Translations under genes and position numbers: made by a program | Shown here: piece by piece, positions 1 to 64,000 of the stretch | How positions within the stretch are numbered: position 1 is the stretch's first letter | Layout: each line of letters starts with the position of its first letter | Notes under the pieces: model-generated | What the model saw: only the letters and a program-made list of their open reading frames with translations | Database searches by the model: none | What the model was told of the DNA's origin: nothing | Assembly (NCBI GenBank): GCA_046483985.1 | Contig: JAWOCD010000084.1 | Span: forward strand, 1-64,000 | Direction: 5' to 3' | Source: Promethearchaeia archaeon | GTDB taxonomy: Archaea > Asgardarchaeota > Lokiarchaeia > Sigyniarchaeales > SOKP01 | DNA length: 64,000 bases

Positions 1-98
1 TCATCTAAACTGTACATTAAAATGGTTTCTGCGGGTTTTAATTCAAGTTTCGGATGGATTAAGATTTCAAATTCTGCTCTTATCTTATCTTTTCCCAT
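1..98 (-). CDS. Partial hypothetical protein (5' end; runs off the window edge)
   Basis: ATG at 98, open frame MGKDKIRAEFEILIHPKLELKPAETILMYSLD to position 1. Confidence 0.5.
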   Translation of the reverse strand, partial: MGKDKIRAEFEILIHPKLELKPAETILMYSLD

Positions 99-224
99 AG
101 TAGTCACTATTCGATAAAAAATTTAATTCCAATTTTGATGTAATTCAAATAAAATTTAATTACTTTAAGTTTTATATTTTACTAAAAATAAAGCATATTA
201 TAATAAAAATTTCATTTGATAATC

Positions 225-1322
225 ATGCCTACTTGCTATCATTGCGGGAAACAAATTAGCGAGAACGGAGCCCATACATGTCCAGAATGTGGTCAAACGT
301 ATTGTCATATCCATAAAGAACCAGTAGATCATGAATGTAATATTGTCCAAGAGTTTTTGAACAACTCGCAGTATCAGCCATCTACCACCCATTATCAAAA
401 TCCCGCACAATCAAATTTTATCCCAGTGGGACAGACCTCTCCGAGTTTTCAAGAGAGAATCGATCAAGATCAGACGCCCCCTCAAGAGCATTTACAACAG
501 ATAGGGGAAGAGGAATCAATAACGACCGGAGTTCGCGGGACTACGGACGGAAGCTTTACGTGGTATCGTCAAGAACGGTATGTTCCGGAGAATGCCTTCA
601 GCGAAGGTTCGGATATTGAATTTAAAGGTATTTTATTTCCGTATAAATCTGAATTCATGCATTTACTGATTGGAGCAGGCCTGATTTTCACTATCGGACT
701 TATCGGTTTCTACAATGAGCAATTAATCAACCAAGGGTTAATGTGGGCGGTTTTTATGTTAGCAGGATTCTACACCACCGCATTTTTATTTCATGAATTG
801 GGGCATCGGCAAGTGGCAAGACATTTTAATTTCCAGACCAAATTTCGACTACTTACTTTTGGAATGATATTGACGGCATTTGGGTTAATTTCGGGAATTA
901 TAGGGTTGTTATCTCCAGATATCCCAACGCTCCCCATTTTGGCTCTCCCTGGAGCGGTGGTAGTTCTGGGCTTAGATAAGGTCAATCGAAAAACAGGACT
1001 TTGTAAGGCTGCAGGACCGAGTATAAATTTAGTTTACGGAACAATATTATTAATCTTGTCATTCTTACTTGATCCTGATTTATATCCCTTAAATCTATTC
1101 GTTGGACTAGCAGCTGGATTAAACTTTACTTTAGGGATCTTTAATATGATTCCGCTCGGCATTTTAGACGGCAAGAATATTTTTAAGTGGAATATGGGAG
1201 TTTATTTTTTCCTTTTCATATCGTTGCTTATATTATTGATCATTACATATGCCAGCGTGTATGCTCCAGCAGCGACAAATCCGTATCTACCAGAAGAAAT
1301 TAGAGCACTTTATCAGAATTAA
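225..1322 (+). CDS. AN1-type zinc finger fused to M50 (site-2) intramembrane metalloprotease
   Basis: CYHC..CPEC..CHIH..HEC AN1 pattern; HELGH zinc motif, AAGP and NMIPLGILDG motifs; several TM helices; ATG 225 preferred over TTG 216. Confidence 0.85.
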   Translation: MPTCYHCGKQISENGAHTCPECGQTYCHIHKEPVDHECNIVQEFLNNSQYQPSTTHYQNPAQSNFIPVGQTSPSFQERIDQDQTPPQEHLQQIGEEESITTGVRGTTDGSFTWYRQERYVPENAFSEGSDIEFKGILFPYKSEFMHLLIGAGLIFTIGLIGFYNEQLINQGLMWAVFMLAGFYTTAFLFHELGHRQVARHFNFQTKFRLLTFGMILTAFGLISGIIGLLSPDIPTLPILALPGAVVVLGLDKVNRKTGLCKAAGPSINLVYGTILLILSFLLDPDLYPLNLFVGLAAGLNFTLGIFNMIPLGILDGKNIFKWNMGVYFFLFISLLILLIITYASVYAPAATNPYLPEEIRALYQN

Positions 1323-1420
1323 AATATTAAAAAGAAAAAATAAAAAGTTAACAAGAATTACCATCAATGAGAAAGTAGAAAAATTTAAAGCCAGAAATTA
1401 TTTTAAAAATTAAATTATGT

Positions 1421-2383
1421 GTGAGTATTGTGCCCTATTGTGAACATTGTGGAAAAGAGATCGGTTATCTACCATTTAAATGCCGTTATTGCGGTGGAAC
1501 ATTTTGCAAAAAACATCGGTTACCCGAAAATCATGACTGCACGTTTGAATTAAAACATACCCCAACAGTTCCAACCCCCTCAACACCCACAAAAAGAACT
1601 CTCTATCAAGACCAAAACGAGGGAAAACAATATGAGGATTCACAAAAAAGGGATATAAAAAAATATCTAAAGCAACAACGTCGGCGAACTAGACCGAAAT
1701 CAAGCTTTTTTGGGCAAAGAGGATTAAGCAAGAAGGGAACTTCTGCAACATCAATCATAATCATCTTAATTGTAATTTTTTCTATTGCAGGCACTATTTT
1801 TCCTTTATTTTTCAACTTAAGCCTATTCGGATTATCCCATTATTACTTCTGGACAATTGCAACTTCCTTGTTCGTAAGCGGCTCCTCAATAGGTCCAATG
1901 GGTGACCTTTTTACCTTATTATTTCTTTTTATATTGATAATTTTCTTGTATAATATTGCAAAGAGTTTAGAAATCCAGTTTGGGTCAAAATTTGTACTCC
2001 AGCTATATCTATTTTGCTGCTTGATGACGGGATTATTTTATTTTCTTATTCGTTTGATATTGGCGATCGCTGATTATCCCTTAAATCTAGATGCAGGAGT
2101 CTATATTGGACTCGCAACCGGAGGGATTTTGGGGTTGATTTCCTTTTTGGTCTACTTCAATCCGAATCGGGAAATGATGCTCTTTTGTTATTTTATCCCT
2201 ATACGAATGAAGGGGAAATTATTGGTTATTATCCTCATCTTAATGCGCTTGATTCCAGGTCTACTATTTGCTATATCTTCACCCGGATATTTAGCGTTAT
2301 ATCTTCCCGATCTGGGCGGTATTTTAGGATCTTATCTCCTCTTTTACAAGAATTACAAGACACGAAATAGCAGGCGATTCTAA
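1421..2383 (+). CDS. AN1-type zinc finger fused to rhomboid-superfamily membrane domain, probably catalytically inactive
   Basis: CEHC..CRYC..CKKH..HDC; rhomboid-like segments WTIATSLF, KSLEIQFGS, GLATGGILG, PDLGGILG with the catalytic Ser/His positions altered. Confidence 0.8.
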   Translation: MSIVPYCEHCGKEIGYLPFKCRYCGGTFCKKHRLPENHDCTFELKHTPTVPTPSTPTKRTLYQDQNEGKQYEDSQKRDIKKYLKQQRRRTRPKSSFFGQRGLSKKGTSATSIIIILIVIFSIAGTIFPLFFNLSLFGLSHYYFWTIATSLFVSGSSIGPMGDLFTLLFLFILIIFLYNIAKSLEIQFGSKFVLQLYLFCCLMTGLFYFLIRLILAIADYPLNLDAGVYIGLATGGILGLISFLVYFNPNREMMLFCYFIPIRMKGKLLVIILILMRLIPGLLFAISSPGYLALYLPDLGGILGSYLLFYKNYKTRNSRRF

Positions 2384-2482
2384 TTTTTATCAGTTAAAAT
2401 CTAAAAAAATAATATCAACCCTTCATTTTTTATGGTTAATTAATCAATAATTATTTTCAAATTTCTTCTCAATTCACTTATT

Positions 2483-3151
2483 ATGTCCGAAAAAAATCAA
2501 CATGAAAGAATAATTGAGCTCAACGAGGATTTAGTATCAAATAACGACAATCTTGCCCTGAAGAACCAGCAGAAATTGGAAGAATATAAGATTAAATCAT
2601 TTGATGTAGTGGGAGCAATCGGAGCAGGAAAAACTGCTTTAATAGAGACAATAGTTGAAAAGATTAAGGATAAGAAGGTTCTCGTGCTGAATGGAGATGT
2701 AAGCACCACTATTGATGCCAATAGAATTAAACAACATGGAGTCAAGTCCATACAGATTAATACGGGGAGGGAATGCGCCTTAAATTCGTACCACATTTCT
2801 CAAGTTTTAAAAAATATTGATTTAGAAGATTATAAAGGAGGATTAATATTTATCGAAAATGTGGGGAATTTAATATGTCCCTCTGATTTCATTTTAGGGG
2901 CAGACAAACGGATCGTCGTTGTATCCGTCACCGAGGGGCCTTGGGTTGTACGAAAGCATCCATTGTTATTTAAAATGTCAGATCTCGCAATTATTAATAA
3001 ATTTGACTTAAAAGAACATATGGATGTAAGCATCGATGAGATGAAAAAAGATGTCTCAGAGATAAATCCCAATTTGCAAACGATCATTACCAGTGCAAAA
3101 ACCGGTAAAGGACTTAATCAAGTAATGGAAGCTTTAGGAATACAAATTTAA
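2483..3151 (+). CDS. hypB: Hydrogenase nickel incorporation GTPase HypB
   Basis: GAIGAGKT, QINTGREC, ENVGNLICP, NKFD, SAKTG motifs. Confidence 0.92.
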   Translation: MSEKNQHERIIELNEDLVSNNDNLALKNQQKLEEYKIKSFDVVGAIGAGKTALIETIVEKIKDKKVLVLNGDVSTTIDANRIKQHGVKSIQINTGRECALNSYHISQVLKNIDLEDYKGGLIFIENVGNLICPSDFILGADKRIVVVSVTEGPWVVRKHPLLFKMSDLAIINKFDLKEHMDVSIDEMKKDVSEINPNLQTIITSAKTGKGLNQVMEALGIQI

Positions 3152-3224
3152 AAAATAGGATTATAGAAGAAAATAAAAATAATTAAAAATTAAAAAATAG
3201 CAAAATCAAAGTGAATAAAATCAT

Positions 3225-3641
3225 ATGACACGTCAATTTAACATCCAACTTAACAATATGGTAGACAACATGGTTAAAGTTCATATTGGCGATGAAAAAT
3301 ATTTCGTTGGCCAATTAAAGGGGATATCTGAATCATCGAGTTTAATATTAACGAATGCCAAAAATGAAAAAGGACAAAAATTCCCCAAACTTTATATTCA
3401 GAGTGCTTATTATAATTTTGTTAGTTTAGAAGAAGAGCCTTTTCCAATGGAAGCATTAGCAAAAAGAATCGGCAAAGTTTTCCCAAAGGGACACGTGAAA
3501 TATTTAGATGAACAAAATGTTATTTCTATCCTAAATGGAAAAATTAGAGTTGATGAGGATGGGGTTAGAGGAAGCGGGCCCTCAGCTGAACGAGTAAAAA
3601 AGATTTTTGAGCAATTTAAACTGGATATAGAGTCAGAATAG
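3225..3641 (+). CDS. Sm/Lsm RNA-binding protein with C-terminal extension (SmAP3-type)
   Basis: Sm1-like FVGQLKGI..SLILTNA plus C-terminal domain ending GSGPSAERVKKIFEQF. Confidence 0.8.
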   Translation: MTRQFNIQLNNMVDNMVKVHIGDEKYFVGQLKGISESSSLILTNAKNEKGQKFPKLYIQSAYYNFVSLEEEPFPMEALAKRIGKVFPKGHVKYLDEQNVISILNGKIRVDEDGVRGSGPSAERVKKIFEQFKLDIESE

Positions 3642-3679
3642 CCATAATCATAATTTTATTTTTCTTATTATTTTTAATT

Positions 3680-4222
3680 TTAATCCGATGATGTTTCTTG
3701 TTGAAAAATATCAATTAAATTTTTAACTTTTAGATTTTGAATGATATTTTTCATAATCGCTTTACCTAAAGGAGTAACCTTTACAATTTCTAAATTTTCA
3801 ACCTTTATTTTTCTCAAATAATCATTTTCGATAAGAAATTGAACATCCGTATCCCAGAGATCCGAAAATAATTCTTTTAAATCTTCGAGCTTAATATCTT
3901 CGTTGACCTCTTTTGTCAAAGCAATAATTAGCGCAAGAGTTCCATATTGACTAGGGGAAATAGAATCATCTTTCCCGACAGTCGTTAAAAGGTAATACTT
4001 TTGATTTAGGAATGTGGACGTTACCAATTCAAACCCAATATCTTTTAGTCTTTGGTAAATTTCAGCAATAACATCCTCAAACTTAAGAGATTTATGACAG
4101 AGCACACGCAAATCTTCTTCTCTTATCATTTTAGATTGATTGGTTAGTATAAGATTGGTTATCTTTTTCACGGTGCTTTCAAAGCTTACATTTTTTTCGG
4201 AATTTTCCATACATAATTTCAC
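3680..4222 (-). CDS. Tandem winged-helix protein, NSE3/MAGE-like (KITE-like)
   Basis: FEDVIAEIYQRLKDIGFELV..KYYLLT and GTLALIIAL..IKLEDLKELF..VTPLGK; likely start ATG 4210 after AGGTGA. Confidence 0.55.
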   Translation of the reverse strand: MKLCMENSEKNVSFESTVKKITNLILTNQSKMIREEDLRVLCHKSLKFEDVIAEIYQRLKDIGFELVTSTFLNQKYYLLTTVGKDDSISPSQYGTLALIIALTKEVNEDIKLEDLKELFSDLWDTDVQFLIENDYLRKIKVENLEIVKVTPLGKAIMKNIIQNLKVKNLIDIFQQETSSD

Positions 4223-4229
4223 CTTTTGT

Positions 4230-5837
4230 TTATTCGTTATTTTTATTTATTAGATTAATTACTTTTGTATTTTTAATTTGTCTTTTCATATGCAATTTTG
4301 AAATTAAATAAATAAGTTTATAGGTATTTAAGGGAGGGTTTTGCTCGAAAACGGGAATTGTTTTTCTGATTGTTCTGAATAGAGATCCCCGCTTATTAAA
4401 ATTAGCTGGTAAAAAAAGATTAGAAAATACAATTTCTTCCCTCCCTAAAACTATAAAACATGATAAATAAAAACAGATTCCAAAATATACTCTTTCGGGG
4501 GTGGTCAGCCCTTTAATATCAATTTTTTCTTTGCCTTTCCGAATAAAGGACAGATAAATACTTAATTCATTTTTATTAAATTTTATTTTAAAATTACTAA
4601 CCAGGTGGATTTCTTTGATTAAAACGTTAATAGTTTTCTCTAGATCTAAAAGATATTGATCAAGCGTTCGAATTTTTCCAATCTCTTCCCTTGCTTTCTC
4701 AATGAGATTTTGGTCTATTTCGGAGTAAGATGACAATTTTTCTTTTAATATTTGGAACTGTTCTCGTACTGAAGCGAATACGTCCTTAGGCTTTTTTTGA
4801 AAATCTGGATACTGTGTTTCGAACTGATTAATCTTCCTCGTAATAGATTCAATTTCTCTTCTTAACTGTTCCGGCGATTTTGCAACATCAATTTCCTTAA
4901 TATCTATATTTTGAAGATCTTTCTCATTACTCAGAGCTTGATTTAATTCCTCTTGAATTTCAGATTTACGTTCTTTATCTTTTTCTATTGATTCTTTTAA
5001 TTTATTAAAATCGTTTTCCAACTTTTCATATTTAGGTAAAATTTCATTAAGAGCTTCTCTCTTCTCGTTTATTTCTTTTCTAATCTTTTTAGTCCCATAT
5101 TGGCATTCTCTAGCTTGTTTTTGTAAAGCTAAAATTCGATCTGATTTAGATAAACTGGTATCATCATCAATAAGTCCCCCTAAATCTGTTTTATTTTTAT
5201 TTGCTTGTTTTTTGCCTTCCATTTGCCTGGTTATACTATTAATTCGGCGAAAACATTGCTTTTTTTTCTTATTCAAGTTTTGAATTTGCTTCTTTTTCTC
5301 ATTAATGTGGGATTTAATTTGGTTCACTTGGTTTTTATATTTATAATAATCTTCCTTGAGATATGCTAAATTTTTTTTATTTTTCTTGATGGCCTGAGTG
5401 AGTTTTTCTAAAAGGTCTGTTTTGGCCGAAATCGTATTAGATTTATGTTTAAGCTTAGCCAATTTTAAATCATTGGATAAGGTATTTTTTGTTTGCTTTA
5501 GTTCCAAGTAATTCATAAGGCTCTTGAGTTCTTCAATAAGTTTTATATATGTTTCAAGTGAAGCAAGATTTGTCTCCATAATAGAGTGAAACTCTTGTAC
5601 AATATCTAAAATCCTAAACCCTGTTTTGTATTCAGTAAAATCTTTTAAATCATTTTCAAAAATTTTAATGAAATCAACTAGGGAGATCCTTTCAATTTCA
5701 GAAAGAACTTTATTAATTTGATCTACTTCCTTTTCTTTATATTTATCTATCTCATTTTCTTCAAACTTTCCCAAAACTACTGTATAATCTTCATCAACGG
5801 AAATCTTTTCATTATTTAGATTTATAGTATCCATCAT
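4230..5837 (-). CDS. Short SMC-like coiled-coil protein with degenerate ABC-ATPase head
   Basis: About 350 aa of coiled coil; C-terminal LTTPER at the LSGGE position, then hydrophobic helix and IVFSN at Walker B; N-terminal YTVVLG with no GKS. Confidence 0.55.
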   Translation of the reverse strand: MMDTINLNNEKISVDEDYTVVLGKFEENEIDKYKEKEVDQINKVLSEIERISLVDFIKIFENDLKDFTEYKTGFRILDIVQEFHSIMETNLASLETYIKLIEELKSLMNYLELKQTKNTLSNDLKLAKLKHKSNTISAKTDLLEKLTQAIKKNKKNLAYLKEDYYKYKNQVNQIKSHINEKKKQIQNLNKKKKQCFRRINSITRQMEGKKQANKNKTDLGGLIDDDTSLSKSDRILALQKQARECQYGTKKIRKEINEKREALNEILPKYEKLENDFNKLKESIEKDKERKSEIQEELNQALSNEKDLQNIDIKEIDVAKSPEQLRREIESITRKINQFETQYPDFQKKPKDVFASVREQFQILKEKLSSYSEIDQNLIEKAREEIGKIRTLDQYLLDLEKTINVLIKEIHLVSNFKIKFNKNELSIYLSFIRKGKEKIDIKGLTTPERVYFGICFYLSCFIVLGREEIVFSNLFLPANFNKRGSLFRTIRKTIPVFEQNPPLNTYKLIYLISKLHMKRQIKNTKVINLINKNNE

Positions 5838-5848
5838 GATCTCTGGAA

Positions 5849-6886
5849 TTATTTCTTTTGAATGCTGTCTTTATATTTTTTATATTCTTTTCTTTTTTTT
5901 TCTTTTCTTTCCCGTACAATATCAAGGGGACTTTTATCTTCCTCTTCTTCCTTCATATATTTTTTATGAAATGAACGATCTAATTTAGACTTAAATTTAT
6001 CTATTTTTTCAGCAACCTCATCACTCATTTCCCGGTCTTCTGATGGTTTATTCTGCAACTCTGATAGCTTTTTTCTTCTTTTTCTCCGTCTTCGTCTTTC
6101 AAATTCCCTTTCAGAATATTTAAAATAATCTTGATATGAACCTTTTGTAGATTTTAATTGTTTTTCTTGTTTTTCTTTTAATTTTTGCAGCTCTTCCTCT
6201 TTTCTGATTTTTTTTATTATTTTTGACTTATCCTCTATATCCTTCTTTGTTAATTTTGCTTTGAGATCATCATAAAACTCTGTAAAAGTTATTGAGGGAT
6301 CCTGGATGAACTGTTTTTTAAATTCCTTAATTATTGCTTGGTCAATATGGTCGGGAATCTTACTTAATTCTTCACTTAGTTTTCTTTCAATTAAAACATC
6401 ATAGTAATCGCTGATTTTTTTAATAGTGGTTTGGAATAAGGAATTATTTTTTAAAGAATCGGTAAGATCTAACCATTGGGAGGTTCCTAATGATGAGATA
6501 AAGGATACGTTTTCGATAATAATACTAGTGGCTTTTCTATCAATCAGTTTAAGTCCAATAGTTTTGGTTTTTTCAGAATCTATGTTAAATTGCTTGAGCT
6601 TTTCCTTAAACGTTTCTTTATATTTACTAATTAAAAGTTCTTTTAGGTTAAGAAATTGGTTAATATTTTTATTGGAAATCTTAACTAAATCGTTTTTAAT
6701 ATCTTTTATAATGGATTTAATCTGTTCAAATTCTCTAACAAGGGCACTATCCTTAATTTCGGTTTTAGACTCACATTCATTGAAATCCTCTGATACGTCT
6801 TTAAGGGATTGCAAGTCTCCTTGCACAGAATTAATTGGATCTGTTATCTCTTTAATTTTTTTCATTTCAAATAATTCATTCTCCAT
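5849..6886 (-). CDS. Hypothetical helical/coiled-coil protein with basic C-terminal tail
   Basis: 345-aa ORF, GGAGG upstream, operon spacing, ERRRRRKRRKK tract. Confidence 0.75.
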   Translation of the reverse strand: MENELFEMKKIKEITDPINSVQGDLQSLKDVSEDFNECESKTEIKDSALVREFEQIKSIIKDIKNDLVKISNKNINQFLNLKELLISKYKETFKEKLKQFNIDSEKTKTIGLKLIDRKATSIIIENVSFISSLGTSQWLDLTDSLKNNSLFQTTIKKISDYYDVLIERKLSEELSKIPDHIDQAIIKEFKKQFIQDPSITFTEFYDDLKAKLTKKDIEDKSKIIKKIRKEEELQKLKEKQEKQLKSTKGSYQDYFKYSEREFERRRRRKRRKKLSELQNKPSEDREMSDEVAEKIDKFKSKLDRSFHKKYMKEEEEDKSPLDIVRERKEKKRKEYKKYKDSIQKK

Positions 6887-6917
6887 AATAAAAACCTCCT
6901 AATTAGTTTTAAATGAA

Positions 6918-8018
6918 TTAAATTTCTGGTGGTCCGGAAGATGATGGTCTCCGTCCAGTTCCTTTTTTTGAGGATGGCTCTGCGGGAGCACTTAAATACT
7001 CTTGTCTTTTTACGTGAATGGCTGTTCCTCCCACTAACTCTAACGAATTGTAAAACATGTCAAATGTTAATAACTCAGCATTAAGGCTTTTGAATAGTGC
7101 CACTCGTGTACCTCTCTCGATATCAGAACCGGAATATCCAGATGTCAATTTCAATAAGCCCTGCTTTACTCCTTTCTTTTCTACTGTATTCCACAAAACT
7201 TCTGCATCTTCAAACTCATCAATTGAACGACCTAACCTTCTCTCTAATTCCTTAACAGAACTCTTAATTTTCTCATACTCTGAATTTAAACGCGTTATTA
7301 TTGAATCATCCAATCCTATTTTAGCATCCTTTAAAGTCCCAATAAAAGATTCAATAATTTTCTTCCTCAAATGATAATCCGGAAAGTCAAATTTTAAATG
7401 GAAGGTAAATCGGCGCCAGATGGCACTATCCAACTGGTGTTGATGATTTGTAGCACCAATTATGGCGAGCGGATATCCTTGATAATTTACTTTATCGATA
7501 ACTTGTAGGAAAGAAATTACCGCCCTTTTAATTTCACCTACTTCATGCACATTTGACCTTTCGGAGCCGATAGCATCAATTTCGTCAAAAAATAATACAA
7601 ACGACCCCCTGGCTTTTGCAATATCCCCCGCCAATTCAACTACCCGTCGAATATTTTTAATTGTATCTCCTAAAAGAGGGGAAACTAATCTGTCGGATTC
7701 AACCACGCAAATGGGAATTTTGTATTTTTTGGCAAAACCACGGGTTAAGGATGTTTTTCCCGTCCCTGGAGGGCCGTATAACAACATAGTTAAATTAGGT
7801 GTGAGCTTGGTCTCTTTAAGTTTTTCAAAAATATCCTTATATTTTTTGAGCACTTGAAAGAAATCATTTAGTCTGTCTTTTTTCTTCTCGTTTCCCAAAA
7901 TATCATCAACAGTCTCCTTAATATCATCTGGGAAATAGACCATCCCAAACTTCCCTAATAAATCCTTAATATCATCATCAGTATATTCTCCTGATCTTTC
8001 ATTTGTAGATTGTGTCAT
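6918..8018 (-). CDS. Single-domain classic-clade AAA+ ATPase
   Basis: Walker A GPPGTGKT, Walker B FFDE, SRH ATNHQHQLDSAIWRRF, GYSGSDI. Confidence 0.92.
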   Translation of the reverse strand: MTQSTNERSGEYTDDDIKDLLGKFGMVYFPDDIKETVDDILGNEKKKDRLNDFFQVLKKYKDIFEKLKETKLTPNLTMLLYGPPGTGKTSLTRGFAKKYKIPICVVESDRLVSPLLGDTIKNIRRVVELAGDIAKARGSFVLFFDEIDAIGSERSNVHEVGEIKRAVISFLQVIDKVNYQGYPLAIIGATNHQHQLDSAIWRRFTFHLKFDFPDYHLRKKIIESFIGTLKDAKIGLDDSIITRLNSEYEKIKSSVKELERRLGRSIDEFEDAEVLWNTVEKKGVKQGLLKLTSGYSGSDIERGTRVALFKSLNAELLTFDMFYNSLELVGGTAIHVKRQEYLSAPAEPSSKKGTGRRPSSSGPPEI

Positions 8019-8043
8019 ACTCTTTCTCTCTTTAAATTAATAT

Positions 8044-9333
8044 TTAGTTTTTTTCTAAGTCTAAATTTCTTGTATAATTTGCTATATCATCTATTAAATC
8101 TTGTAAATTGTCTATTTCTGCTCCAATAAAATTAAAAATTTCCTTTCGATATTGGACAGAATCTCTTATTTTCATCTTATCAAGCCCTAAATAATTTGGA
8201 AAACATATAAGTTTCATTAAGTAGGGCAAAATCTTTTCATTAGTTTGTAAATCCTTAAAAATTGGATAAAAAATGTTTTCCTCGGATAACTTCCATTTTA
8301 AAATCCCCATATAAACTAAAAATGCAAAATTCATTGCTATCCAGTTTACTAATTCCTTGCTAAGAAATCCCCGGCGCATGCTGGCAAACGCAAGGTAATA
8401 TAACACTAAGGTCTCATTACTAAATTGAGGTACCAGACGAATCTTTCCATCTGATTGTTTATTTTCCCGTAAATAATTATTTTCAAGAAGGATATCAACA
8501 AAGTTTTCGGTGGGGGCTAAAAAAATTCCGTCAATTATTCGTAATCCCATTCGTTCAGCAACCGCTGAAATAGCTTCTTCTTCGGCGTTCGCAATAGATT
8601 GAATAAAAGGTTCAAATATTTCGCTTTTAAGAATCATGGGAATCTCATATTCCTCTCGTTCTGGAAATATCCCATAATTGGGATCAAGATTAAATAATGA
8701 AGTTATGTTATTGATAATCTTATAAACTTTAGGCGACACCCCGGGAATTTGGAAAAAATCGCCGCTTTCTAGGTTTTCCCGGTAATAGGTATGGGGCATT
8801 AAGATATGTCTTTGGCATTCGTAAAACTCTGGTACATATTCCAACAATTTTGAGTAAATAGCATGTACACTTCCCCCTCTCGGAAAAATAATTTCTTCAA
8901 TATATTTCACCAGCTGATAAAGATAGGTTTTTTCCAGATTATTTTGGTCAGGATTTGTAATAGATTGTAAAATTCGGAGTGCCTCAACAGCCTCATAAAG
9001 AAAATCGATAATATAATCTTTCACATCTATCAGAGAAATCTTATCACGAAATTTTAAGACAAAGTCTTTTATGATTTCATAGACATTAGAGCGATACATA
9101 GCTGAAAACTCAGCAAGAGCTTTTACCTTTCGTACATTTCTTTTTTCCTCTCTTTCCCGAATTTTATCGATGATGGAAATATCCATGAGTAAATCTGGGT
9201 CTAGTCCTTTCATAATCCTCCGTGTTTCCCGAAGGACCGGTTTCATATGACTAATAAAGGTTAGATATCGAGGTAAGATATCCGTCCATTTCTCTCGTTT
9301 TCTGGTTGTTGAGTATTTTCTCTTTTTAGGCAT
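8044..9333 (-). CDS. Hypothetical protein (429 aa, helical)
   Basis: Long ORF, AGGTG upstream, operon spacing; no family recognised. Confidence 0.75.
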   Translation of the reverse strand: MPKKRKYSTTRKREKWTDILPRYLTFISHMKPVLRETRRIMKGLDPDLLMDISIIDKIREREEKRNVRKVKALAEFSAMYRSNVYEIIKDFVLKFRDKISLIDVKDYIIDFLYEAVEALRILQSITNPDQNNLEKTYLYQLVKYIEEIIFPRGGSVHAIYSKLLEYVPEFYECQRHILMPHTYYRENLESGDFFQIPGVSPKVYKIINNITSLFNLDPNYGIFPEREEYEIPMILKSEIFEPFIQSIANAEEEAISAVAERMGLRIIDGIFLAPTENFVDILLENNYLRENKQSDGKIRLVPQFSNETLVLYYLAFASMRRGFLSKELVNWIAMNFAFLVYMGILKWKLSEENIFYPIFKDLQTNEKILPYLMKLICFPNYLGLDKMKIRDSVQYRKEIFNFIGAEIDNLQDLIDDIANYTRNLDLEKN

Positions 9334-9359
9334 AATAACACCTGATGATTGTTAATTTT

Positions 9360-10505
9360 TTATTCTTTGATTTCGTCTCCTGACACGGTAACTTCAGCAA
9401 AGATATTGGCAATTTCCACAAATATAGGTACTTCCACTCTACAAAGTTGACCGAGGATCCATTTATTAACATCCTTTAAGAGGAATCGAATTTGGGAATG
9501 GATCTGCTTATGTACTTCGGAGTCCTTAATATTCGAAAGCCAAAGCGAACCCCCCAATCGGTAAGCAATAATTTTAATTAAAGGTTCAAACAATGACTCA
9601 ATTACATTTTTCATCATCCAAGATTTGGGGATAACACTCATATTGGATTGATCAAAACTTGGGTCTCTCAAAATAGGGTTTGTTTCATCAACCGAAAGCT
9701 TGGGCATAAAACTTAGAATTAAAATCAACGCAAAGATGGCCGAGATGCCGTTAACAGTATAATCTCCCCCTATTTCTTTAAGATCGTCACGATTTACGGC
9801 AATATTAGCTAGAAACATACAAATAAAAATGGTCCTATCAAAATCTTCCGAGACGTATGCCTTTCCTATTTCCTCGTCTATTTCAATATACCGTTCATTT
9901 AAAATCTCCAGGATTTTATCCGGAAATGTATAAAAGGTATATACCTTTCGTTCGCTTCTTCTAACATCGTGTTCGACTACTAATTCTTTGGAAACTAATC
10001 CGAACATATCAATGAGTTCTTGGAGATGTTTCTGAACGTACTTCCTTGGGCGATTTGGATTTCCAAACATAGCATAAAATTGATGATCAACAATATGGAA
10101 ATCATTACGCGTGCTAAATGCCTCCACCATACGATCTATAATTGGGCCTTGTGTATCTTGAGCAATGGCTTTTGCCGACGAAGAAACAAATCCGTTGATA
10201 AGTTCATTAATAATAAAATCTTGTTCGTGGGTTCTTGAATCGAGGATTTTTTTAAAAGCTTCAGCGAAGTCCTGTGTGTCGGGGAAAAAGGACTCTTGAA
10301 TTTTTTCATTGATTGCCTCAATAAAGATCTTTCCATTATTTTTAGGAAAGTGAGTTTTCATATCGTTTAACCGCTGGAGTAAGGCTTTTCTGGCCCCAGG
10401 AATTGTTTCAATATCCCTTTCCTCCAATCTATTAATCGCTTCTCCCACACCTTTCATAAATTCTTGTAATAATCCTTTCCAAGTGGGATCTTGCAATTCT
10501 GTCAT
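9360..10505 (-). CDS. Hypothetical protein (381 aa), possible internal winged helix
   Basis: Long ORF; VQKHLQELIDMFGLV..YTFY resembles an HTH recognition helix plus wing. Confidence 0.72.
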   Translation of the reverse strand: MTELQDPTWKGLLQEFMKGVGEAINRLEERDIETIPGARKALLQRLNDMKTHFPKNNGKIFIEAINEKIQESFFPDTQDFAEAFKKILDSRTHEQDFIINELINGFVSSSAKAIAQDTQGPIIDRMVEAFSTRNDFHIVDHQFYAMFGNPNRPRKYVQKHLQELIDMFGLVSKELVVEHDVRRSERKVYTFYTFPDKILEILNERYIEIDEEIGKAYVSEDFDRTIFICMFLANIAVNRDDLKEIGGDYTVNGISAIFALILILSFMPKLSVDETNPILRDPSFDQSNMSVIPKSWMMKNVIESLFEPLIKIIAYRLGGSLWLSNIKDSEVHKQIHSQIRFLLKDVNKWILGQLCRVEVPIFVEIANIFAEVTVSGDEIKE

Positions 10506-10577
10506 TTTTCTAATTATTTTTGTCTAAATTATAATTAATTTAAATTCATTTTATATCCTAAATATCTATATAAAAAA

Positions 10578-11540
10578 TTACCAATTTATTTCTTCACCTG
10601 CCAATTTTAACGCCTCGATTATTGGCTTTACTTTCTTTTTATCGTAAAGATTGGGCGAAGAAACCCCCTTTTTTGCTTTCCATCCCAGCTGAACATTTTC
10701 CCCCATTTCTTTATGTCCGTATTTAATTAGATTTTGCAAATCCCTTACCCACCAGTAAAATCTTAACCATTTTTTATTTGGATTTTCTTTTGAATAAATA
10801 ACGACTAATGCTTTCCATTCACCCATCAGCCATTTGACAGTTAAACCTGCTTGAGGCAAATAATAATTTATGGGAAAGTTTGTGGTAAAGTTTAATTTTA
10901 TGTCCGAGGTGGGGATATTAAAAATGGGCTGATTATATCCTTCCAAAATAACAATTTCCCCACATTTAGGACATTCATAGTGGCTGCTTCCCCTTGATTT
11001 ATTCATTTTACTCTCACAATTAGGACATGTACGATTTTCAATAATCCTGTATTTCATAATGTCTATTTTTTTTTCTTTTAACAGTTGCTCTTCTGTTTTT
11101 TCGGTCTTTTTGCCGAATTTACCGTGCCAACCCCAGAAGTCATCGAATTTATCATCGATAAGTTCCAAAGCATCAATAACATTATGTAATACATCTTTTT
11201 CATGGATTTTAAACATTCCTCCGTGGGTATAGAAGGATTTCTTCCACCAAGAAATTCGAATGTAACGTTCCGATTTCAGGTATGCACTATGACAAATTAA
11301 TACTGCAATCCATCTTTTTTTTGATTTGCTAATAGTTATTCCTTTTTCGCAAATTTCATATTTTTTATTTATACTTGCATGGGTGTGGAAATATTCTCCA
11401 TCTTGGAATTTTCCTCCTCGTTCTTCTTCCTCCTTTTCTTCTCTTTCTTCTTTTTCCTTGATAATCTTTTTACATTTGGGGCATTGATAAATTCCAGCAA
11501 CTAATGTTTCCATTTCAATTCCACAATTTGGACATTCCAT
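10578..11540 (-). CDS. Protein with duplicated (zinc ribbon + PC4-like) unit
   Basis: CPNC..CPKC occurs twice, each followed by a related beta-rich segment (RYIRISWW / KWLRFYWW) and a helix (IDALE / IEALK). Confidence 0.7.
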   Translation of the reverse strand: MECPNCGIEMETLVAGIYQCPKCKKIIKEKEEREEKEEEERGGKFQDGEYFHTHASINKKYEICEKGITISKSKKRWIAVLICHSAYLKSERYIRISWWKKSFYTHGGMFKIHEKDVLHNVIDALELIDDKFDDFWGWHGKFGKKTEKTEEQLLKEKKIDIMKYRIIENRTCPNCESKMNKSRGSSHYECPKCGEIVILEGYNQPIFNIPTSDIKLNFTTNFPINYYLPQAGLTVKWLMGEWKALVVIYSKENPNKKWLRFYWWVRDLQNLIKYGHKEMGENVQLGWKAKKGVSSPNLYDKKKVKPIIEALKLAGEEINW

Positions 11541-11548
11541 ATTATTTT

Positions 11549-12646
11549 TTAATCCTCATTTGTTAGTATATAGCGTTCAAGGTCTAAATTTAATAATTTG
11601 ATTTTCTTTTTTGTAAAGGCACTAAGAACTTCTTTGATTTTAATTAATCGTTCTCTGAGTTTAATTAGTAAATTTTCTATTTCTGTTACGATATTATCTT
11701 CATTGAATGAAACTTTTTCGATAAACTCCAAGTATCCGTATTTTTTATCTGTTCCAGAATAATATTGTTTTATTTCCATCAATTGAGAGTCAATATCGCT
11801 CATTTCTATTTGGTATTCAAATAATTTAATCAAGGTTGATTTCCATTCTTGATAAATCTCTCCTTCTTCACTTCCTCGAAATTTAAACTTATCGGGTAAC
11901 TCTAATCCCTCTTCTTCAAGATGTTTCAAGATATCTTTCCCTTGATCTAACGCATTTTCAATTTCTGTGACCGAACTCGAACGCGTCAGTTTTTCATCAT
12001 AAATTTCAATCAGTTCCAATAACTTATTGTGCATTTTTTTAAATTTTTCATAGAACCTCTCTATGGTCACTTCGATTTTAATGGCTTGATAAATATTTCC
12101 GTATTGGTCCAAGATATAATACAGATCATCGGCAAGTGTGACATCATTTCCCCCTATCTCATAGATAAACGGATGAATTATCCCTGCCCCTCTCTCGCAG
12201 CGTACCCCCTTTAAACGAACTAGCGCGCTATTAAAGTTCCTCTTCGTCAGGAAACTGAATTTCTTTTTGATCATTGCAAAAAGGGTATCTTTGGGAACCA
12301 GTATTGTCTGCTCTTCGATAGTGACCGTTTCTTCACCTAATTTCACGATAAAATCGTCATCCTTTTGTTGATACTCTCGATATGTCCTGATGTTCTTCAA
12401 TAATCCAAGTTCGAGAGCAATTCTTGTGAATTCTTGGTCCCAGAAGGATTCGATGTTCCCTTTATGGATATCGTCTAGAATCAAGACTCGCTCGTATGAT
12501 TTGATAATAGATTTGTCAGACAAATCATGAAATAAATCATTTCGTATAACATACAAAAATAACACGATATATCTCATGTTTTTGTCATCCAAAATCTTTT
12601 CAATTAGCTGCTGGTCTTGTGCGATGGTTAGATTTTCGTGGCTCAT
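11549..12646 (-). CDS. Hypothetical protein, winged-helix-like segment followed by helical bundle/coiled coil
   Basis: 365-aa ORF; LTKRNFNSALVRL helix; heptad-rich C-terminal half. Confidence 0.72.
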   Translation of the reverse strand: MSHENLTIAQDQQLIEKILDDKNMRYIVLFLYVIRNDLFHDLSDKSIIKSYERVLILDDIHKGNIESFWDQEFTRIALELGLLKNIRTYREYQQKDDDFIVKLGEETVTIEEQTILVPKDTLFAMIKKKFSFLTKRNFNSALVRLKGVRCERGAGIIHPFIYEIGGNDVTLADDLYYILDQYGNIYQAIKIEVTIERFYEKFKKMHNKLLELIEIYDEKLTRSSSVTEIENALDQGKDILKHLEEEGLELPDKFKFRGSEEGEIYQEWKSTLIKLFEYQIEMSDIDSQLMEIKQYYSGTDKKYGYLEFIEKVSFNEDNIVTEIENLLIKLRERLIKIKEVLSAFTKKKIKLLNLDLERYILTNED

Positions 12647-12743
12647 TTAAGATTTCATTTATTGATTATTTGAACAATATAATTATTTTTATAGAAAAGA
12701 AGTTATATGATATTTATGCATCATACCAAAAAAATTTTGCGGT

Positions 12744-12761
12744 TTGAATTATGCAATTCAA
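12744..12761. promoter_or_regulatory. Palindromic operator candidate in the divergent promoter region
   Basis: TTGAATT-atgc-AATTCAA between the operon start (12646) and elf1 (12883). Confidence 0.3.
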
Positions 12762-12882
12762 GTTTATTTTTAAAAACCGTAAGAAATATTAGGTTTTACT
12801 TCCATTGATTATACAGAAAGAAATTTCATTTTTCTAAATAAATTTCTATTTTAAATTTTAATTAAATAGGTGAAGTATAAAA

Positions 12883-13461
12883 GTGGGTAGACGAAAGAGA
12901 AAACAGCCCAAGTACCGTAGGGTTAAGAAATTGCCCAAGATCTTTAAATGCCCTCAATGTGGAGAAAAATCCATAAAAGTAGAGGATATTAAAAATTCAG
13001 CAATTGCCACAGTTAAATGTGGTAATTGTGGGCTTTCAAAAGAAGTTCTAATTAATTCCATATCAGAACCGGTTGATGCATTCGGAGATTTTATTGATAT
13101 TTATTATGCAGATCAAGAAATCCGTCGATTAGAGCGAAGAGCGGATAAATTAAAAAAGAAAGGCGAATTTGGAGAATTAGTTCTGGCATATTCTATTCTC
13201 GGGGACTTATGCAGAGCTAAGGCAGCAGAATCATTAGAAGGCGATGATGCCGATTTAGAAGAAGCAGAAGATTGGAAAACAAAAGCCAAGAAATATGATC
13301 GCCTCAAGAAAGATTCAGAACTCAAGTTAGATACACAAGACCTAGAAAGAGGAATTCAAACCGATGAAGAGAGCTTGTTTTCTGAACACGATGAGACGTC
13401 AATGAAAAAAGAAAAGGAGATAGATGACGTTTTTGAAGATCCTGGTTTCTTAGAATGGTAA
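12883..13461 (+). CDS. elf1: Transcription elongation factor Elf1 with long C-terminal extension
   Basis: MGRRKRK..LPKIFKCPQCG..CGNCG..EPVDAFGDFID. Confidence 0.88.
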   Translation: MGRRKRKQPKYRRVKKLPKIFKCPQCGEKSIKVEDIKNSAIATVKCGNCGLSKEVLINSISEPVDAFGDFIDIYYADQEIRRLERRADKLKKKGEFGELVLAYSILGDLCRAKAAESLEGDDADLEEAEDWKTKAKKYDRLKKDSELKLDTQDLERGIQTDEESLFSEHDETSMKKEKEIDDVFEDPGFLEW

Positions 13462-13476
13462 AATTAAAAACACCAA

Positions 13477-15204
13477 TTAACCTTCTCTATTTTTAATATT
13501 ACTTAGAATAAAGTTTTTAATCTTATCCGGAATATGCTTCCAAATAGGAAGGCGCAAAATCAAGGCAAAAAATTGGCGATAGTTCATATGCTTCTTCTTA
13601 ATTAAGTAGGACCAGTTGCGAAAGGCTAAACGATTAAAAAGGCGCAAGAGATTAAACCCGAATGGATTATATTTAGATCTTAAAAAACGGGCCAAAGCAA
13701 CGGTAAATTGAGAACGGGTTTGTGGTTTTGTCTCAGGATAAACAGACTCTGAGAGAGAACGGTGAAAAATCTCATAAATTGATATAATAGGGATTAGCCG
13801 TTTGAGGCTTTTTTTTATCTTCTCATCATATGCAGGATCATCTAAGGAAAGCAATGTAAGGTCATTTAATCTCTTTAAAGCATAATCAAAATGACGTTCT
13901 TTAAAATATAACCACATTTTAGCCATATGGTCCCGTAGATCTTTTATCTCATCTAGAATCTCTTTTTCATCAAACTGGAAATTATTTTGCTTCTCAAACA
14001 ATTTAATGTAAGAGATTAAAATCGAATTGATTGACTCGGGTTCTTTATTATCTCTTTCTTCAAATGAGGAGATATAAGAAATTTGTGTTTTTTTCTCCCG
14101 AGGATTATGAACCGTATGGGTATACAACGGCGTATTAAATAATAATTCAATCAAATCTTCAATCAATTTCTTATAGAGATGATATTTTTCTATTTTTGGA
14201 TACTTTTCAAATAGATTCTCAGTTAGATGAGAAAACCTTTTATACTGCTCGAACCAAAACTTGAGTTTATCGGTAAATTCAAGCTGACTAATTAGATTTT
14301 GCCGTTTCTTTTTATAAAAACGGAGTTTTTTGATGAGCGCATTTCTGACTTCCATTACCTTTTTAATATAGCCATAAAAATTGACATCATATTTCTCTTC
14401 TATCTCTCCGTGTGTCATGAGAGATAATTTCCGATGTTTTTTTCTGGTAGCATATTCCCTCTCCACGCTCATCGCATGGTCTCCAATGGTATAATTAAAT
14501 ATTATACTTTCTAAACTTTCCCATAATGAGGAAAATACTCCTAAGAAAGAGGGATCATTCGTATAATACCCATGTAAGAGCGTATCTATCCCCTTGTAGA
14601 TGTTATCCTCATATTCTGAAATAATGACTGATTCAAATTCCCCAGGATGATGACGTTTAAATTCAATTTTTTTATCCGCGACTAAATAAGTCAATTGATT
14701 AATGCGATGGCACACCGTATGACTCCACTTAAACAAAGGTTCTAATATTTTTCCTACGGTTAAAAAATACTGGTAAAAATCGGGTCCAAAATAAATGGGC
14801 ATACCAAAGCCACGAGATGTGGCAAAAATGAATTGAAAAACATTCCGGGTTTTCTCGCCTTTTAAGAGTCCGGGGAATTTAAAATGCAGAACATATCGGG
14901 GAAACAGTGCTTGGAGACCCAAATTCATCCATGCTTCAAACAATATAATGGAATCTGGGAAACGAAAGGAATCTTTTCGCTCTGCGAAATCCTCATTAAG
15001 TTTTTCTAAAGCAGAAGGAATTGAGAATAACCAGTCCTTTTGATTTTTTAGGGTCTTTAATCCTTCTTTGAATTGCTTATAAAGAATTGGTTTGATCCTT
15101 TTTTGGATTTCTTGTTTTTTATCATAATAATTGTTGATAACCCGAAGTAATGAAAGAACTTCTAATATCCGCCTTTGAAGGTCATCAGCTATAGATACTT
15201 TCAT
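13477..15204 (-). CDS. Hypothetical protein (575 aa)
   Basis: Long ORF, no family recognised. Confidence 0.75.
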   Translation of the reverse strand: MKVSIADDLQRRILEVLSLLRVINNYYDKKQEIQKRIKPILYKQFKEGLKTLKNQKDWLFSIPSALEKLNEDFAERKDSFRFPDSIILFEAWMNLGLQALFPRYVLHFKFPGLLKGEKTRNVFQFIFATSRGFGMPIYFGPDFYQYFLTVGKILEPLFKWSHTVCHRINQLTYLVADKKIEFKRHHPGEFESVIISEYEDNIYKGIDTLLHGYYTNDPSFLGVFSSLWESLESIIFNYTIGDHAMSVEREYATRKKHRKLSLMTHGEIEEKYDVNFYGYIKKVMEVRNALIKKLRFYKKKRQNLISQLEFTDKLKFWFEQYKRFSHLTENLFEKYPKIEKYHLYKKLIEDLIELLFNTPLYTHTVHNPREKKTQISYISSFEERDNKEPESINSILISYIKLFEKQNNFQFDEKEILDEIKDLRDHMAKMWLYFKERHFDYALKRLNDLTLLSLDDPAYDEKIKKSLKRLIPIISIYEIFHRSLSESVYPETKPQTRSQFTVALARFLRSKYNPFGFNLLRLFNRLAFRNWSYLIKKKHMNYRQFFALILRLPIWKHIPDKIKNFILSNIKNREG

Positions 15205-15270
15205 TTCCGAGGATGGACCCCAAATGTTACTATTATTTATTATAGTACTAAATTACCTAAATATATAACC

Positions 15271-15540
15271 GTCAAAAAAAATTTGGACAGATCGGGACAA
15301 ACCCGACAGATCCTCAGAGGATCGCTGACGGACGATCATGGTAAACGGTACATAGCACGCATCAATGACTTATGCATAAAAACCCCGTGATTACGCGTTG
15401 GCAATATTACGGGCGGCATTTAAATCGGCGTCAAGCCGATAGGTTTTTGATGTTGATGATGATTTTAAAGACTACACTGTGCACTTTTTGATGGCCGACA
15501 TTTAAAGTTGATACATATTTCTGGATCTTTTCTACTCCGA
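15271..15540 (-). mobile_element. Decayed IS200/IS605 tnpB 3' end with structured downstream sequence (omegaRNA/right-end-like)
   Basis: Minus strand 15441-15391 reads YRLDADLNAARNIANA* (TnpB/Cas12f RuvC-III motif); hairpins at 15309-15323 and 15292-15306; ends in TTGAC (15275-15271). Confidence 0.6.
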
Positions 15541-15849
15541 GGGGTACAAAAAGGTGATAGATTCAGATTTCGTTGTGAGGTCAAAATGCCCCACTAATTC
15601 ATTATTCTGTTCTATTAATTCCTTCATAAAATCTTCTCGCTGAGTGGCACAATCATTATCTCTGAATCATTTTGTCCCAAATCGCAGTAACTGGCTAGTA
15701 AAACCCGAAAGGATGCTCGAGGGTATTTTATTAAATATGAAATTCTGAAAAAAAGAATATAAAAAATTCAAACTTTGTCATTTTAGGTAGAAAACTATAT
15801 CCTCAATCAAGAGGGTATCTTGGGGGATCTCCTTACCTTGGGGGCGAGA

Positions 15850-16374
15850 TCACTTCTTAGATTTTCTTTTCTTGAACAATGACTTCAATTCCCCCATAAT
15901 GGCTCCACGCAAGGAAACTGGGTTATTCCCTCCGCCTCCGCCTCCACCAGGACCTTTTGGTGGTCCTCCTGGTGATCCGCCTCCACCAGGACCTTTTGGT
16001 GGTCCTCCTGGTGGTCCTCCTGGTGGGCCGCCTCCGCCAGGACCTGGTGGTGGTCCTCCTGGTGGTGGTGATCCACTGGGAGCTGAGGGAGGTGAACTTC
16101 CTGGAGCTGAAGGGGCTCCTCCGCTTCCTGGAGCTGAAGGGGCTCCTCCGCCTTTGGTTTTAAGCGTATTTATCTGTTTATTCATCTGATTTACTTGTGA
16201 TTCAAGGTTACTGATTTTATTATCTAAATTTGAGATGCTTTCATCAACGAGATCCGGTATCTTAAGAACAATAGTCATCAGTTTTTCGACAATCTCACCG
16301 AACGCATTTACCTTTTCCTCAAGCGATTTATCCTTACTTATAAACCCCATAAATTCTTCGGTAATAAAAATCAC
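15850..16374 (-). CDS. Coiled-coil + Gly/Pro-rich protein with C-terminal basic amphipathic helix (VASP/NPF-like architecture)
   Basis: Heptad repeat N-terminus, GGPPPGP repeats, C-terminal SLRGAIMGELKSLFKKRK. Confidence 0.8.
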   Translation of the reverse strand: MIFITEEFMGFISKDKSLEEKVNAFGEIVEKLMTIVLKIPDLVDESISNLDNKISNLESQVNQMNKQINTLKTKGGGAPSAPGSGGAPSAPGSSPPSAPSGSPPPGGPPPGPGGGGPPGGPPGGPPKGPGGGGSPGGPPKGPGGGGGGGNNPVSLRGAIMGELKSLFKKRKSKK

Positions 16375-16502
16375 CTTAAAAATTATTATTGAAATAATAT
16401 CGTATTGTTTTGTTTAATATATTTGTATTATTATTATTTAATAAATTTAAGTCAATTCTCGGACAAAGTCTAATAAAAAATTGGAAAAATATTCTTAGGA
16501 TT

Positions 16503-17126
16503 TTAACTTAAATCAGTTATAGTTTCTCTGAGTTTAGCCCACAGTTCATTTATTTCTTTGCGAGCTTGTACAAATTGCTCCATTTTTTTCATCAAGATCT
16601 CGTGCGCTCTATCGAACGACCGCTGGGCATCGTTTAATTCATTATCTAATTCGATCATTTTATCGCCTTCAATCATCTTATTTTTACTTTCTTCCACATC
16701 TAACGCTTTTTTAATGACATTTTCCCGCTTATCGGCGACTTCTTCGATCGCTTCCGCTAATTCATATTTCTTCTCAACGAAGTATTCCTTCCTTACCGCT
16801 AAATCTTTGATGGCATTGCGATATTTTTTATTATTGTCAACATAGGTTTCATTATCATGAATTAGGCCTTGAAACATTTTCACATCTTGCTCTGAAATGT
16901 TCGATTTCTTCTCTCGATTTAAAGTTTGCATTTGTTTTAAGGCATCTCTCAAGGTTCTATTCAATGATTCACGGGCAATATTCATATCGGCAAGGCGATC
17001 GGCCAGCTTTTTTTGATATTTGACGACTTTCTTTTGGCGTTTTGCTAAATCCTCGATTTTATCAACCACTTCGTCCTCTGTGTCCGCTAACTCTAACTCA
17101 TCCTCATGGGTAATAATAGGACTCAT
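16503..17126 (-). CDS. All-helical protein, BAR-domain-like
   Basis: 207 aa of long amphipathic helices; last helix ELNDAQRSFDRAHEILMKKMEQFVQARKE resembles SNX-BAR helix 3; GAGGT upstream. Confidence 0.55.
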   Translation of the reverse strand: MSPIITHEDELELADTEDEVVDKIEDLAKRQKKVVKYQKKLADRLADMNIARESLNRTLRDALKQMQTLNREKKSNISEQDVKMFQGLIHDNETYVDNNKKYRNAIKDLAVRKEYFVEKKYELAEAIEEVADKRENVIKKALDVEESKNKMIEGDKMIELDNELNDAQRSFDRAHEILMKKMEQFVQARKEINELWAKLRETITDLS

Positions 17127-17252
17127 ATATTCATTACCTCTTTCTTAAAATATTTCTTCAAATTGGTAGATTTAATGATTATTTTTATATATATTATATT
17201 GCTTTGTAATTTCTATTAAATATTTCTTTTGTAAAGAATTGAGAACAATATT

Positions 17253-18302
17253 TCAGATCGGCAGATCGCGATCGGGAAAAAGAGCCGTTATTAAATTATA
17301 TTTAAAATTTGCCTTGATGACCCGCGCTTTGACGTGTTTATGTTTCATTTGGTCCCGAAAGGTGTATGGATGACGTAAAAGGAGTTTTATTCCAAAAGAA
17401 TCATCAATTTTTCCTATACATTCATTAGGATACCTCCCTTTGGAGATAATCTGTGCATTAATACTATCTCCTTCTTGGAAGGTATATGGCTTGAATTTTT
17501 TCCTCTCTTTAATCCCAAAATCTTCTGGGCCCAATTTGAGTTGTAAGTGATATTTCTCTTCTAATTCCTCCAACTGCCGGTAAAAATAATCCCAAGTTTT
17601 AGGTCGGATCTTTTTTAGGTGTCGTCCAGTCTTGTAAACGAGATATTTTTGGATGCCAATTTGAACCCGGGATTCATTATAACCTTCATTCCTCAATTTG
17701 AGAACCAGTTTAATGATATCCTCAATATCCTTATCATTTTCTCCCGGAAACCATACTGGGGCCAGAAGAACATCAATTCCTCTGTCCAATAAATATCTAA
17801 TATTTTCGAGGAGTTGGGTTACATTATAATTCGAACAGCCGTGTAAATAGCACGCTAATTTCTCATTCAATGTATTAAGGCTTAAATTAATACGGGTTAA
17901 ATTGGCGTGGTGTAAGTCGTCAATAATGGATTTATTTAATAGTACTCCATTACTCTGCATTGAAATTCGTGTAATCCCTGACAGTTTCCATAGTTCTTCA
18001 ATCAAAAAAGTTAAATGAGGATATAATAAACTCTCTCCATAGGGGGCAATATGAATCTCAATGTCTTGCTGTCCCTTGTAGTGGACTATATCTTTGAGAT
18101 TTTTCAACAGATAATCGGGATCGATGATAAAATTGGTTTCATATCCGCCCGCATTGACGAAACAATATCGGCACTTAAGATTACAGATCGTGACAGGCTT
18201 AATCTCTAAAATGTTCGTTCCTCTGTCAACAATTCCCATAAAGTCAATACCAAATAGAGGTATTTGTGAGGATTCATCCACATAGATTATCTCTGCCGAC
18301 AT
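17253..18302 (-). CDS. Radical SAM protein, conserved archaeal family (COG2100-like) with C-terminal TRAM-like region
   Basis: IPLFGIDFMGIVDRGTN, CNLKCRYC, VLLAPVWFPG. Confidence 0.85.
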   Translation of the reverse strand: MSAEIIYVDESSQIPLFGIDFMGIVDRGTNILEIKPVTICNLKCRYCFVNAGGYETNFIIDPDYLLKNLKDIVHYKGQQDIEIHIAPYGESLLYPHLTFLIEELWKLSGITRISMQSNGVLLNKSIIDDLHHANLTRINLSLNTLNEKLACYLHGCSNYNVTQLLENIRYLLDRGIDVLLAPVWFPGENDKDIEDIIKLVLKLRNEGYNESRVQIGIQKYLVYKTGRHLKKIRPKTWDYFYRQLEELEEKYHLQLKLGPEDFGIKERKKFKPYTFQEGDSINAQIISKGRYPNECIGKIDDSFGIKLLLRHPYTFRDQMKHKHVKARVIKANFKYNLITALFPDRDLPI

Positions 18303-18312
18303 TCTTATTCGT

Positions 18313-19398
18313 TTAAAATTTATACCTTAAAACCGCAATGATAGAGCCTAAATCAATCACTTGTCGTCCTGTGGGGTGTTGGCTGCTGATGATATGCACT
18401 TTCCCTCCAGTATGTTCTACATTGCTTATAATCTCTTCGATCTTTAATCTTTGCTCATTAGAGGTTCCTCGAATCATTTTATCCACCACCAACAAAAATT
18501 TCACAGCTCCCCGCTCTGCCGCTTCTGCAACCTCTTCTAATCCAATCGCTACCAAATCGGGGTCTTTTGCAAAAAGTTCTAAGATTTTTTGGATTTTCTC
18601 ACTTTCTTCGAATATCTTGATTTTGTGTTTTAATTTTGTCAATTCTTTAGATTTTAGAACCTCCAATATAGCGCTTTCGGTGCCAGAGCTCGCTTGAATG
18701 CTCCGAATCTTACTTAGATACTCACGATTCGTATTCTTTTTTAAGTATTTGATTAGTTGCTTTCGCACATGTGCTGGACCACAGATAATGATAAGTTTAA
18801 TTTCCGTTAATTTCAAATTTGATTCAATAACGTTTTGAATATCCCCAAAAAAGTCCGCATATGCCTTATTTCTCCATTTTTGCTCATATCGTTTCCCAGG
18901 TATATTCTTTTTGATGGTTGCTAAATTTTTCTGGGAAAAATTCGTAATCAGTTGCATCGTTGCCAATCCTGATTCGACTGCAATTATGAGAATATTAAAA
19001 CTGGACTGAAACTTGACTGAGAGTTCTTTAAGGCGTTTGATCTGGCTTTCTACCCAATGCTGTTTCAGTATAGTTAATTTATCATTCAGTTCAATATTAA
19101 AAGTATGATAGGAGCCATAGGAAATCCACTCTTTTGGACCTTCTAAGATGGTCCCTTTAATACGAAGGCGATTCGAAAATTCATGAAATGCAATACTTTC
19201 CACTTTCAGCGTTAATCGCATTCGTTTTCGCTCTCCAGAGCTTCCTTCCCGAAAGACCACTCGGCGTGAAGTATAAGCCGATACTTTATCACCAGGAGAA
19301 AGGACATTATAAAGCGCCCAGAGATCATTCAGATTTTCAACGCGGACAACTATTTTATCATCGTTTTTATTAATTTCCAGAATCTTCATGCAGTTCAC
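18313..19398 (-). CDS. pelA: mRNA surveillance protein pelota
   Basis: ENLNDLWALYNVL, FHEFSNRLRIKG, GSYHT, PGKR, IAVLRY; likely start ATG 19389. Confidence 0.93.
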   Translation of the reverse strand: MNCMKILEINKNDDKIVVRVENLNDLWALYNVLSPGDKVSAYTSRRVVFREGSSGERKRMRLTLKVESIAFHEFSNRLRIKGTILEGPKEWISYGSYHTFNIELNDKLTILKQHWVESQIKRLKELSVKFQSSFNILIIAVESGLATMQLITNFSQKNLATIKKNIPGKRYEQKWRNKAYADFFGDIQNVIESNLKLTEIKLIIICGPAHVRKQLIKYLKKNTNREYLSKIRSIQASSGTESAILEVLKSKELTKLKHKIKIFEESEKIQKILELFAKDPDLVAIGLEEVAEAAERGAVKFLLVVDKMIRGTSNEQRLKIEEIISNVEHTGGKVHIISSQHPTGRQVIDLGSIIAVLRYKF

Positions 19399-19454
19399 TT
19401 AAATAAATCATTGAAACTTAAATAAATTAGGTCTCATAGATTAAAAGAAAGGAG

Positions 19455-19506
19455 TAAATCAATAAATCAATAAATCAATAAATCAATAAATCAATAAATC
19501 AATAAA
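19455..19506. repeat. Tandem 8-mer repeat (TAAATCAA) x6.5
   Basis: Perfect copies read directly. Confidence 0.95.
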
Positions 19507-19543
19507 AAGAAATAGAAAAAATGAAAAATATATAAATAACGAG

Positions 19544-19696
19544 TTATTCTTGACCTTCTAATTTTTCCTTCAGTTTCTGAATCTCTTCCATCCGTTTTTT
19601 CTTCTCTTCTTCTGCTTGCTTTAACTCATTTTCATCTGGTTTTTGAAGTTTAACGCCTTTCTTAATCTCATCTTCAAGTTCCTTATCTATTGGCAC
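19544..19696 (-). CDS. 50-aa microprotein with WH2/actobindin-like N-terminus and coiled-coil C-terminus (not in ORF track)
   Basis: GTG start 8 nt after AAGGTG; MPIDKELEDEIKKGVKLQKPDENELKQAEEEKKKRMEEIQKLKEKLEGQE*. Confidence 0.7.
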   Translation of the reverse strand: MPIDKELEDEIKKGVKLQKPDENELKQAEEEKKKRMEEIQKLKEKLEGQE

Positions 19697-19777
19697 GATC
19701 TTTACACCTTCTATTGTTTAAATTTATTTTTTATATTTTTTTATAGTGATGATGAAATATCCTTATACACAATTATA

Positions 19778-19832
19778 AGTGTTTTTGTTTTTAAGTTTAA
19801 TTTTTTTATAATGATGAGTGTTTTTGTTTTTA
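19778..19832. promoter_or_regulatory. 16-bp direct repeat upstream of the microprotein
   Basis: AGTGTTTTTGTTTTTA at 19778 and 19817. Confidence 0.4.
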
Positions 19833-19875
19833 GTAGAAGTAAAATTTTAACGATCAATACTTATATATTGAACTA

Positions 19876-20346
19876 TTATATTTCTAATTTCATAACAAAA
19901 GCAGATTTACCGTCTTCATAATAATCCTTGATTTTCTCCTGAATATGAAAGCCAAATTTCTCATAGACTCTAATAGCATGCGGATTATCAATATGTACAT
20001 TTAAAACGATTGATTTTATAGATGAATTCTTCCGTATACGCTTAATTGTTTCATCAAGAAGGAAGCTCCCATATCCTTTATTCCGAAAAGGATCATCAAT
20101 TAAAAAATTAATAATATTCGCTCTATCTTTTCTATCTTTTATGACTATAATAAACCCAATTATTTTTTTCTTAAAAAGAAACCCTTTAGTTAACTTAAGA
20201 AACAAAAAATGATTTTGAATCAATTTCTCCATGATCTCTTCGGAAAACGCATTTTCTTGAAAAGTTTTCTTCTCTAAACGATTCAATTCTTCTAAATCCT
20301 TCTTCCATACTTTTTTAATCTTCATAATAATCGGGATGCTCTTCAA
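19876..20346 (-). CDS. GNAT N-acetyltransferase (RimI/Ard1-like)
   Basis: FRNKGYGSFLL, LNVHIDNPHAIRVYEKFGF, YYEDG. Confidence 0.88.
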   Translation of the reverse strand: MKSIPIIMKIKKVWKKDLEELNRLEKKTFQENAFSEEIMEKLIQNHFLFLKLTKGFLFKKKIIGFIIVIKDRKDRANIINFLIDDPFRNKGYGSFLLDETIKRIRKNSSIKSIVLNVHIDNPHAIRVYEKFGFHIQEKIKDYYEDGKSAFVMKLEI

Positions 20347-21463
20347 TAAATACTTTTAAAGGGATCTCTTCGGTGATCTGTTGGTATTTACCGCGAAAAG
20401 GGGTAATTTCCACCACTCGCCCTTCCAGAGGAAAGTTCGTCAGTTCTGCAAGAAAATCCTTTTCCAAAAAGAGATAATAAGGTATCTTTAAAAAATTCTC
20501 CCTCCAGTCCAAATCCAACATTTCGGGGGGGATTCCTGATTCATCCCGCAAGAGATGGAAAAGGGATTCAAGATCTTCGCGTGACCCAGTAATTTTGCCG
20601 TAGATGAGCAGGCCTTCCGAGGTGATCTCCTCATAGGGTTTTTTAATAGTCTGGGCACGTCTTCTATAGCGGTTTTTTAATTGGTAATAGTCCTTAGCCC
20701 GGGTAGTGCATAAGTGAAACTTAAGGGAAACGCGATCCATCGTCTTCTTTATGAGAGAGATCCCAGCTTCTTTACTTCCTTTAACTGAGGCGATAGTATT
20801 ATAATCAAGCGAGAACCCTCGTTTTCTAAGCTCTTCAGAATTCGGGAAACAATACTCAAATTCATTTAGATTAATAAATTCAGCACCCATCTCATCTAAA
20901 TATAGGATAAGTTCTTGAAGATTCTCTAACGCTTTCTCACTTGGAATAATGGGCAACTCCGCACCAACTGATATCCCCTTATCTAATGCAAAATGAATGC
21001 TATTCCAATCCTTTTTCGATGGATGAAACCGTATCTCGTCCAATCCTGCATGAGCTAAGTCTTCTGCAATTTTCTCCGTAAAATCGACTCCATTGGTGTA
21101 TAGATGGATATGAAACTGAGAACCCATCTGGTTTTTACTGTATTTTATATATTTGAGTGTTTTTTCTAGATTAGGTGCATATAGCGGTTCTCCGCCGGTA
21201 ATACTCATTCCTTTAGCTTGCATTTTATGTAACTCTTCAATTAACTCGTGTTTGGAGGTGAGCCGAATCTCGTTGATATAACTATCTGATTTTCCCTTAC
21301 GTTTTTCTGAAAGCGGACAATACCATCTGCAATGCGGCGGTAATTGACAGAGTCCGTTTAAAAATAAGACTCCTTTTGCTCCTTGAAGACAATATTCACA
21401 TCCTTTCGGGATGCCCCGGGATTTAATATAGTAGGTGGATTCAGGGCCGTGAAATAGATTAAT
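20315..21463 (-). CDS. Radical SAM protein (COG2108-like); true N-terminus extends 80 codons upstream of the annotated ATG
   Basis: In-frame upstream GIPKGCEYCLQGAKGVLFLNGLCQLPPHCRWYCPLS; ITGGEP, HLYTNG, GLDEIRFH. Confidence 0.85.
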   Translation of the reverse strand: MNLFHGPESTYYIKSRGIPKGCEYCLQGAKGVLFLNGLCQLPPHCRWYCPLSEKRKGKSDSYINEIRLTSKHELIEELHKMQAKGMSITGGEPLYAPNLEKTLKYIKYSKNQMGSQFHIHLYTNGVDFTEKIAEDLAHAGLDEIRFHPSKKDWNSIHFALDKGISVGAELPIIPSEKALENLQELILYLDEMGAEFINLNEFEYCFPNSEELRKRGFSLDYNTIASVKGSKEAGISLIKKTMDRVSLKFHLCTTRAKDYYQLKNRYRRRAQTIKKPYEEITSEGLLIYGKITGSREDLESLFHLLRDESGIPPEMLDLDWRENFLKIPYYLFLEKDFLAELTNFPLEGRVVEITPFRGKYQQITEEIPLKVFIEEHPDYYED

Positions 21464-22193
21464 AGGAACTCAACTTTTTTCTGATAATTGAATTAGAATT
21501 CTTAAGATTTTTTATTGCTTGCTCTGTGGATAATTGAGGGGGGATCTCTTCTTTTAAAAACACCCCGGTTCTGCCATGCTTCTCCCGGCGTAATAGCACA
21601 GATATTCGTTCTTTTACAATTTTAGTAGATACTCCCACTTCCTTAGCGGCAACGCTTTTTCGATTAAGGATCGACTGCTCAAAATGGCCGTATGTGGCGG
21701 GTTGAATAAGGACAAGCCGTTTGTCTATCCCAGGAACTCTTTTTTCGGTCAATAATTGTTCGAGGGCGACTTTCCCACCAAAATCATAAAATTCCCTTTC
21801 GGTTGGAGATAATTTTGTTAAGGGGATGGTAATGGATTCAAGCTCGCTTAAATAAATATACAATTTTATCGAATCCGCGGGAGTGGCCATGATAATTTCT
21901 CTATGATAGCGGGTTATGTTGTGTTTCTTTAAAATTATTTCAATTTGGAAAGGAGAAATCGTGTCTAAAAATACAATATCCACATCGCTTAATTCGTGGA
22001 CATTTCCTCTCGCAATACTCCCATATACATAGGGATGCAACGCCTCTCTCTTAAATAATTCCAACAAATCTCGGGCTTGAGTGCGTTTTTTCTCGAGTAA
22101 ATTCCACTGCTCTGAGGAGTACAAGATCTTTCTCTCATAATTTCTGAGAATTTTTTCTCTCGACATCTGTCTGAGGTAAGGAATACTCATCAA
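21459..22193 (-). CDS. Archaeal Pol-beta superfamily nucleotidyltransferase (COG2413-like)
   Basis: YGSIARG..SDVDI, RVPGIDKRL, GRTGVF. Confidence 0.85.
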   Translation of the reverse strand: MMSIPYLRQMSREKILRNYERKILYSSEQWNLLEKKRTQARDLLELFKREALHPYVYGSIARGNVHELSDVDIVFLDTISPFQIEIILKKHNITRYHREIIMATPADSIKLYIYLSELESITIPLTKLSPTEREFYDFGGKVALEQLLTEKRVPGIDKRLVLIQPATYGHFEQSILNRKSVAAKEVGVSTKIVKERISVLLRREKHGRTGVFLKEEIPPQLSTEQAIKNLKNSNSIIRKKLSSY

Positions 22194-23004
22194 TAATTTT
22201 TATTATTTTAATTAATAAGAGAGATTCGTAATTTTTAAAAGAGCGGCGAGCAGAACCTAAAATCCCAAGCGGTAATTGTTGGATATCATTTTCTTTTTTA
22301 AAATTAAGGAGAAAGTTAAACGTGCTATTCTTCAAGAAAAAGAAAGAATAAAAACTCAGAATAAAATTTAACTGACCCAACGGAGATTGGAATGTCCCAT
22401 GTTGTTGTAATATGCTCTTATACTCAGAATTCAAGGGAGGATTAATAGAAACTGTTCCTTGATAAAACTGAGATGAAGAGAGAGATTCTGATAAAAAAGT
22501 CAGCGTGAAAAAATCAACAACGATGAAATTACGATCGGAAATATATTCTTGGGATATAAGATGGTCAAAATAACCGTCAATATTCTGGGCGAGCTTTTTT
22601 TCTTCCTTAGGGAAAGGGGGAGAAGACAGCGAGTGTTTTTTTAAAACGAGCCAAAGAATTGAATAGCCATATGTTCCAAGGGCCTCAACTAATGCATATT
22701 CAAGCCTTTTTCTCTTGTTTTTAGATAAAACCACAAGTACGGGAGATTTTCGAGTTATGGAGATTTTGTTTTGGACAAATTGGATGGTTTTTAAAAGTGA
22801 TTTTTGACCCTTTTGTGATGGTTGTTCGAGGTAGTGCACCGAAAGATGTTCATTGGAGAAAGAAGTGCGCCATCTGGCCATATATTTATAGATTTTAACA
22901 ATTGTAAGCACTAGAATGAGGAAAATAATAATGATTGAATCTATTAATATCCAGTTCAGGTGAAAGATATTTAAAAACATCATTTTACAACCTTTTCCAA
23001 CCAT
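22135..23004 (-). CDS. Membrane-anchored protein, degenerate alpha/beta-hydrolase-like
   Basis: N-terminal TM helix; hydrolase-like pattern with no GxSxG. Confidence 0.55.
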   Translation of the reverse strand: MVGKGCKMMFLNIFHLNWILIDSIIIIFLILVLTIVKIYKYMARWRTSFSNEHLSVHYLEQPSQKGQKSLLKTIQFVQNKISITRKSPVLVVLSKNKRKRLEYALVEALGTYGYSILWLVLKKHSLSSPPFPKEEKKLAQNIDGYFDHLISQEYISDRNFIVVDFFTLTFLSESLSSSQFYQGTVSINPPLNSEYKSILQQHGTFQSPLGQLNFILSFYSFFFLKNSTFNFLLNFKKENDIQQLPLGILGSARRSFKNYESLLLIKIIKIIDEYSLPQTDVERKNSQKL

Positions 23005-23291
23005 TTCAAATATTTTTCAGAGCCCTTCTTGATGGGAAATCCCACACATTCGGGAGTTTCATATGGATGGATCTTTTCAATTTTTTCGATTAAAGCAGCA
23101 GCGTTTTTACCAGTGGTTTTCATGATCAGTAAGACTTCATTAGCCACTTCCACCTTTCCCTTCCATCGATAAATCGAATGAATGTCTTGAGCAATATTAA
23201 CACATGCTGCTAAACGATTTTCTACCATTTCTCTTCCAATTTTTTTCCCCTCTTCAAGAGAAGGAACCGTTACAAAGAAAATGAAATTCAT
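22980..23291 (-). CDS. cutA: CutA divalent cation tolerance protein
   Basis: LAACVN, SIYRWKG, HPYETPE, YLKW. Confidence 0.93.
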   Translation of the reverse strand: MNFIFFVTVPSLEEGKKIGREMVENRLAACVNIAQDIHSIYRWKGKVEVANEVLLIMKTTGKNAAALIEKIEKIHPYETPECVGFPIKKGSEKYLKWLEKVVK

Positions 23292-23430
23292 AACATTAAT
23301 TCAAAAGATCTAATATCCAAAATTGTATTCTTAATAATAAAATCAATATAATTTTATTAGTAATAATAATTATTATTAATAAGTAGTTTTTAAGTTTATA
23401 TTATATATTAAGATAATTTGGTATTAGTGT

Positions 23431-24156
23431 ATGCTTCATAATGTTTACTTGATTCATCAAAAAACGGGTATCTGCTTGATCCATCGCAAGTATGGTTCTA
23501 TTGATTTTAACCAAGACTTGGTTTCGGGGTTTCTAACCGCGTTGAAGGATTTTAGTATCGAATTTAGCAAAGGTGCGGGAGAATTAAAAGTGGTGGATAT
23601 GCGTGTGTTTTACCTGATGCTGGTCTTTAAACATGGAATACTATTCTGTGCCGCAGCTGACAAAAACGATGACGCAAAAATATGTCATAAAAAACTTACA
23701 GAAGTAATAGATGAATTCAATAAACGATTCGGGGATAAGATCGAGGATTGGAATGGAGATGTCCGAATCTTCAAAGGATTTAAAGATATCATCGATGAGA
23801 TTCTAGAAAACGGAAAGGTCGCAGAGGTTCCACTAAAAATCCCGGTTTTAAAGATTTTTAAGAAAGATTTCATGAAAACAAAAAAGAAAATTGCAAAAAA
23901 GGGAATGGTGCTTTCCAAGGACGACCTGAAAAAAGGAGCCGATCAGAAGCCAAAATGGACAAAGAAACGTTTGCCGAAAGTGGTAATAACACAAGGATTT
24001 TTAGACAAAGAACAATATGAAGTCGCGCACCTCGCGGATGGGTTTCATACAATTCCTGAAATTGCCGAGGAGGCGGGGAAACCAGTTGCAGAAATCCAAT
24101 CAATCATCGATCGCTTGGATGAGTTAAAACTGCTCAAATTTATAGATATAAAATAA
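23431..24156 (+). CDS. Longin/roadblock-like domain plus C-terminal winged helix
   Basis: HNVYLIHQKTGICL..DLVSGFLTALKDFS; C-terminal DGFHTIPEIAEEAG..LDELKLL. Confidence 0.7.
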   Translation: MLHNVYLIHQKTGICLIHRKYGSIDFNQDLVSGFLTALKDFSIEFSKGAGELKVVDMRVFYLMLVFKHGILFCAAADKNDDAKICHKKLTEVIDEFNKRFGDKIEDWNGDVRIFKGFKDIIDEILENGKVAEVPLKIPVLKIFKKDFMKTKKKIAKKGMVLSKDDLKKGADQKPKWTKKRLPKVVITQGFLDKEQYEVAHLADGFHTIPEIAEEAGKPVAEIQSIIDRLDELKLLKFIDIK

Positions 24157-24228
24157 CCGTTTCCCTCATCAATCCTTTTCTATTGGTGCGCTCTCTTTAT
24201 CTTAACCATTTTATTTATTATTTTTCAA

Positions 24229-25710
24229 GTGGATCGTATGGAAGTCAAAAAGGTTGGAAAAAACATTTATGAGATTCCCCCAAAAATGTTAATGGCCAGG
24301 GTTCGAAACAGAATTAATTCATTTAAGATGGAGGTGCCCGTGCATATATACGCTAATGAATATATTTTACAGAGAATTAAACAAGATCGGACATTGGAGC
24401 AGATAACAAATGTTGCGTGTTTACCTGGCAGTCAAAAGCACGCAATTGCGCTTTCAGATGCCCATCAGGGATATGGATTCTGTATTGGGGGAGTTGCAGC
24501 AACAGATGGAGATACGGGGTGCATATCCCCCGGAGGCGTGGGATTTGATATTAATTGCGGTGTACGACTACTCCGAACCAATCTCCATGAAAAAGATATA
24601 CATAAAGAACTTCCTGAACTCTTAAACACGATTTTCCAAAAGGTCCCCTCCGGACTTGGTTCCAGAGGGAAATTGCGAATATCGAAAGGGGAATTGGACC
24701 ATTTATTAAACGATGGAATGAAATGGGCATTAAAGCATGAATATGCAATCGAAGACGATTTAGAACACTGTGAAGAAAATGGGTTTTTGGAGGATGCAAA
24801 CGCCAATCTCGTTTCAGAAAAGGCAAAAAATAGAGGAATTAAACAAGTGGGATCTTTGGGAAGCGGTAATCACTTTCTCGAGATCCAGAAGGTGGATCGG
24901 ATTTACGATAAGAAAACCGCAAAACGGTTGGGTATTCATGATAAAAAGCAAGTTACTATTATGATTCATACCGGAAGCCGAGCAATGGGACACCAAATCT
25001 GTACTGATTCGCTCAGAAGTGTAGAAAAGGCAATGAGAGAGCAAGATATTAAAGTTCCCGACCGTGAATTGGCATGTGTTCCGGCTAATACTTCTGCAGC
25101 GCAAGATTATATGAAACAAATGGCTTGTGCTGCCAATTTCGGATTTTGTAATAGACAACTTATTACACATTGGATAAGAACGGCATTTCAGCAAATTCTA
25201 AGTAAACAACCCGAAGAGATGGATTTAAATCTTGTCTATGGAGTGTGTCACAATATTCTTAAAAAGGAGAAACACAATATTGGTGGCAAGGTTAAAACCG
25301 TGAATGTCCATAGAAAGGGAGCAACGAGGGCCTTTCCGCCAAGTCATCCTAAAGTCCCAAAAGATTATAAGAAAATTGGACAACCGGTATTGATTCCCGG
25401 TACTATGGGTTCTGCGTCCTATTTATGCGTAGGTCAGCAAAACTCCATGGAACTATCATTCGGGTCCACCGCACATGGCTCAGGGAGAGTGATGTCTCGA
25501 TCAAGAGCCAAACGGAAATATTGGGGAGAAGACGTGGCTAATGATTTGGGTAGTAGCGGGATTTTAGTGAAAGCATCTTCCATGCGAGTCATTGCCGAGG
25601 AAGCGCCAGAAGCATATAAGGATATAGACCAAGTTGTTGATGTTTCTCATGAGTTGGGTATAATCAAAAAAGTGGTAAGATTACGTCCCCTCGGGGTGGT
25701 AAAAGGATGA
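24229..25710 (+). CDS. rtcB: tRNA-splicing ligase RtcB
   Basis: DAHQGYGF, GFDINCG, GSGNHF, HRKGAT, HGSGR, EEAPEAYK. Confidence 0.97.
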   Translation: MDRMEVKKVGKNIYEIPPKMLMARVRNRINSFKMEVPVHIYANEYILQRIKQDRTLEQITNVACLPGSQKHAIALSDAHQGYGFCIGGVAATDGDTGCISPGGVGFDINCGVRLLRTNLHEKDIHKELPELLNTIFQKVPSGLGSRGKLRISKGELDHLLNDGMKWALKHEYAIEDDLEHCEENGFLEDANANLVSEKAKNRGIKQVGSLGSGNHFLEIQKVDRIYDKKTAKRLGIHDKKQVTIMIHTGSRAMGHQICTDSLRSVEKAMREQDIKVPDRELACVPANTSAAQDYMKQMACAANFGFCNRQLITHWIRTAFQQILSKQPEEMDLNLVYGVCHNILKKEKHNIGGKVKTVNVHRKGATRAFPPSHPKVPKDYKKIGQPVLIPGTMGSASYLCVGQQNSMELSFGSTAHGSGRVMSRSRAKRKYWGEDVANDLGSSGILVKASSMRVIAEEAPEAYKDIDQVVDVSHELGIIKKVVRLRPLGVVKG

Positions 25711-25735
25711 ATTTAATCTTGCAAATTTTTTCATT

Positions 25736-26173
25736 CTATATGTCAAATACAATACTGATTTCGACTTTATCCTCTTCTTCTTTTATTTCCATAAAAGAGT
25801 AGGTAATTGCTTTAACTTCCGTTCCGATTTCATGGTTATCTCTATCAAATTGCTCCCCTTTCATTGAGGCTTTTAGTTGATATTCATCGTTGATTTTTTC
25901 AATGGTCTCTACTTTAATTTCGCTAAAAATAAGATTTTCTACATCGAAAATATAGAGAAATTCGCTCAGAAAATCAAAGAGTAATGCTTCCTTATCCTCT
26001 GCGGTAACTTCAAGTTCTTTTTTTATTTTCGGATCAATTTTCTCTAAATCCGGTGAAATGGTTTCCATAAGGCTTAACGCTGTCTGTTCGTAGGCTTCAC
26101 ATAAATCTTGCCCCCAACTGAATATTTCAATATCCGCAGTATGATCCCGGAATTTATATCCTTTCTCTTTCAT
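25736..26173 (-). CDS. Archease
   Basis: DHTADI, EVKAITY, C-terminal VFDI. Confidence 0.95.
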   Translation of the reverse strand: MKEKGYKFRDHTADIEIFSWGQDLCEAYEQTALSLMETISPDLEKIDPKIKKELEVTAEDKEALLFDFLSEFLYIFDVENLIFSEIKVETIEKINDEYQLKASMKGEQFDRDNHEIGTEVKAITYSFMEIKEEEDKVEISIVFDI

Positions 26174-26260
26174 TTACAGTTTTCCTCCTCTATTTAAAGA
26201 AATCTTCCAAAAATGGTTTTTTCTTGTTGTTTATAATAATATTTCCTAAAAATTAATTAT

Positions 26261-26779
26261 ATGTGTTTGAAAAGTGGGGAAGAGAAAAAACCAATTTTGG
26301 GGCAAGAGATAAGATTAACCAAGAAGATTTCAAACAAAGAATTGTTTCTCATACAAGCCTTTTATAGAATTACTTGCATTTATCCTAAAAATGTCATACA
26401 CCATCAAAATTTCATCCTCTTTTTTGTAAAAAGTGCATCTTATTTTAGGTGCAAACAAAAACTGAAGTTACTTCGACAAAAGCTGGTCTCAAAAAAGATT
26501 TTGATTATCAGGCATGAAACTACCCTACTAAAATTAATATTCGGATTGTTTCCAGATATTTTTATTGATGATATCTCGATTAAGATACACGAGCAAGAAA
26601 AGATATTGCTCATTATCGTAAAGGTGCTAACTTATAAAGATCGGATGATTGCCATTGGCGGGAAAGGAACATATATAAAAATGTTAAATGAAATTATCAA
26701 TAAGTTTTTCAAGTTTGAGTTTCCTTGCAAAAAAATTACTGTAAAATGCGAAGTGAATTTACCACGGAACATCTTTTAA
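26261..26779 (+). CDS. Divergent archaeal NusA-like KH protein
   Basis: DRMIAIGGKGTYIK (KH GxxG); first KH degenerate. Confidence 0.6.
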   Translation: MCLKSGEEKKPILGQEIRLTKKISNKELFLIQAFYRITCIYPKNVIHHQNFILFFVKSASYFRCKQKLKLLRQKLVSKKILIIRHETTLLKLIFGLFPDIFIDDISIKIHEQEKILLIIVKVLTYKDRMIAIGGKGTYIKMLNEIINKFFKFEFPCKKITVKCEVNLPRNIF

Positions 26780-27541
26780 TCCTATGAGGTAGGCAGCTGT
26801 GTTCGCAATAACACTCACGGCGGGTGTTAAAATAACGAGAAAAATAACTATATTGATATCCGGCATATAAAAGAAATTCGGGATAAAGAATGCAGGAATG
26901 GCGGTAAAGAGGATCGAAAAGAGCGCAAAATCTAATTGATCCACCACCCAGAACGGTTCTCCACTGGTGATATCGAATCTGCGTTTTAGAAAGCTTCCGA
27001 TGAGGTCTCCAAATGCAGCCCCATAGGAACACAGCACGATCCTAACGATTAGCGCGAGAAAACCCCATGAAAACGGAAAAGATCCTCCGATAAAATAGTA
27101 GCCGAATATGTCTAAGGTATCATAAAGATCATAAGCATCCATATTCAACGCATTTGTAATAATAGGGGTTATGAATGGCCAAAATAATGAAAATAATATA
27201 AAAATCCCAATGGAAATAGGAATCCCAATAAAGAGCGGCCCTTTTAGGAATCCACTCCACGTCTTGTGGTCTCCAAACAGTCGTCTTCCATCCTTCAACA
27301 CACGCCCCCCGTCGATTGGTTTCCCGCCTCCTACGATCACCATTCCCGCGTTGGAAATATATCCAGGAACAATAAATAAGAGACTAAAGATAAGCAAGGC
27401 AATCCAATCCGCCCATTGATAAACGAGAGAAATAGTAAGGAAGTTTAGCAAAATGAGCAAAGCGAAAAACACCGCTAAGCGAACGGCAATCTTCGTATTC
27501 CGCTCTTTCTTCTCTTTCTTATTTGTGGAGGATTTTGACAT
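26759..27541 (-). CDS. carS: CDP-archaeol synthase
   Basis: PIDGGR..DGRRLFGDHKTW, GDLIGSFLKRR, DQLD, LKDVPW. Confidence 0.93.
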   Translation of the reverse strand: MSKSSTNKKEKKERNTKIAVRLAVFFALLILLNFLTISLVYQWADWIALLIFSLLFIVPGYISNAGMVIVGGGKPIDGGRVLKDGRRLFGDHKTWSGFLKGPLFIGIPISIGIFILFSLFWPFITPIITNALNMDAYDLYDTLDIFGYYFIGGSFPFSWGFLALIVRIVLCSYGAAFGDLIGSFLKRRFDITSGEPFWVVDQLDFALFSILFTAIPAFFIPNFFYMPDINIVIFLVILTPAVSVIANTAAYLIGLKDVPW

Positions 27542-27544
27542 ACA

Positions 27545-27905
27545 TTATTCCTTAGTATTTACCATTATAATAAAGTAGATGATTAACTTAATAGTTAATA
27601 AAATAAATGGTTTTCTATTGAAATCCCTTTAAATAAGATTATATAATAATGATTTGACAATTTTTTGGTTAATAATTAACTTTATTAATTTATTTTAAAC
27701 TTATTTTATTTACTGAAAAGAATGTGTATAGTGCCATTTATTAACAATTTGACATGTGTTAATAATTAATTATATATATAGAAAAATACTATATTCAAGC
27801 ATGGTTTCGACTGGAGAAGAGGTTTTAAAATGGTGCTTAAATTGTCAAAGTATAGAAATAGAAAAATCAAATATAAGGTTGGTTTCAACTGGAATGGTGT
27901 TGTAA
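27545..27905. other. Candidate replication origin: AT-rich tract plus two ORB-like boxes
   Basis: Minus-strand CTCCAGTCGAAAC (27804-27816) and TTCCAGTTGAAAC (27882-27894) resemble ORB TTCCAGTGGAAAC; directly upstream of cdc6, near PolD genes. Confidence 0.65.
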
Positions 27906-29210
27906 TTGTTGAAATTCGATGAAAAATTTGACATAGATAAATTCTACAAGAAATATCTTAAAGGTCCCAAGATTTTTAAAAACAGGGATGCATTAGATCC
28001 CTCATATATTCCTAAGGAATTACCTCATCGTGATAATGAGATACAAGCAATTGCTGAAAAGACTGCTTGTGCCTTGAAAGTTTCTTCCCCTCCAAGTTTT
28101 CTTTGTCACGGGAGGACTGGTACAGGCAAAACAGCAACCGTAAGATATGTAAGCCAAAAATTAGAGGAACATTGTGCATCATCTGGGAAAAATAAACCGT
28201 GGTGGGTATATATTAATTGTAATATCGTCTCAACTCCGTATCGCATATTAGCCCATATTTTTAATACCATTGTAAAGGAGGAGCAAATACCCCCTACGGG
28301 TTTACCAAAGGATGTCATATTTAAAAAACTGCTTGGGCTACTTGATGAGAAGATAAAAATTTGTTTTTTAGTATTGGATGAGATCGATATCTTATTAGAA
28401 AAAAACGGCGGAAATGAGATCCTTTATGACTTAACCAGAATTAACGAGAATTTGGAATCCTGTCGTTGTAGTATCATCGGAATTTCCAATGCGCTTAATC
28501 TAAAGGATTCCTTAGATCCGCGCGTAAAATCAAGTTTAGGGAACGAGGAGCCCGTAGTCTTTAATCCTTATAATGCCAATCAGTTAAGTAATATTTTAAA
28601 AAAGAGAGCAAAGGTCGCGTTTCAAGAAGGCGTTATTAAGCAAGGCGTTATTAAATTGTGCGCTGGTTTAGCGGCTCAGGAGAATGGAGACGCACGAAAG
28701 GCACTTCAGCTTCTAAGAAAGGCTGGCGAGTTGGCAGAACGGGCTCAAAATAAGAGAATTACAGAAAAGCATATTACGGATGCCCAAACGAATTTAGAAG
28801 AGGGACATATTATTGAATATATCAAAGGGCTTCCCCTACAAGCACAGATCATTCTCACGGCAATATATCTTATAATAAAGAATGAACCCAAAATTATGGT
28901 GAAGTCTGGCGATGTATACGAAGTTCACTCTGAACTCTGTAATCAAATTCCAAATGTAACTGGATTAACTAAGCGACAAAAAAGCAACTACATTACAGAA
29001 TTAGATACTGCGGGTATAATCAGTACAAAACTGCATTCTCTTGGCTATTACGGACGAACCAAAATAATAAAAATAGATATTGATTTAGAACTCCTGGAGC
29101 GGGTATTAAAACAAATCGATAAGGTGAAAGATATCTTAGAATATAAACCCGTCTTACTTCAATCAGATAAGGTAAAAATAAAGAACAATATCTTTAGGAA
29201 ATTAATGTAA
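27906..29210 (+). CDS. cdc6: Orc1/Cdc6 replication initiator
   Basis: LPHRD, GRTGTGKT, VLDEID, LDPRVKSSL, GDARKA, C-terminal wHTH GRT. Confidence 0.96.
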   Translation: MLKFDEKFDIDKFYKKYLKGPKIFKNRDALDPSYIPKELPHRDNEIQAIAEKTACALKVSSPPSFLCHGRTGTGKTATVRYVSQKLEEHCASSGKNKPWWVYINCNIVSTPYRILAHIFNTIVKEEQIPPTGLPKDVIFKKLLGLLDEKIKICFLVLDEIDILLEKNGGNEILYDLTRINENLESCRCSIIGISNALNLKDSLDPRVKSSLGNEEPVVFNPYNANQLSNILKKRAKVAFQEGVIKQGVIKLCAGLAAQENGDARKALQLLRKAGELAERAQNKRITEKHITDAQTNLEEGHIIEYIKGLPLQAQIILTAIYLIIKNEPKIMVKSGDVYEVHSELCNQIPNVTGLTKRQKSNYITELDTAGIISTKLHSLGYYGRTKIIKIDIDLELLERVLKQIDKVKDILEYKPVLLQSDKVKIKNNIFRKLM

Positions 29211-29232
29211 CTTTTTTCTTTTTCTTTTTACT

Positions 29233-29907
29233 TTACGATTCAAATGACCATTGATCAACGGTTTGAGAAAGATTTTGCAATAGCTGCATTGAGAATTTTT
29301 CGTCCTTGTCTTTTAAGATAAGAAAGAACTTTGCCAAATGCTTGCAAAATTTTTTATTCTGTTTTCGGCGTGCTTTATAATCGTGACAATCGTGTTTAAC
29401 CAATTGGGTATTTTGATCAATCTCAATCTCATAGGGGTCATCCTTTGAACCTTGAACCTCTGCTTTAATAATCCCTTGAGTTTTGTCAAACTTTTTGAAA
29501 GTAAATGACTCTCGTGAAACGGAAACAGCCCGATTAATGGTTCCTTTATCGGCAAAAGCCTTATAGAGCACACTAAATTCTGGCTCCTCAGCTAAGGAGG
29601 AGTCTGTTCCAGGTGAAATCACTTGGGAATCCGCAATGTTTTTCTTGATAGTTTCCTCTCGATTTTGTTGCCATCTCTCTAATTGCTCTTGCAAACTATG
29701 ACTTAACGCAACTTTATTTCCGTCTACCTTCCGTAATAAATTCTTTTTAAGGGCAAGGTTAATAAATGCCTTCGCTTTTTTGGGTGGAAGAACAAATAAA
29801 TTAAAGGAAACTTGATATAATAAATCATCAAGAGATATAGCTGGTTGTTCAATGATTTTCCAAATATAGAGTAAGATTTCGGAGGCTTTCTTTGGGACTC
29901 TAAACAT
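29233..29907 (-). CDS. DUF2240-like N-terminus plus SWIM-type zinc finger
   Basis: VQGSKDDPYEI..HDCHDY..FCKH. Confidence 0.65.
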   Translation of the reverse strand: MFRVPKKASEILLYIWKIIEQPAISLDDLLYQVSFNLFVLPPKKAKAFINLALKKNLLRKVDGNKVALSHSLQEQLERWQQNREETIKKNIADSQVISPGTDSSLAEEPEFSVLYKAFADKGTINRAVSVSRESFTFKKFDKTQGIIKAEVQGSKDDPYEIEIDQNTQLVKHDCHDYKARRKQNKKFCKHLAKFFLILKDKDEKFSMQLLQNLSQTVDQWSFES

Positions 29908-29937
29908 AATAATCTCTGATTAAATATATGAACTATT

Positions 29938-31842
29938 TTATATATGTTTTTTAAAATCTAATTCATAGCCCTTAAGGGAATCTAGGTCAAAGACGGGGAC
30001 AATCCCTGGCGTCGGTTCGATGCCGAAGCTTTTCATAAAATCTGTCTGTGCTTGAAAGCAGCCAGAGTTTACGAGCTGTACGTTTCGGTAAGAGCCCCTC
30101 CCATATATATGGATGTGGCCAGTTGTAAACACATCTGGTATCTCCTCAATAACGAGCCAATCTCGCTCAATTGGGGCAATTTGGGTCTTAAAACCATAAA
30201 TAGGGGCTAAGTGGCGAGACTTTAATAATTCTACCATTGTTTTCACTGGAGTTTTATTTTTTAACCCAGAGATCATTTGGTTGATATCAATCATACTATC
30301 TCCGTGATATACTAATGTCTTAACCCCATGAGTTTTAACAAGAGCAGGATTGCCAACCAAATTAATATTCAAATCTAAGAGCGATTCTGCGTATTTTTCA
30401 GGAACAGCGGCTCGTGGAATGGCATTTCGAACGGGCGCATGGTTGCCAGAGCTATAAATAATCTTAATGTAATCGGGAACGTCGGAAAGCAATTCTGTGG
30501 CTTTTTCATATTGGGCATATATATCGCTAATGACCAAATCTTCTTTTTGATTCGGATAGACCCCAATCCCGTCAACTAAATCCCCGTTTATAACTAAATA
30601 TTTAATCCTTCCCGCAATTTTTCGCATATTCTGATTTCCTACCCTCCCGTTTAAAAAATCAATAAATCTGTTCCATATTTTCTCCTCAAACTCATATGAA
30701 CCAATATGCAAATCGGAAACATAGGCAATAGATAACGGTTCCGGCGCAAGATTTGGTTGATAATCGGTAGGGATTTCGATTGCCGTTAGTTCTTCAGCAA
30801 AGATTATCCCTTTTCTTTTATCTCCCGGTTTATACGTTCCCTTTACGTAAATCATTTGATCATTGAGCAATTTGTTCGCCTTATCAATTAACAACTCGTT
30901 TTCGGAATCATTTCTGATTAACACATTCATGCTGCCTGTTTTATCCTCAATTGTAAGAAAATAATGCCCGTTTTTGGTTCTCCGATGAGATTGAATCAAA
31001 CCGTATACGGAAACTTCCACAGACCCGCTCAGACGATAAATATTCTTAATTTTATTTGCTGATATAACATCTGGGCGTTTTCTGATAAGTTTCTCTAATC
31101 TTTCGAACTTGTCGGTATAGAGATCATAGAAATCTTGATATTCTCCCGATGTATACAGTTGCCCCGTGGGATCCTTAAGGATTTCCAATTGGGAATCATA
31201 TTCTTTTGCTAAAGGGTTAAATCCTCCACCAGTACTCCCATTTTCCCTGACCGGTTTTTGAACTGATTGTTCCTTGTCAGACCTTTCTGTGGATTTATTT
31301 TCTCTCTGAGGTCTCTCAAGCGTCTGTATGGTACTTGCAGTAACACTTTGTTCTTCATTACGGGTCCCCACAGGATCTTGAACTACTGAATTTATCTGGT
31401 CAGCCACAGAAGATGTTTCAGTACTTTCCATCGAGCCAAATGATTCCGAAAAAGACTCCCCATCGCTTACATCTAAATCATCAATGTGAAAATCCTGTTG
31501 CTCAATATCCGCTTCTGTATCGGGAGGTTCGGGGGGTTCCATACTCAATTCCGAACTTTCTTTCTGTATCTTTTCTTTAGATATTTGGTTGTCAGGAGGA
31601 GTATCTTGGATAGTTTTTCTTCTCAGAATGCTTTGGATTTCCTTATCTTGAAGTTTTTCCAAAATCTGGGGGGTGAGCAGACTCTCAAAATTAGGAAGAA
31701 AACTGACGTCTTTTATGATAGCCGATAACTTCTCCAGAGGATTTTCTAAATTCAGAATGACATCTAACGTTTTTGGAGTAACATTTATTCCAGATTGAAG
31801 GAATTTATGAATGACCTTTTTTTGAATATTTGATGATTGCAT
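29938..31842 (-). CDS. polB: DNA polymerase D small (exonuclease) subunit DP1
   Basis: OB fold, SDLHIGS, GDLVDGIGVYP, GNH, YHG, RHLAP, GHIH. Confidence 0.95.
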   Translation of the reverse strand: MQSSNIQKKVIHKFLQSGINVTPKTLDVILNLENPLEKLSAIIKDVSFLPNFESLLTPQILEKLQDKEIQSILRRKTIQDTPPDNQISKEKIQKESSELSMEPPEPPDTEADIEQQDFHIDDLDVSDGESFSESFGSMESTETSSVADQINSVVQDPVGTRNEEQSVTASTIQTLERPQRENKSTERSDKEQSVQKPVRENGSTGGGFNPLAKEYDSQLEILKDPTGQLYTSGEYQDFYDLYTDKFERLEKLIRKRPDVISANKIKNIYRLSGSVEVSVYGLIQSHRRTKNGHYFLTIEDKTGSMNVLIRNDSENELLIDKANKLLNDQMIYVKGTYKPGDKRKGIIFAEELTAIEIPTDYQPNLAPEPLSIAYVSDLHIGSYEFEEKIWNRFIDFLNGRVGNQNMRKIAGRIKYLVINGDLVDGIGVYPNQKEDLVISDIYAQYEKATELLSDVPDYIKIIYSSGNHAPVRNAIPRAAVPEKYAESLLDLNINLVGNPALVKTHGVKTLVYHGDSMIDINQMISGLKNKTPVKTMVELLKSRHLAPIYGFKTQIAPIERDWLVIEEIPDVFTTGHIHIYGRGSYRNVQLVNSGCFQAQTDFMKSFGIEPTPGIVPVFDLDSLKGYELDFKKHI

Positions 31843-32108
31843 CAGGAACGCTCTTTTAGATTATTTTTATGCTTCGTAATTAGAATATCCTTTAATTTTT
31901 CACTATGAGAAGAAATTATATTTTTTCTTATAAATAAAGGGAGATATCTAAATTACTGGTAATAATTAAAAATTAAAACTGTCTGATACCTTAAAAAAAA
32001 TTCTAATTAACTGTTAATAAGTGAGTTTAATTGGTTTTTAGGAAATAATTATAATACTGAAGAAAAAAACGAATGAAAATTGAGATTATTTCTGTTTTGT
32101 GATTAATT

Positions 32109-35100
32109 ATGGTTGAAATGAGCAAGGAAATGAAAGACTATTTCAATAAGATTCAGCAAGAAGTTGATAAGTGTTATGAACTTGCGGGAATTGCAAGAGG
32201 AAAGGGATATGACCCAGATCTTGAGGTAGAATCTCCCCAAGCAAAAGATTTAGCGGGTCGTGTGGAAAAATTAGTGGGACCCGAAGGAGTTGCAAAAGTA
32301 ATCCGTGAACTGAAATCTCAAGGGAAATCAGATGATGAGATAGTTTTTCAGGTGGTTTCAGATATTCTCGACAAGAAAATCGGAGATATTGGTGAGAGAG
32401 ATATGCGTGTTGAACGAGCTATCAGAGTTGGGCTCGCAATTAAAACTATGGGTGTGGTAAGTGCCCCATTAGAAGGGATTTCCAAGATTCAAATAAAGGA
32501 AGATAATCAGAATAATCGATACCTTTCTCTCTTTTTTGCGGGACCCATTCGAGCTGCTGGTGGGACAACTGCGGCATTATGCGTATTGATTGCGGATTTT
32601 GTCCGAAGAAAGTCCAACATCCCCAAATATAAGGCGACAAACGGGGAGATTGGACGGTATCTTGAAGAAGTAAAAATGTATGATCGAAAAGTACATTTAC
32701 AATATCCCTCATCTCGGGATGAATTAAGATTCGCAGTAAAACATCTCCCCGTAGAAATCAATGGAGATTCTACAGAACAAGAAGAAGTGACAGCATTCAG
32801 AAATCTTCCAAGAATCGAAACAAATAATATTCGGGGAGGGGCATGTCTAGTGTTAAACGATGGAATCCTCTTAAAGGCGCCTAAACTTCTAAAAATTGCA
32901 AGAAAAATGAATTTGGAGGGGTGGGAATGGTTAGGCGAGCTGAAAAAGATCGCCCTTAGGCAGAAAAAAGAGAAAAAAGAAGAAAAGAAAGAGGAATCGG
33001 AAGAAAAAAAAGATCACAAGACAAAAATTTTACCGAACGATAAATATGTCGCAGATATTATTGCGGGACGACCCGTCTTCGGTCATCCCTCTAGGATGGG
33101 AGGACATCGTATTCGTTATGGACGTTCTCGTAATACTGGCTTAGCTGCTGGGGGTTTTCATCCAGCAACTATGGCCATTTTAGACGATTTTATTGCGATT
33201 GGAACGCAGCTTAGAATCGAAAGACCCGGGAAAAGCACCAGTATCTGTCCCGTTGACAGTATTGAACCTCCAATCGTAAAATTAAAAAATGGAAATGTTA
33301 TTAAGGTTAAATCCAGAAAAAAAGCGAAGAGAGTCTTTAAAGATATCAAGAAGGTTTTGTTCTTGGGGGATATACTATTTGGTTATGGCGAATTTGCAGA
33401 GAATAACCATAAATTAGTCCCTTCGGGATATGTAGAGGAATGGTGGGGGGTTGAATTGGAAAACGCAGTAAAAGCCTCTAAAGAAACTCCAGATACCTTT
33501 ACTAAATACATTAAAGACCCCTTCAATAAGATCCCTCAAGCAGCAGAAGCAATCAAGATCAGTAGACAATTTGATATTCCTCTCCACCCCGCTTACACCG
33601 ATTTTTGGGGTAATATAAGTGTTGAAGAAGCACATGAATTAAGAACAGCGCTTTTAAACAATTATAAAGAAACTCAAGATGTATATTTACCAAACCAAAA
33701 ACCTTTGAAAAGAATTTTAGAAAAGGCATTTATTTTACATCGGGTAAAAGACGGGAAATTAATTTTTAGCAGAGCTATGCAGAGTATTTATCGAGAGATC
33801 TTCCATTTAGAAGATTCTTCAAACCTATCTTGTGAAGGACTAGAAGATGTTTTTTCTTATTTCTATAAACTTAGTTCTTTGCGAGTTCGAAATAAAGCTC
33901 CCTATTTCATGGGGACTCGTATGGGGCGTCCTGAAAAATCACAGAGAAAAAGTATGAAAGGAATTCATACATTATTCCCATTAAGCCATAAGGTAGGAAG
34001 CACCCGCCTTGTGGAAAAAGCGTTGGAATTTGAAAAGATCAAAATCGATGTTTGCCGGAAAAAATGTAAAGAATGCGGAACGGTAAATATTTTCAATAAA
34101 TGTCCTAATTGCGGAGAGCATACAAAGGTGCAACAAATATGCGAGAACTGCGGTAATTTAGAAAAAGTAAAACAAGAAAAGTGTTCCGGATGTGGCTCCA
34201 GTTATTTATCAACGTCCAAGGAAGCGGTCTTTAATATAAAAAATTATATCCTCCCACGCCTTAAAGAATTTAAAATGTCCCTTCCCGACAAGATGAAGGG
34301 AATTTATGGGCTAACTAACCGATTTAAAGTGCCAGAACCCATTGAGAAAGGGCTCTTACGGGCAAAAAATGGTGTGCTCGTCTATAAAACTGCTGAATTG
34401 CGATACGATGCAACCGATATTCCGCTCACCCATTTTAAACCAAAGGAAATAAAAGTCTCTGTCAGCAAATTGCAAGATCTGGGATATGCCCAAGACCATC
34501 TGGGGAATTCCCTTAAACATGAAGATCAGATTGTCGAACTCAAGGCACAAGATGTGATTCTCTCCTATGATTGTGCGAAATATTTTGTAAAAGAAGCCAA
34601 TTTCTTAGATGATGAATTAGAGCAATTTTACAAAATGGATCCTTATTATCATGTGTCAAAACCTAGTGATTTAATAGGGCATTTATGCGTTGGACTGGCT
34701 CCACACACCAGCGCAGGAGTAATTGGACGAATCATCGGATTCTCGCCCGCACGTTCTATCTATGCCCATCCCTACTGGCATGCGGCGAAGCGGAGAAACT
34801 GTTTTCCAGGAGAGACTAAAATATTAATTGATTTAGGTAATCAAGTTAAAAAGATCACTATAAAACAGCTTTATGAGGATTATTTTGAAGGAGAATATTT
34901 CGATAAAATGGGATATGTGAAACAAAAACAAAATTGTGATATTCAAGTCTATTCTTTTGATAAAGAGTCTGCGAAAATACGTAAAACAAAGATTAAAAGC
35001 GCATTAAAACTCCCTCATTCAAAAAAATTAATTAAATTTAAATTAATCACTGGACGCAGCTTTAAAACCACACCAGACCATCCAGTAATTGTGTATTCTA

Positions 35101-36974
35101 ATGGAGAAATTGTAGAAAAGAAGGCAATTGAAGTCACAAAAGAAGATAAATTTCTCCTTCCCTCTCTTAAATTTCCAATTAAGAATAAAGAAAAATTCGA
35201 CCTCCTATATGAGTTCAATAAGGAGAAATTTCAGACAATTTGGGATGATCTAATGATTAGGGGTATAAGGGAATTTGTTAAACAAATAGTATCCAAATGG
35301 GGACTTGAACAAACCGCTAAAACATTAGAAATTAACAAGAAAACACTAAATAATTACTATGGAGTGAGAGATTCTGTTCCATTCAGTATTTTGCGAAGGC
35401 TATTAAGTCTCCATAATCTCAAAATTTCCGACATCCCAAATTGTACTCTTGGATTTAAGCGAGATCACACCACAATTAAACGATTTATTCCTGTTAATGA
35501 ATCTGTGATGAAGATTTGTGGTTATTATATTGCAGAAGGATCCTATCGGAAAGAAAAGGATACTTATCAAGTTGATCTGACGATCAGTGAGAAAGACCTT
35601 CGAAAAGATATGCTAAATTCAATTTTCAATTCATTTGGAGATGGATTTCAACCGTATTTTAATAAAAATAGAATAACTATCTCTAATCGAGTACTTTATT
35701 ATTTTTTTAAGGAAATTTTGAAATTTGAGAATAAAGCACGGGTTAAAAGCATCCCTGCATTTTTCTTTAAATTACCTAAGCATAAAATTAAATATCTTTT
35801 ATCTGCATATTTTAGCGTTGATATCGGGCTTGATACTTCCCATAAAATAGTTGTTTGTAGTTCATCTAGTACAAAATTAATTCAAGATATCGATTTAATG
35901 CTCTTAAGGTTTGGGATTTTTGGGGCTATCTCTCACTATTCTGAAAGAAGACCTCCAGAATATAAATTTAGAATCAGAGGGAGAAATGTATTTAAATTTC
36001 ATGAAGAAATAGGATTCACATCCCCCCGAAAGACCAAAATCTTGGAAGATATTGTTAAAACTAAAAAAACCAATCCAGAACGAACCTACAAGACCCATAG
36101 ATTATTAAGAATCAGAAACATTCAACAAGTTCCGTTTCAAGAAGAGTTTGTATATTCATTACACGCTGAAAAGTACCATACAATACTTGTAAATGAGAAT
36201 ATCATTACTCATCAATGTGATGGTGATGAGGACGGTATCATGCTTCTCCTCGATCCTTTACTAAATTTCTCTCGGTATTATTTACCAAATAAGATTGGAG
36301 GACGAATGGATGCAACATTAGTTATTGGCACGTTTCTAGACCCCAAAGAGGTAGATACTGAGGCTCATAACGTAGATACGCTATTTCAATATCCCTTAGA
36401 GTTTTATGAAGCCACCCAGCGATACGCAACTCCAGACGAGGTAGAAGAAATGATGGGGTTGGTCGGCAGTCGGTTGGGACAACCAAATCAATATGAAGGA
36501 ATCGGGTATAATATTCCCACCTCTGACATCAATGAAGGACCCACAGTGACTGCATATAAAAAGTATCAAAGTATGGACGAAAAGCTGGATGCCCAATTGC
36601 ACCTTGCGAAAATCATTAAAGCCGTAGATCCAAAAAGCGTGGGCTCGAAGATATTGAGCTCTCATTTCAACCCCGACATCTTAGGCAACTTACGGAAATT
36701 CGGTCAGCAAGAATTCCGATGCGTGAAATGCAATACAAAATTCCGACGGCCGCCGTTGGCTAATAATGGGCGATGTCCCAAATGTGGGGGGAATATCATC
36801 CTCACCGTCAATGCAGGGGGAATTGAAAAATATATTCCTCGCGCCCTTAAAATTTGTAAGGAATTTAAACTTGATAATTACACGGTACAAAAGATGGAAC
36901 TAATAAATGAATACGTGCAGAGTTTGACCGATAATCCCCGAATTAAGCAGCAAAAGTTATCGGATTTTCTTTAA
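32109..36974 (+). CDS. polC: DNA polymerase D large subunit DP2, intein-containing
   Basis: AGPIRAAGGT, RYGRSRNTG, AAKRRN|..|CDGDED, zinc fingers, C-terminal PIP-like QQKLSDFL. Confidence 0.97.
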   Translation: MVEMSKEMKDYFNKIQQEVDKCYELAGIARGKGYDPDLEVESPQAKDLAGRVEKLVGPEGVAKVIRELKSQGKSDDEIVFQVVSDILDKKIGDIGERDMRVERAIRVGLAIKTMGVVSAPLEGISKIQIKEDNQNNRYLSLFFAGPIRAAGGTTAALCVLIADFVRRKSNIPKYKATNGEIGRYLEEVKMYDRKVHLQYPSSRDELRFAVKHLPVEINGDSTEQEEVTAFRNLPRIETNNIRGGACLVLNDGILLKAPKLLKIARKMNLEGWEWLGELKKIALRQKKEKKEEKKEESEEKKDHKTKILPNDKYVADIIAGRPVFGHPSRMGGHRIRYGRSRNTGLAAGGFHPATMAILDDFIAIGTQLRIERPGKSTSICPVDSIEPPIVKLKNGNVIKVKSRKKAKRVFKDIKKVLFLGDILFGYGEFAENNHKLVPSGYVEEWWGVELENAVKASKETPDTFTKYIKDPFNKIPQAAEAIKISRQFDIPLHPAYTDFWGNISVEEAHELRTALLNNYKETQDVYLPNQKPLKRILEKAFILHRVKDGKLIFSRAMQSIYREIFHLEDSSNLSCEGLEDVFSYFYKLSSLRVRNKAPYFMGTRMGRPEKSQRKSMKGIHTLFPLSHKVGSTRLVEKALEFEKIKIDVCRKKCKECGTVNIFNKCPNCGEHTKVQQICENCGNLEKVKQEKCSGCGSSYLSTSKEAVFNIKNYILPRLKEFKMSLPDKMKGIYGLTNRFKVPEPIEKGLLRAKNGVLVYKTAELRYDATDIPLTHFKPKEIKVSVSKLQDLGYAQDHLGNSLKHEDQIVELKAQDVILSYDCAKYFVKEANFLDDELEQFYKMDPYYHVSKPSDLIGHLCVGLAPHTSAGVIGRIIGFSPARSIYAHPYWHAAKRRNCFPGETKILIDLGNQVKKITIKQLYEDYFEGEYFDKMGYVKQKQNCDIQVYSFDKESAKIRKTKIKSALKLPHSKKLIKFKLITGRSFKTTPDHPVIVYSNGEIVEKKAIEVTKEDKFLLPSLKFPIKNKEKFDLLYEFNKEKFQTIWDDLMIRGIREFVKQIVSKWGLEQTAKTLEINKKTLNNYYGVRDSVPFSILRRLLSLHNLKISDIPNCTLGFKRDHTTIKRFIPVNESVMKICGYYIAEGSYRKEKDTYQVDLTISEKDLRKDMLNSIFNSFGDGFQPYFNKNRITISNRVLYYFFKEILKFENKARVKSIPAFFFKLPKHKIKYLLSAYFSVDIGLDTSHKIVVCSSSSTKLIQDIDLMLLRFGIFGAISHYSERRPPEYKFRIRGRNVFKFHEEIGFTSPRKTKILEDIVKTKKTNPERTYKTHRLLRIRNIQQVPFQEEFVYSLHAEKYHTILVNENIITHQCDGDEDGIMLLLDPLLNFSRYYLPNKIGGRMDATLVIGTFLDPKEVDTEAHNVDTLFQYPLEFYEATQRYATPDEVEEMMGLVGSRLGQPNQYEGIGYNIPTSDINEGPTVTAYKKYQSMDEKLDAQLHLAKIIKAVDPKSVGSKILSSHFNPDILGNLRKFGQQEFRCVKCNTKFRRPPLANNGRCPKCGGNIILTVNAGGIEKYIPRALKICKEFKLDNYTVQKMELINEYVQSLTDNPRIKQQKLSDFL
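34800..36215 (+). mobile_element. Intein (472 aa) with LAGLIDADG-type domain and C-terminal Gln
   Basis: Starts CFPGET, block B TTPDHP, GYYIAEGS, ends IITHQ before Cys+1. Confidence 0.93.
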
Positions 36975-37074
36975 AGTTTCTGTTCTTACTAACACCCTTC
37001 CTAACATTACTGGCAAAAGCTACTTTATTGCTTAAGTAATGAATGCAGAATTATTCTAAAAGGAGTTTAATTGA

Positions 37075-37189
37075 TGCAGGAGGTGGGATTTGAACCCACG
37101 TACTCCTATGAGACTAGAGCCTCGGTCTAGCACCGGTTATCGTGTAGGCGAGATGCTCAGTCACATTGACCAGGCTTGGCGACTCCTGC
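37075..37189 (-). tRNA. tRNA-Leu(GAG) with 30-nt D-loop intron (37136-37165)
   Basis: Acceptor GCAGGAG/CTCCTGC, anticodon arm CTAGA-CCGAGGC-TCTAG, long variable arm, GTTCAAATC. Confidence 0.85.
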
Positions 37190-37352
37190 AATGAATAATA
37201 TCAACATTTGTCCATAAAAAATAGTAATACGAAATGTTGATCTTTGTTTTACCAAATTAAATAATAAAACCATTAAAAAATTAAAAATTTTTTTGTTAGA
37301 ATGTTCATTAGATTAATTATTAGATCCTAATTTAACAAAAGGGGAAATAAAA

Positions 37353-38261
37353 GTGGCAAGTAAAAATTTTCGGGACATTTTATCGGAAGAATTGAACTAC
37401 TATATTGTTCGCGTGTTAAGAAATAGCCCCATATCGGAAAAAGCGGTAACAAAATACTTGAAAACCTCCCTAAAGGAAGATCTCAAAACAATTAAAAATC
37501 ATCTAGAACAATTGGAAGAACATCAAGTCATTTGTTCCTTTTCCCACGAGGAAAACATATATTATTTATTACTAAAGGATTTTTATCTGCTTCGGCGACC
37601 TCCAGAAGATTTAATTGATTATATTAACCGAAAACATAAAATTCCCGAGGATGTTCGGAAAAAATACAGTGTAATCTTAAAACAATATTTCGGAAGTTAC
37701 GTCAGTTCCCTCAAAAAGTTGAAGAAGGATATGGAAGAAGGGCTTATTGAAGTCTTTATTAATGATTATTTGCAAGAGGTAATAGAGAAATTGAAAGAAA
37801 AGCCTTACACCTACAAAAAAGCCAAGAAAAAACTCTCCAATTGGGATTTAGTCGAACGAATATTGAAAAAGCAAAATTTAATCGAGATTTTGCCAAGCTC
37901 CCAGTCGCAAGAACGATGGGTCCTTTTGAAAACAGATATAGTGTTTCAGCTCTTTTTTCCGAATTATCTCATTAAAAACATTAAGGAGAGATTAAGTGAG
38001 GGGAAAATTGAGAAGGAATTATCATTAAAGTCGCTTTATAAACTTAAAAAAGAATATTTAAAACAAGAAAAACCGGAACAATATGATCATTTAAAACGGC
38101 AAGCGGAAAACAAGGAAAAAGTAATAAAACGACTTTTAGAAAAAGGAAAGAGCCCCATCGATAAAGCAAAAAAACTCGTTAAAATCTATAAGTCATTAGG
38201 CGAGTTTGAAAAACGCGAAAAGTTAAAAATCATGATTGCAAACGAGCAGAATAAAAATTAG
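37353..38261 (+). CDS. Hypothetical protein with two winged-helix-like repeats
   Basis: Related ends YYLLLKDF and WVLLKTDI, each after helix-L-x-x-x-x-V/L-I. Confidence 0.65.
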   Translation: MASKNFRDILSEELNYYIVRVLRNSPISEKAVTKYLKTSLKEDLKTIKNHLEQLEEHQVICSFSHEENIYYLLLKDFYLLRRPPEDLIDYINRKHKIPEDVRKKYSVILKQYFGSYVSSLKKLKKDMEEGLIEVFINDYLQEVIEKLKEKPYTYKKAKKKLSNWDLVERILKKQNLIEILPSSQSQERWVLLKTDIVFQLFFPNYLIKNIKERLSEGKIEKELSLKSLYKLKKEYLKQEKPEQYDHLKRQAENKEKVIKRLLEKGKSPIDKAKKLVKIYKSLGEFEKREKLKIMIANEQNKN

Positions 38262-38269
38262 AAGATCTA

Positions 38270-38767
38270 TTAAATCGTTTCCTCGTCCTCAGTTTCTAAT
38301 GTTAAAAAGATATCTTTTATGTTGTACTCCATATCTTCAATTAGTTTTTCTCGGGTTTTAAGTATTTTTCCTTCCTCATTGGTCCCTTTAATCTCGATTC
38401 CCTCTTGTATTTTTTTAATACTAAAGTCTAAAACCTTCTGCTTCAGTTGATTTAAGCCTTCATCACCGAATTTTACCACGGTTTTAATCGAATGGCGCTT
38501 CTTTTGGGACACGATTTCGCAAAGATCCTTATCCTTCCAGCTTTGTAGTATTTCACGCACAACTTTATGAAAAATAGAAAATTTCGACTTCTTTTTATCC
38601 AGCCTATCAAGAAGGATCTTACAAATTTGGGTCGAGGGAAACATATTGCTGAAATACTTATTATGAACTCCTAAAATATATTCTGCAATGATATTTTCAA
38701 AATCCTCTCTGTTTTCTTCCAACAAATTTTTGATTCCTTTCTGATAAGAACTTAATTCATCGTTCAT
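38270..38767 (-). CDS. Hypothetical protein, possible winged helix
   Basis: 165-aa ORF; VREILQSWKDKDLCE. Confidence 0.65.
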   Translation of the reverse strand: MNDELSSYQKGIKNLLEENREDFENIIAEYILGVHNKYFSNMFPSTQICKILLDRLDKKKSKFSIFHKVVREILQSWKDKDLCEIVSQKKRHSIKTVVKFGDEGLNQLKQKVLDFSIKKIQEGIEIKGTNEEGKILKTREKLIEDMEYNIKDIFLTLETEDEETI

Positions 38768-38863
38768 AATAATACTTCACATAATTTTTCAATAAATAAT
38801 TTAATAATTAATAAAACTTAGATTATATAAATTAATCCATTTAAATTAAAAAAAAAAAACACC

Positions 38864-39865
38864 ATGAGCATTAGTAGAGAAGACTTAAACCAATTGCTGA
38901 AGGGTTATAAAAAACAATTAGGTGATGATCTAGTTGCAGCACTTATCCTCAATAGAGATGGACTTGTCATTGATGCAATTGGTACATCCGAAGAAAAAAG
39001 CCCCAATGAAGAAATTGTAGGAGGAGTTAGCGGTTTAGTTGAACCCATTCTGAAACGAATAACAAAGGAGTTTGATTCAAGATCCTTTGGAACAGGAACA
39101 TTTGATACGGAGGATTATCGATTGATTTTCTGCGAAGCAGGACCCCATGGAATATTTGTTACGATCTTAGATTCTTTTACGAGAATCGATCCTGTGTTTC
39201 CTTACGCATATCTGGCTGCCGAGAAGATTTCTCGTATTTTTGATAAACGTCCCGTGAATCCCGAAATTCCTCCGATTAAAGTTAATAGGTCACAAAATAC
39301 CATCGAACGTAAAGTTGGGGAGCTCAGACGGGTGAAAGTAAAGTCCGGAGACTATGCGTTTAAACTGATTTTAGGAGGAGATGGTGGAGTAGGTAAGACT
39401 TCAATGGTACATCGATTTGTTGAAGATTCGTTTCAACAAGATTACAAGGCGACCATTGGCACGTCCATCATGAAAAAGTCTTGCAGATTTGAAGGTTTAG
39501 AGTCAAATATAAGCTTTATAATCTGGGATCTTGCTGGTCAGAAGCAGTTCCGTCTTATACGAAGGAATTACTTAAAAAATGCAAGGGCAGGTATAATTGT
39601 CTATGATGTAACGCGTCCAGAAACCTTTGAAAGTATCGAGAGATGGCACGAAGAAATAACGCGAGTAGAACCGAAAATAAATCTCATTTTAGTAGGAAAT
39701 AAAATTGATCTCGAGCGAAAAGTTGCTCGTGAACAAGCAGAAAAGAAAGCAGAGGAATTAGGAGTTTCGTATGAGGAAACTTCTGCAAAAACGGGGGAAA
39801 ATATTGAAGAGGTATTTCGCCTCTTAGCCTTGCATTTAATCAATAGAAATCTAAAGACCGAATAA
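38864..39865 (+). CDS. Roadblock/LAMTOR domain fused to Rab-like small GTPase
   Basis: ALILNRDGLVI roadblock; GDGGVGKT, ATIG, WDLAGQ, NKID, SAK. Confidence 0.92.
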   Translation: MSISREDLNQLLKGYKKQLGDDLVAALILNRDGLVIDAIGTSEEKSPNEEIVGGVSGLVEPILKRITKEFDSRSFGTGTFDTEDYRLIFCEAGPHGIFVTILDSFTRIDPVFPYAYLAAEKISRIFDKRPVNPEIPPIKVNRSQNTIERKVGELRRVKVKSGDYAFKLILGGDGGVGKTSMVHRFVEDSFQQDYKATIGTSIMKKSCRFEGLESNISFIIWDLAGQKQFRLIRRNYLKNARAGIIVYDVTRPETFESIERWHEEITRVEPKINLILVGNKIDLERKVAREQAEKKAEELGVSYEETSAKTGENIEEVFRLLALHLINRNLKTE

Positions 39866-40034
39866 TTTAAATCTTTATATTTGCATTAAAAAATGCTTAA
39901 TTAGATACCCTCCCAGAAAGTAGTTTTATTTCTCAAAATTTTCTTTTAGCATAAAATAGAATTTTACTATACGCATTTATTAATGCGAAAATGCTCTAAA
40001 AATTAGGAATAAAATAGAAAAAGGAAATTGGTGA

Positions 40035-40136
40035 AGCCCTTGGGGGGATTTTCCAATTTATCCTAAATGGATAACTTTTTTGAACCCCCGACATTCTGAT
40101 TACGAATCAGACACTCCACCGCTGAGTTACAAGGGC
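40035..40136 (-). tRNA. tRNA-Thr(CGT) with 30-nt T-loop intron (~40050-40079)
   Basis: GCCCTTG/CAAGGGC acceptor, TCTGA-TTCGTAA-TCAGA; 72 nt once the intron is removed. Confidence 0.9.
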
Positions 40137-40194
40137 ATTGCAAAAATAATTTAATGGAGCAGTAATCTTATATTCGAAACTAATAATTATTAAT

Positions 40195-41250
40195 TTGAAA
40201 AAAATTATAAATTTTATTGGAATGACGAAAAAAACAATAGCAGATCTTGGAGAAGTAAAGGTAATTGAGATTATCGAAAAGGAAATCTCAATCATAGATC
40301 ATATAAAAATCAGAGAAGATGATGCCTTCTTTTTCGATCTTACTTCGGAAATAAAACCACAAAACGGGGAGAATTTTCAACTTGTTTCCAATACAGATAT
40401 GTTAGTATCCACCACAGATGTGCCCGAAGGAATGACAAATTACCAGATCGGGCGTAAAGCGGTACTGATGAACATTAGCGATTTAATTGTAAAGGGTGTC
40501 CATCCAAAAGGAATGCTTATCTCTTTGGGAGTGCCAGGGATTTTCTTCGTGAGCGATTTCAGGGACCTTATCAAAGGTGTAATTAATTACGGAAAGGAAT
40601 GGAAGATAAAATACTTGGGGGGGGATTTAAACGAGACTAATGAGTTAATTTTAAATCCAACAGTTTTTGGGATAAAGGAAAAGGATACAATAATTCATAG
40701 AAATGGCATGAGTGGGGGGGATTTTGTATGCACTAACGGTAAGTTTGGGCTTACAGGGGTGGGTTTTGATATTCTCCTTCATAAAAAGCCGCTTCAAAAG
40801 TATTTACCTCAATATAAAAAAAGTATTAACAGCGTACTTAACAATCACAACTTGAGTAAAGAAGCATTTATATTGGCAGACCAGAAGCTTGTAACGGCCA
40901 GTATTGACTCATCCGACGGGCTCGCCAAGTCTCTGCAAGATTTAATGAGGGTCAATCCAGGATTAGGTTTTGAAATCCAATTTTGTGAGAACTTAATTGC
41001 TGAAGAGGCATCGAAATATGCAAAAGAGGTTCAAGTTTCCTTAGAGAAACTAATCTTTAATGCCGGTGAAGAATTCATTCATCTCTTTACGATTCCTCCC
41101 AACTTATTCAAAAAAGCCCAAACGGCGATAGAAAAATCCGGCGGAAATTTATTTAAAATTGGAGAAGTAATATCGGAAGATAAAATTCTTATTCGGAAAG
41201 AAAACGACACTTATGAATTAAAAAAAGGAGGCTTTGAACATTTTATTTGA
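40195..41250 (+). CDS. thiL: Thiamine-monophosphate kinase
   Basis: LGEVKVI, DDA, TDML, NISDL, GGD, DSSDGL, GEEF; likely start ATG 40222. Confidence 0.9.
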   Translation: MKKIINFIGMTKKTIADLGEVKVIEIIEKEISIIDHIKIREDDAFFFDLTSEIKPQNGENFQLVSNTDMLVSTTDVPEGMTNYQIGRKAVLMNISDLIVKGVHPKGMLISLGVPGIFFVSDFRDLIKGVINYGKEWKIKYLGGDLNETNELILNPTVFGIKEKDTIIHRNGMSGGDFVCTNGKFGLTGVGFDILLHKKPLQKYLPQYKKSINSVLNNHNLSKEAFILADQKLVTASIDSSDGLAKSLQDLMRVNPGLGFEIQFCENLIAEEASKYAKEVQVSLEKLIFNAGEEFIHLFTIPPNLFKKAQTAIEKSGGNLFKIGEVISEDKILIRKENDTYELKKGGFEHFI

Positions 41251-41307
41251 AAATTTCAATATTCTGGTAAAAAATGAGGGAAATAAAGTAGATATAAAAA
41301 GAATATG

Positions 41308-41411
41308 CGGGCTATGAGGGAATTTCAAATTTACCCGAAACGGATAATCTTTTTGAACCCTCGACCTTCAGGTTAAAAGCCTGCAGCGCTACCTGTCTGC
41401 GCCAATAGCCC
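41308..41411 (-). tRNA. tRNA-Lys(TTT) with 30-nt T-loop intron (~41323-41352)
   Basis: GGGCTAT/ATAGCCC acceptor, CAGG-CTTTTAA-CCTG; 74 nt once the intron is removed. Confidence 0.9.
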
Positions 41412-41723
41412 AGCGTTTAATTCCAATGTATCTAAGTATTACTTTCAATAATTCTATAAATACTTATGAAGATATGAATAGATAATAAATAGAATGGATA
41501 ATAATATTAAAATTTTTACAATCTACCATTCTTAAAATATATATTCATAGAAGTCTTCATTTTAATCAGTTAAATGGTTAGGATTTTAAATTATTTTATT
41601 GAAAGTGGATTTTTGAGCAATTTTGCTAAATTAAACGAAAAATGCAACAATTCTCAGTAATTAAAATTAGAATTTTCCACATGGAATAGAAATTTTAAGA
41701 AAAAATCATTTTAAATAGTAGGA

Positions 41724-42731
41724 ATGACAAATAACGAAATGAAACTACCCGCCGATGAACCCACCCAATTAATGGTCAAATCAGAGGCGACCACTAATCC
41801 CAAGTACGGATGTAAGCCTCAAGAACGTGATTTAGAAACTTTATTAAAATATGGGGTTATCAATTTAGACAAAGTCAGTGGTCCCACGAGTCATGAAGTT
41901 GTTGCTTGGTTGAGAAAGATCTTAGATATCTCAAACACGGGTCACGGAGGAACATTAGATCCCAAAGTAACGGGAGTATTACCATGTGCACTGGGAAAAG
42001 CAACCCGGGTACTTTCGGCATTACTATCTGCCGGGAAGGAATATGTGGGAGTAATGTACCTCCATTCAAAAGTGCCAGAAGATAAAATTAAAAAAGCTTT
42101 TAGGATCTTTTCGACCGAGATTTATCAACGCCCGCCCATGAAATCGTCTGTTGCCCGAAAATTAAGGAAAAGAAATATTTATTATACAGAAGTTATGGAA
42201 ATTAGAGATCGTCTCGTGTTGTTTCGGGTGGGATGCGAGGCAGGGACTTATATTCGAAAACTATGTACTGACATTGGAGAAGTACTTTTATCCGGGGCCC
42301 ATCTCGAAGAGTTGAGGAGAACAAGAGTGGGAACATTCACGGAGGAAACTAACCTAACTACCCTCCAAGATGTTAAGGATGCTTTCACTATCTATCGAAA
42401 TGAAGGGGATGAACGATATTTAAGAAGATTAATATTCCCTATGGAGAAAATGGTGGAACATATGCCAAAAATCGTGGTAAGAGATACAGCTGTAGATGCT
42501 TTATGCCATGGAGCAGATCTAGCTTCTGCAGGTGTTGTCTATATTGATGCCAGAGTTGAAAAGGGAAAAAAAATAGCACTTTTCACACTAAAAGATGAAT
42601 TAATTGGATTTGGCATTGCAAAAGAAAAAGCAATTGATATTTATAAGGCTAAGCAAGGAATTGTGGCGGAGTCCCATAAAATTTTCATGAAACGGGGAAC
42701 ATATCCTCGTTGGGATGCTGAGATTAAATAA
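41724..42731 (+). CDS. cbf5: Pseudouridine synthase Cbf5/TruB
   Basis: GPTSHEV, GHGGTLDP, GTYIR, PUA domain. Confidence 0.96.
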   Translation: MTNNEMKLPADEPTQLMVKSEATTNPKYGCKPQERDLETLLKYGVINLDKVSGPTSHEVVAWLRKILDISNTGHGGTLDPKVTGVLPCALGKATRVLSALLSAGKEYVGVMYLHSKVPEDKIKKAFRIFSTEIYQRPPMKSSVARKLRKRNIYYTEVMEIRDRLVLFRVGCEAGTYIRKLCTDIGEVLLSGAHLEELRRTRVGTFTEETNLTTLQDVKDAFTIYRNEGDERYLRRLIFPMEKMVEHMPKIVVRDTAVDALCHGADLASAGVVYIDARVEKGKKIALFTLKDELIGFGIAKEKAIDIYKAKQGIVAESHKIFMKRGTYPRWDAEIK

Positions 42732-42761
42732 ACAATAAAATCTACACAAAAAGTTTTACTT

Positions 42762-43412
42762 ATGACGAATAAAGATCACAAGCATTATTCTTCAAAATAT
42801 CCCGATGTCCCATTGGAAAAGCATTCGATTTCTGCGAGCCTTCGAAAGCATCTATTCATGTTTAAAACGCTCACGGGCGTCTTTTCCTATGAAAAACTCG
42901 ACCTTGGGACAGAGATCTTAATCAAGCATCTTATTATTCCAGAAAGTCCTGAAAATCTCCTTGATCTAGGATGCGGCTATGGGCCGATTGGGGTAGTGTT
43001 AGGGTATGAAACTTCCACAGCAGAGATTTTTATGGTCGATATTAACCGGAGGGCAGTTTGGTGCGCAAAGGAGAATATCAAAGTCAATCTTCCCCAAGAT
43101 CGGGGCCGTGTAAAGGCTCTTGCGGGGAATTATTTTGAACCTTTTAAGAACAAGGAAATTAGATTTGACGCAATCTATATGAATCCCCCCATCCGAGAGG
43201 GACGGGAAGAATTTTTTGAGGTTATTGAGGAGATTACCCATTATCTTAAATCTGATGGATTTTTTCAATTTGTAATAAGAAAAAAATTAGGGGCATCTTA
43301 TGTGACTAAGTATTTAAGAAAAACATATCCCTCATTTAAAACGGAAATTATAGCTAAACGAAGCGGATATTGGACATCTGTTTTTTATAAAAAAAAGCAA
43401 AAAATCGAATAG
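42762..43412 (+). CDS. Class I SAM methyltransferase (RsmC-like)
   Basis: GVFS..DLGT, LDLGCGYG, NPP. Confidence 0.88.
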   Translation: MTNKDHKHYSSKYPDVPLEKHSISASLRKHLFMFKTLTGVFSYEKLDLGTEILIKHLIIPESPENLLDLGCGYGPIGVVLGYETSTAEIFMVDINRRAVWCAKENIKVNLPQDRGRVKALAGNYFEPFKNKEIRFDAIYMNPPIREGREEFFEVIEEITHYLKSDGFFQFVIRKKLGASYVTKYLRKTYPSFKTEIIAKRSGYWTSVFYKKKQKIE

Positions 43413-43523
43413 CCTCTGGGGAGAAAAGATTAATATTTAAAATGTGTGATTTAACCGTAAAATTTTTTAGAAAAGGTACTTTAAATATTCTAACTGTGAG
43501 TAAACAAAAAAGAGGAACTATTC

Positions 43524-43781
43524 GTGGCTAAAAATAAAAAGATTGATGTGCTTAGTCATACATTAGTGCCTAAGCATACCATTTTAACTAAGCAACAAAC
43601 AGAAGAATTACTAGAGAAATATCAAATTTCTCTGCTAGACTTACCTCAGATGTTTGAAAAAGACCCGGTTGCAATAAGTATTGGTGCGAAAGAAGGAGAC
43701 GTAGTGGAAATTGTGAGGGAATCAAACACCACAGTTAAGCAGGTTAAATATTATAGGTATATTAAGAAGGAAAAAGTCTAG
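43524..43781 (+). CDS. rpoH: RNA polymerase subunit Rpo5 (H)
   Basis: HTLVPKH, LPQM..DPV, GDVVEI, YYR. Confidence 0.95.
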   Translation: MAKNKKIDVLSHTLVPKHTILTKQQTEELLEKYQISLLDLPQMFEKDPVAISIGAKEGDVVEIVRESNTTVKQVKYYRYIKKEKV

Positions 43782-43831
43782 TCACTATTTTTTTAAGATA
43801 GACTCTTATAAGAAATTAGAGATCAGAAATC

Positions 43832-46800
43832 ATGTTAACTAATAAAGAAAAATGGACCGTTTTAAAAAGTCTTTTTGATGAAAAGGGACTTGTTCGACAA
43901 CATCTAGATTCTTATAACGATTTCATTGAGGTCAAAATGCAAGAAATCGTTGATGAATCGGGCGAGGTCGTTCCAGATATCCCCGGATTTAAAATAAGGT
44001 TCGGAGATATTCATGTTGGTCATCCAAAAGTACGCGAAGCCGACGGAGCCACTATGGAAATTACTCCAATCGAAGCACGAATAAGGGAGTTAAGTTATGC
44101 TGCAGATATTACTTTAGAAATGACACCAATTACTATCGATGAGCGAACCCAACGTGAAGAAGAGGAAAAAACACTTCCCATTTATATTGGAAAACTGCCC
44201 ATCATGCTGAAAAGTTGTCGATGTCCTTTAGAAGATCTTTCCGAAAAAGAATTGATAAATCGAAGTGAAGATCCATTAGATCCAGGCGGATATTTTATCA
44301 TCAATGGAACAGAAAGAGTGTTAGTAACTCAAGAGGATTTAGCTCCTAATAGGATTCTTGCCGAAGAAGCAAGCAGAAGTTCAAGCGCAACACATCAAGC
44401 GAAAGTCTTTTCGACAAGAAGTGGATTTAGGGCACCGGTAACCATAGAGCGAAAGAAGGACGGAAATTTGCGCGTTTCATTTCCATCAGTCCCTGGAAAA
44501 ATTCCACTTGCAATTTTAATGAGAGCATTAGGATTACATTCAGATAGGGAAATATTTGAATCCATCTCAGAGAATGAAGACATTCAAAAAGAATTAATGC
44601 CCATTATTGATGTTGCTTCAGAAATACAAGTTTTAAAAGACCCAAAAAAATCTCAAGAAAATGCCTTAGATTATATTGGAAAACGTGTTGCGATTGGACA
44701 AACAAAGGATTATCGTATTAGACGGGCTTTACAAGTATTAGATAGATATCTGCTACCACATATTGGGAATGATGAAGAAGATAGGATCAAAAAAGCCTAT
44801 TACCTTGGTCAAATGGCTCAGAAAGTAATGGAACTTAGTTTAGAGATCAGAGATGCTGATGATAAGGATCATTATGCCAATAAACGCTTGAAATTAGCGG
44901 GAGAATTATTTACTTCCTTATTTCGAGTTGCTTTTCTTAATTTGGTAAAAGATATTAAATATCAATTGGAAAGAACGGCAGTAAGGGGGAGAGCCCCAAA
45001 CATTAAAACTGCCGTAAGAGCAGACGTAATTACGGAGCGGATAAGGCATGCATTAGCTACAGGAAATTGGGTCGGAGGAAAAGCGGGAGTTAGTCAATTA
45101 TTAAACCGAACCAATCAAGTTGGAACATTAAGCCATTTAAGACGTGTGGTTTCCCCATTAAGTCGGAGTCAACCACATTTTGAAGCAAGAGACTTGCATC
45201 CCACTCAATGGGGTAAAATCTGCCCCGCAGAAACTCCTGAAGGTCCAAATTGTGGATTAGTAAAAAACCTTGGTTTAGCATCGATTATTTCGGTGGGCGA
45301 AGAGGAAAAAATCATTGAAAATATTTTGATTGATTTGGGTGTTATTCCAATTAATGAAGTAACGGATATCAGAGGAAATAAAGTCAAGGTATTTTTAAAT
45401 GGGAAATTAATCGGCTTTCATCAACGTCATAATCCGTTCATAAGACAATTGAGAGAAAAAAGGAGAAAAGGGGAAATTGGACAGCATGTTAATATTGGTT
45501 ATTATCATGACTCAAGAGAAATTCAAATTAATTGTGATGCTGGGAGAGCCACTCGACCTTTATTTGTATTAAAGGACAAGGAAGTATTGATCACGAAAGA
45601 AGATATCCAGAAATTAGTTGATGGAAAATATATCTGGTCTGATTTAATACGCAAAGGACTAATTGAATATTTGGATGCAGAAGAAGAAGAGAATGCGTTC
45701 ATTGCAATGTTTGAAGAAAACATTACAGAAGAGCATACTCATTTAGAAATTTCTCCTGCTGCAATATTAGGAATTTGTGCATCGATTATCCCTTTCCCAG
45801 AACATAATCAATCACCCAGAAATACCTATGAAGCGGGAATGGTTAAGCAAGCTTTAGGATTATTTGCAGCTAATATGCATTTACGGTTAGATACACGTGG
45901 ACACACACTTCATTATCCTCAACAACCGCTGGTAAAAACAAGCCCTATGGAAATAATTGGATTTAACAAGCGACCTGCAGGACAAAATTTCGTTGTTGGA
46001 ATGATGAGTTTTGAAGGATACAATATCGAAGATGCAATCATTATTAATAAAGCATCTATAGAACGAGGATTAGCCCGCAGTCACTTCTTTAGGACTTATG
46101 ATGCAGAAGAAAGAAAATATCCTGGAGGAGAGGTTGATAAATTTGAGATTCCGGAGCGTGGAGTTAGAGGTTTCAAATCTGCAGAATCTTACCGCCTTCT
46201 CTCCGAGGAGGATGGAATAATTGAGCCCGAAACAGAAGTCAGCGGAGGGGATGTATTAATTGGAAGGACTTCGCCCCCTCGATTTATCAAGTCCTACGAA
46301 GAATTTGAACTAATGCAACCCAACAGAAGGGAAACTTCAAAAAATATGAGACACAACGAAGAAGGGATTGTTGATACAGTCATAATTTCAGAAACTGTTG
46401 ATGGAAATAAATTAGTGAAAATAAAAGTAAGAGATCTTCGTATTCCTGAATTAGGAGACAAATTTTCTTCCCGGCACGGACAAAAAGGAGTATTGGGGTT
46501 AGTGCAACCTCAAGAAGATATGCCTTTTACCAGTTCTGGGGTAATTCCTGATATCATAGTTAATCCCCATGCTATGCCTTCGCGGATGACATTAGGACAA
46601 TTATTTGAGGGTATTAGCGGAAAGATAGCATGTAATACCGGAGAATTGGGTGATGCAACTGCTTTTGAGTGGAAAGATATTACGAAACTACAAGAAAAAT
46701 TGGTTGAAGCAGGATTTGAGTTCAATGGTCGAGAAATGATGTATAATGGTATTACTGGCGAAAAGTATGAAGCTGGGATTTATTGCGCACCCATTTATTA

Positions 46801-47191
46801 TCAAAAATTGTATCATTTAGTTGCCGACAAATTACACGCACGTGCACGGGGTCCTGTTCAGATATTGACAAGGCAACCAACAGAAGGAAGGGCCCGTGAG
46901 GGAGGGTTAAGATTTGGAGAAATGGAACGAGATTGTTTAGTAGGACATGGATCGGCCTTATTATTAAAGGAACGATTATTAGATGAGTCAGACAAAACAA
47001 CCATTTTAGTTTGTGAAAAATGCGGGTTATTGGCCGTTTATGATAGAAATAGAGACAAACGATATTGCCCTGTGTGCGGTGAGGGGACGACAATCTCTAA
47101 AATAGTATGTTCTTATGCATTTAAATTGTTACTTCAAGAAATGATGTCGCTCGGACTGGCTCCTCGATTAAAATTAAAAGAAAAAATTTAA
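43832..47191 (+). CDS. rpoB: RNA polymerase subunit Rpo2 (B), unsplit
   Basis: GGYFIING, ETPEG, GDKFSSRHGQKG, GLRFGEME. Confidence 0.98.
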   Translation: MLTNKEKWTVLKSLFDEKGLVRQHLDSYNDFIEVKMQEIVDESGEVVPDIPGFKIRFGDIHVGHPKVREADGATMEITPIEARIRELSYAADITLEMTPITIDERTQREEEEKTLPIYIGKLPIMLKSCRCPLEDLSEKELINRSEDPLDPGGYFIINGTERVLVTQEDLAPNRILAEEASRSSSATHQAKVFSTRSGFRAPVTIERKKDGNLRVSFPSVPGKIPLAILMRALGLHSDREIFESISENEDIQKELMPIIDVASEIQVLKDPKKSQENALDYIGKRVAIGQTKDYRIRRALQVLDRYLLPHIGNDEEDRIKKAYYLGQMAQKVMELSLEIRDADDKDHYANKRLKLAGELFTSLFRVAFLNLVKDIKYQLERTAVRGRAPNIKTAVRADVITERIRHALATGNWVGGKAGVSQLLNRTNQVGTLSHLRRVVSPLSRSQPHFEARDLHPTQWGKICPAETPEGPNCGLVKNLGLASIISVGEEEKIIENILIDLGVIPINEVTDIRGNKVKVFLNGKLIGFHQRHNPFIRQLREKRRKGEIGQHVNIGYYHDSREIQINCDAGRATRPLFVLKDKEVLITKEDIQKLVDGKYIWSDLIRKGLIEYLDAEEEENAFIAMFEENITEEHTHLEISPAAILGICASIIPFPEHNQSPRNTYEAGMVKQALGLFAANMHLRLDTRGHTLHYPQQPLVKTSPMEIIGFNKRPAGQNFVVGMMSFEGYNIEDAIIINKASIERGLARSHFFRTYDAEERKYPGGEVDKFEIPERGVRGFKSAESYRLLSEEDGIIEPETEVSGGDVLIGRTSPPRFIKSYEEFELMQPNRRETSKNMRHNEEGIVDTVIISETVDGNKLVKIKVRDLRIPELGDKFSSRHGQKGVLGLVQPQEDMPFTSSGVIPDIIVNPHAMPSRMTLGQLFEGISGKIACNTGELGDATAFEWKDITKLQEKLVEAGFEFNGREMMYNGITGEKYEAGIYCAPIYYQKLYHLVADKLHARARGPVQILTRQPTEGRAREGGLRFGEMERDCLVGHGSALLLKERLLDESDKTTILVCEKCGLLAVYDRNRDKRYCPVCGEGTTISKIVCSYAFKLLLQEMMSLGLAPRLKLKEKI

Positions 47192-47221
47192 TTCTTTTAT
47201 TTTTTATTTCGCTTATTTTTT

Positions 47222-47662
47222 CTAGATTAATCCAAATTGCATCATTATGTATATTTCTGGCACCAACGAATACAGAATATAAAGCATAAATAAAGTCAGG
47301 AGGGCAACCCACATGCTAGATTCCCAAGTCAAATCTATAAAAACTTTTAAAAGGAACAAAACGATCAAGAATCCAATAATAGACACTAAATTTCCTAAGT
47401 AATTTCGTCCGCCCCCGTCCAAGGCATTACGTAAGTTCGCTAATATGTCTCCTAAAGTATTTAATATGGTCCCGATTACTCCCAACACAAAGGGTAATAT
47501 TAACACACAGATAAGCGCGACCAAGAAGATCATAAACTTCTTATCATTTGCTTTATGTTCACTTTCAATAAGCCTCACCGCTAAATAGATAATTAAAGTA
47601 AGAAGAACGGTTCCTATGATTATCCAAACAAGAAGCATTATTGAATCCTTTTGAAATAACAT
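47222..47662 (-). CDS. Hypothetical membrane protein (~4 TM)
   Basis: Hydrophobic 146-aa ORF. Confidence 0.7.
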   Translation of the reverse strand: MLFQKDSIMLLVWIIIGTVLLTLIIYLAVRLIESEHKANDKKFMIFLVALICVLILPFVLGVIGTILNTLGDILANLRNALDGGGRNYLGNLVSIIGFLIVLFLLKVFIDLTWESSMWVALLTLFMLYILYSLVPEIYIMMQFGLI

Positions 47663-47770
47663 TTTTACTAAATCACTCTCTTTCTAATTTTAAATTAATT
47701 TAATTCAAATCTCTATATAATTTTTTTCTTTATTTTATTAATTCTATCTTTAGAATTTAAAGTCAAATAC

Positions 47771-48066
47771 TTAGAAATAAAAATTAGAATAATCGTGAAT
47801 TGAAGTATTTCTATATCCTTTTTTTTCAGCCAGTGAAATATTGATTTCTTTTAATCTATAGATTAGTTCCTCGTTATCAAATATTTGTCTCCGTTTTTCC
47901 ACGCAACAAATAGGATGAATGTTTAATGAATAAATTGAATGAGCACTTTTATCAAGTTTGTGGCTCATATGATTCTCTTGATTACTAACATAAGAGAAAA
48001 ACAACAATAAAAATATTAGCATACAAAATTCATCCCCGACCTAAAGGACGGGGACTTCTTTCGTTA
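47771..48066 (-). mobile_element. tnpA: IS200/IS605 left end plus truncated tnpA pseudogene
   Basis: From ATG 47968: MSHKLDKSAHSIYSLNIH..KRRQIFD..RLKEI, lost before the HUH motif; hairpin TCCCCG-A-CCT-AA-AGG-A-CGGGGA at 48033-48054. Confidence 0.85.
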
Positions 48067-48116
48067 TAAGTTATAAGTTAAATGGCGCAACCATTCCCTC
48101 AACTGAATTCTAAGAT

Positions 48117-49103
48117 TTATAATTCAGCCTCATAGGACTCTTCTTCTTCAATTTCTTGGTTTATTTTCTTCTTCATTTGGGCTTCTTTAAATGCTTTATA
48201 GCGACGTTTAATATTTTCATGACGTATTTTCCAGAAGGCTAGTCCGATCGCTATTAATGTCGCTATAATCAGTAAAACTGCGAGCCAATTGTTTTTGAAA
48301 TAATTTTCCAATGCTGTAAATCCCGTTTCGTCTGGTTCCTCCGATCCTTGGGTAAAGTCGGCATATTCCTCTAAAATAGAGGTAAATGTATTATTCCCCC
48401 AAATGTCTTCTTCTTCTTTATTCTCTTCATAGATATGGGTAACCGATTTCATTAGGATTCCCGTATTTTTTTCAAAATAATAATCTGCCAAAATGTCTGC
48501 ATCCCATTCGTCTCAAGCTACTATATAATCTGGGGGGATTGTATCATTGAGGTTAAACTCAACCGCTTCATAGGAGTTTCCTTCCAAGTTTATGTTGGTT
48601 GTTCCATTATACTTAAATTTAAATTCTTTATACCTGTCGTAGAGCAAAATAATTTCGTTTATCAAGAAAGACTGATCTTCCGCTATATTCTTCTCGCAGA
48701 AATATGATGGGTGGGTAGATGATAAGTCTCCATCCAATTCGGGTCGTTGGTATACCTCTGATATCTCTCTGGTATTGTTAGAAACGAGGTATCTAAAATC
48801 GTAAGTGATACTATAATCATCTTCGCAAGTTCCGTCATAATACTGTGCCTTAAATTGTAACTCAGTGTCCCAATCGCCGTTTTCTTCGAAAACAATATCG
48901 TATTCTAAAATCGATAAATAAGATTTATCTCCAGAAGGCTTAGAGCTTTCATATGTCTGGCTTAAAGAATATTTCATGGAAATTCTATTTTGGTAATCGT
49001 TTGTAAGGGATTCTGGTAAAGCAGCTGAGACATGTATCGGAAAGAACAAAGTAGCTCAAAATAAAACCAATGAAATAAAGACCATCTTTTTTTTCCTAGT
49101 TAT
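48117..49103 (-). pseudogene. Secreted, C-terminally anchored protein interrupted by two in-frame TGA codons
   Basis: One frame: signal peptide MVFISLVLF*ATLFFPIHVSA (TGA 49056-58), IVA*DEW (TGA 48513-15), C-terminal TM helix. Confidence 0.75.
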
Positions 49104-49260
49104 ATAATCACCAAGAGGATATTATTTAGAATCTATACTAAAATCATCTTTTCTATAATATTAAATATTATCATACCATTTGAATGTTAAATCAAAATAT
49201 CTTGAATAAATTTTCGATTAGAATTATTCTAACGAAAGGACGCTTTTTTAGAAAGAAGTT

Positions 49261-49548
49261 CTATAAACCAAAATGCAATAAAAAGAAGTGAAGACTAAAC
49301 CCAAGAAATATTGAGGCGATAGTTATACTAAGAACAGAAAGCTTAATTGAGATTTCCCTTCCATATTTTGTATAAAGTACCAAAACAGTTAATGCAATAA
49401 TGCCAATTACTAAAAAGATCCATGCAAATACATACAATACCAGATTTGGACCTTGAAATGCCTCTTCTGGGGGAGCCTCTTGATTATCTCCTCCAAATTG
49501 ACAAGGGACAATGACATTTAATAACCACATGAAGACCGCTAAGAACAT
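49261..49548 (-). CDS. OST5/TMEM258-like small membrane protein
   Basis: TKYGREI..IASIFLGFSLHFFLLHFG resembles TMEM258 TKYTRDI..VASLFMGFGVLFLLLWVG (recalled sequence). Confidence 0.65.
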   Translation of the reverse strand: MFLAVFMWLLNVIVPCQFGGDNQEAPPEEAFQGPNLVLYVFAWIFLVIGIIALTVLVLYTKYGREISIKLSVLSITIASIFLGFSLHFFLLHFGL

Positions 49549-49718
49549 GTTAGATTTGAATATGTTTTATTTTTTTTTAAGTTTATCCATTTTATGGAAG
49601 TTTACATCCAAGTTCAAACCCATTTAAATACATTTATAGGATAAAATTTAAAGATATGAATATTTAGAATAATTATAGACTTAACTAAATTAAATATAGA
49701 AATTAAATTTGAATAACA

Positions 49719-50498
49719 ATGCATTTTCTAAAAAAATTAGTCAACAATCCAAATCTTGAAAATCCGGCAAAGGAACACATGGATATTCATCGTCACTTTT
49801 ATCGATACTCCCGTGGAGAATTTATTGGGCCTGCCTTTTATATTTGGAGAACAAGTACCCGGATAAGATTAAAGGGAAGTTATGAATATGAGGATCTATT
49901 GCAAGAATTAGTCGCTAAAACTTTACCCGATGGGGAAGAAGTTGAAATAGAAGGTACAGTCTATGCTGCTAAAGATTTAAGTGAATTATTGCATGAATTA
50001 GGTTTTGAATGGGATATGTATAAATCGAGCGGAAAAGCAAAGAATTATAAAGCAAAATTTGAAGATGAAGGCGTAAAACAGCAGATTTTGAACGCGATTA
50101 AAAGCCTTAGAGATGTAAGCTATTTCCTGCTATCATTCAAGGCAGATAAGTTATGTGAAGTCGATACCAATAAGAGGTTACCACAACCTTCAAAGAAGAA
50201 ACCTGCAGATGATGATATCAACAAGAGATTAAAGTTTTGTAATGGCACGATTGATAATACCGATAGAAATGCTGAAATGGCGATTGACATGGCATTATCA
50301 GACTTCAAAGATGACATCCCAGAGGATTGGAGTAAGATTATTTTAACAAATACTTATGAAATAAATAAGATAAAAATCCCGAAGGATGTGGAAAGCTCAC
50401 GAATGATGAGAATAATGGCAATTCGAGAGGGAGTTTTAACGAGAAATGCAGATATCGACGGAAATGTTATTCAAAAACAATACAATATTGTTGTTTAA
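49719..50498 (+). CDS. Hypothetical protein (259 aa)
   Basis: Long ORF; HRHFYRYSRGEF looks like a conserved archaeal motif. Confidence 0.75.
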   Translation: MHFLKKLVNNPNLENPAKEHMDIHRHFYRYSRGEFIGPAFYIWRTSTRIRLKGSYEYEDLLQELVAKTLPDGEEVEIEGTVYAAKDLSELLHELGFEWDMYKSSGKAKNYKAKFEDEGVKQQILNAIKSLRDVSYFLLSFKADKLCEVDTNKRLPQPSKKKPADDDINKRLKFCNGTIDNTDRNAEMAIDMALSDFKDDIPEDWSKIILTNTYEINKIKIPKDVESSRMMRIMAIREGVLTRNADIDGNVIQKQYNIVV

Positions 50499-50600
50499 TT
50501 TTATTTATATTTTTTTAAATCGTTTATTTTAAAAATTATAATTTAATTATTTATATATATATTATTTAAGGGGATCGTAATTAACAAATTAAACAGTTTA

Positions 50601-51164
50601 TTGAAAAGCTTTCTTTATATTGTCGGAGATGAGATTGCAATAGAAGTGGGGAAAGAACTTGTCAAGGCGGAAAACGAGGATATAACAGATGAAGAAATTA
50701 CTGAAAATATTAAAGATAGAATTGCTGATAAGGGCATTGATTATGAACCAGATGAAGAGGAAATTCTTAAATTAAATACCGTCCGAAAAACCTTATACAA
50801 ATTATATGACGAAAACCTTGCGCAATTCCGTCGAATTCGGGATAAATCAACTGGTTGGTTTATTTATTATTGGTGGCATGAATTTGATTTATTGGAAGAA
50901 ATTCTATTTGATAAGAAGAAATTAGTGTTAAGGAAATTGAGAGATAGGCTCCGTTCGGAAGAAAACAACTATTTTTTCGTATGTCAGGAGTGTAAAAAAG
51001 ATAATCCAGCAGTTCAAAAATATAAGTTTGAGGAGGCATTTGATCTTCAATTTAAATGTCCAGAGTGCGGATCAAAGTTAGAAGCGGAAGATAATGAAGA
51101 TATCATTCAATTTTTAAAAGAACAAATTGTATTTATCGAAAAAGCTGATATCACAACCAAGTGA
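50601..51164 (+). CDS. tfe: Transcription factor E alpha
   Basis: TDEEI, LNTVRKTLYKL, GWFIYYW, zinc ribbon FKCPECG; possible ATT start at 50580. Confidence 0.93.
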   Translation: MKSFLYIVGDEIAIEVGKELVKAENEDITDEEITENIKDRIADKGIDYEPDEEEILKLNTVRKTLYKLYDENLAQFRRIRDKSTGWFIYYWWHEFDLLEEILFDKKKLVLRKLRDRLRSEENNYFFVCQECKKDNPAVQKYKFEEAFDLQFKCPECGSKLEAEDNEDIIQFLKEQIVFIEKADITTK

Positions 51165-51168
51165 TGTA

Positions 51169-51744
51169 TTATCCTTCTTCTTTTTCTTTCTTCTTGATAA
51201 AGGCAATATCTCCCAGTGATTGACCGTTTCCTCGTTTAAGAAACTTTTTTCGTTGACTAGCCGTCAAGTTGACATTTGTGTCCTTTTTTTGGAGCAATCG
51301 TACATTATATGTATCTTGGATTTTTTTCGCTAACTGTATGGTAGGTTTCATTCGATTTGCCTCCATTCTTCTTATGAGTGATGGTTTTTCATTTAATTTT
51401 TTAGCAAATTTCTCTTGATCAAGATTTTTCGAATTCCGTACTTTTCTTATTTTTTTAGCATAATTAGGTACAACTTCCAAATTTTTTAATGTATTTGAAC
51501 GAGATCTTCTCTTTTTTTTTGCAGATTTTTTATATGTTTTTCGTTTTGAACGGGTTCTCCTTTGTTTTTTTCTGAGTTGCTGTTTTAACTTATTTTTTGC
51601 AGGTGCTTTGTTTCCTTTCTGGGCACAGCTTGAACAAACTCTAATACGTGCCCCTTCAATCATTATTTCTTCTCCGCCTCCCCAGATGACCCCATCACAA
51701 ATTGGACATTTTTTCTCCTCTTCTTCAAAAAATCCTCGCGGCAT
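51169..51744 (-). CDS. mbf1: Archaeal multiprotein bridging factor 1
   Basis: CPIC..IEGA..VCSSC, HTH QEKFAKKLNEK, SLGD. Confidence 0.9.
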   Translation of the reverse strand: MPRGFFEEEEKKCPICDGVIWGGGEEIMIEGARIRVCSSCAQKGNKAPAKNKLKQQLRKKQRRTRSKRKTYKKSAKKKRRSRSNTLKNLEVVPNYAKKIRKVRNSKNLDQEKFAKKLNEKPSLIRRMEANRMKPTIQLAKKIQDTYNVRLLQKKDTNVNLTASQRKKFLKRGNGQSLGDIAFIKKKEKEEG

Positions 51745-51994
51745 TTTTTAACCTCTTTCCTAAATTTTTTAGAATTAATAATTATTTTGTAGCTCTTCAA
51801 GATCTTTTATATAATATAATGTATAAAATTTTTTATGAAGTGTTTTTTATTTAAAGCAAGGAATTATATATATGAGTAAAAAAATAAATTTATATGAGTA
51901 AAATTCGTTATAAAGTTATGAGCTAAGTATGTAATCTTCTAAAAAAATATAATTTTAAATCAAAAATGGGAATTATAATAGAGGAATTATCCTT

Positions 51995-53209
51995 ATGACT
52001 ACGATAAAAGATAAGAAAAAGAAAAAAGAAGAAGGAAAAGATGGCGAGTATTTAATCACCTATACCAGACATTTGGAAAAAAGATTAAGAAATTTAGAAA
52101 CCGAAAAACAACTTTTAGATGCTGAACGGTTACGACTGGAACAGGAACTTCATAGTTTAAGAAACGAAATTGATAGACTCCGAGAGCCCCCCTTAGTTTC
52201 TGCCACAGTCATTGATATTTTAGATGAAAAAAAAGGGAAAGCCATTGTTAAGAGTAGTACTGGTCCTAGTTTTGTGGTAAACGTATCCAGAAAGGTAAAA
52301 GATCAAAAGATTAAATCTGGAATGCGAGTAGCATTGAATCAGAGAACCTTCGCGATTATGGAAACTCTTCCAACAAAGCTTGACCCGTTTGTAAAAGGCA
52401 TGGAAGTAATTGATGAAATTCCCGAAACTTCCTATGAAGATGTAGGAGGATTAGAGGAGCAGATGTTAGAGACTAGAGAAACGGTAGAACTTCCTCTATT
52501 GAAACCAGAGCTATTTAAAAAAGTGGGAATTGAACCCCCCAAAGGAATTTTATTACACGGAGCTCCGGGAACGGGGAAGACACTGTTAGCAAAAGCTGTC
52601 GCTCATGAATCGAAAGCAACTTTTATCAGGATTATTGGTTCTGAGTTGGTCCAGAAATTTATTGGAGAAGGAGCCCGTTTAGTTCGAGAGATTTTTAGTT
52701 TAGCAAAAGATAAAGCGCCCTCTATCTTGTTTATTGACGAGTTAGATGCCATTGGATCGCAACGGTTAAAGATTGCCACATCTGGGGATAGAGAGGTTCA
52801 GAGGACGCTCATGCAATTGTTAAGTGAATTGGATGGTTTTGAAAATAGAGGAAATGTAAAAGTAATCGGCGCAACAAATAGAGTTGATATTTTAGATCCC
52901 GCCTTGTTAAGGCCTGGTCGATTTGACAGGTTAATTGAATTTCCAATTCCTAATGAAGATGCACGGAAGGAAATTTTCAAAATTCATACCCGTGATCTCA
53001 ACATTTCAGAGGAATTGAACCTCACTCATCTGACCAAAATTAGCGAGGGCGCGACAGGTGCAGATATTAAAGCCATATGTACCGAAGCAGGGATGTTCGC
53101 AATTCGAGAAGATTCGGAGAATGTAACTCAAAACCACCTAGAGCGAGCTATTGAGAAAATTATGAATAAAACAAAAAATCAAACACTGAATTCGGAGCTT
53201 TATACATAA
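51995..53209 (+). CDS. pan: Proteasome-activating nucleotidase
   Basis: Coiled coil + OB fold, [14 protein letters not shown]-terminal HbYX (LYT). Confidence 0.96.
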
Positions 53210-53272
53210 AATTTTTTTAAAAGATTTTATTCTTCCTTATTCTATATTATAAAGCCTTTTTATCTGATTTTA

Positions 53273-53752
53273 ATGTCTTTAAGAAAAAATCTTGATTTTA
53301 GAAAAGTTAAAGGAATTTCGGATTATCAATTTGGCGTAGATATAACAGATATTTTATTTGCGACCGAGGAGGATATTTCATTTAAGCATTCAAAAAACAC
53401 GGATAAACTTAAATATGTATACAAGCAAGATAAATTTTTCCTTTCTTTAAGACCCACAAATGGATACTTGACTCTGAGTTTTCCTGCAGCACAGAAAATA
53501 TTGGATAAGACATCTAAACCCAGAATGAGGGTTATTGTCCTAAATGAAATCTCTGAATATATTAGGGAAGGACGGAATGTTTTTTGCAAGCATGTAGTTG
53601 ATCTTGACGAACGGTTACGACCCATGGACGAAACAATCGTGGTAAACGAAGATGATGATTTACTCGCGATTGGTCGTCTTACTCAATCTACAGATTCGGT
53701 GAGGGCATTTACACGGGGGGTAGGGGTAAATGTCAGAAAAGGAAATCATTAG
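53273..53752 (+). CDS. PUA-domain protein (archaeosine TGT C-terminal-like)
   Basis: DYQFG, GRNVFCKHV, VNVRKG. Confidence 0.85.
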   Translation: MSLRKNLDFRKVKGISDYQFGVDITDILFATEEDISFKHSKNTDKLKYVYKQDKFFLSLRPTNGYLTLSFPAAQKILDKTSKPRMRVIVLNEISEYIREGRNVFCKHVVDLDERLRPMDETIVVNEDDDLLAIGRLTQSTDSVRAFTRGVGVNVRKGNH

Positions 53753-53826
53753 TTAAAAAATTAAAAATTTCAATAAATTAAATTAAATATAATAGATTAG
53801 ATTAGGATAAGTGAAGTGATTATTAA

Positions 53827-54306
53827 ATGGTTAAGTTACCTAAAGAAATAAAGAAAAAACAGAAAAAGAAACCTCGCCGTAGAACCCCCGTAAAAAAAAG
53901 TAAAAGCGCCTCGAAATTTGGATCTCGGGAGATGAGACGAAAGATGCAAAAAAAAGGGATTGACATGGATCAAGTTGACGCAACAAGAGTACTTATCGAA
54001 GGAGATGAAAAAACTTTAGTAATAAACCAACCAGAAGTTGTATTAATGAAACAAGGAGGGCAAGAAATATATCAAGTGATCGGAGATGCAGAAGAATACA
54101 ATCCGGAAGAAATCAATGTAAAAGAAGGAGAAGGTATGAAGGAAGAAGAGATGATTGAAGAAGACGTGAAACCCGAGATCACGGAAAATGATATAATGTT
54201 AGTCGCATCTCAAACAAATGCAAGTAAAGAAGAAGCGGAGGCTGCATTAAAAGGGGCTGATGGGGATATTGCACAAGCAATTATCAATTTAAAAAACCGT
54301 CCCTAA
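53827..54306 (+). CDS. nac: Nascent polypeptide-associated complex protein
   Basis: MQKKGID, YQVIG, UBA-like DIMLVASQ..GDIAQAI. Confidence 0.92.
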   Translation: MVKLPKEIKKKQKKKPRRRTPVKKSKSASKFGSREMRRKMQKKGIDMDQVDATRVLIEGDEKTLVINQPEVVLMKQGGQEIYQVIGDAEEYNPEEINVKEGEGMKEEEMIEEDVKPEITENDIMLVASQTNASKEEAEAALKGADGDIAQAIINLKNRP

Positions 54307-54400
54307 ACCCTTTAAATTTTTAAAAGAAAAATAAAAACAAAAAAATAAGAATAATCTCAAATTCAGAGTATTATATTTAAGAGAGATTAAGGTAAGAAAT

Positions 54401-54760
54401 ATGTCAAAGAAAAAGAAAAAACGAGCGGCAGGTACTGTATCTAAGGAAATTTCGGAAAAAGATATTGAATTTGAAATGATCTTGCAATTTGCTGGTTGGA
54501 TCTGTCTTATTGCTCTTGTTGGTTTTTTAGGTGTATGGGGGCTTTTTGATTATATTCTCGAGATAATCGAGATTGAACTCAATAATATAATATATGCGTA
54601 TCTTTTGTTTACTGGCACCTCGTGTGCATTTTGTTTCGCATTGGAAACTAAAGTTAAAAAGGAACGAGATAAAAAAAAGCAATTTTTTGTTGATTGGATG
54701 ATCACAGAATTTTTTCTATGCATGTTTGCGATATTTTCCGTAGCAGTCTATCAATGGTAA
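54401..54760 (+). CDS. Hypothetical membrane protein (~3 TM)
   Basis: Hydrophobic 119-aa ORF. Confidence 0.7.
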   Translation: MSKKKKKRAAGTVSKEISEKDIEFEMILQFAGWICLIALVGFLGVWGLFDYILEIIEIELNNIIYAYLLFTGTSCAFCFALETKVKKERDKKKQFFVDWMITEFFLCMFAIFSVAVYQW

Positions 54761-54792
54761 GAGAAAATGGGCATTTGGTCTTTCTTCTGATT

Positions 54793-55139
54793 TTATAATT
54801 TATAATCTTCCCTGGCAGGGAAAATACCTCGATCACTTCAGAATCTTCTAGAATATTAGCTGTGTGTTTCTTATAGGAGTCAAACACATAGATATCGCCT
54901 TCAGTAGCAATAAAATTATTCTCATCATTCTCAGTAATGAATTCAATGTTTCCCTTAATCGTATATCCAATTTGAAGGGATTCATGATCATGTAATGGAA
55001 TTTTTGCCCTCTTCTCAAGTTTAAAGAATCACATCATTAAATCATCATTATAGCTTAACGGTTTTCTATAGATACATGGTAAAGGATTAAGAAAATCCAT
55101 TGATTCTTAATTAGATGGATTTTTATTTTTATCAGACAT
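54793..55139 (-). pseudogene. Cupin-domain pseudogene
   Basis: IPLHDH..QIGY..KG..H..VFS motifs; internal TAA, TGA at 55029-31, 1-nt frameshift before AREDY. Confidence 0.8.
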
Positions 55140-55556
55140 CTTTTTCTTGTTTTTATTTTTATATCTTCAAATCATTTCTATTTTAATAATTTACCATAGT
55201 AGGTGATAGCAAAAATGCATTATGATGGGGCGACACAAAGATTTAAGCGGTTAAACGTTAAATCTACACAGTCTTATGACTATTATATTAGAAATGTATT
55301 AATCTTAAATAAAAGTAGTATCAACCAGAATTGGTGAGCATATCAATATATTAAGATTAAATTTTATTAACAACAATATCTTAATATCTAGTTAGAAAGT
55401 TTATTAAGAGTTAAACAATGTGGATAACTTGACCTCATAAATTACACCAAACTATATGAGCGTTAAGGATGCCGACAAAAATGAATTTGCTATTAACAGA
55501 ATAACAAATGATAATAAAAAATACCTTAAAATATAATTAGTTAAAGAGGAGATTTT

Positions 55557-57692
55557 ATGGTTTTAGAACCAAACTTAGAAATTAGTCAAGAAAAAAAAAA
55601 TGAAAAAATAAGAAGTAAATATCTTAAAAATTTACTTCCTCGAGTTTTTCGGACAGAAGGGGACGTAGTAAAATTTGATCCCCTTCAAATTGAACAAAGT
55701 ATCGTCGCAGAAACAGAATTAGGGAGAGAAACTGCCCAAGAAATTACCGAAATTGTTGTAAGACGGATAATTTCCTCCGGCATTAAATTTCTCTCGGGTC
55801 CGCATATAAGAGAAATTGTATGTTCTGTCTTATCCGAGCAGCACTATGAAGATCAGAGAAAGTTATATACAAGAATAGGAATGCCTTTAATGGATTATGA
55901 AGCAATTTTAGAAAATGGGGTAAATGAGAATGCAAATCAAGATATGAACCCCGAGAGTATCCATCATTGGGCTGCAAATCGAATCTCTGAGGAATATGCA
56001 CTATTACGTATTTTAGATGCGGAAGAGGCACAAGCCCATTTATATGGGGATATACACGTACATATGCTTCGTTATTTTGATTTAAGACCATTCTGCCAAG
56101 AGTGGGATCCTCGAATGATTTTAGAGAACGGATTACCGCCCGTTGACAGTTGGGCACATTGTAATAAATCCGGTCCAGCTGGCAGTTTACGGGTTGCTGT
56201 AACACACCTTGCCAAATGGCTCGGAATTATACAAGGAGAATTTAGTGGAGGACAAGGATATGATTACATTACTACATTTCTGGCTCCATACGCCCGTGGT
56301 TTATCTCAAAAAGAAATAGAACAATCAATGCAATGCTTTATTTTTGAGACTAATCAAATTTTTGCAGCACGAGGGGGACAAGTCCCTTTCACCTCCATCT
56401 CGTGTACTCCTACAATTCCTAAAGGGTTAAAGGATGTTCCGGCAGTAGGCCCTTATGGAAAGATCAAGGGGACCTATGGAGATTATAAGGAGGAATGTCT
56501 CAAGTTATTTAATGCTCTAACTGATGTTTATATAGAAGGAGATCATAATGGAAAATTATTTGCCTTTCCAAAACATGAAGTTAAGATTAAAAAAGCATGG
56601 CTTCGAGAATTTGAACCCGCTTATTTGAAAGTGATGGAAGAGGCGGTAAAGATGGGCACCCCTTACTTTCTTAACATGTGTCCCGAATGGATGCCCGACG
56701 AAATTCATAGTCAGTGCTGTCGGAAATTTTTAAAAGGAAATCAAATTGTAAGTAAATGTACTTTAGATCCAGAAAAACGAAAGAAAGAGAATGTATGGGA
56801 TGATTATGTAACAATAGGGTCTCTTCAGAGCGTAAGTCTCAATTTGCCCAGGTATGCCTATATGGCAAAAAATGAAGATAAATATTTTGAAATTTTAGAT
56901 GAGATGATGGAGTTAAGTTCTGGCATTTTATTGAAAAAACGGGAACTTATGGAAAAAAGACTGGAGAGCGGGCACTTACCTTTATGTAGTGGAACTATTG
57001 ATGGAGAACCACTATTCAAATTAGAAGATCAAAACCTCTCAATAGGGTTCACAGGATTAAACGAAGCGGTTAAATATCTAACAGGAGATGAATTACATGA
57101 ATCTGATACTGCATATGGATTAGGGAAAAAAATATTAAATTATATGGTTGGGAAATGTAACAGTATGACGGAGAGAGATGAGATTTCCTACTCTTTATGG
57201 GAACAACCGGCTGAATCGACCGCTAATAGACTTGCTCAATTAGATTTAAAGCATTTTCCAGAACAAGCAATTCCTCAATCCAAGGGAGACTCCGCATATT
57301 ATACTAATTCTGATCATTTCCGTTATGGGGCAGATATTCCGTTATACGATCGGATTAAAAAGCAAGGCGACTTCCATCCAATTGTTAGCGGAGGGGTGAT
57401 CACTCATATCTGGTTAGGAGAACAGAAACCCGATGTTCAAGGTTTATGGGAATTAACGAAAAATGTTTGTCTTAATACCAATACAGCATATTTTGCATAT
57501 ACAACGGACTTTATCTTTTGTCCTTCCTGCAAAAAAATGTTTCGAGGTTCTCAATTTCACTGTCCCCAATGTAATTCTGAAGATGTTAAAGTATATTCCC
57601 GAATTACAGGATACTACAGTGAAGTTAATCGGTATAATGATGGAAAACGAGCAGAATGGGAGGCAAGAAAAAGGGACTCGTTACAACCTTGA
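55557..57692 (+). CDS. nrdD: Class III anaerobic ribonucleotide reductase with ATP cone
   Basis: ATP cone, GDIHVH, QCCR, PAES, CPSC..CPQC, SRITGYY. Confidence 0.95.
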   Translation: MVLEPNLEISQEKKNEKIRSKYLKNLLPRVFRTEGDVVKFDPLQIEQSIVAETELGRETAQEITEIVVRRIISSGIKFLSGPHIREIVCSVLSEQHYEDQRKLYTRIGMPLMDYEAILENGVNENANQDMNPESIHHWAANRISEEYALLRILDAEEAQAHLYGDIHVHMLRYFDLRPFCQEWDPRMILENGLPPVDSWAHCNKSGPAGSLRVAVTHLAKWLGIIQGEFSGGQGYDYITTFLAPYARGLSQKEIEQSMQCFIFETNQIFAARGGQVPFTSISCTPTIPKGLKDVPAVGPYGKIKGTYGDYKEECLKLFNALTDVYIEGDHNGKLFAFPKHEVKIKKAWLREFEPAYLKVMEEAVKMGTPYFLNMCPEWMPDEIHSQCCRKFLKGNQIVSKCTLDPEKRKKENVWDDYVTIGSLQSVSLNLPRYAYMAKNEDKYFEILDEMMELSSGILLKKRELMEKRLESGHLPLCSGTIDGEPLFKLEDQNLSIGFTGLNEAVKYLTGDELHESDTAYGLGKKILNYMVGKCNSMTERDEISYSLWEQPAESTANRLAQLDLKHFPEQAIPQSKGDSAYYTNSDHFRYGADIPLYDRIKKQGDFHPIVSGGVITHIWLGEQKPDVQGLWELTKNVCLNTNTAYFAYTTDFIFCPSCKKMFRGSQFHCPQCNSEDVKVYSRITGYYSEVNRYNDGKRAEWEARKRDSLQP

Positions 57693-57776
57693 AATCAAAT
57701 TAGTTTCAAGCTTTTTTATTTTTATTTCTTAGTTTAAAGGGAAAAATTCTTATATTTCTGAGACCATCTTTATTAT

Positions 57777-58094
57777 ATGAAGAAGAATTTTAATCCTTTA
57801 CATAAAATTCAAAAGGAAGTGGACGATTGGATTTCCCAGCATGGAGGATATTGGCCTCCGCTTTCCATGTTAGGATCAATAATGGAAGAAGTGGGAGAAC
57901 TTTCAAGAGAAATTAATCATGCAGAAGGTCATAAACCAAAAAAGTCAAATGAACCTCCCAAAATCGGAGAGGAATTGGCTGATCTATTCTTTTCTCTGAT
58001 TTGTATCGCCAATTACTATGATATTAAGCTGGAGAAAAAGATTAAGGAGGTTATCGGTAAATATACTAGTCGTGATTCAGATAGGTTTAGATAA
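57777..58094 (+). CDS. MazG-like nucleotide pyrophosphohydrolase
   Basis: GGYW, EEVGEL, EELAD, RD..RF. Confidence 0.9.
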   Translation: MKKNFNPLHKIQKEVDDWISQHGGYWPPLSMLGSIMEEVGELSREINHAEGHKPKKSNEPPKIGEELADLFFSLICIANYYDIKLEKKIKEVIGKYTSRDSDRFR

Positions 58095-58113
58095 AAACAT
58101 CAATGGAATAATC

Positions 58114-58611
58114 TTAAGATCCTTGTCGTTTTTTTCGCTTTTCTAATTTTCTTTTAGATCTTTGAACCATTTTAGTGGAACGTAATAAATACCATGCTCC
58201 CTTCTCATAAGTAAGACGCCCGTATATAAACCTACCCAGATTTTGTCCGATAATAAACCAGAAGATGTAGGAAAGATAAATAAATAACGCGAAAACATCC
58301 CAAACAAGCCCACAATAATTCTTTACTGGTAATTCCAGAGGTATTCCTAAGAGCACTCCTGGGGTAAACATCCAATATCTTCCCTCATTAACTCCAGAGG
58401 GCAGATTTATCCAAGGAAAGGGTTTTGAAAAGATTTGAACATTAAAGATGTTATAGAAAATTAAGATATTGAACAAAATAAGGATTGATAAGAAAAAAAC
58501 AGCAAACCAAAATAAAGCCCCCTTATGATTCTTCCTTAGATGATAACTATAGAGGTAAGAATTAAACCAGCCCCCCCAAAAACAAAAGATAAGTCCACCA
58601 ATAAAACTCAT
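58114..58611 (-). CDS. Hypothetical membrane protein
   Basis: Hydrophobic ORF abutting the upstream SDR gene. Confidence 0.7.
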   Translation of the reverse strand: MSFIGGLIFCFWGGWFNSYLYSYHLRKNHKGALFWFAVFFLSILILFNILIFYNIFNVQIFSKPFPWINLPSGVNEGRYWMFTPGVLLGIPLELPVKNYCGLVWDVFALFIYLSYIFWFIIGQNLGRFIYGRLTYEKGAWYLLRSTKMVQRSKRKLEKRKKRQGS

Positions 58612-59769
58612 TTAATACACCTCCATCTGATTCTTTTCTGTAGGAAGCCAGTTATGGGCACAATACCAATCAATTGTTTGTGCAAATCCACTCCATGTAT
58701 CGTATTTAAAGTCATATCCCAAATTTTTTAATTTTTTATTTGAAAATGCATATTGATGCGTAACATATTTTACCATGGGAGAATCAAGAAGCGGGCGGAC
58801 ATCTAACTTCTGTGATTTTTTTGCTCGTAAATCTGCCAGCCAACCGGCCATTTTGGCAAAAATCTTAAAAAGGGGAAACCATAATGGAATAACGGTGGTA
58901 CGAATACTTAATTTCTGATAGATCCATTCAAGCCATTCATCTGTCCAAACCATATCATGAATAATATTATAGGCTTCTCCTATTGCCTCATCCTTATTGG
59001 CAATAAATACGGCGGCTTCTACCAAATCTTCTACATGAATAGATGGAAGCATTAATTTTCTTTTTTTGGGAAAAATTAGAGGCACTATCCCGGTTCCTAT
59101 TACTTTTAACATTAAGAGAATATGATACGTACCATAGGTCTGATAAGGACCGTAAATAGGTGCGGGTCGAATTATGGTTGCTTTGAGGTTATAATCATCC
59201 ATATATCCTTTTAAGAGAATCTCTTGTTCCTTTTTTGAGATGCTATAATTATTTGGGGGGTTGTATGGGGTAGTTTCGTCAGCAGGGATAACATATCCTT
59301 CTGCATCGTAATTATATTCGGGTTCTCCATAAACTCCACAAGTCGACCAATGGATAAAACGTAAACGTTCTAAATCTTGAGTATTGCATACTATTTTAAG
59401 TAAATTTTCTGTGCCATCCACATTTATCTCTCGTAAAATATCCAATTCTGCAAAATAGTCATACAGAGACGCAGGATGAAAAATCGTATCATAACTCCGA
59501 TTTTCAAATAATGGGTTGAGGGTTTCTGGATCCGTTAAATCTGCGGGAATAAAGGTAACCCGAGGATCTTTCAAAATTTCTAACATATAACCGAATTTTT
59601 CGTTAAAAACTTTTTCTTTTGTCATTAGTTTATTTCTACTTTCCAATGGAAGATCGGTCGCAATAATTTCACAGTTTTGATAACGGCTTAGTAGGGCTTT
59701 TATTAAAAACGTGCCAGTATGACCTTTTGCTCCATCTACTAAAAATAGTCTTGAATTTTCATTAGACAT
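58612..59769 (-). CDS. Extended SDR (NAD-dependent epimerase / 3-beta-HSD-like)
   Basis: GAKGHTG, HPAS, YSISK, RPAPIYGP. Confidence 0.88.
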   Translation of the reverse strand: MSNENSRLFLVDGAKGHTGTFLIKALLSRYQNCEIIATDLPLESRNKLMTKEKVFNEKFGYMLEILKDPRVTFIPADLTDPETLNPLFENRSYDTIFHPASLYDYFAELDILREINVDGTENLLKIVCNTQDLERLRFIHWSTCGVYGEPEYNYDAEGYVIPADETTPYNPPNNYSISKKEQEILLKGYMDDYNLKATIIRPAPIYGPYQTYGTYHILLMLKVIGTGIVPLIFPKKRKLMLPSIHVEDLVEAAVFIANKDEAIGEAYNIIHDMVWTDEWLEWIYQKLSIRTTVIPLWFPLFKIFAKMAGWLADLRAKKSQKLDVRPLLDSPMVKYVTHQYAFSNKKLKNLGYDFKYDTWSGFAQTIDWYCAHNWLPTEKNQMEVY

Positions 59770-59905
59770 TTTAGAATTTAAGATTTATATTCAAAATTAA
59801 TAAATTTTTATTCAAATTCGTTTATAAAATTTTAAAATTATAAAATACTTACAAATTGGAATAGAATTTTTTTAATTGTTTTAATAATATCGGAAACTGA
59901 AATTT

Positions 59906-61084
59906 ATGGAAAAAGAAGGTTTAGCCAAGAAGAGGATCATGGAAATCTTAGAGGAAAAATTAGCGAAAGATTATTCCTACGGTGAGGGGGCTATTTTAGG
60001 GTCAATGTGTACGAAGCCTAATAAATTTGGAAAAAAAATATATTGTAAATATATCGAGAAGAATTTAGGGGACCCCGGCTTATTTAAAGGAACATATGAG
60101 TTGGAAAATCAATTAGTGGAAGAGATTGGGAGATTATTTAACGGAGAAGACATAATTGGAAGTTTTACTACGGGAGGATCTGAGGCAAATATCATTGCAA
60201 TGCGAATTGCAAAAGAACTAAGAAAAGATATACAGAATCCAGAGTTTATTATCCCAGAATCTGCTCATGCCTCGTTTGATAAGGGGGGGGAACTTTTAGG
60301 AATAAAACTACGAAAAGCAAGGTTGAATGAGAATTATCAAGTGGATTTAGAACATTTTAAATCCTTGATTAATGAAAATACTTGCGGGGTCTTAGGAATT
60401 GCAGGAACTACCTCATTAGGAGTAGTAGATCCCATAGAAAAGATAGGACAGATGATAAAAGATAGGAACATTTTTTTTCATGTTGATGCGGCTTTTGGGG
60501 GATTTGTTCTTCCTTTTTTAGATGAAAAGAAAAATAAAATACCAGCGTGGGATTTTCGTGTAAAAAATGTAGATTCCATAACCGCAGACCCTCATAAAAT
60601 GGGGATGGGGATAATTCCGAGCGGAGGTTATTTTCTTCGAAATGAATCAATTTTGGATAGTACCGGATTCGAAATACCCTATTTGGCGGGAGGGAACATA
60701 AAACATCTTCATATTGTAGGGACAAGAGCTGGCGGTCCCGTTATCGCATTTTGGTCAATAATGAAATATCTTGGACAAAAAGGCTTTAGAGAAATTATAG
60801 AAAAATGTATGAACAAAACATATTATTTAGTTAAACGAATATCGGAGGTGGACGGGATAAAGATTAAGAGAAAACCTGTAATGAATGTTTTGGGATTAAC
60901 GACAGAAGGGGGAGAAGACATTTGTCAAGTTGACAAGGAATTACGTAAAAGAGATTGGATGCTTGGTAAATTTACAACCTTAAATCTTATAAGAATTGTT
61001 GTAATGCCACATGTAAAAAAAGAGCATCTCGATAATTTTATCAAGGAATTAAAGGATATTATGCACAAACTTGATTTTGGTTAA
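59906..61084 (+). CDS. mfnA: L-tyrosine/L-aspartate decarboxylase
   Basis: ILGSMCT, NLGDPGLF, HVDAAFGG, ADPHKMG. Confidence 0.93.
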   Translation: MEKEGLAKKRIMEILEEKLAKDYSYGEGAILGSMCTKPNKFGKKIYCKYIEKNLGDPGLFKGTYELENQLVEEIGRLFNGEDIIGSFTTGGSEANIIAMRIAKELRKDIQNPEFIIPESAHASFDKGGELLGIKLRKARLNENYQVDLEHFKSLINENTCGVLGIAGTTSLGVVDPIEKIGQMIKDRNIFFHVDAAFGGFVLPFLDEKKNKIPAWDFRVKNVDSITADPHKMGMGIIPSGGYFLRNESILDSTGFEIPYLAGGNIKHLHIVGTRAGGPVIAFWSIMKYLGQKGFREIIEKCMNKTYYLVKRISEVDGIKIKRKPVMNVLGLTTEGGEDICQVDKELRKRDWMLGKFTTLNLIRIVVMPHVKKEHLDNFIKELKDIMHKLDFG

Positions 61085-61100
61085 CGTGTACACGTGTATT

Positions 61101-61730
61101 TTATTCCTTTAAATCTTCCCAATTCGAGATTTCGAACAATTTTACATCCGATTGAATGATCTTTTTTAATTTATCCAGTTTATCGATGATTAGCCTATCC
61201 GATTTATTATCGCTTTCATATACGAAAAGTAAATCGTTGTTTTCCCAATCTTTATTATTAAGTTCATTGAGGATTCTATCACACTTCTTTTGAATGCCTT
61301 TCAGGGCTTTATTGGGAATGTTTGGATTAATGGTCTTATAATCTTCAAAAAATAGTGGTCCTCCTGTGACTATAATCTGTCGGGGGTCTATACCAATTTT
61401 TTTCAAAATCTTTTTTGAAGAATTTGCCGAAACCATAATTACCGTATCTTTATCATATCTTTCCAATAAATCTGCTTTAAAGTCCTTTTCTCCTTGAAGG
61501 GTGCTTGACATATTTAAATATTCTGCAAATATGGGGGCCAACTTCTCGTAAAGTTGGTTTAGATATTCTTTAAATTCCTCCTCTTGGGAGGGGGTTAATT
61601 GATACGTTGGAACAATTTTTCTTATCATTGTTTTAATTTGAATTAAATCATCTAATGCATCTAATAAACTAGCGACTGAGTTATCAGATAAAGATTTAAC
61701 ATGCTTTGAATTCATCCTTATTCTCTCCAT
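61101..61730 (-). CDS. DUF2100-like protein
   Basis: KKILKKIGIDP..IIVTGGPL..DYK.INP. Confidence 0.7.
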   Translation of the reverse strand: MERIRMNSKHVKSLSDNSVASLLDALDDLIQIKTMIRKIVPTYQLTPSQEEEFKEYLNQLYEKLAPIFAEYLNMSSTLQGEKDFKADLLERYDKDTVIMVSANSSKKILKKIGIDPRQIIVTGGPLFFEDYKTINPNIPNKALKGIQKKCDRILNELNNKDWENNDLLFVYESDNKSDRLIIDKLDKLKKIIQSDVKLFEISNWEDLKE

Positions 61731-61896
61731 TATACAGTTATTATCTTATATAATGCACTATTTAAAAAAAACATATTATCATATAAGAAGCTTTAAAAGA
61801 ATGTTTTTAATTAGAAAAATATATTTAATGCATTTGATAATATAATAATATTAGATTGAGTTGAATCCGAATAAATCTTGGGATTTTTGAATTAAC

Positions 61897-62649
61897 ATGG
61901 GAAAAGAAAAACCTAAATTAAAAGTCAAAACAAGCCGTTATTTTACGAAAGCATGTAATAAGTGTAAAAAAGAGTATCCTAATTGGTTTACTAATTGCCC
62001 ATATTGCGGAACTCCGTGGCACGCAGAATCTACTCAAGAAAATAGGGTTTTACAACAAAAAGAAAAAAAGAAAAAGAAAACCATAAAGATTGTCGTTAAA
62101 ATAGCGGAAGATGATTTTGACGAGGGAATAGTAAAAGTACAGCTCATTTTTAGCGCAGATAAAGGACAATCTTGGTATAAATTGGATATGGATTCAAAAC
62201 GGGATTATTATATTGCAGAAATAGCAGAAGTGCCCATCCATTCGGTAATCATTTATTATATGGAAGTATTTCTGGAAAACGGAGAAAAAATCATCGAAAA
62301 TAATGAAGGACAATATTATTTCTACGAAGTGGGCGGACCGATTAAGAAAGAACCAGAACGGAAACCCTCCCTTGAATCAAAACCAGTTCAAAGATCTCAT
62401 GAGAATTTACAAACTCAAAAATCAGAATACCAAGAAGAGCCCGGAAGAGAATCCACTCAATCCAATGAGCAATCCACAACACAAGAGATGAAAACGGTAT
62501 CAAACCCGCAAACCCAAAAGCAAACTAAAACAATTTTTGGAACCCCTCAAGTTAAAAAAGAAACAAATCTCAAAGTGTGCCCTTATTGTGACTCGAAAAT
62601 TAAAAAAATGTGGCAAACATGCCCAATTTGTGGCAACAAAATTGAATAA
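61897..62649 (+). CDS. Protein with N- and C-terminal zinc ribbons and a central beta-sandwich
   Basis: CNKC..CPYC and CPYC..CPIC; beta-rich middle; Q/E/T linker. Confidence 0.75.
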   Translation: MGKEKPKLKVKTSRYFTKACNKCKKEYPNWFTNCPYCGTPWHAESTQENRVLQQKEKKKKKTIKIVVKIAEDDFDEGIVKVQLIFSADKGQSWYKLDMDSKRDYYIAEIAEVPIHSVIIYYMEVFLENGEKIIENNEGQYYFYEVGGPIKKEPERKPSLESKPVQRSHENLQTQKSEYQEEPGRESTQSNEQSTTQEMKTVSNPQTQKQTKTIFGTPQVKKETNLKVCPYCDSKIKKMWQTCPICGNKIE

Positions 62650-62729
62650 GCTTGTTTTAAGAATAGAAAATAAAAAGAGATAAAAGAGTTTAAAGAAAGC
62701 CCTATTTTTTGGACTTTAATAGTATAGTA

Positions 62730-64000
62730 CTAATCGATCTTAGCCCCACATTTATTACAGTATGCATAATTTTTATTAAGCATAGCCCCACACTGTTTGC
62801 AAATAACAATTTCTTTCTTTTTTTCTGATTTCTGGACTTCTTGAGCTTTTTGGGTCTTTTGGGCTCTTTGAGCTTCTTGGGTCTTTTGGGCTCTTTGAGC
62901 TTCTTGAGATTCTTGGGTTGATTCTTCCGATTTAAAGGGAACGGACTCCTCCTCTATATTCTCAGCATTTGGTATGACTTCAAGGTTTGAACTTTTTTCT
63001 TTTGCTTTCTCCTTACTGGAAATAAACGGAACAAAAGGAGAAACTGGTTTTTTATCTTCTGTTGCTTTTTGCGTTGTCTGCAAGGTATCTAATAATGAAG
63101 GAGGGCGTTTTTTCTTGGTTTTTTTGGTTTTAATTTTTTTCTCTTTTCTTCTTTTCTTTTTTTCTTTCTTCTTTTTCTTCTTCTGTTCTGAAAGACCTGC
63201 TTGAGGCAGGTAATCCACTAATGAATCAGATTTTTCTTGTGAGGGGGTCTCACCTCCTTGACCTCCTGCAGTAAATGGCATACTTGCGGACTTTTCCTCG
63301 GCAATTTCTGTTGCTGCTGGTTGTTGAAAATCTGTAGGACCTTGTGTGGGAACAGGTGTCTTTCCCGAAAATGGAACCGCTTTTGGTTTAAATTTTTCTT
63401 GAGTGTCTTCTTGATTAACCAGTTCGGCTTTTTGTCCGCTTTCTTTTCCTCCAAGAATCTCATCTGGTTTTTTGAATTCAAATTCTTGAGAGGTGGTGTC
63501 CATTTCTGGAGGCTGCTGAGAATTCGGCTCCGGCTCGGGTTCTACCTCCGGTGTTGCCTTTGTTCCCGTGGGCTCCGGTACATCCGGTGCTGAAAAATCA
63601 ATCTCCGGCTCCGGCTCCGGCTCCGGCTCTGGCTCGGGTTCTACCTCCGGTGTTGCCTTTGTTCCCGTGGGCTCCGGTACATCCGGTGCTGAAAAATCAA
63701 TCTCCGGCTCTGGCTCTGGCTCCGGCTCGGGTTCTACCTCCGGTGTTGCCTTTGTTCCCGTGGGCTCCGGTACATCCGGTGCTGAGCTTACAGAAGGTTG
63801 CGCCACCTCCGCTTGTGCTGGTTGAGCTCCGGGAGATTTGTATTGAGTAACTTGGCCAGGACTTGCAACAGTACCAGCTGAAATTAATTTATCCGGCACA
63901 TCTGCTCCAACCATTAGATGTGCGAGAATAGAAAAGCAATCTCCCACACCTTCTCCCGTCTTTGCAGAGGTTTCCATATAATATAAATTAAAATCTTGAG
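62730..64000 (-). CDS. Small GTPase (partial, start beyond window) with long low-complexity tail and C-terminal zinc ribbon
   Basis: YYMETSAKTGEGV G5 motif, frame open to the edge; CKQC..CNKC. Confidence 0.8.
   Translation of the reverse strand, partial: QDFNLYYMETSAKTGEGVGDCFSILAHLMVGADVPDKLISAGTVASPGQVTQYKSPGAQPAQAEVAQPSVSSAPDVPEPTGTKATPEVEPEPEPEPEPEIDFSAPDVPEPTGTKATPEVEPEPEPEPEPEPEIDFSAPDVPEPTGTKATPEVEPEPEPNSQQPPEMDTTSQEFEFKKPDEILGGKESGQKAELVNQEDTQEKFKPKAVPFSGKTPVPTQGPTDFQQPAATEIAEEKSASMPFTAGGQGGETPSQEKSDSLVDYLPQAGLSEQKKKKKKEKKKRRKEKKIKTKKTKKKRPPSLLDTLQTTQKATEDKKPVSPFVPFISSKEKAKEKSSNLEVIPNAENIEEESVPFKSEESTQESQEAQRAQKTQEAQRAQKTQKAQEVQKSEKKKEIVICKQCGAMLNKNYAYCNKCGAKID
62835..62907. repeat. 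27-bp coding tandem repeat (QEAQRAQKT)
   Basis: Two full copies plus a partial copy. Confidence 0.8.
63525..63786. repeat. Three near-identical ~93-99 bp coding repeats with variable (EP)n tracts
   Basis: SAPDVPEPTGTKATPEV(EP)n three times. Confidence 0.92.

Follow-up and report, generated by a model that had tools for sequence, protein, structure and literature searches.

Cultured Asgard archaea use Lokiactin for movement and for protrusions, and the regulators known for this protein are profilins and gelsolins only. In the 2026 Nature paper on Asgard motility (PMC13716822), the proteins placed around Lokiactin are restricted to profilins, gelsolins, an ARF GTPase and BAR proteins, the Asgard nucleation or elongation machinery is given as undiscovered, and formins and Ena/VASP are named only within the more complex machinery of metazoans and amoebozoans. 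Similarly, the filament nucleation machineries of Asgard archaea are described as yet to be found in PMC9433394. The Ena/VASP proteins provide the main point of comparison for the locus presented here. VASP, a protein of 380 aa, combines an EVH1 (WH1) domain of PH-like fold, a flexible region rich in Pro and Gly with profilin-binding runs of the GPPPPP type, a G-actin-binding site (GAB, a WH2-like helix plus KLRK/LKKT), a short basic amphipathic helix located after a Gly run and binding F-actin (the FAB helix, printed as residues 259-278 of human VASP in PMC10340426), and a C-terminal right-handed tetramerisation domain.

The gene considered here lies on the minus strand of a window of 64,000 nucleotides, the whole stretch of DNA that was analysed, taken from contig JAWOCD010000084.1 of a Promethearchaeia archaeon (assembly GCA_046483985.1). 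It occupies positions 15850..16374, with its stop codon at 15850-15852, and the open frame announced by the first-pass annotation is present with the same translation, including the heptads ISNLDNKISNLESQVNQMNKQINTLK and the end ...NPVSLRGAIMGELKSLFKKRKSKK. The product consists of an N-terminal helical part, a flexible linker and a C-terminal helix, termed here the ELK helix after its central residues. Judged by its relatives, the frame is a genuine gene rather than a chance ORF, because homologues with an identical three-part layout were found by a profile search in 156 of the 301 Asgard genomes of a phylum-wide sample. The protein comprises 174 aa when read from GTG 16374 and 171 aa when the open frame is read from ATT 16365. 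The GTG picked by ORF finders falls within a Shine-Dalgarno-like site, AAGGTGAT (16370..16377, minus strand), whose AGGTGAT is separated by 5 nt from an ATT triplet at 16363..16365; translated from there, the product begins with MTEEF, in register with the MAEEF of the family, and an ATG opening MAEEF occupies the position of the ATT in 27 of the 38 copies examined, the window copy being one of the 38. Two other genomes display ATA at the start position, and one of them has a stop two codons upstream and offers no other possible start. The non-canonical ATT at 16365-16363 is thus likely to be the true start, instead of GTG 16374.

The family is widely distributed among the Asgard archaea. At E values up to 0.01, the search of a protein collection yielded 191 clusters of 126-191 aa, with up to 99% query cover and without any Pfam domain, and all of the named clusters come from MAGs labelled Promethearchaeota/Loki-, Thor- or Hod-. 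The nearest clusters of the ESM Atlas belong to the Promethearchaeota and Thorarchaeota, and are also devoid of Pfam families. Within the phylum sample, the family was found in 63 of the 68 genomes of the host's own genome family (f1), in 58 of the 76 genomes of f9, which probably corresponds to the Thorarchaeota, and in all members of f2 (7/7), f10 (5/5), f17 (4/4), f23 (3/3) and f5 (4/4), the latter consisting of genomes of 1.3-1.4 Mb and read as Odin-like. Four genome families remained unmatched by the profile used (f7, 0/28; f24, 0/21; f16, 0/11; f29, 0/11), these zero counts meaning not found with that profile rather than absent; they speak against Lokiactin as the partner of the family, Lokiactin being encoded according to the literature by virtually all Asgard genomes. 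The host genome (4.06 Mb, 97% complete) contains a single copy of the family, together with a Lokiactin (440 bits against Pfam Actin) and two weak profilin-like matches that fall short of the Pfam cut-off, and tandem pairs of paralogues occur in two genomes of sister families. A search of the protein collection aimed at longer or fused versions yielded a single irrelevant match (E = 0.08), the fused forms described below having come from the genome search. A full-text search of the literature on Asgard WH2, VASP, or proline-rich proteins and Lokiactin returned no description of the family. On these comparisons, the small coiled-coil/ELK-helix proteins are a new, widespread, unnamed and uncharacterised Asgard family.

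The AlphaFold2 model of the window protein, built on 119 sequences, contains three helices, comprising residues 2-13, residues 18-75, which form an uninterrupted helix with pLDDT >90, and residues 152-173, with block-mean pLDDT values of 69-88. The N-terminal helical part (16150..16362, minus strand) consists of a short acidic-aromatic helix (TEEFMGF) followed by the long helix of 58 residues, presumed to serve as a coiled-coil oligomerisation module. The long helix displays heptads with I/V at a and L/M at d. Heptads were correctly recognized by the first-pass annotation, but their assignment to a trimer or tetramer does not follow, since by the classical GCN4 rules this pattern points to a dimer no less strongly than to a trimer or a tetramer. 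A lone helix of 58 residues, if modelled correctly, must oligomerise in order to be stable. Structure searches with the family model returned generic long-helix and coiled-coil matches only, with Z values of about 6, and the monomer model contains no usable information on packing.

The linker (15922..16149, minus strand; residues 76-151, pLDDT <50) is predicted to be disordered and consists of about 75-77 residues, nearly all of them G, P, S or A. Its sequence, length and composition vary across the family. In the alignment of 119 members, the window copy has the longest linker (83 residues, for a median of 56), as a result of recent in-frame DNA tandem repeats (15937..16151) built of units of 39 and 51 nt, each present twice with 91-95% matches, and of a 27-nt unit present twice with 100% matches. 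The window copy is unusually Gly-rich (41% G and 31% P), and its longest Pro run reaches three residues. Among the 119 members, runs of at least four Pro occur in 81% and of at least five in 68%, mostly in proteins of the Loki type; they are few in the other non-Loki forms, and none was seen in the f9 forms sampled, with the exception of one four-Pro run. The poly-Pro tract that had been put forward as a recruiter of profilin-actin is therefore a common feature of the Loki-type relatives, but not of the window copy nor of the family as a whole. The accompanying caveat, that Loki profilins bind poly-Pro poorly, agrees with published data, in which Loki profilins were reported not to bind the poly-Pro of VASP and the Heimdall and Thor profilins to bind weakly (PMC8410842). 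Because long poly-Pro runs are missing from both the window copy and the sampled f9 forms, recruitment of profilin by the linker would not be family-wide and can be at most a clade-specific addition.

The end helix PVSLRGAIMGELKSLFKKRKSKK (15853..15921, minus strand) comprises residues 152-174, of which 152-173 are predicted to be helical. No part of the family is better conserved, so that the refutation envisaged for the actin-binding proposal, an unconserved terminal helix, does not apply. In three alignments spanning the phylum, the sole invariant columns of the whole family correspond to E162, L163 and K164 of this helix, and the next L, an F and one basic residue are nearly invariant after them, giving the core R-x-x-[ILV]-[MLNQ]-x-E-L-K-x-L-[FL]-x-x-[RK]-[RK]. 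Depending on the clade, the tail reads SLRGAIMGELKxLFxKRK in the Loki type, NVRQALNTELKQLFTKMR in the Odin-sized genomes, GGGLMGELKxLLAARR[RK]K in f9 and SARMQLQSELKELFSRLR in other clades. With the glutamate taken as position 0, the hydrophobic residues form a stripe one residue wide (-7, -3, +1, +4/+5 and +8), flanked by the invariant E and K. The succession of a helix, a flexible Pro-rich linker and a basic amphipathic end helix is accordingly present as first described, and conserved across the homologues. A search of all PDB chain sequences with the tail profile retrieved only a designed coiled coil and cytochrome b562. Two other readings of the tail, as a MIM1/Vps4 motif and as a PIP-box, were rejected on account of the spacing of the key residues.

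The ELK helix also occurs on other carriers. Two further proteins of the host genome end in it; both are GTPases of the Arf family (the one scanned gives 78 bits to Pfam Arf) and carry a VLP-like long helix and a short linker before ...VLSELKNLFDKKK or ...ILSELKEMFVKKG. The first of these fusions has full-length orthologues in all 135 genomes of f1, with conserved tails of the form QVL[ND]ELKxLFxK[KR][KR]. In another genome of f1, a Ras-like GTPase contains PVSLRGAIMSELKQ in the middle of its chain, and a closed f2 genome encodes a 705-aa low-complexity protein with an internal ...PPPPGSAPKSPQTLRGGMTEELKTLFSK... and a C-terminal transmembrane helix of its own. Since it is found on Arf-like GTPases, inside a Ras-like GTPase and inside a membrane-anchored protein, the ELK helix is a portable motif. 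Its recurrence on several kinds of protein, in most cases following a Pro-rich stretch, is the behaviour of a short linear motif that docks on a single common partner. A basic amphipathic C-terminal helix on small GTPases also resembles a membrane anchor, a likeness that runs against the Lokiactin reading.

With respect to the known actin-binding motifs, the tails share with the FAB helix of VASP the hydrophobic pattern [LI]-M-x-E-[LM]-x-x-[LM]-[LF]-x-x-R-[RK]-K. Scored on a weighted family PSSM derived from 94 distinct tails, human FAB reaches 24.0 bits, a value flattered by the background used, the AT-rich host proteome being poor in G, A and R. Among 1.14 million ORF windows of the host, one reaches this score, the Arf-fusion paralogue, and the best unrelated window attains 18.2 bits. 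Composition-preserving shuffles of FAB scored at least 24 bits in 0 of 20000 cases for the whole peptide and in 6 of 20000 for the core only, with the proviso that such shuffles probe the succession of an amphipathic helix and a basic cluster, and not actin binding itself. Lifeact, WH2 and MIM1 motifs stay at or below 9.5 bits on the same PSSM (WH2 at or below 3.6), and the GAB motif of VASP gives -0.5 bits. The likeness is most striking for the f9 tails, which display 11-13 identities with human FAB in 18-20 residues and BLOSUM62 scores of 52-60, the best pair (score 60) being reached by none of 5000 shuffles. The FAB-like helix singled out by the first-pass annotation thus stands at the level of the pattern, but the window's own tail has only 4 of 15 residues identical to FAB, with a score of 29 that is reached by 36 of 5000 shuffles, and the composition-corrected comparison of FAB with the motif profile in HMMER gives 3.3 bits (E = 530 at PDB size), which is not significant. 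Homology of the ELK helix to the FAB helix is not demonstrable for this last reason. As a pattern, the resemblance to FAB is real, and no other motif class that was scored comes as close.

The overall layout recalls the business end of VASP, following an EVH2-like logic, with no homology to VASP by the tests applied: in both, an oligomerising helix, presumed as such in the family, is combined with a flexible region rich in Pro and Gly and with a short, basic, amphipathic helix after a Gly run. The differences are numerous. The coiled coil of the family is N-terminal with left-handed heptads, whereas that of VASP is the C-terminal right-handed tetramerisation domain; the order of the modules is inverted and the proteins are much shorter, about 150 aa instead of 380; and the invariant L and K of the ELK triplet correspond to M and N in VASP. 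Pfam gave no EVH1 (WH1), WH2 or VASP_tetra match in the window protein, and hmmscan of 32 members, with E allowed up to 10, lists neither EVH1 nor VASP_tetra; apart from the weak CCDC53 matches described below, the matches obtained were to coiled coils and did not reach the threshold. The N-terminus of the window protein is modelled as a helix instead of the PH-like fold of EVH1, and in the family alignments nothing conserved that could correspond to GAB stands between linker and tail. Because EVH1, GAB/WH2 and the VASP tetramerisation domain are all missing and the order of the modules is inverted, membership of the Ena/VASP proteins is excluded for the family as aligned here, and an analogy with them is plausible.

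The WH2 helix begins R-G-A-L-L-x-x-I-R. In this respect, the start of the Loki-type tail, R-G-A-I-M-x-x-L-K, recalls the WH2/thymosin-beta4 motif (PF02205), a group that includes the WH2-like LKKT-type linker of the Asgard two-domain gelsolins, and the basic patch at the end of the tail is a further likeness. The tail differs in having no LKK[TV] at the WH2 spacing, and hmmscan of the 32 members (E up to 10) does not list WH2. Together with the low scores of the WH2 motifs, these results speak against a WH2 motif, whose start (R.ALL..I) the first-pass annotation had cited for comparison. The description of the protein as similar to a nucleation-promoting factor likewise finds no support, no region resembling the nucleation-promoting WCA having been found.

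The reading that we prefer, and which we put forward as tentative, is that the gene encodes a small adaptor acting as an oligomeric tether, with an end helix that docks on a conserved protein partner, most likely Lokiactin. The long helix would oligomerise as a parallel coiled coil, the linker would provide a flexible tether of variable length, of roughly 55-85 residues, and the end helix, as its hydrophobic stripe and the geometry of E and K suggest, would fit in a groove of its partner. Lokiactin would be bound in the way the FAB helix of Ena/VASP binds F-actin; it is ranked first because of the FAB-like pattern, the Pro-rich setting and the Gly run that precedes the helix in f9 and in the window copy, and because other filament-binding factors are reported to be lacking in the Asgards. 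An oligomer would carry two or more filament-binding ends and could thus tether or bundle filaments, or link them to the membrane machinery encoded nearby, represented by the BAR-like neighbour described below, and to the ELK-tailed Arf-like GTPases. In those Loki-type relatives that possess PPPPP runs, the linker might also recruit profilin-actin. The family accordingly represents a testable candidate for the missing actin regulator, present in about half of the sampled Asgard genomes, and a near-invariant helix which binds actin, or which anchors Asgard GTPases to the membrane, would in either case fill a gap in the architecture of the pre-eukaryotic cell. A bolder extension, which we regard as distinctly unlikely, holds that the filament-binding helix of Ena/VASP has its archaeal forerunner, or else an independent equivalent, in the ELK helix, and that the family and the ELK-tailed Arf-like GTPases together constitute the missing Asgard machinery for tethering, bundling or elongating Lokiactin at BAR-shaped membrane sites; if this were true, a primitive protrusion module made of a GTPase, a BAR protein and actin would predate the eukaryotes.

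The main rival to docking on Lokiactin is membrane binding, in which the basic C-terminal helix would lie flat on the anionic archaeal membrane, as the targeting helices of MinD and FtsA do, and would anchor both the coiled-coil oligomer and the ELK-tailed Arf-like GTPases, perhaps together with the BAR-like neighbour. This possibility, rather doubtful in our view, draws on the likeness of the tails to the MinD and FtsA helices, which are likewise C-terminal, amphipathic, net basic and located at the end of a peripheral protein. The tails have a mean net charge of +2.9 and terminate in a basic cluster, with polybasic ends such as KKRKSKK and KRKKRKN, and the Heliquest-type discriminant exceeds 1.34 in 11 of 31 of them. 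In addition, the motif ends Arf-like GTPases at the place where eukaryotic GTPases have their membrane anchors, and the adjoining gene is BAR-like. Asgard small GTPases are devoid of lipid anchors, and prenylation signals are reported to be missing from the Asgard Rab-like GTPases (PMC10933270), so that a membrane-binding tail would fill a known gap. However, the exact identity of the ELK residues across classes, including an invariant Glu, is unusual for helices that bind lipids; the hydrophobic moment, with a mean of 0.32 and about 0.2 in the f9-type tails, is modest and lower than in the MinD and FtsA helices, with a stripe that is one residue wide; the MinD and FtsA helices score at most 7.5 bits on the family PSSM; and the motif occurs internally in the Ras-like GTPase and in a protein that is already anchored by a transmembrane segment.

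The identity of the neighbour bears on a second alternative, less probable than membrane binding and in itself unlikely, in which the helix docks on a protein other than actin, either the long helix of the family itself, the BAR-like neighbour or a GTPase regulator. Docking on the long helix would close or cross-link the oligomer and could pair it with the VLP-like helix of the Arf-like fusions, and the family would then act as a scaffold of an Asgard GTPase/BAR membrane-remodelling system. The upstream neighbour (16503..17126, minus strand) encodes a protein of 207 aa which AlphaFold2 models, with a pLDDT of 92.5, as three long helices of about 65 residues each (7-71, 79-149 and 154-206). Its highest-ranking Foldseek matches are, with few exceptions, BAR, F-BAR or I-BAR domains, at weak E-values of 0.008-0.1, with TM-scores of 0.58/0.64 for SNX5 and 0.60/0.61 for arfaptin, and further matches to SNX1, ACAP4, amphiphysin, endophilin and F-BAR proteins; no Pfam BAR match was obtained for this protein. 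The neighbour is accordingly predicted to adopt the fold of a BAR-type monomer. The presence of arfaptin among the matches, a BAR domain that binds Arf, Arl and Rac GTPases, favours a docking partner of this kind, as do the joint occurrence of the tail and the long helix, seen in the small protein as well as in the fusions to Arf-like GTPases, and the invariant E and K that flank the stripe like e and g positions in helix-helix packing. Gene order is a further point in favour: the succession of a radical-SAM gene, the 207-aa gene, the small ELK-helix gene and a 575-aa gene is fixed in f1, and in one genus of f2 the 207-aa gene adjoins the ELK-helix gene on the opposite side, in a flipped order. 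The fixed order in f1 could be explained by inheritance alone, but the flipped adjacency in f2 has to be set against this. Against docking on these proteins, the tail is also found without the long helix, in the Ras-like GTPase and the 705-aa protein, and the BAR-like gene is separated from the family gene in the closed genome G370, taken as that of L. ossiferum, as well as in two further closed genomes of f2; in an Odin-sized genome that possesses the family, the query used did not retrieve the BAR-like gene.

Very improbable, finally, is the idea of a generic disordered or structural protein that plays no part in cytoskeleton or membrane, binding for example nucleic acids or ribosomes via its basic tail, with a coincidental likeness to VASP: the motif is certainly short, its HMMER match is not significant and the gene neighbourhood outside f1 is unrelated, but the fact that E-L-K never varies, and that GTPases and a membrane protein carry the same motif, speaks for a specific partner common to all of them.

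The surroundings of the family gene outside f1 include Elf1, transporters and a sugar-phosphate mutase-like gene, the latter named from its N-terminal sequence only. The genes directly beside it are also unrelated in the sampled genomes of Odin size and of f9; several of these have small GTPase genes at a distance of 2-3 kb, but genes of this kind are very common in Asgard genomes. In G370 (6,035,313 bp in one contig), the family copy is located at 2,628,799-2,629,239, beside Elf1. The most Arf-like GTPase of this genome, which is probably the ARF that co-precipitated with Lokiactin, possesses an N-terminal amphipathic helix and an extra C-terminal domain; its lack of an ELK tail counts against the Lokiactin reading. 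The BAR-like homologue of the same genome, located at 3.02 Mb, was considered as Bar1 or Bar2 of the motility paper, and ruled out for both by gene-order interpolation. The co-IP data for L. ossiferum Lokiactin (PMC13716822) give no support to a link between the family and Lokiactin.

A small size and a single dominant helix of about 60 residues are also found in two subunits of the WAVE and WASH complexes, namely Brk1/HSPC300 and CCDC53 (WASHC3). CCDC53 has a low-complexity middle and a conserved C-terminus. The family model superimposes on trimeric Brk1 with an rmsd of 1.2 A over 63 residues and 19% identity, at a Z of 5.9 that corresponds to the level of any long helix, and weak CCDC53 Pfam matches occur in 8 of 32 members, the best of them (E 0.017) being below the curated cut-off. 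There is no sign of the other WAVE or WASH subunits alongside the family, and the likeness to Brk1 and CCDC53 is a lead only.

The gene region forms a GC island (0.59, for about 0.33 in the surroundings) because of the Pro and Gly codons. As regards expression, contigs from three metatranscriptome libraries, belonging to two studies, carry short fragments of the gene that are at least 99% identical, and represent a weak sign of expression, given that DNA carry-over is possible. An AT-rich spacer of 128-138 nt separates the gene from the upstream gene, and a terminator-like hairpin followed by a T-run, recognized by a consensus match only, is located about 130 nt 3' of the stop codon (15704..15721, minus strand), so that the gene is likely to be transcribed on its own.

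Besides the small proteins of the family, the conserved basic C-terminal helix carrying the invariant E-L-K (the ELK helix, or ELK tail when it closes the chain) occurs in two GTPases of the Arf family encoded by the host, the C-terminal part of which consists of a long, VLP-like helix followed by a linker and the ELK tail. These two copies are located at positions 66197-67480 of contig C115 (locus L085:1486-2769) and at positions 16212-17744 of contig C87 of the host genome G000, respectively. Full-length orthologues of the ELK-tailed GTPase were found in 135 of the 135 genomes of the host's own genome family, f1, frequently as two or three paralogues. The ELK tail may act as a targeting device of these Arf-family GTPases, which are devoid of a lipid anchor. 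In a closed genome of 6.04 Mb, presumed to belong to L. ossiferum, the most Arf-like GTPase (L123:1577-2497) starts with MGIFSLLRRK, reminiscent of the N-terminal amphipathic helix with Gly2 of eukaryotic Arf, and possesses an additional C-terminal domain.

The ELK motif is also found inside other proteins. A Ras-like GTPase of 459 aa from another f1 genome (L065:1868-3244) has PVSLRGAIMSELKQ at a central position of its chain, with the GTPase before it and a helical C-terminal domain after it. Similarly, both a Pro-rich stretch and an ELK motif (…TLRGGMTEELKTLFSK…) occur internally in a low-complexity protein of 705 aa from a closed genome of family f2 (L098:2281-4395), which ends in a transmembrane helix. 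Within the family itself, tandem paralogue pairs, with a separate ELK tail on every copy, were identified in two genomes of the sister families f3 and f4 (L053:3998-4830 and L079:85-973). Two relatives from family f21, 335-339 aa in length (L066:1435-2439 and L067:955-1971), have the N-terminal helix along with a far longer Pro-rich region and a different C-terminus lacking the ELK helix.

With respect to the long helix, weak and unproven hints from sequence and modelling suggest a possible relationship to those WAVE- and WASH-complex subunits that consist of a single helix. Residues 15-77 of the protein model (16150-16330, minus strand) superpose on trimeric Brk1 (rmsd 1.2 Å over 63 residues, 19% identity, Z 5.9), and 8 of the 32 family members give sub-threshold Pfam matches to CCDC53. 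The upstream gene (16503-17126, minus strand) encodes a 207-aa protein predicted to fold into a three-helix bundle (pLDDT 92.5), the top structural matches of which are BAR domains (arfaptin, SNX5, ACAP4), with no Pfam BAR match. This gene adjoins the gene of the family across all f1 genomes and, in flipped order, in one f2 genus.

The linker of the window copy (15937-16151) grew by recent in-frame tandem duplications, the repeat units of 27 nt being 100% identical and those of 39/51 nt matching at 91-95%. The family gene in the window appears to start with ATT (16363-16377 region, minus strand). The candidate ATT/ATA start lies 4-5 nt 3' of a GGTGAT/GGGGAT site, and ATG occupies this position in 27 of the 38 copies examined. 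Two other genomes have ATA instead (L057 near 4001, L058 near 4459). No canonical start is available in L058, where a stop codon precedes this position by two codons.

Gene fragments (15704-16330) that are at least 99% identical occur in contigs of three salt-lake metatranscriptome libraries from two studies. The locus is also present, in pieces, in a freshwater-sediment DNA run, one contig of which lacks 15768-16471 and carries 55 other letters instead.
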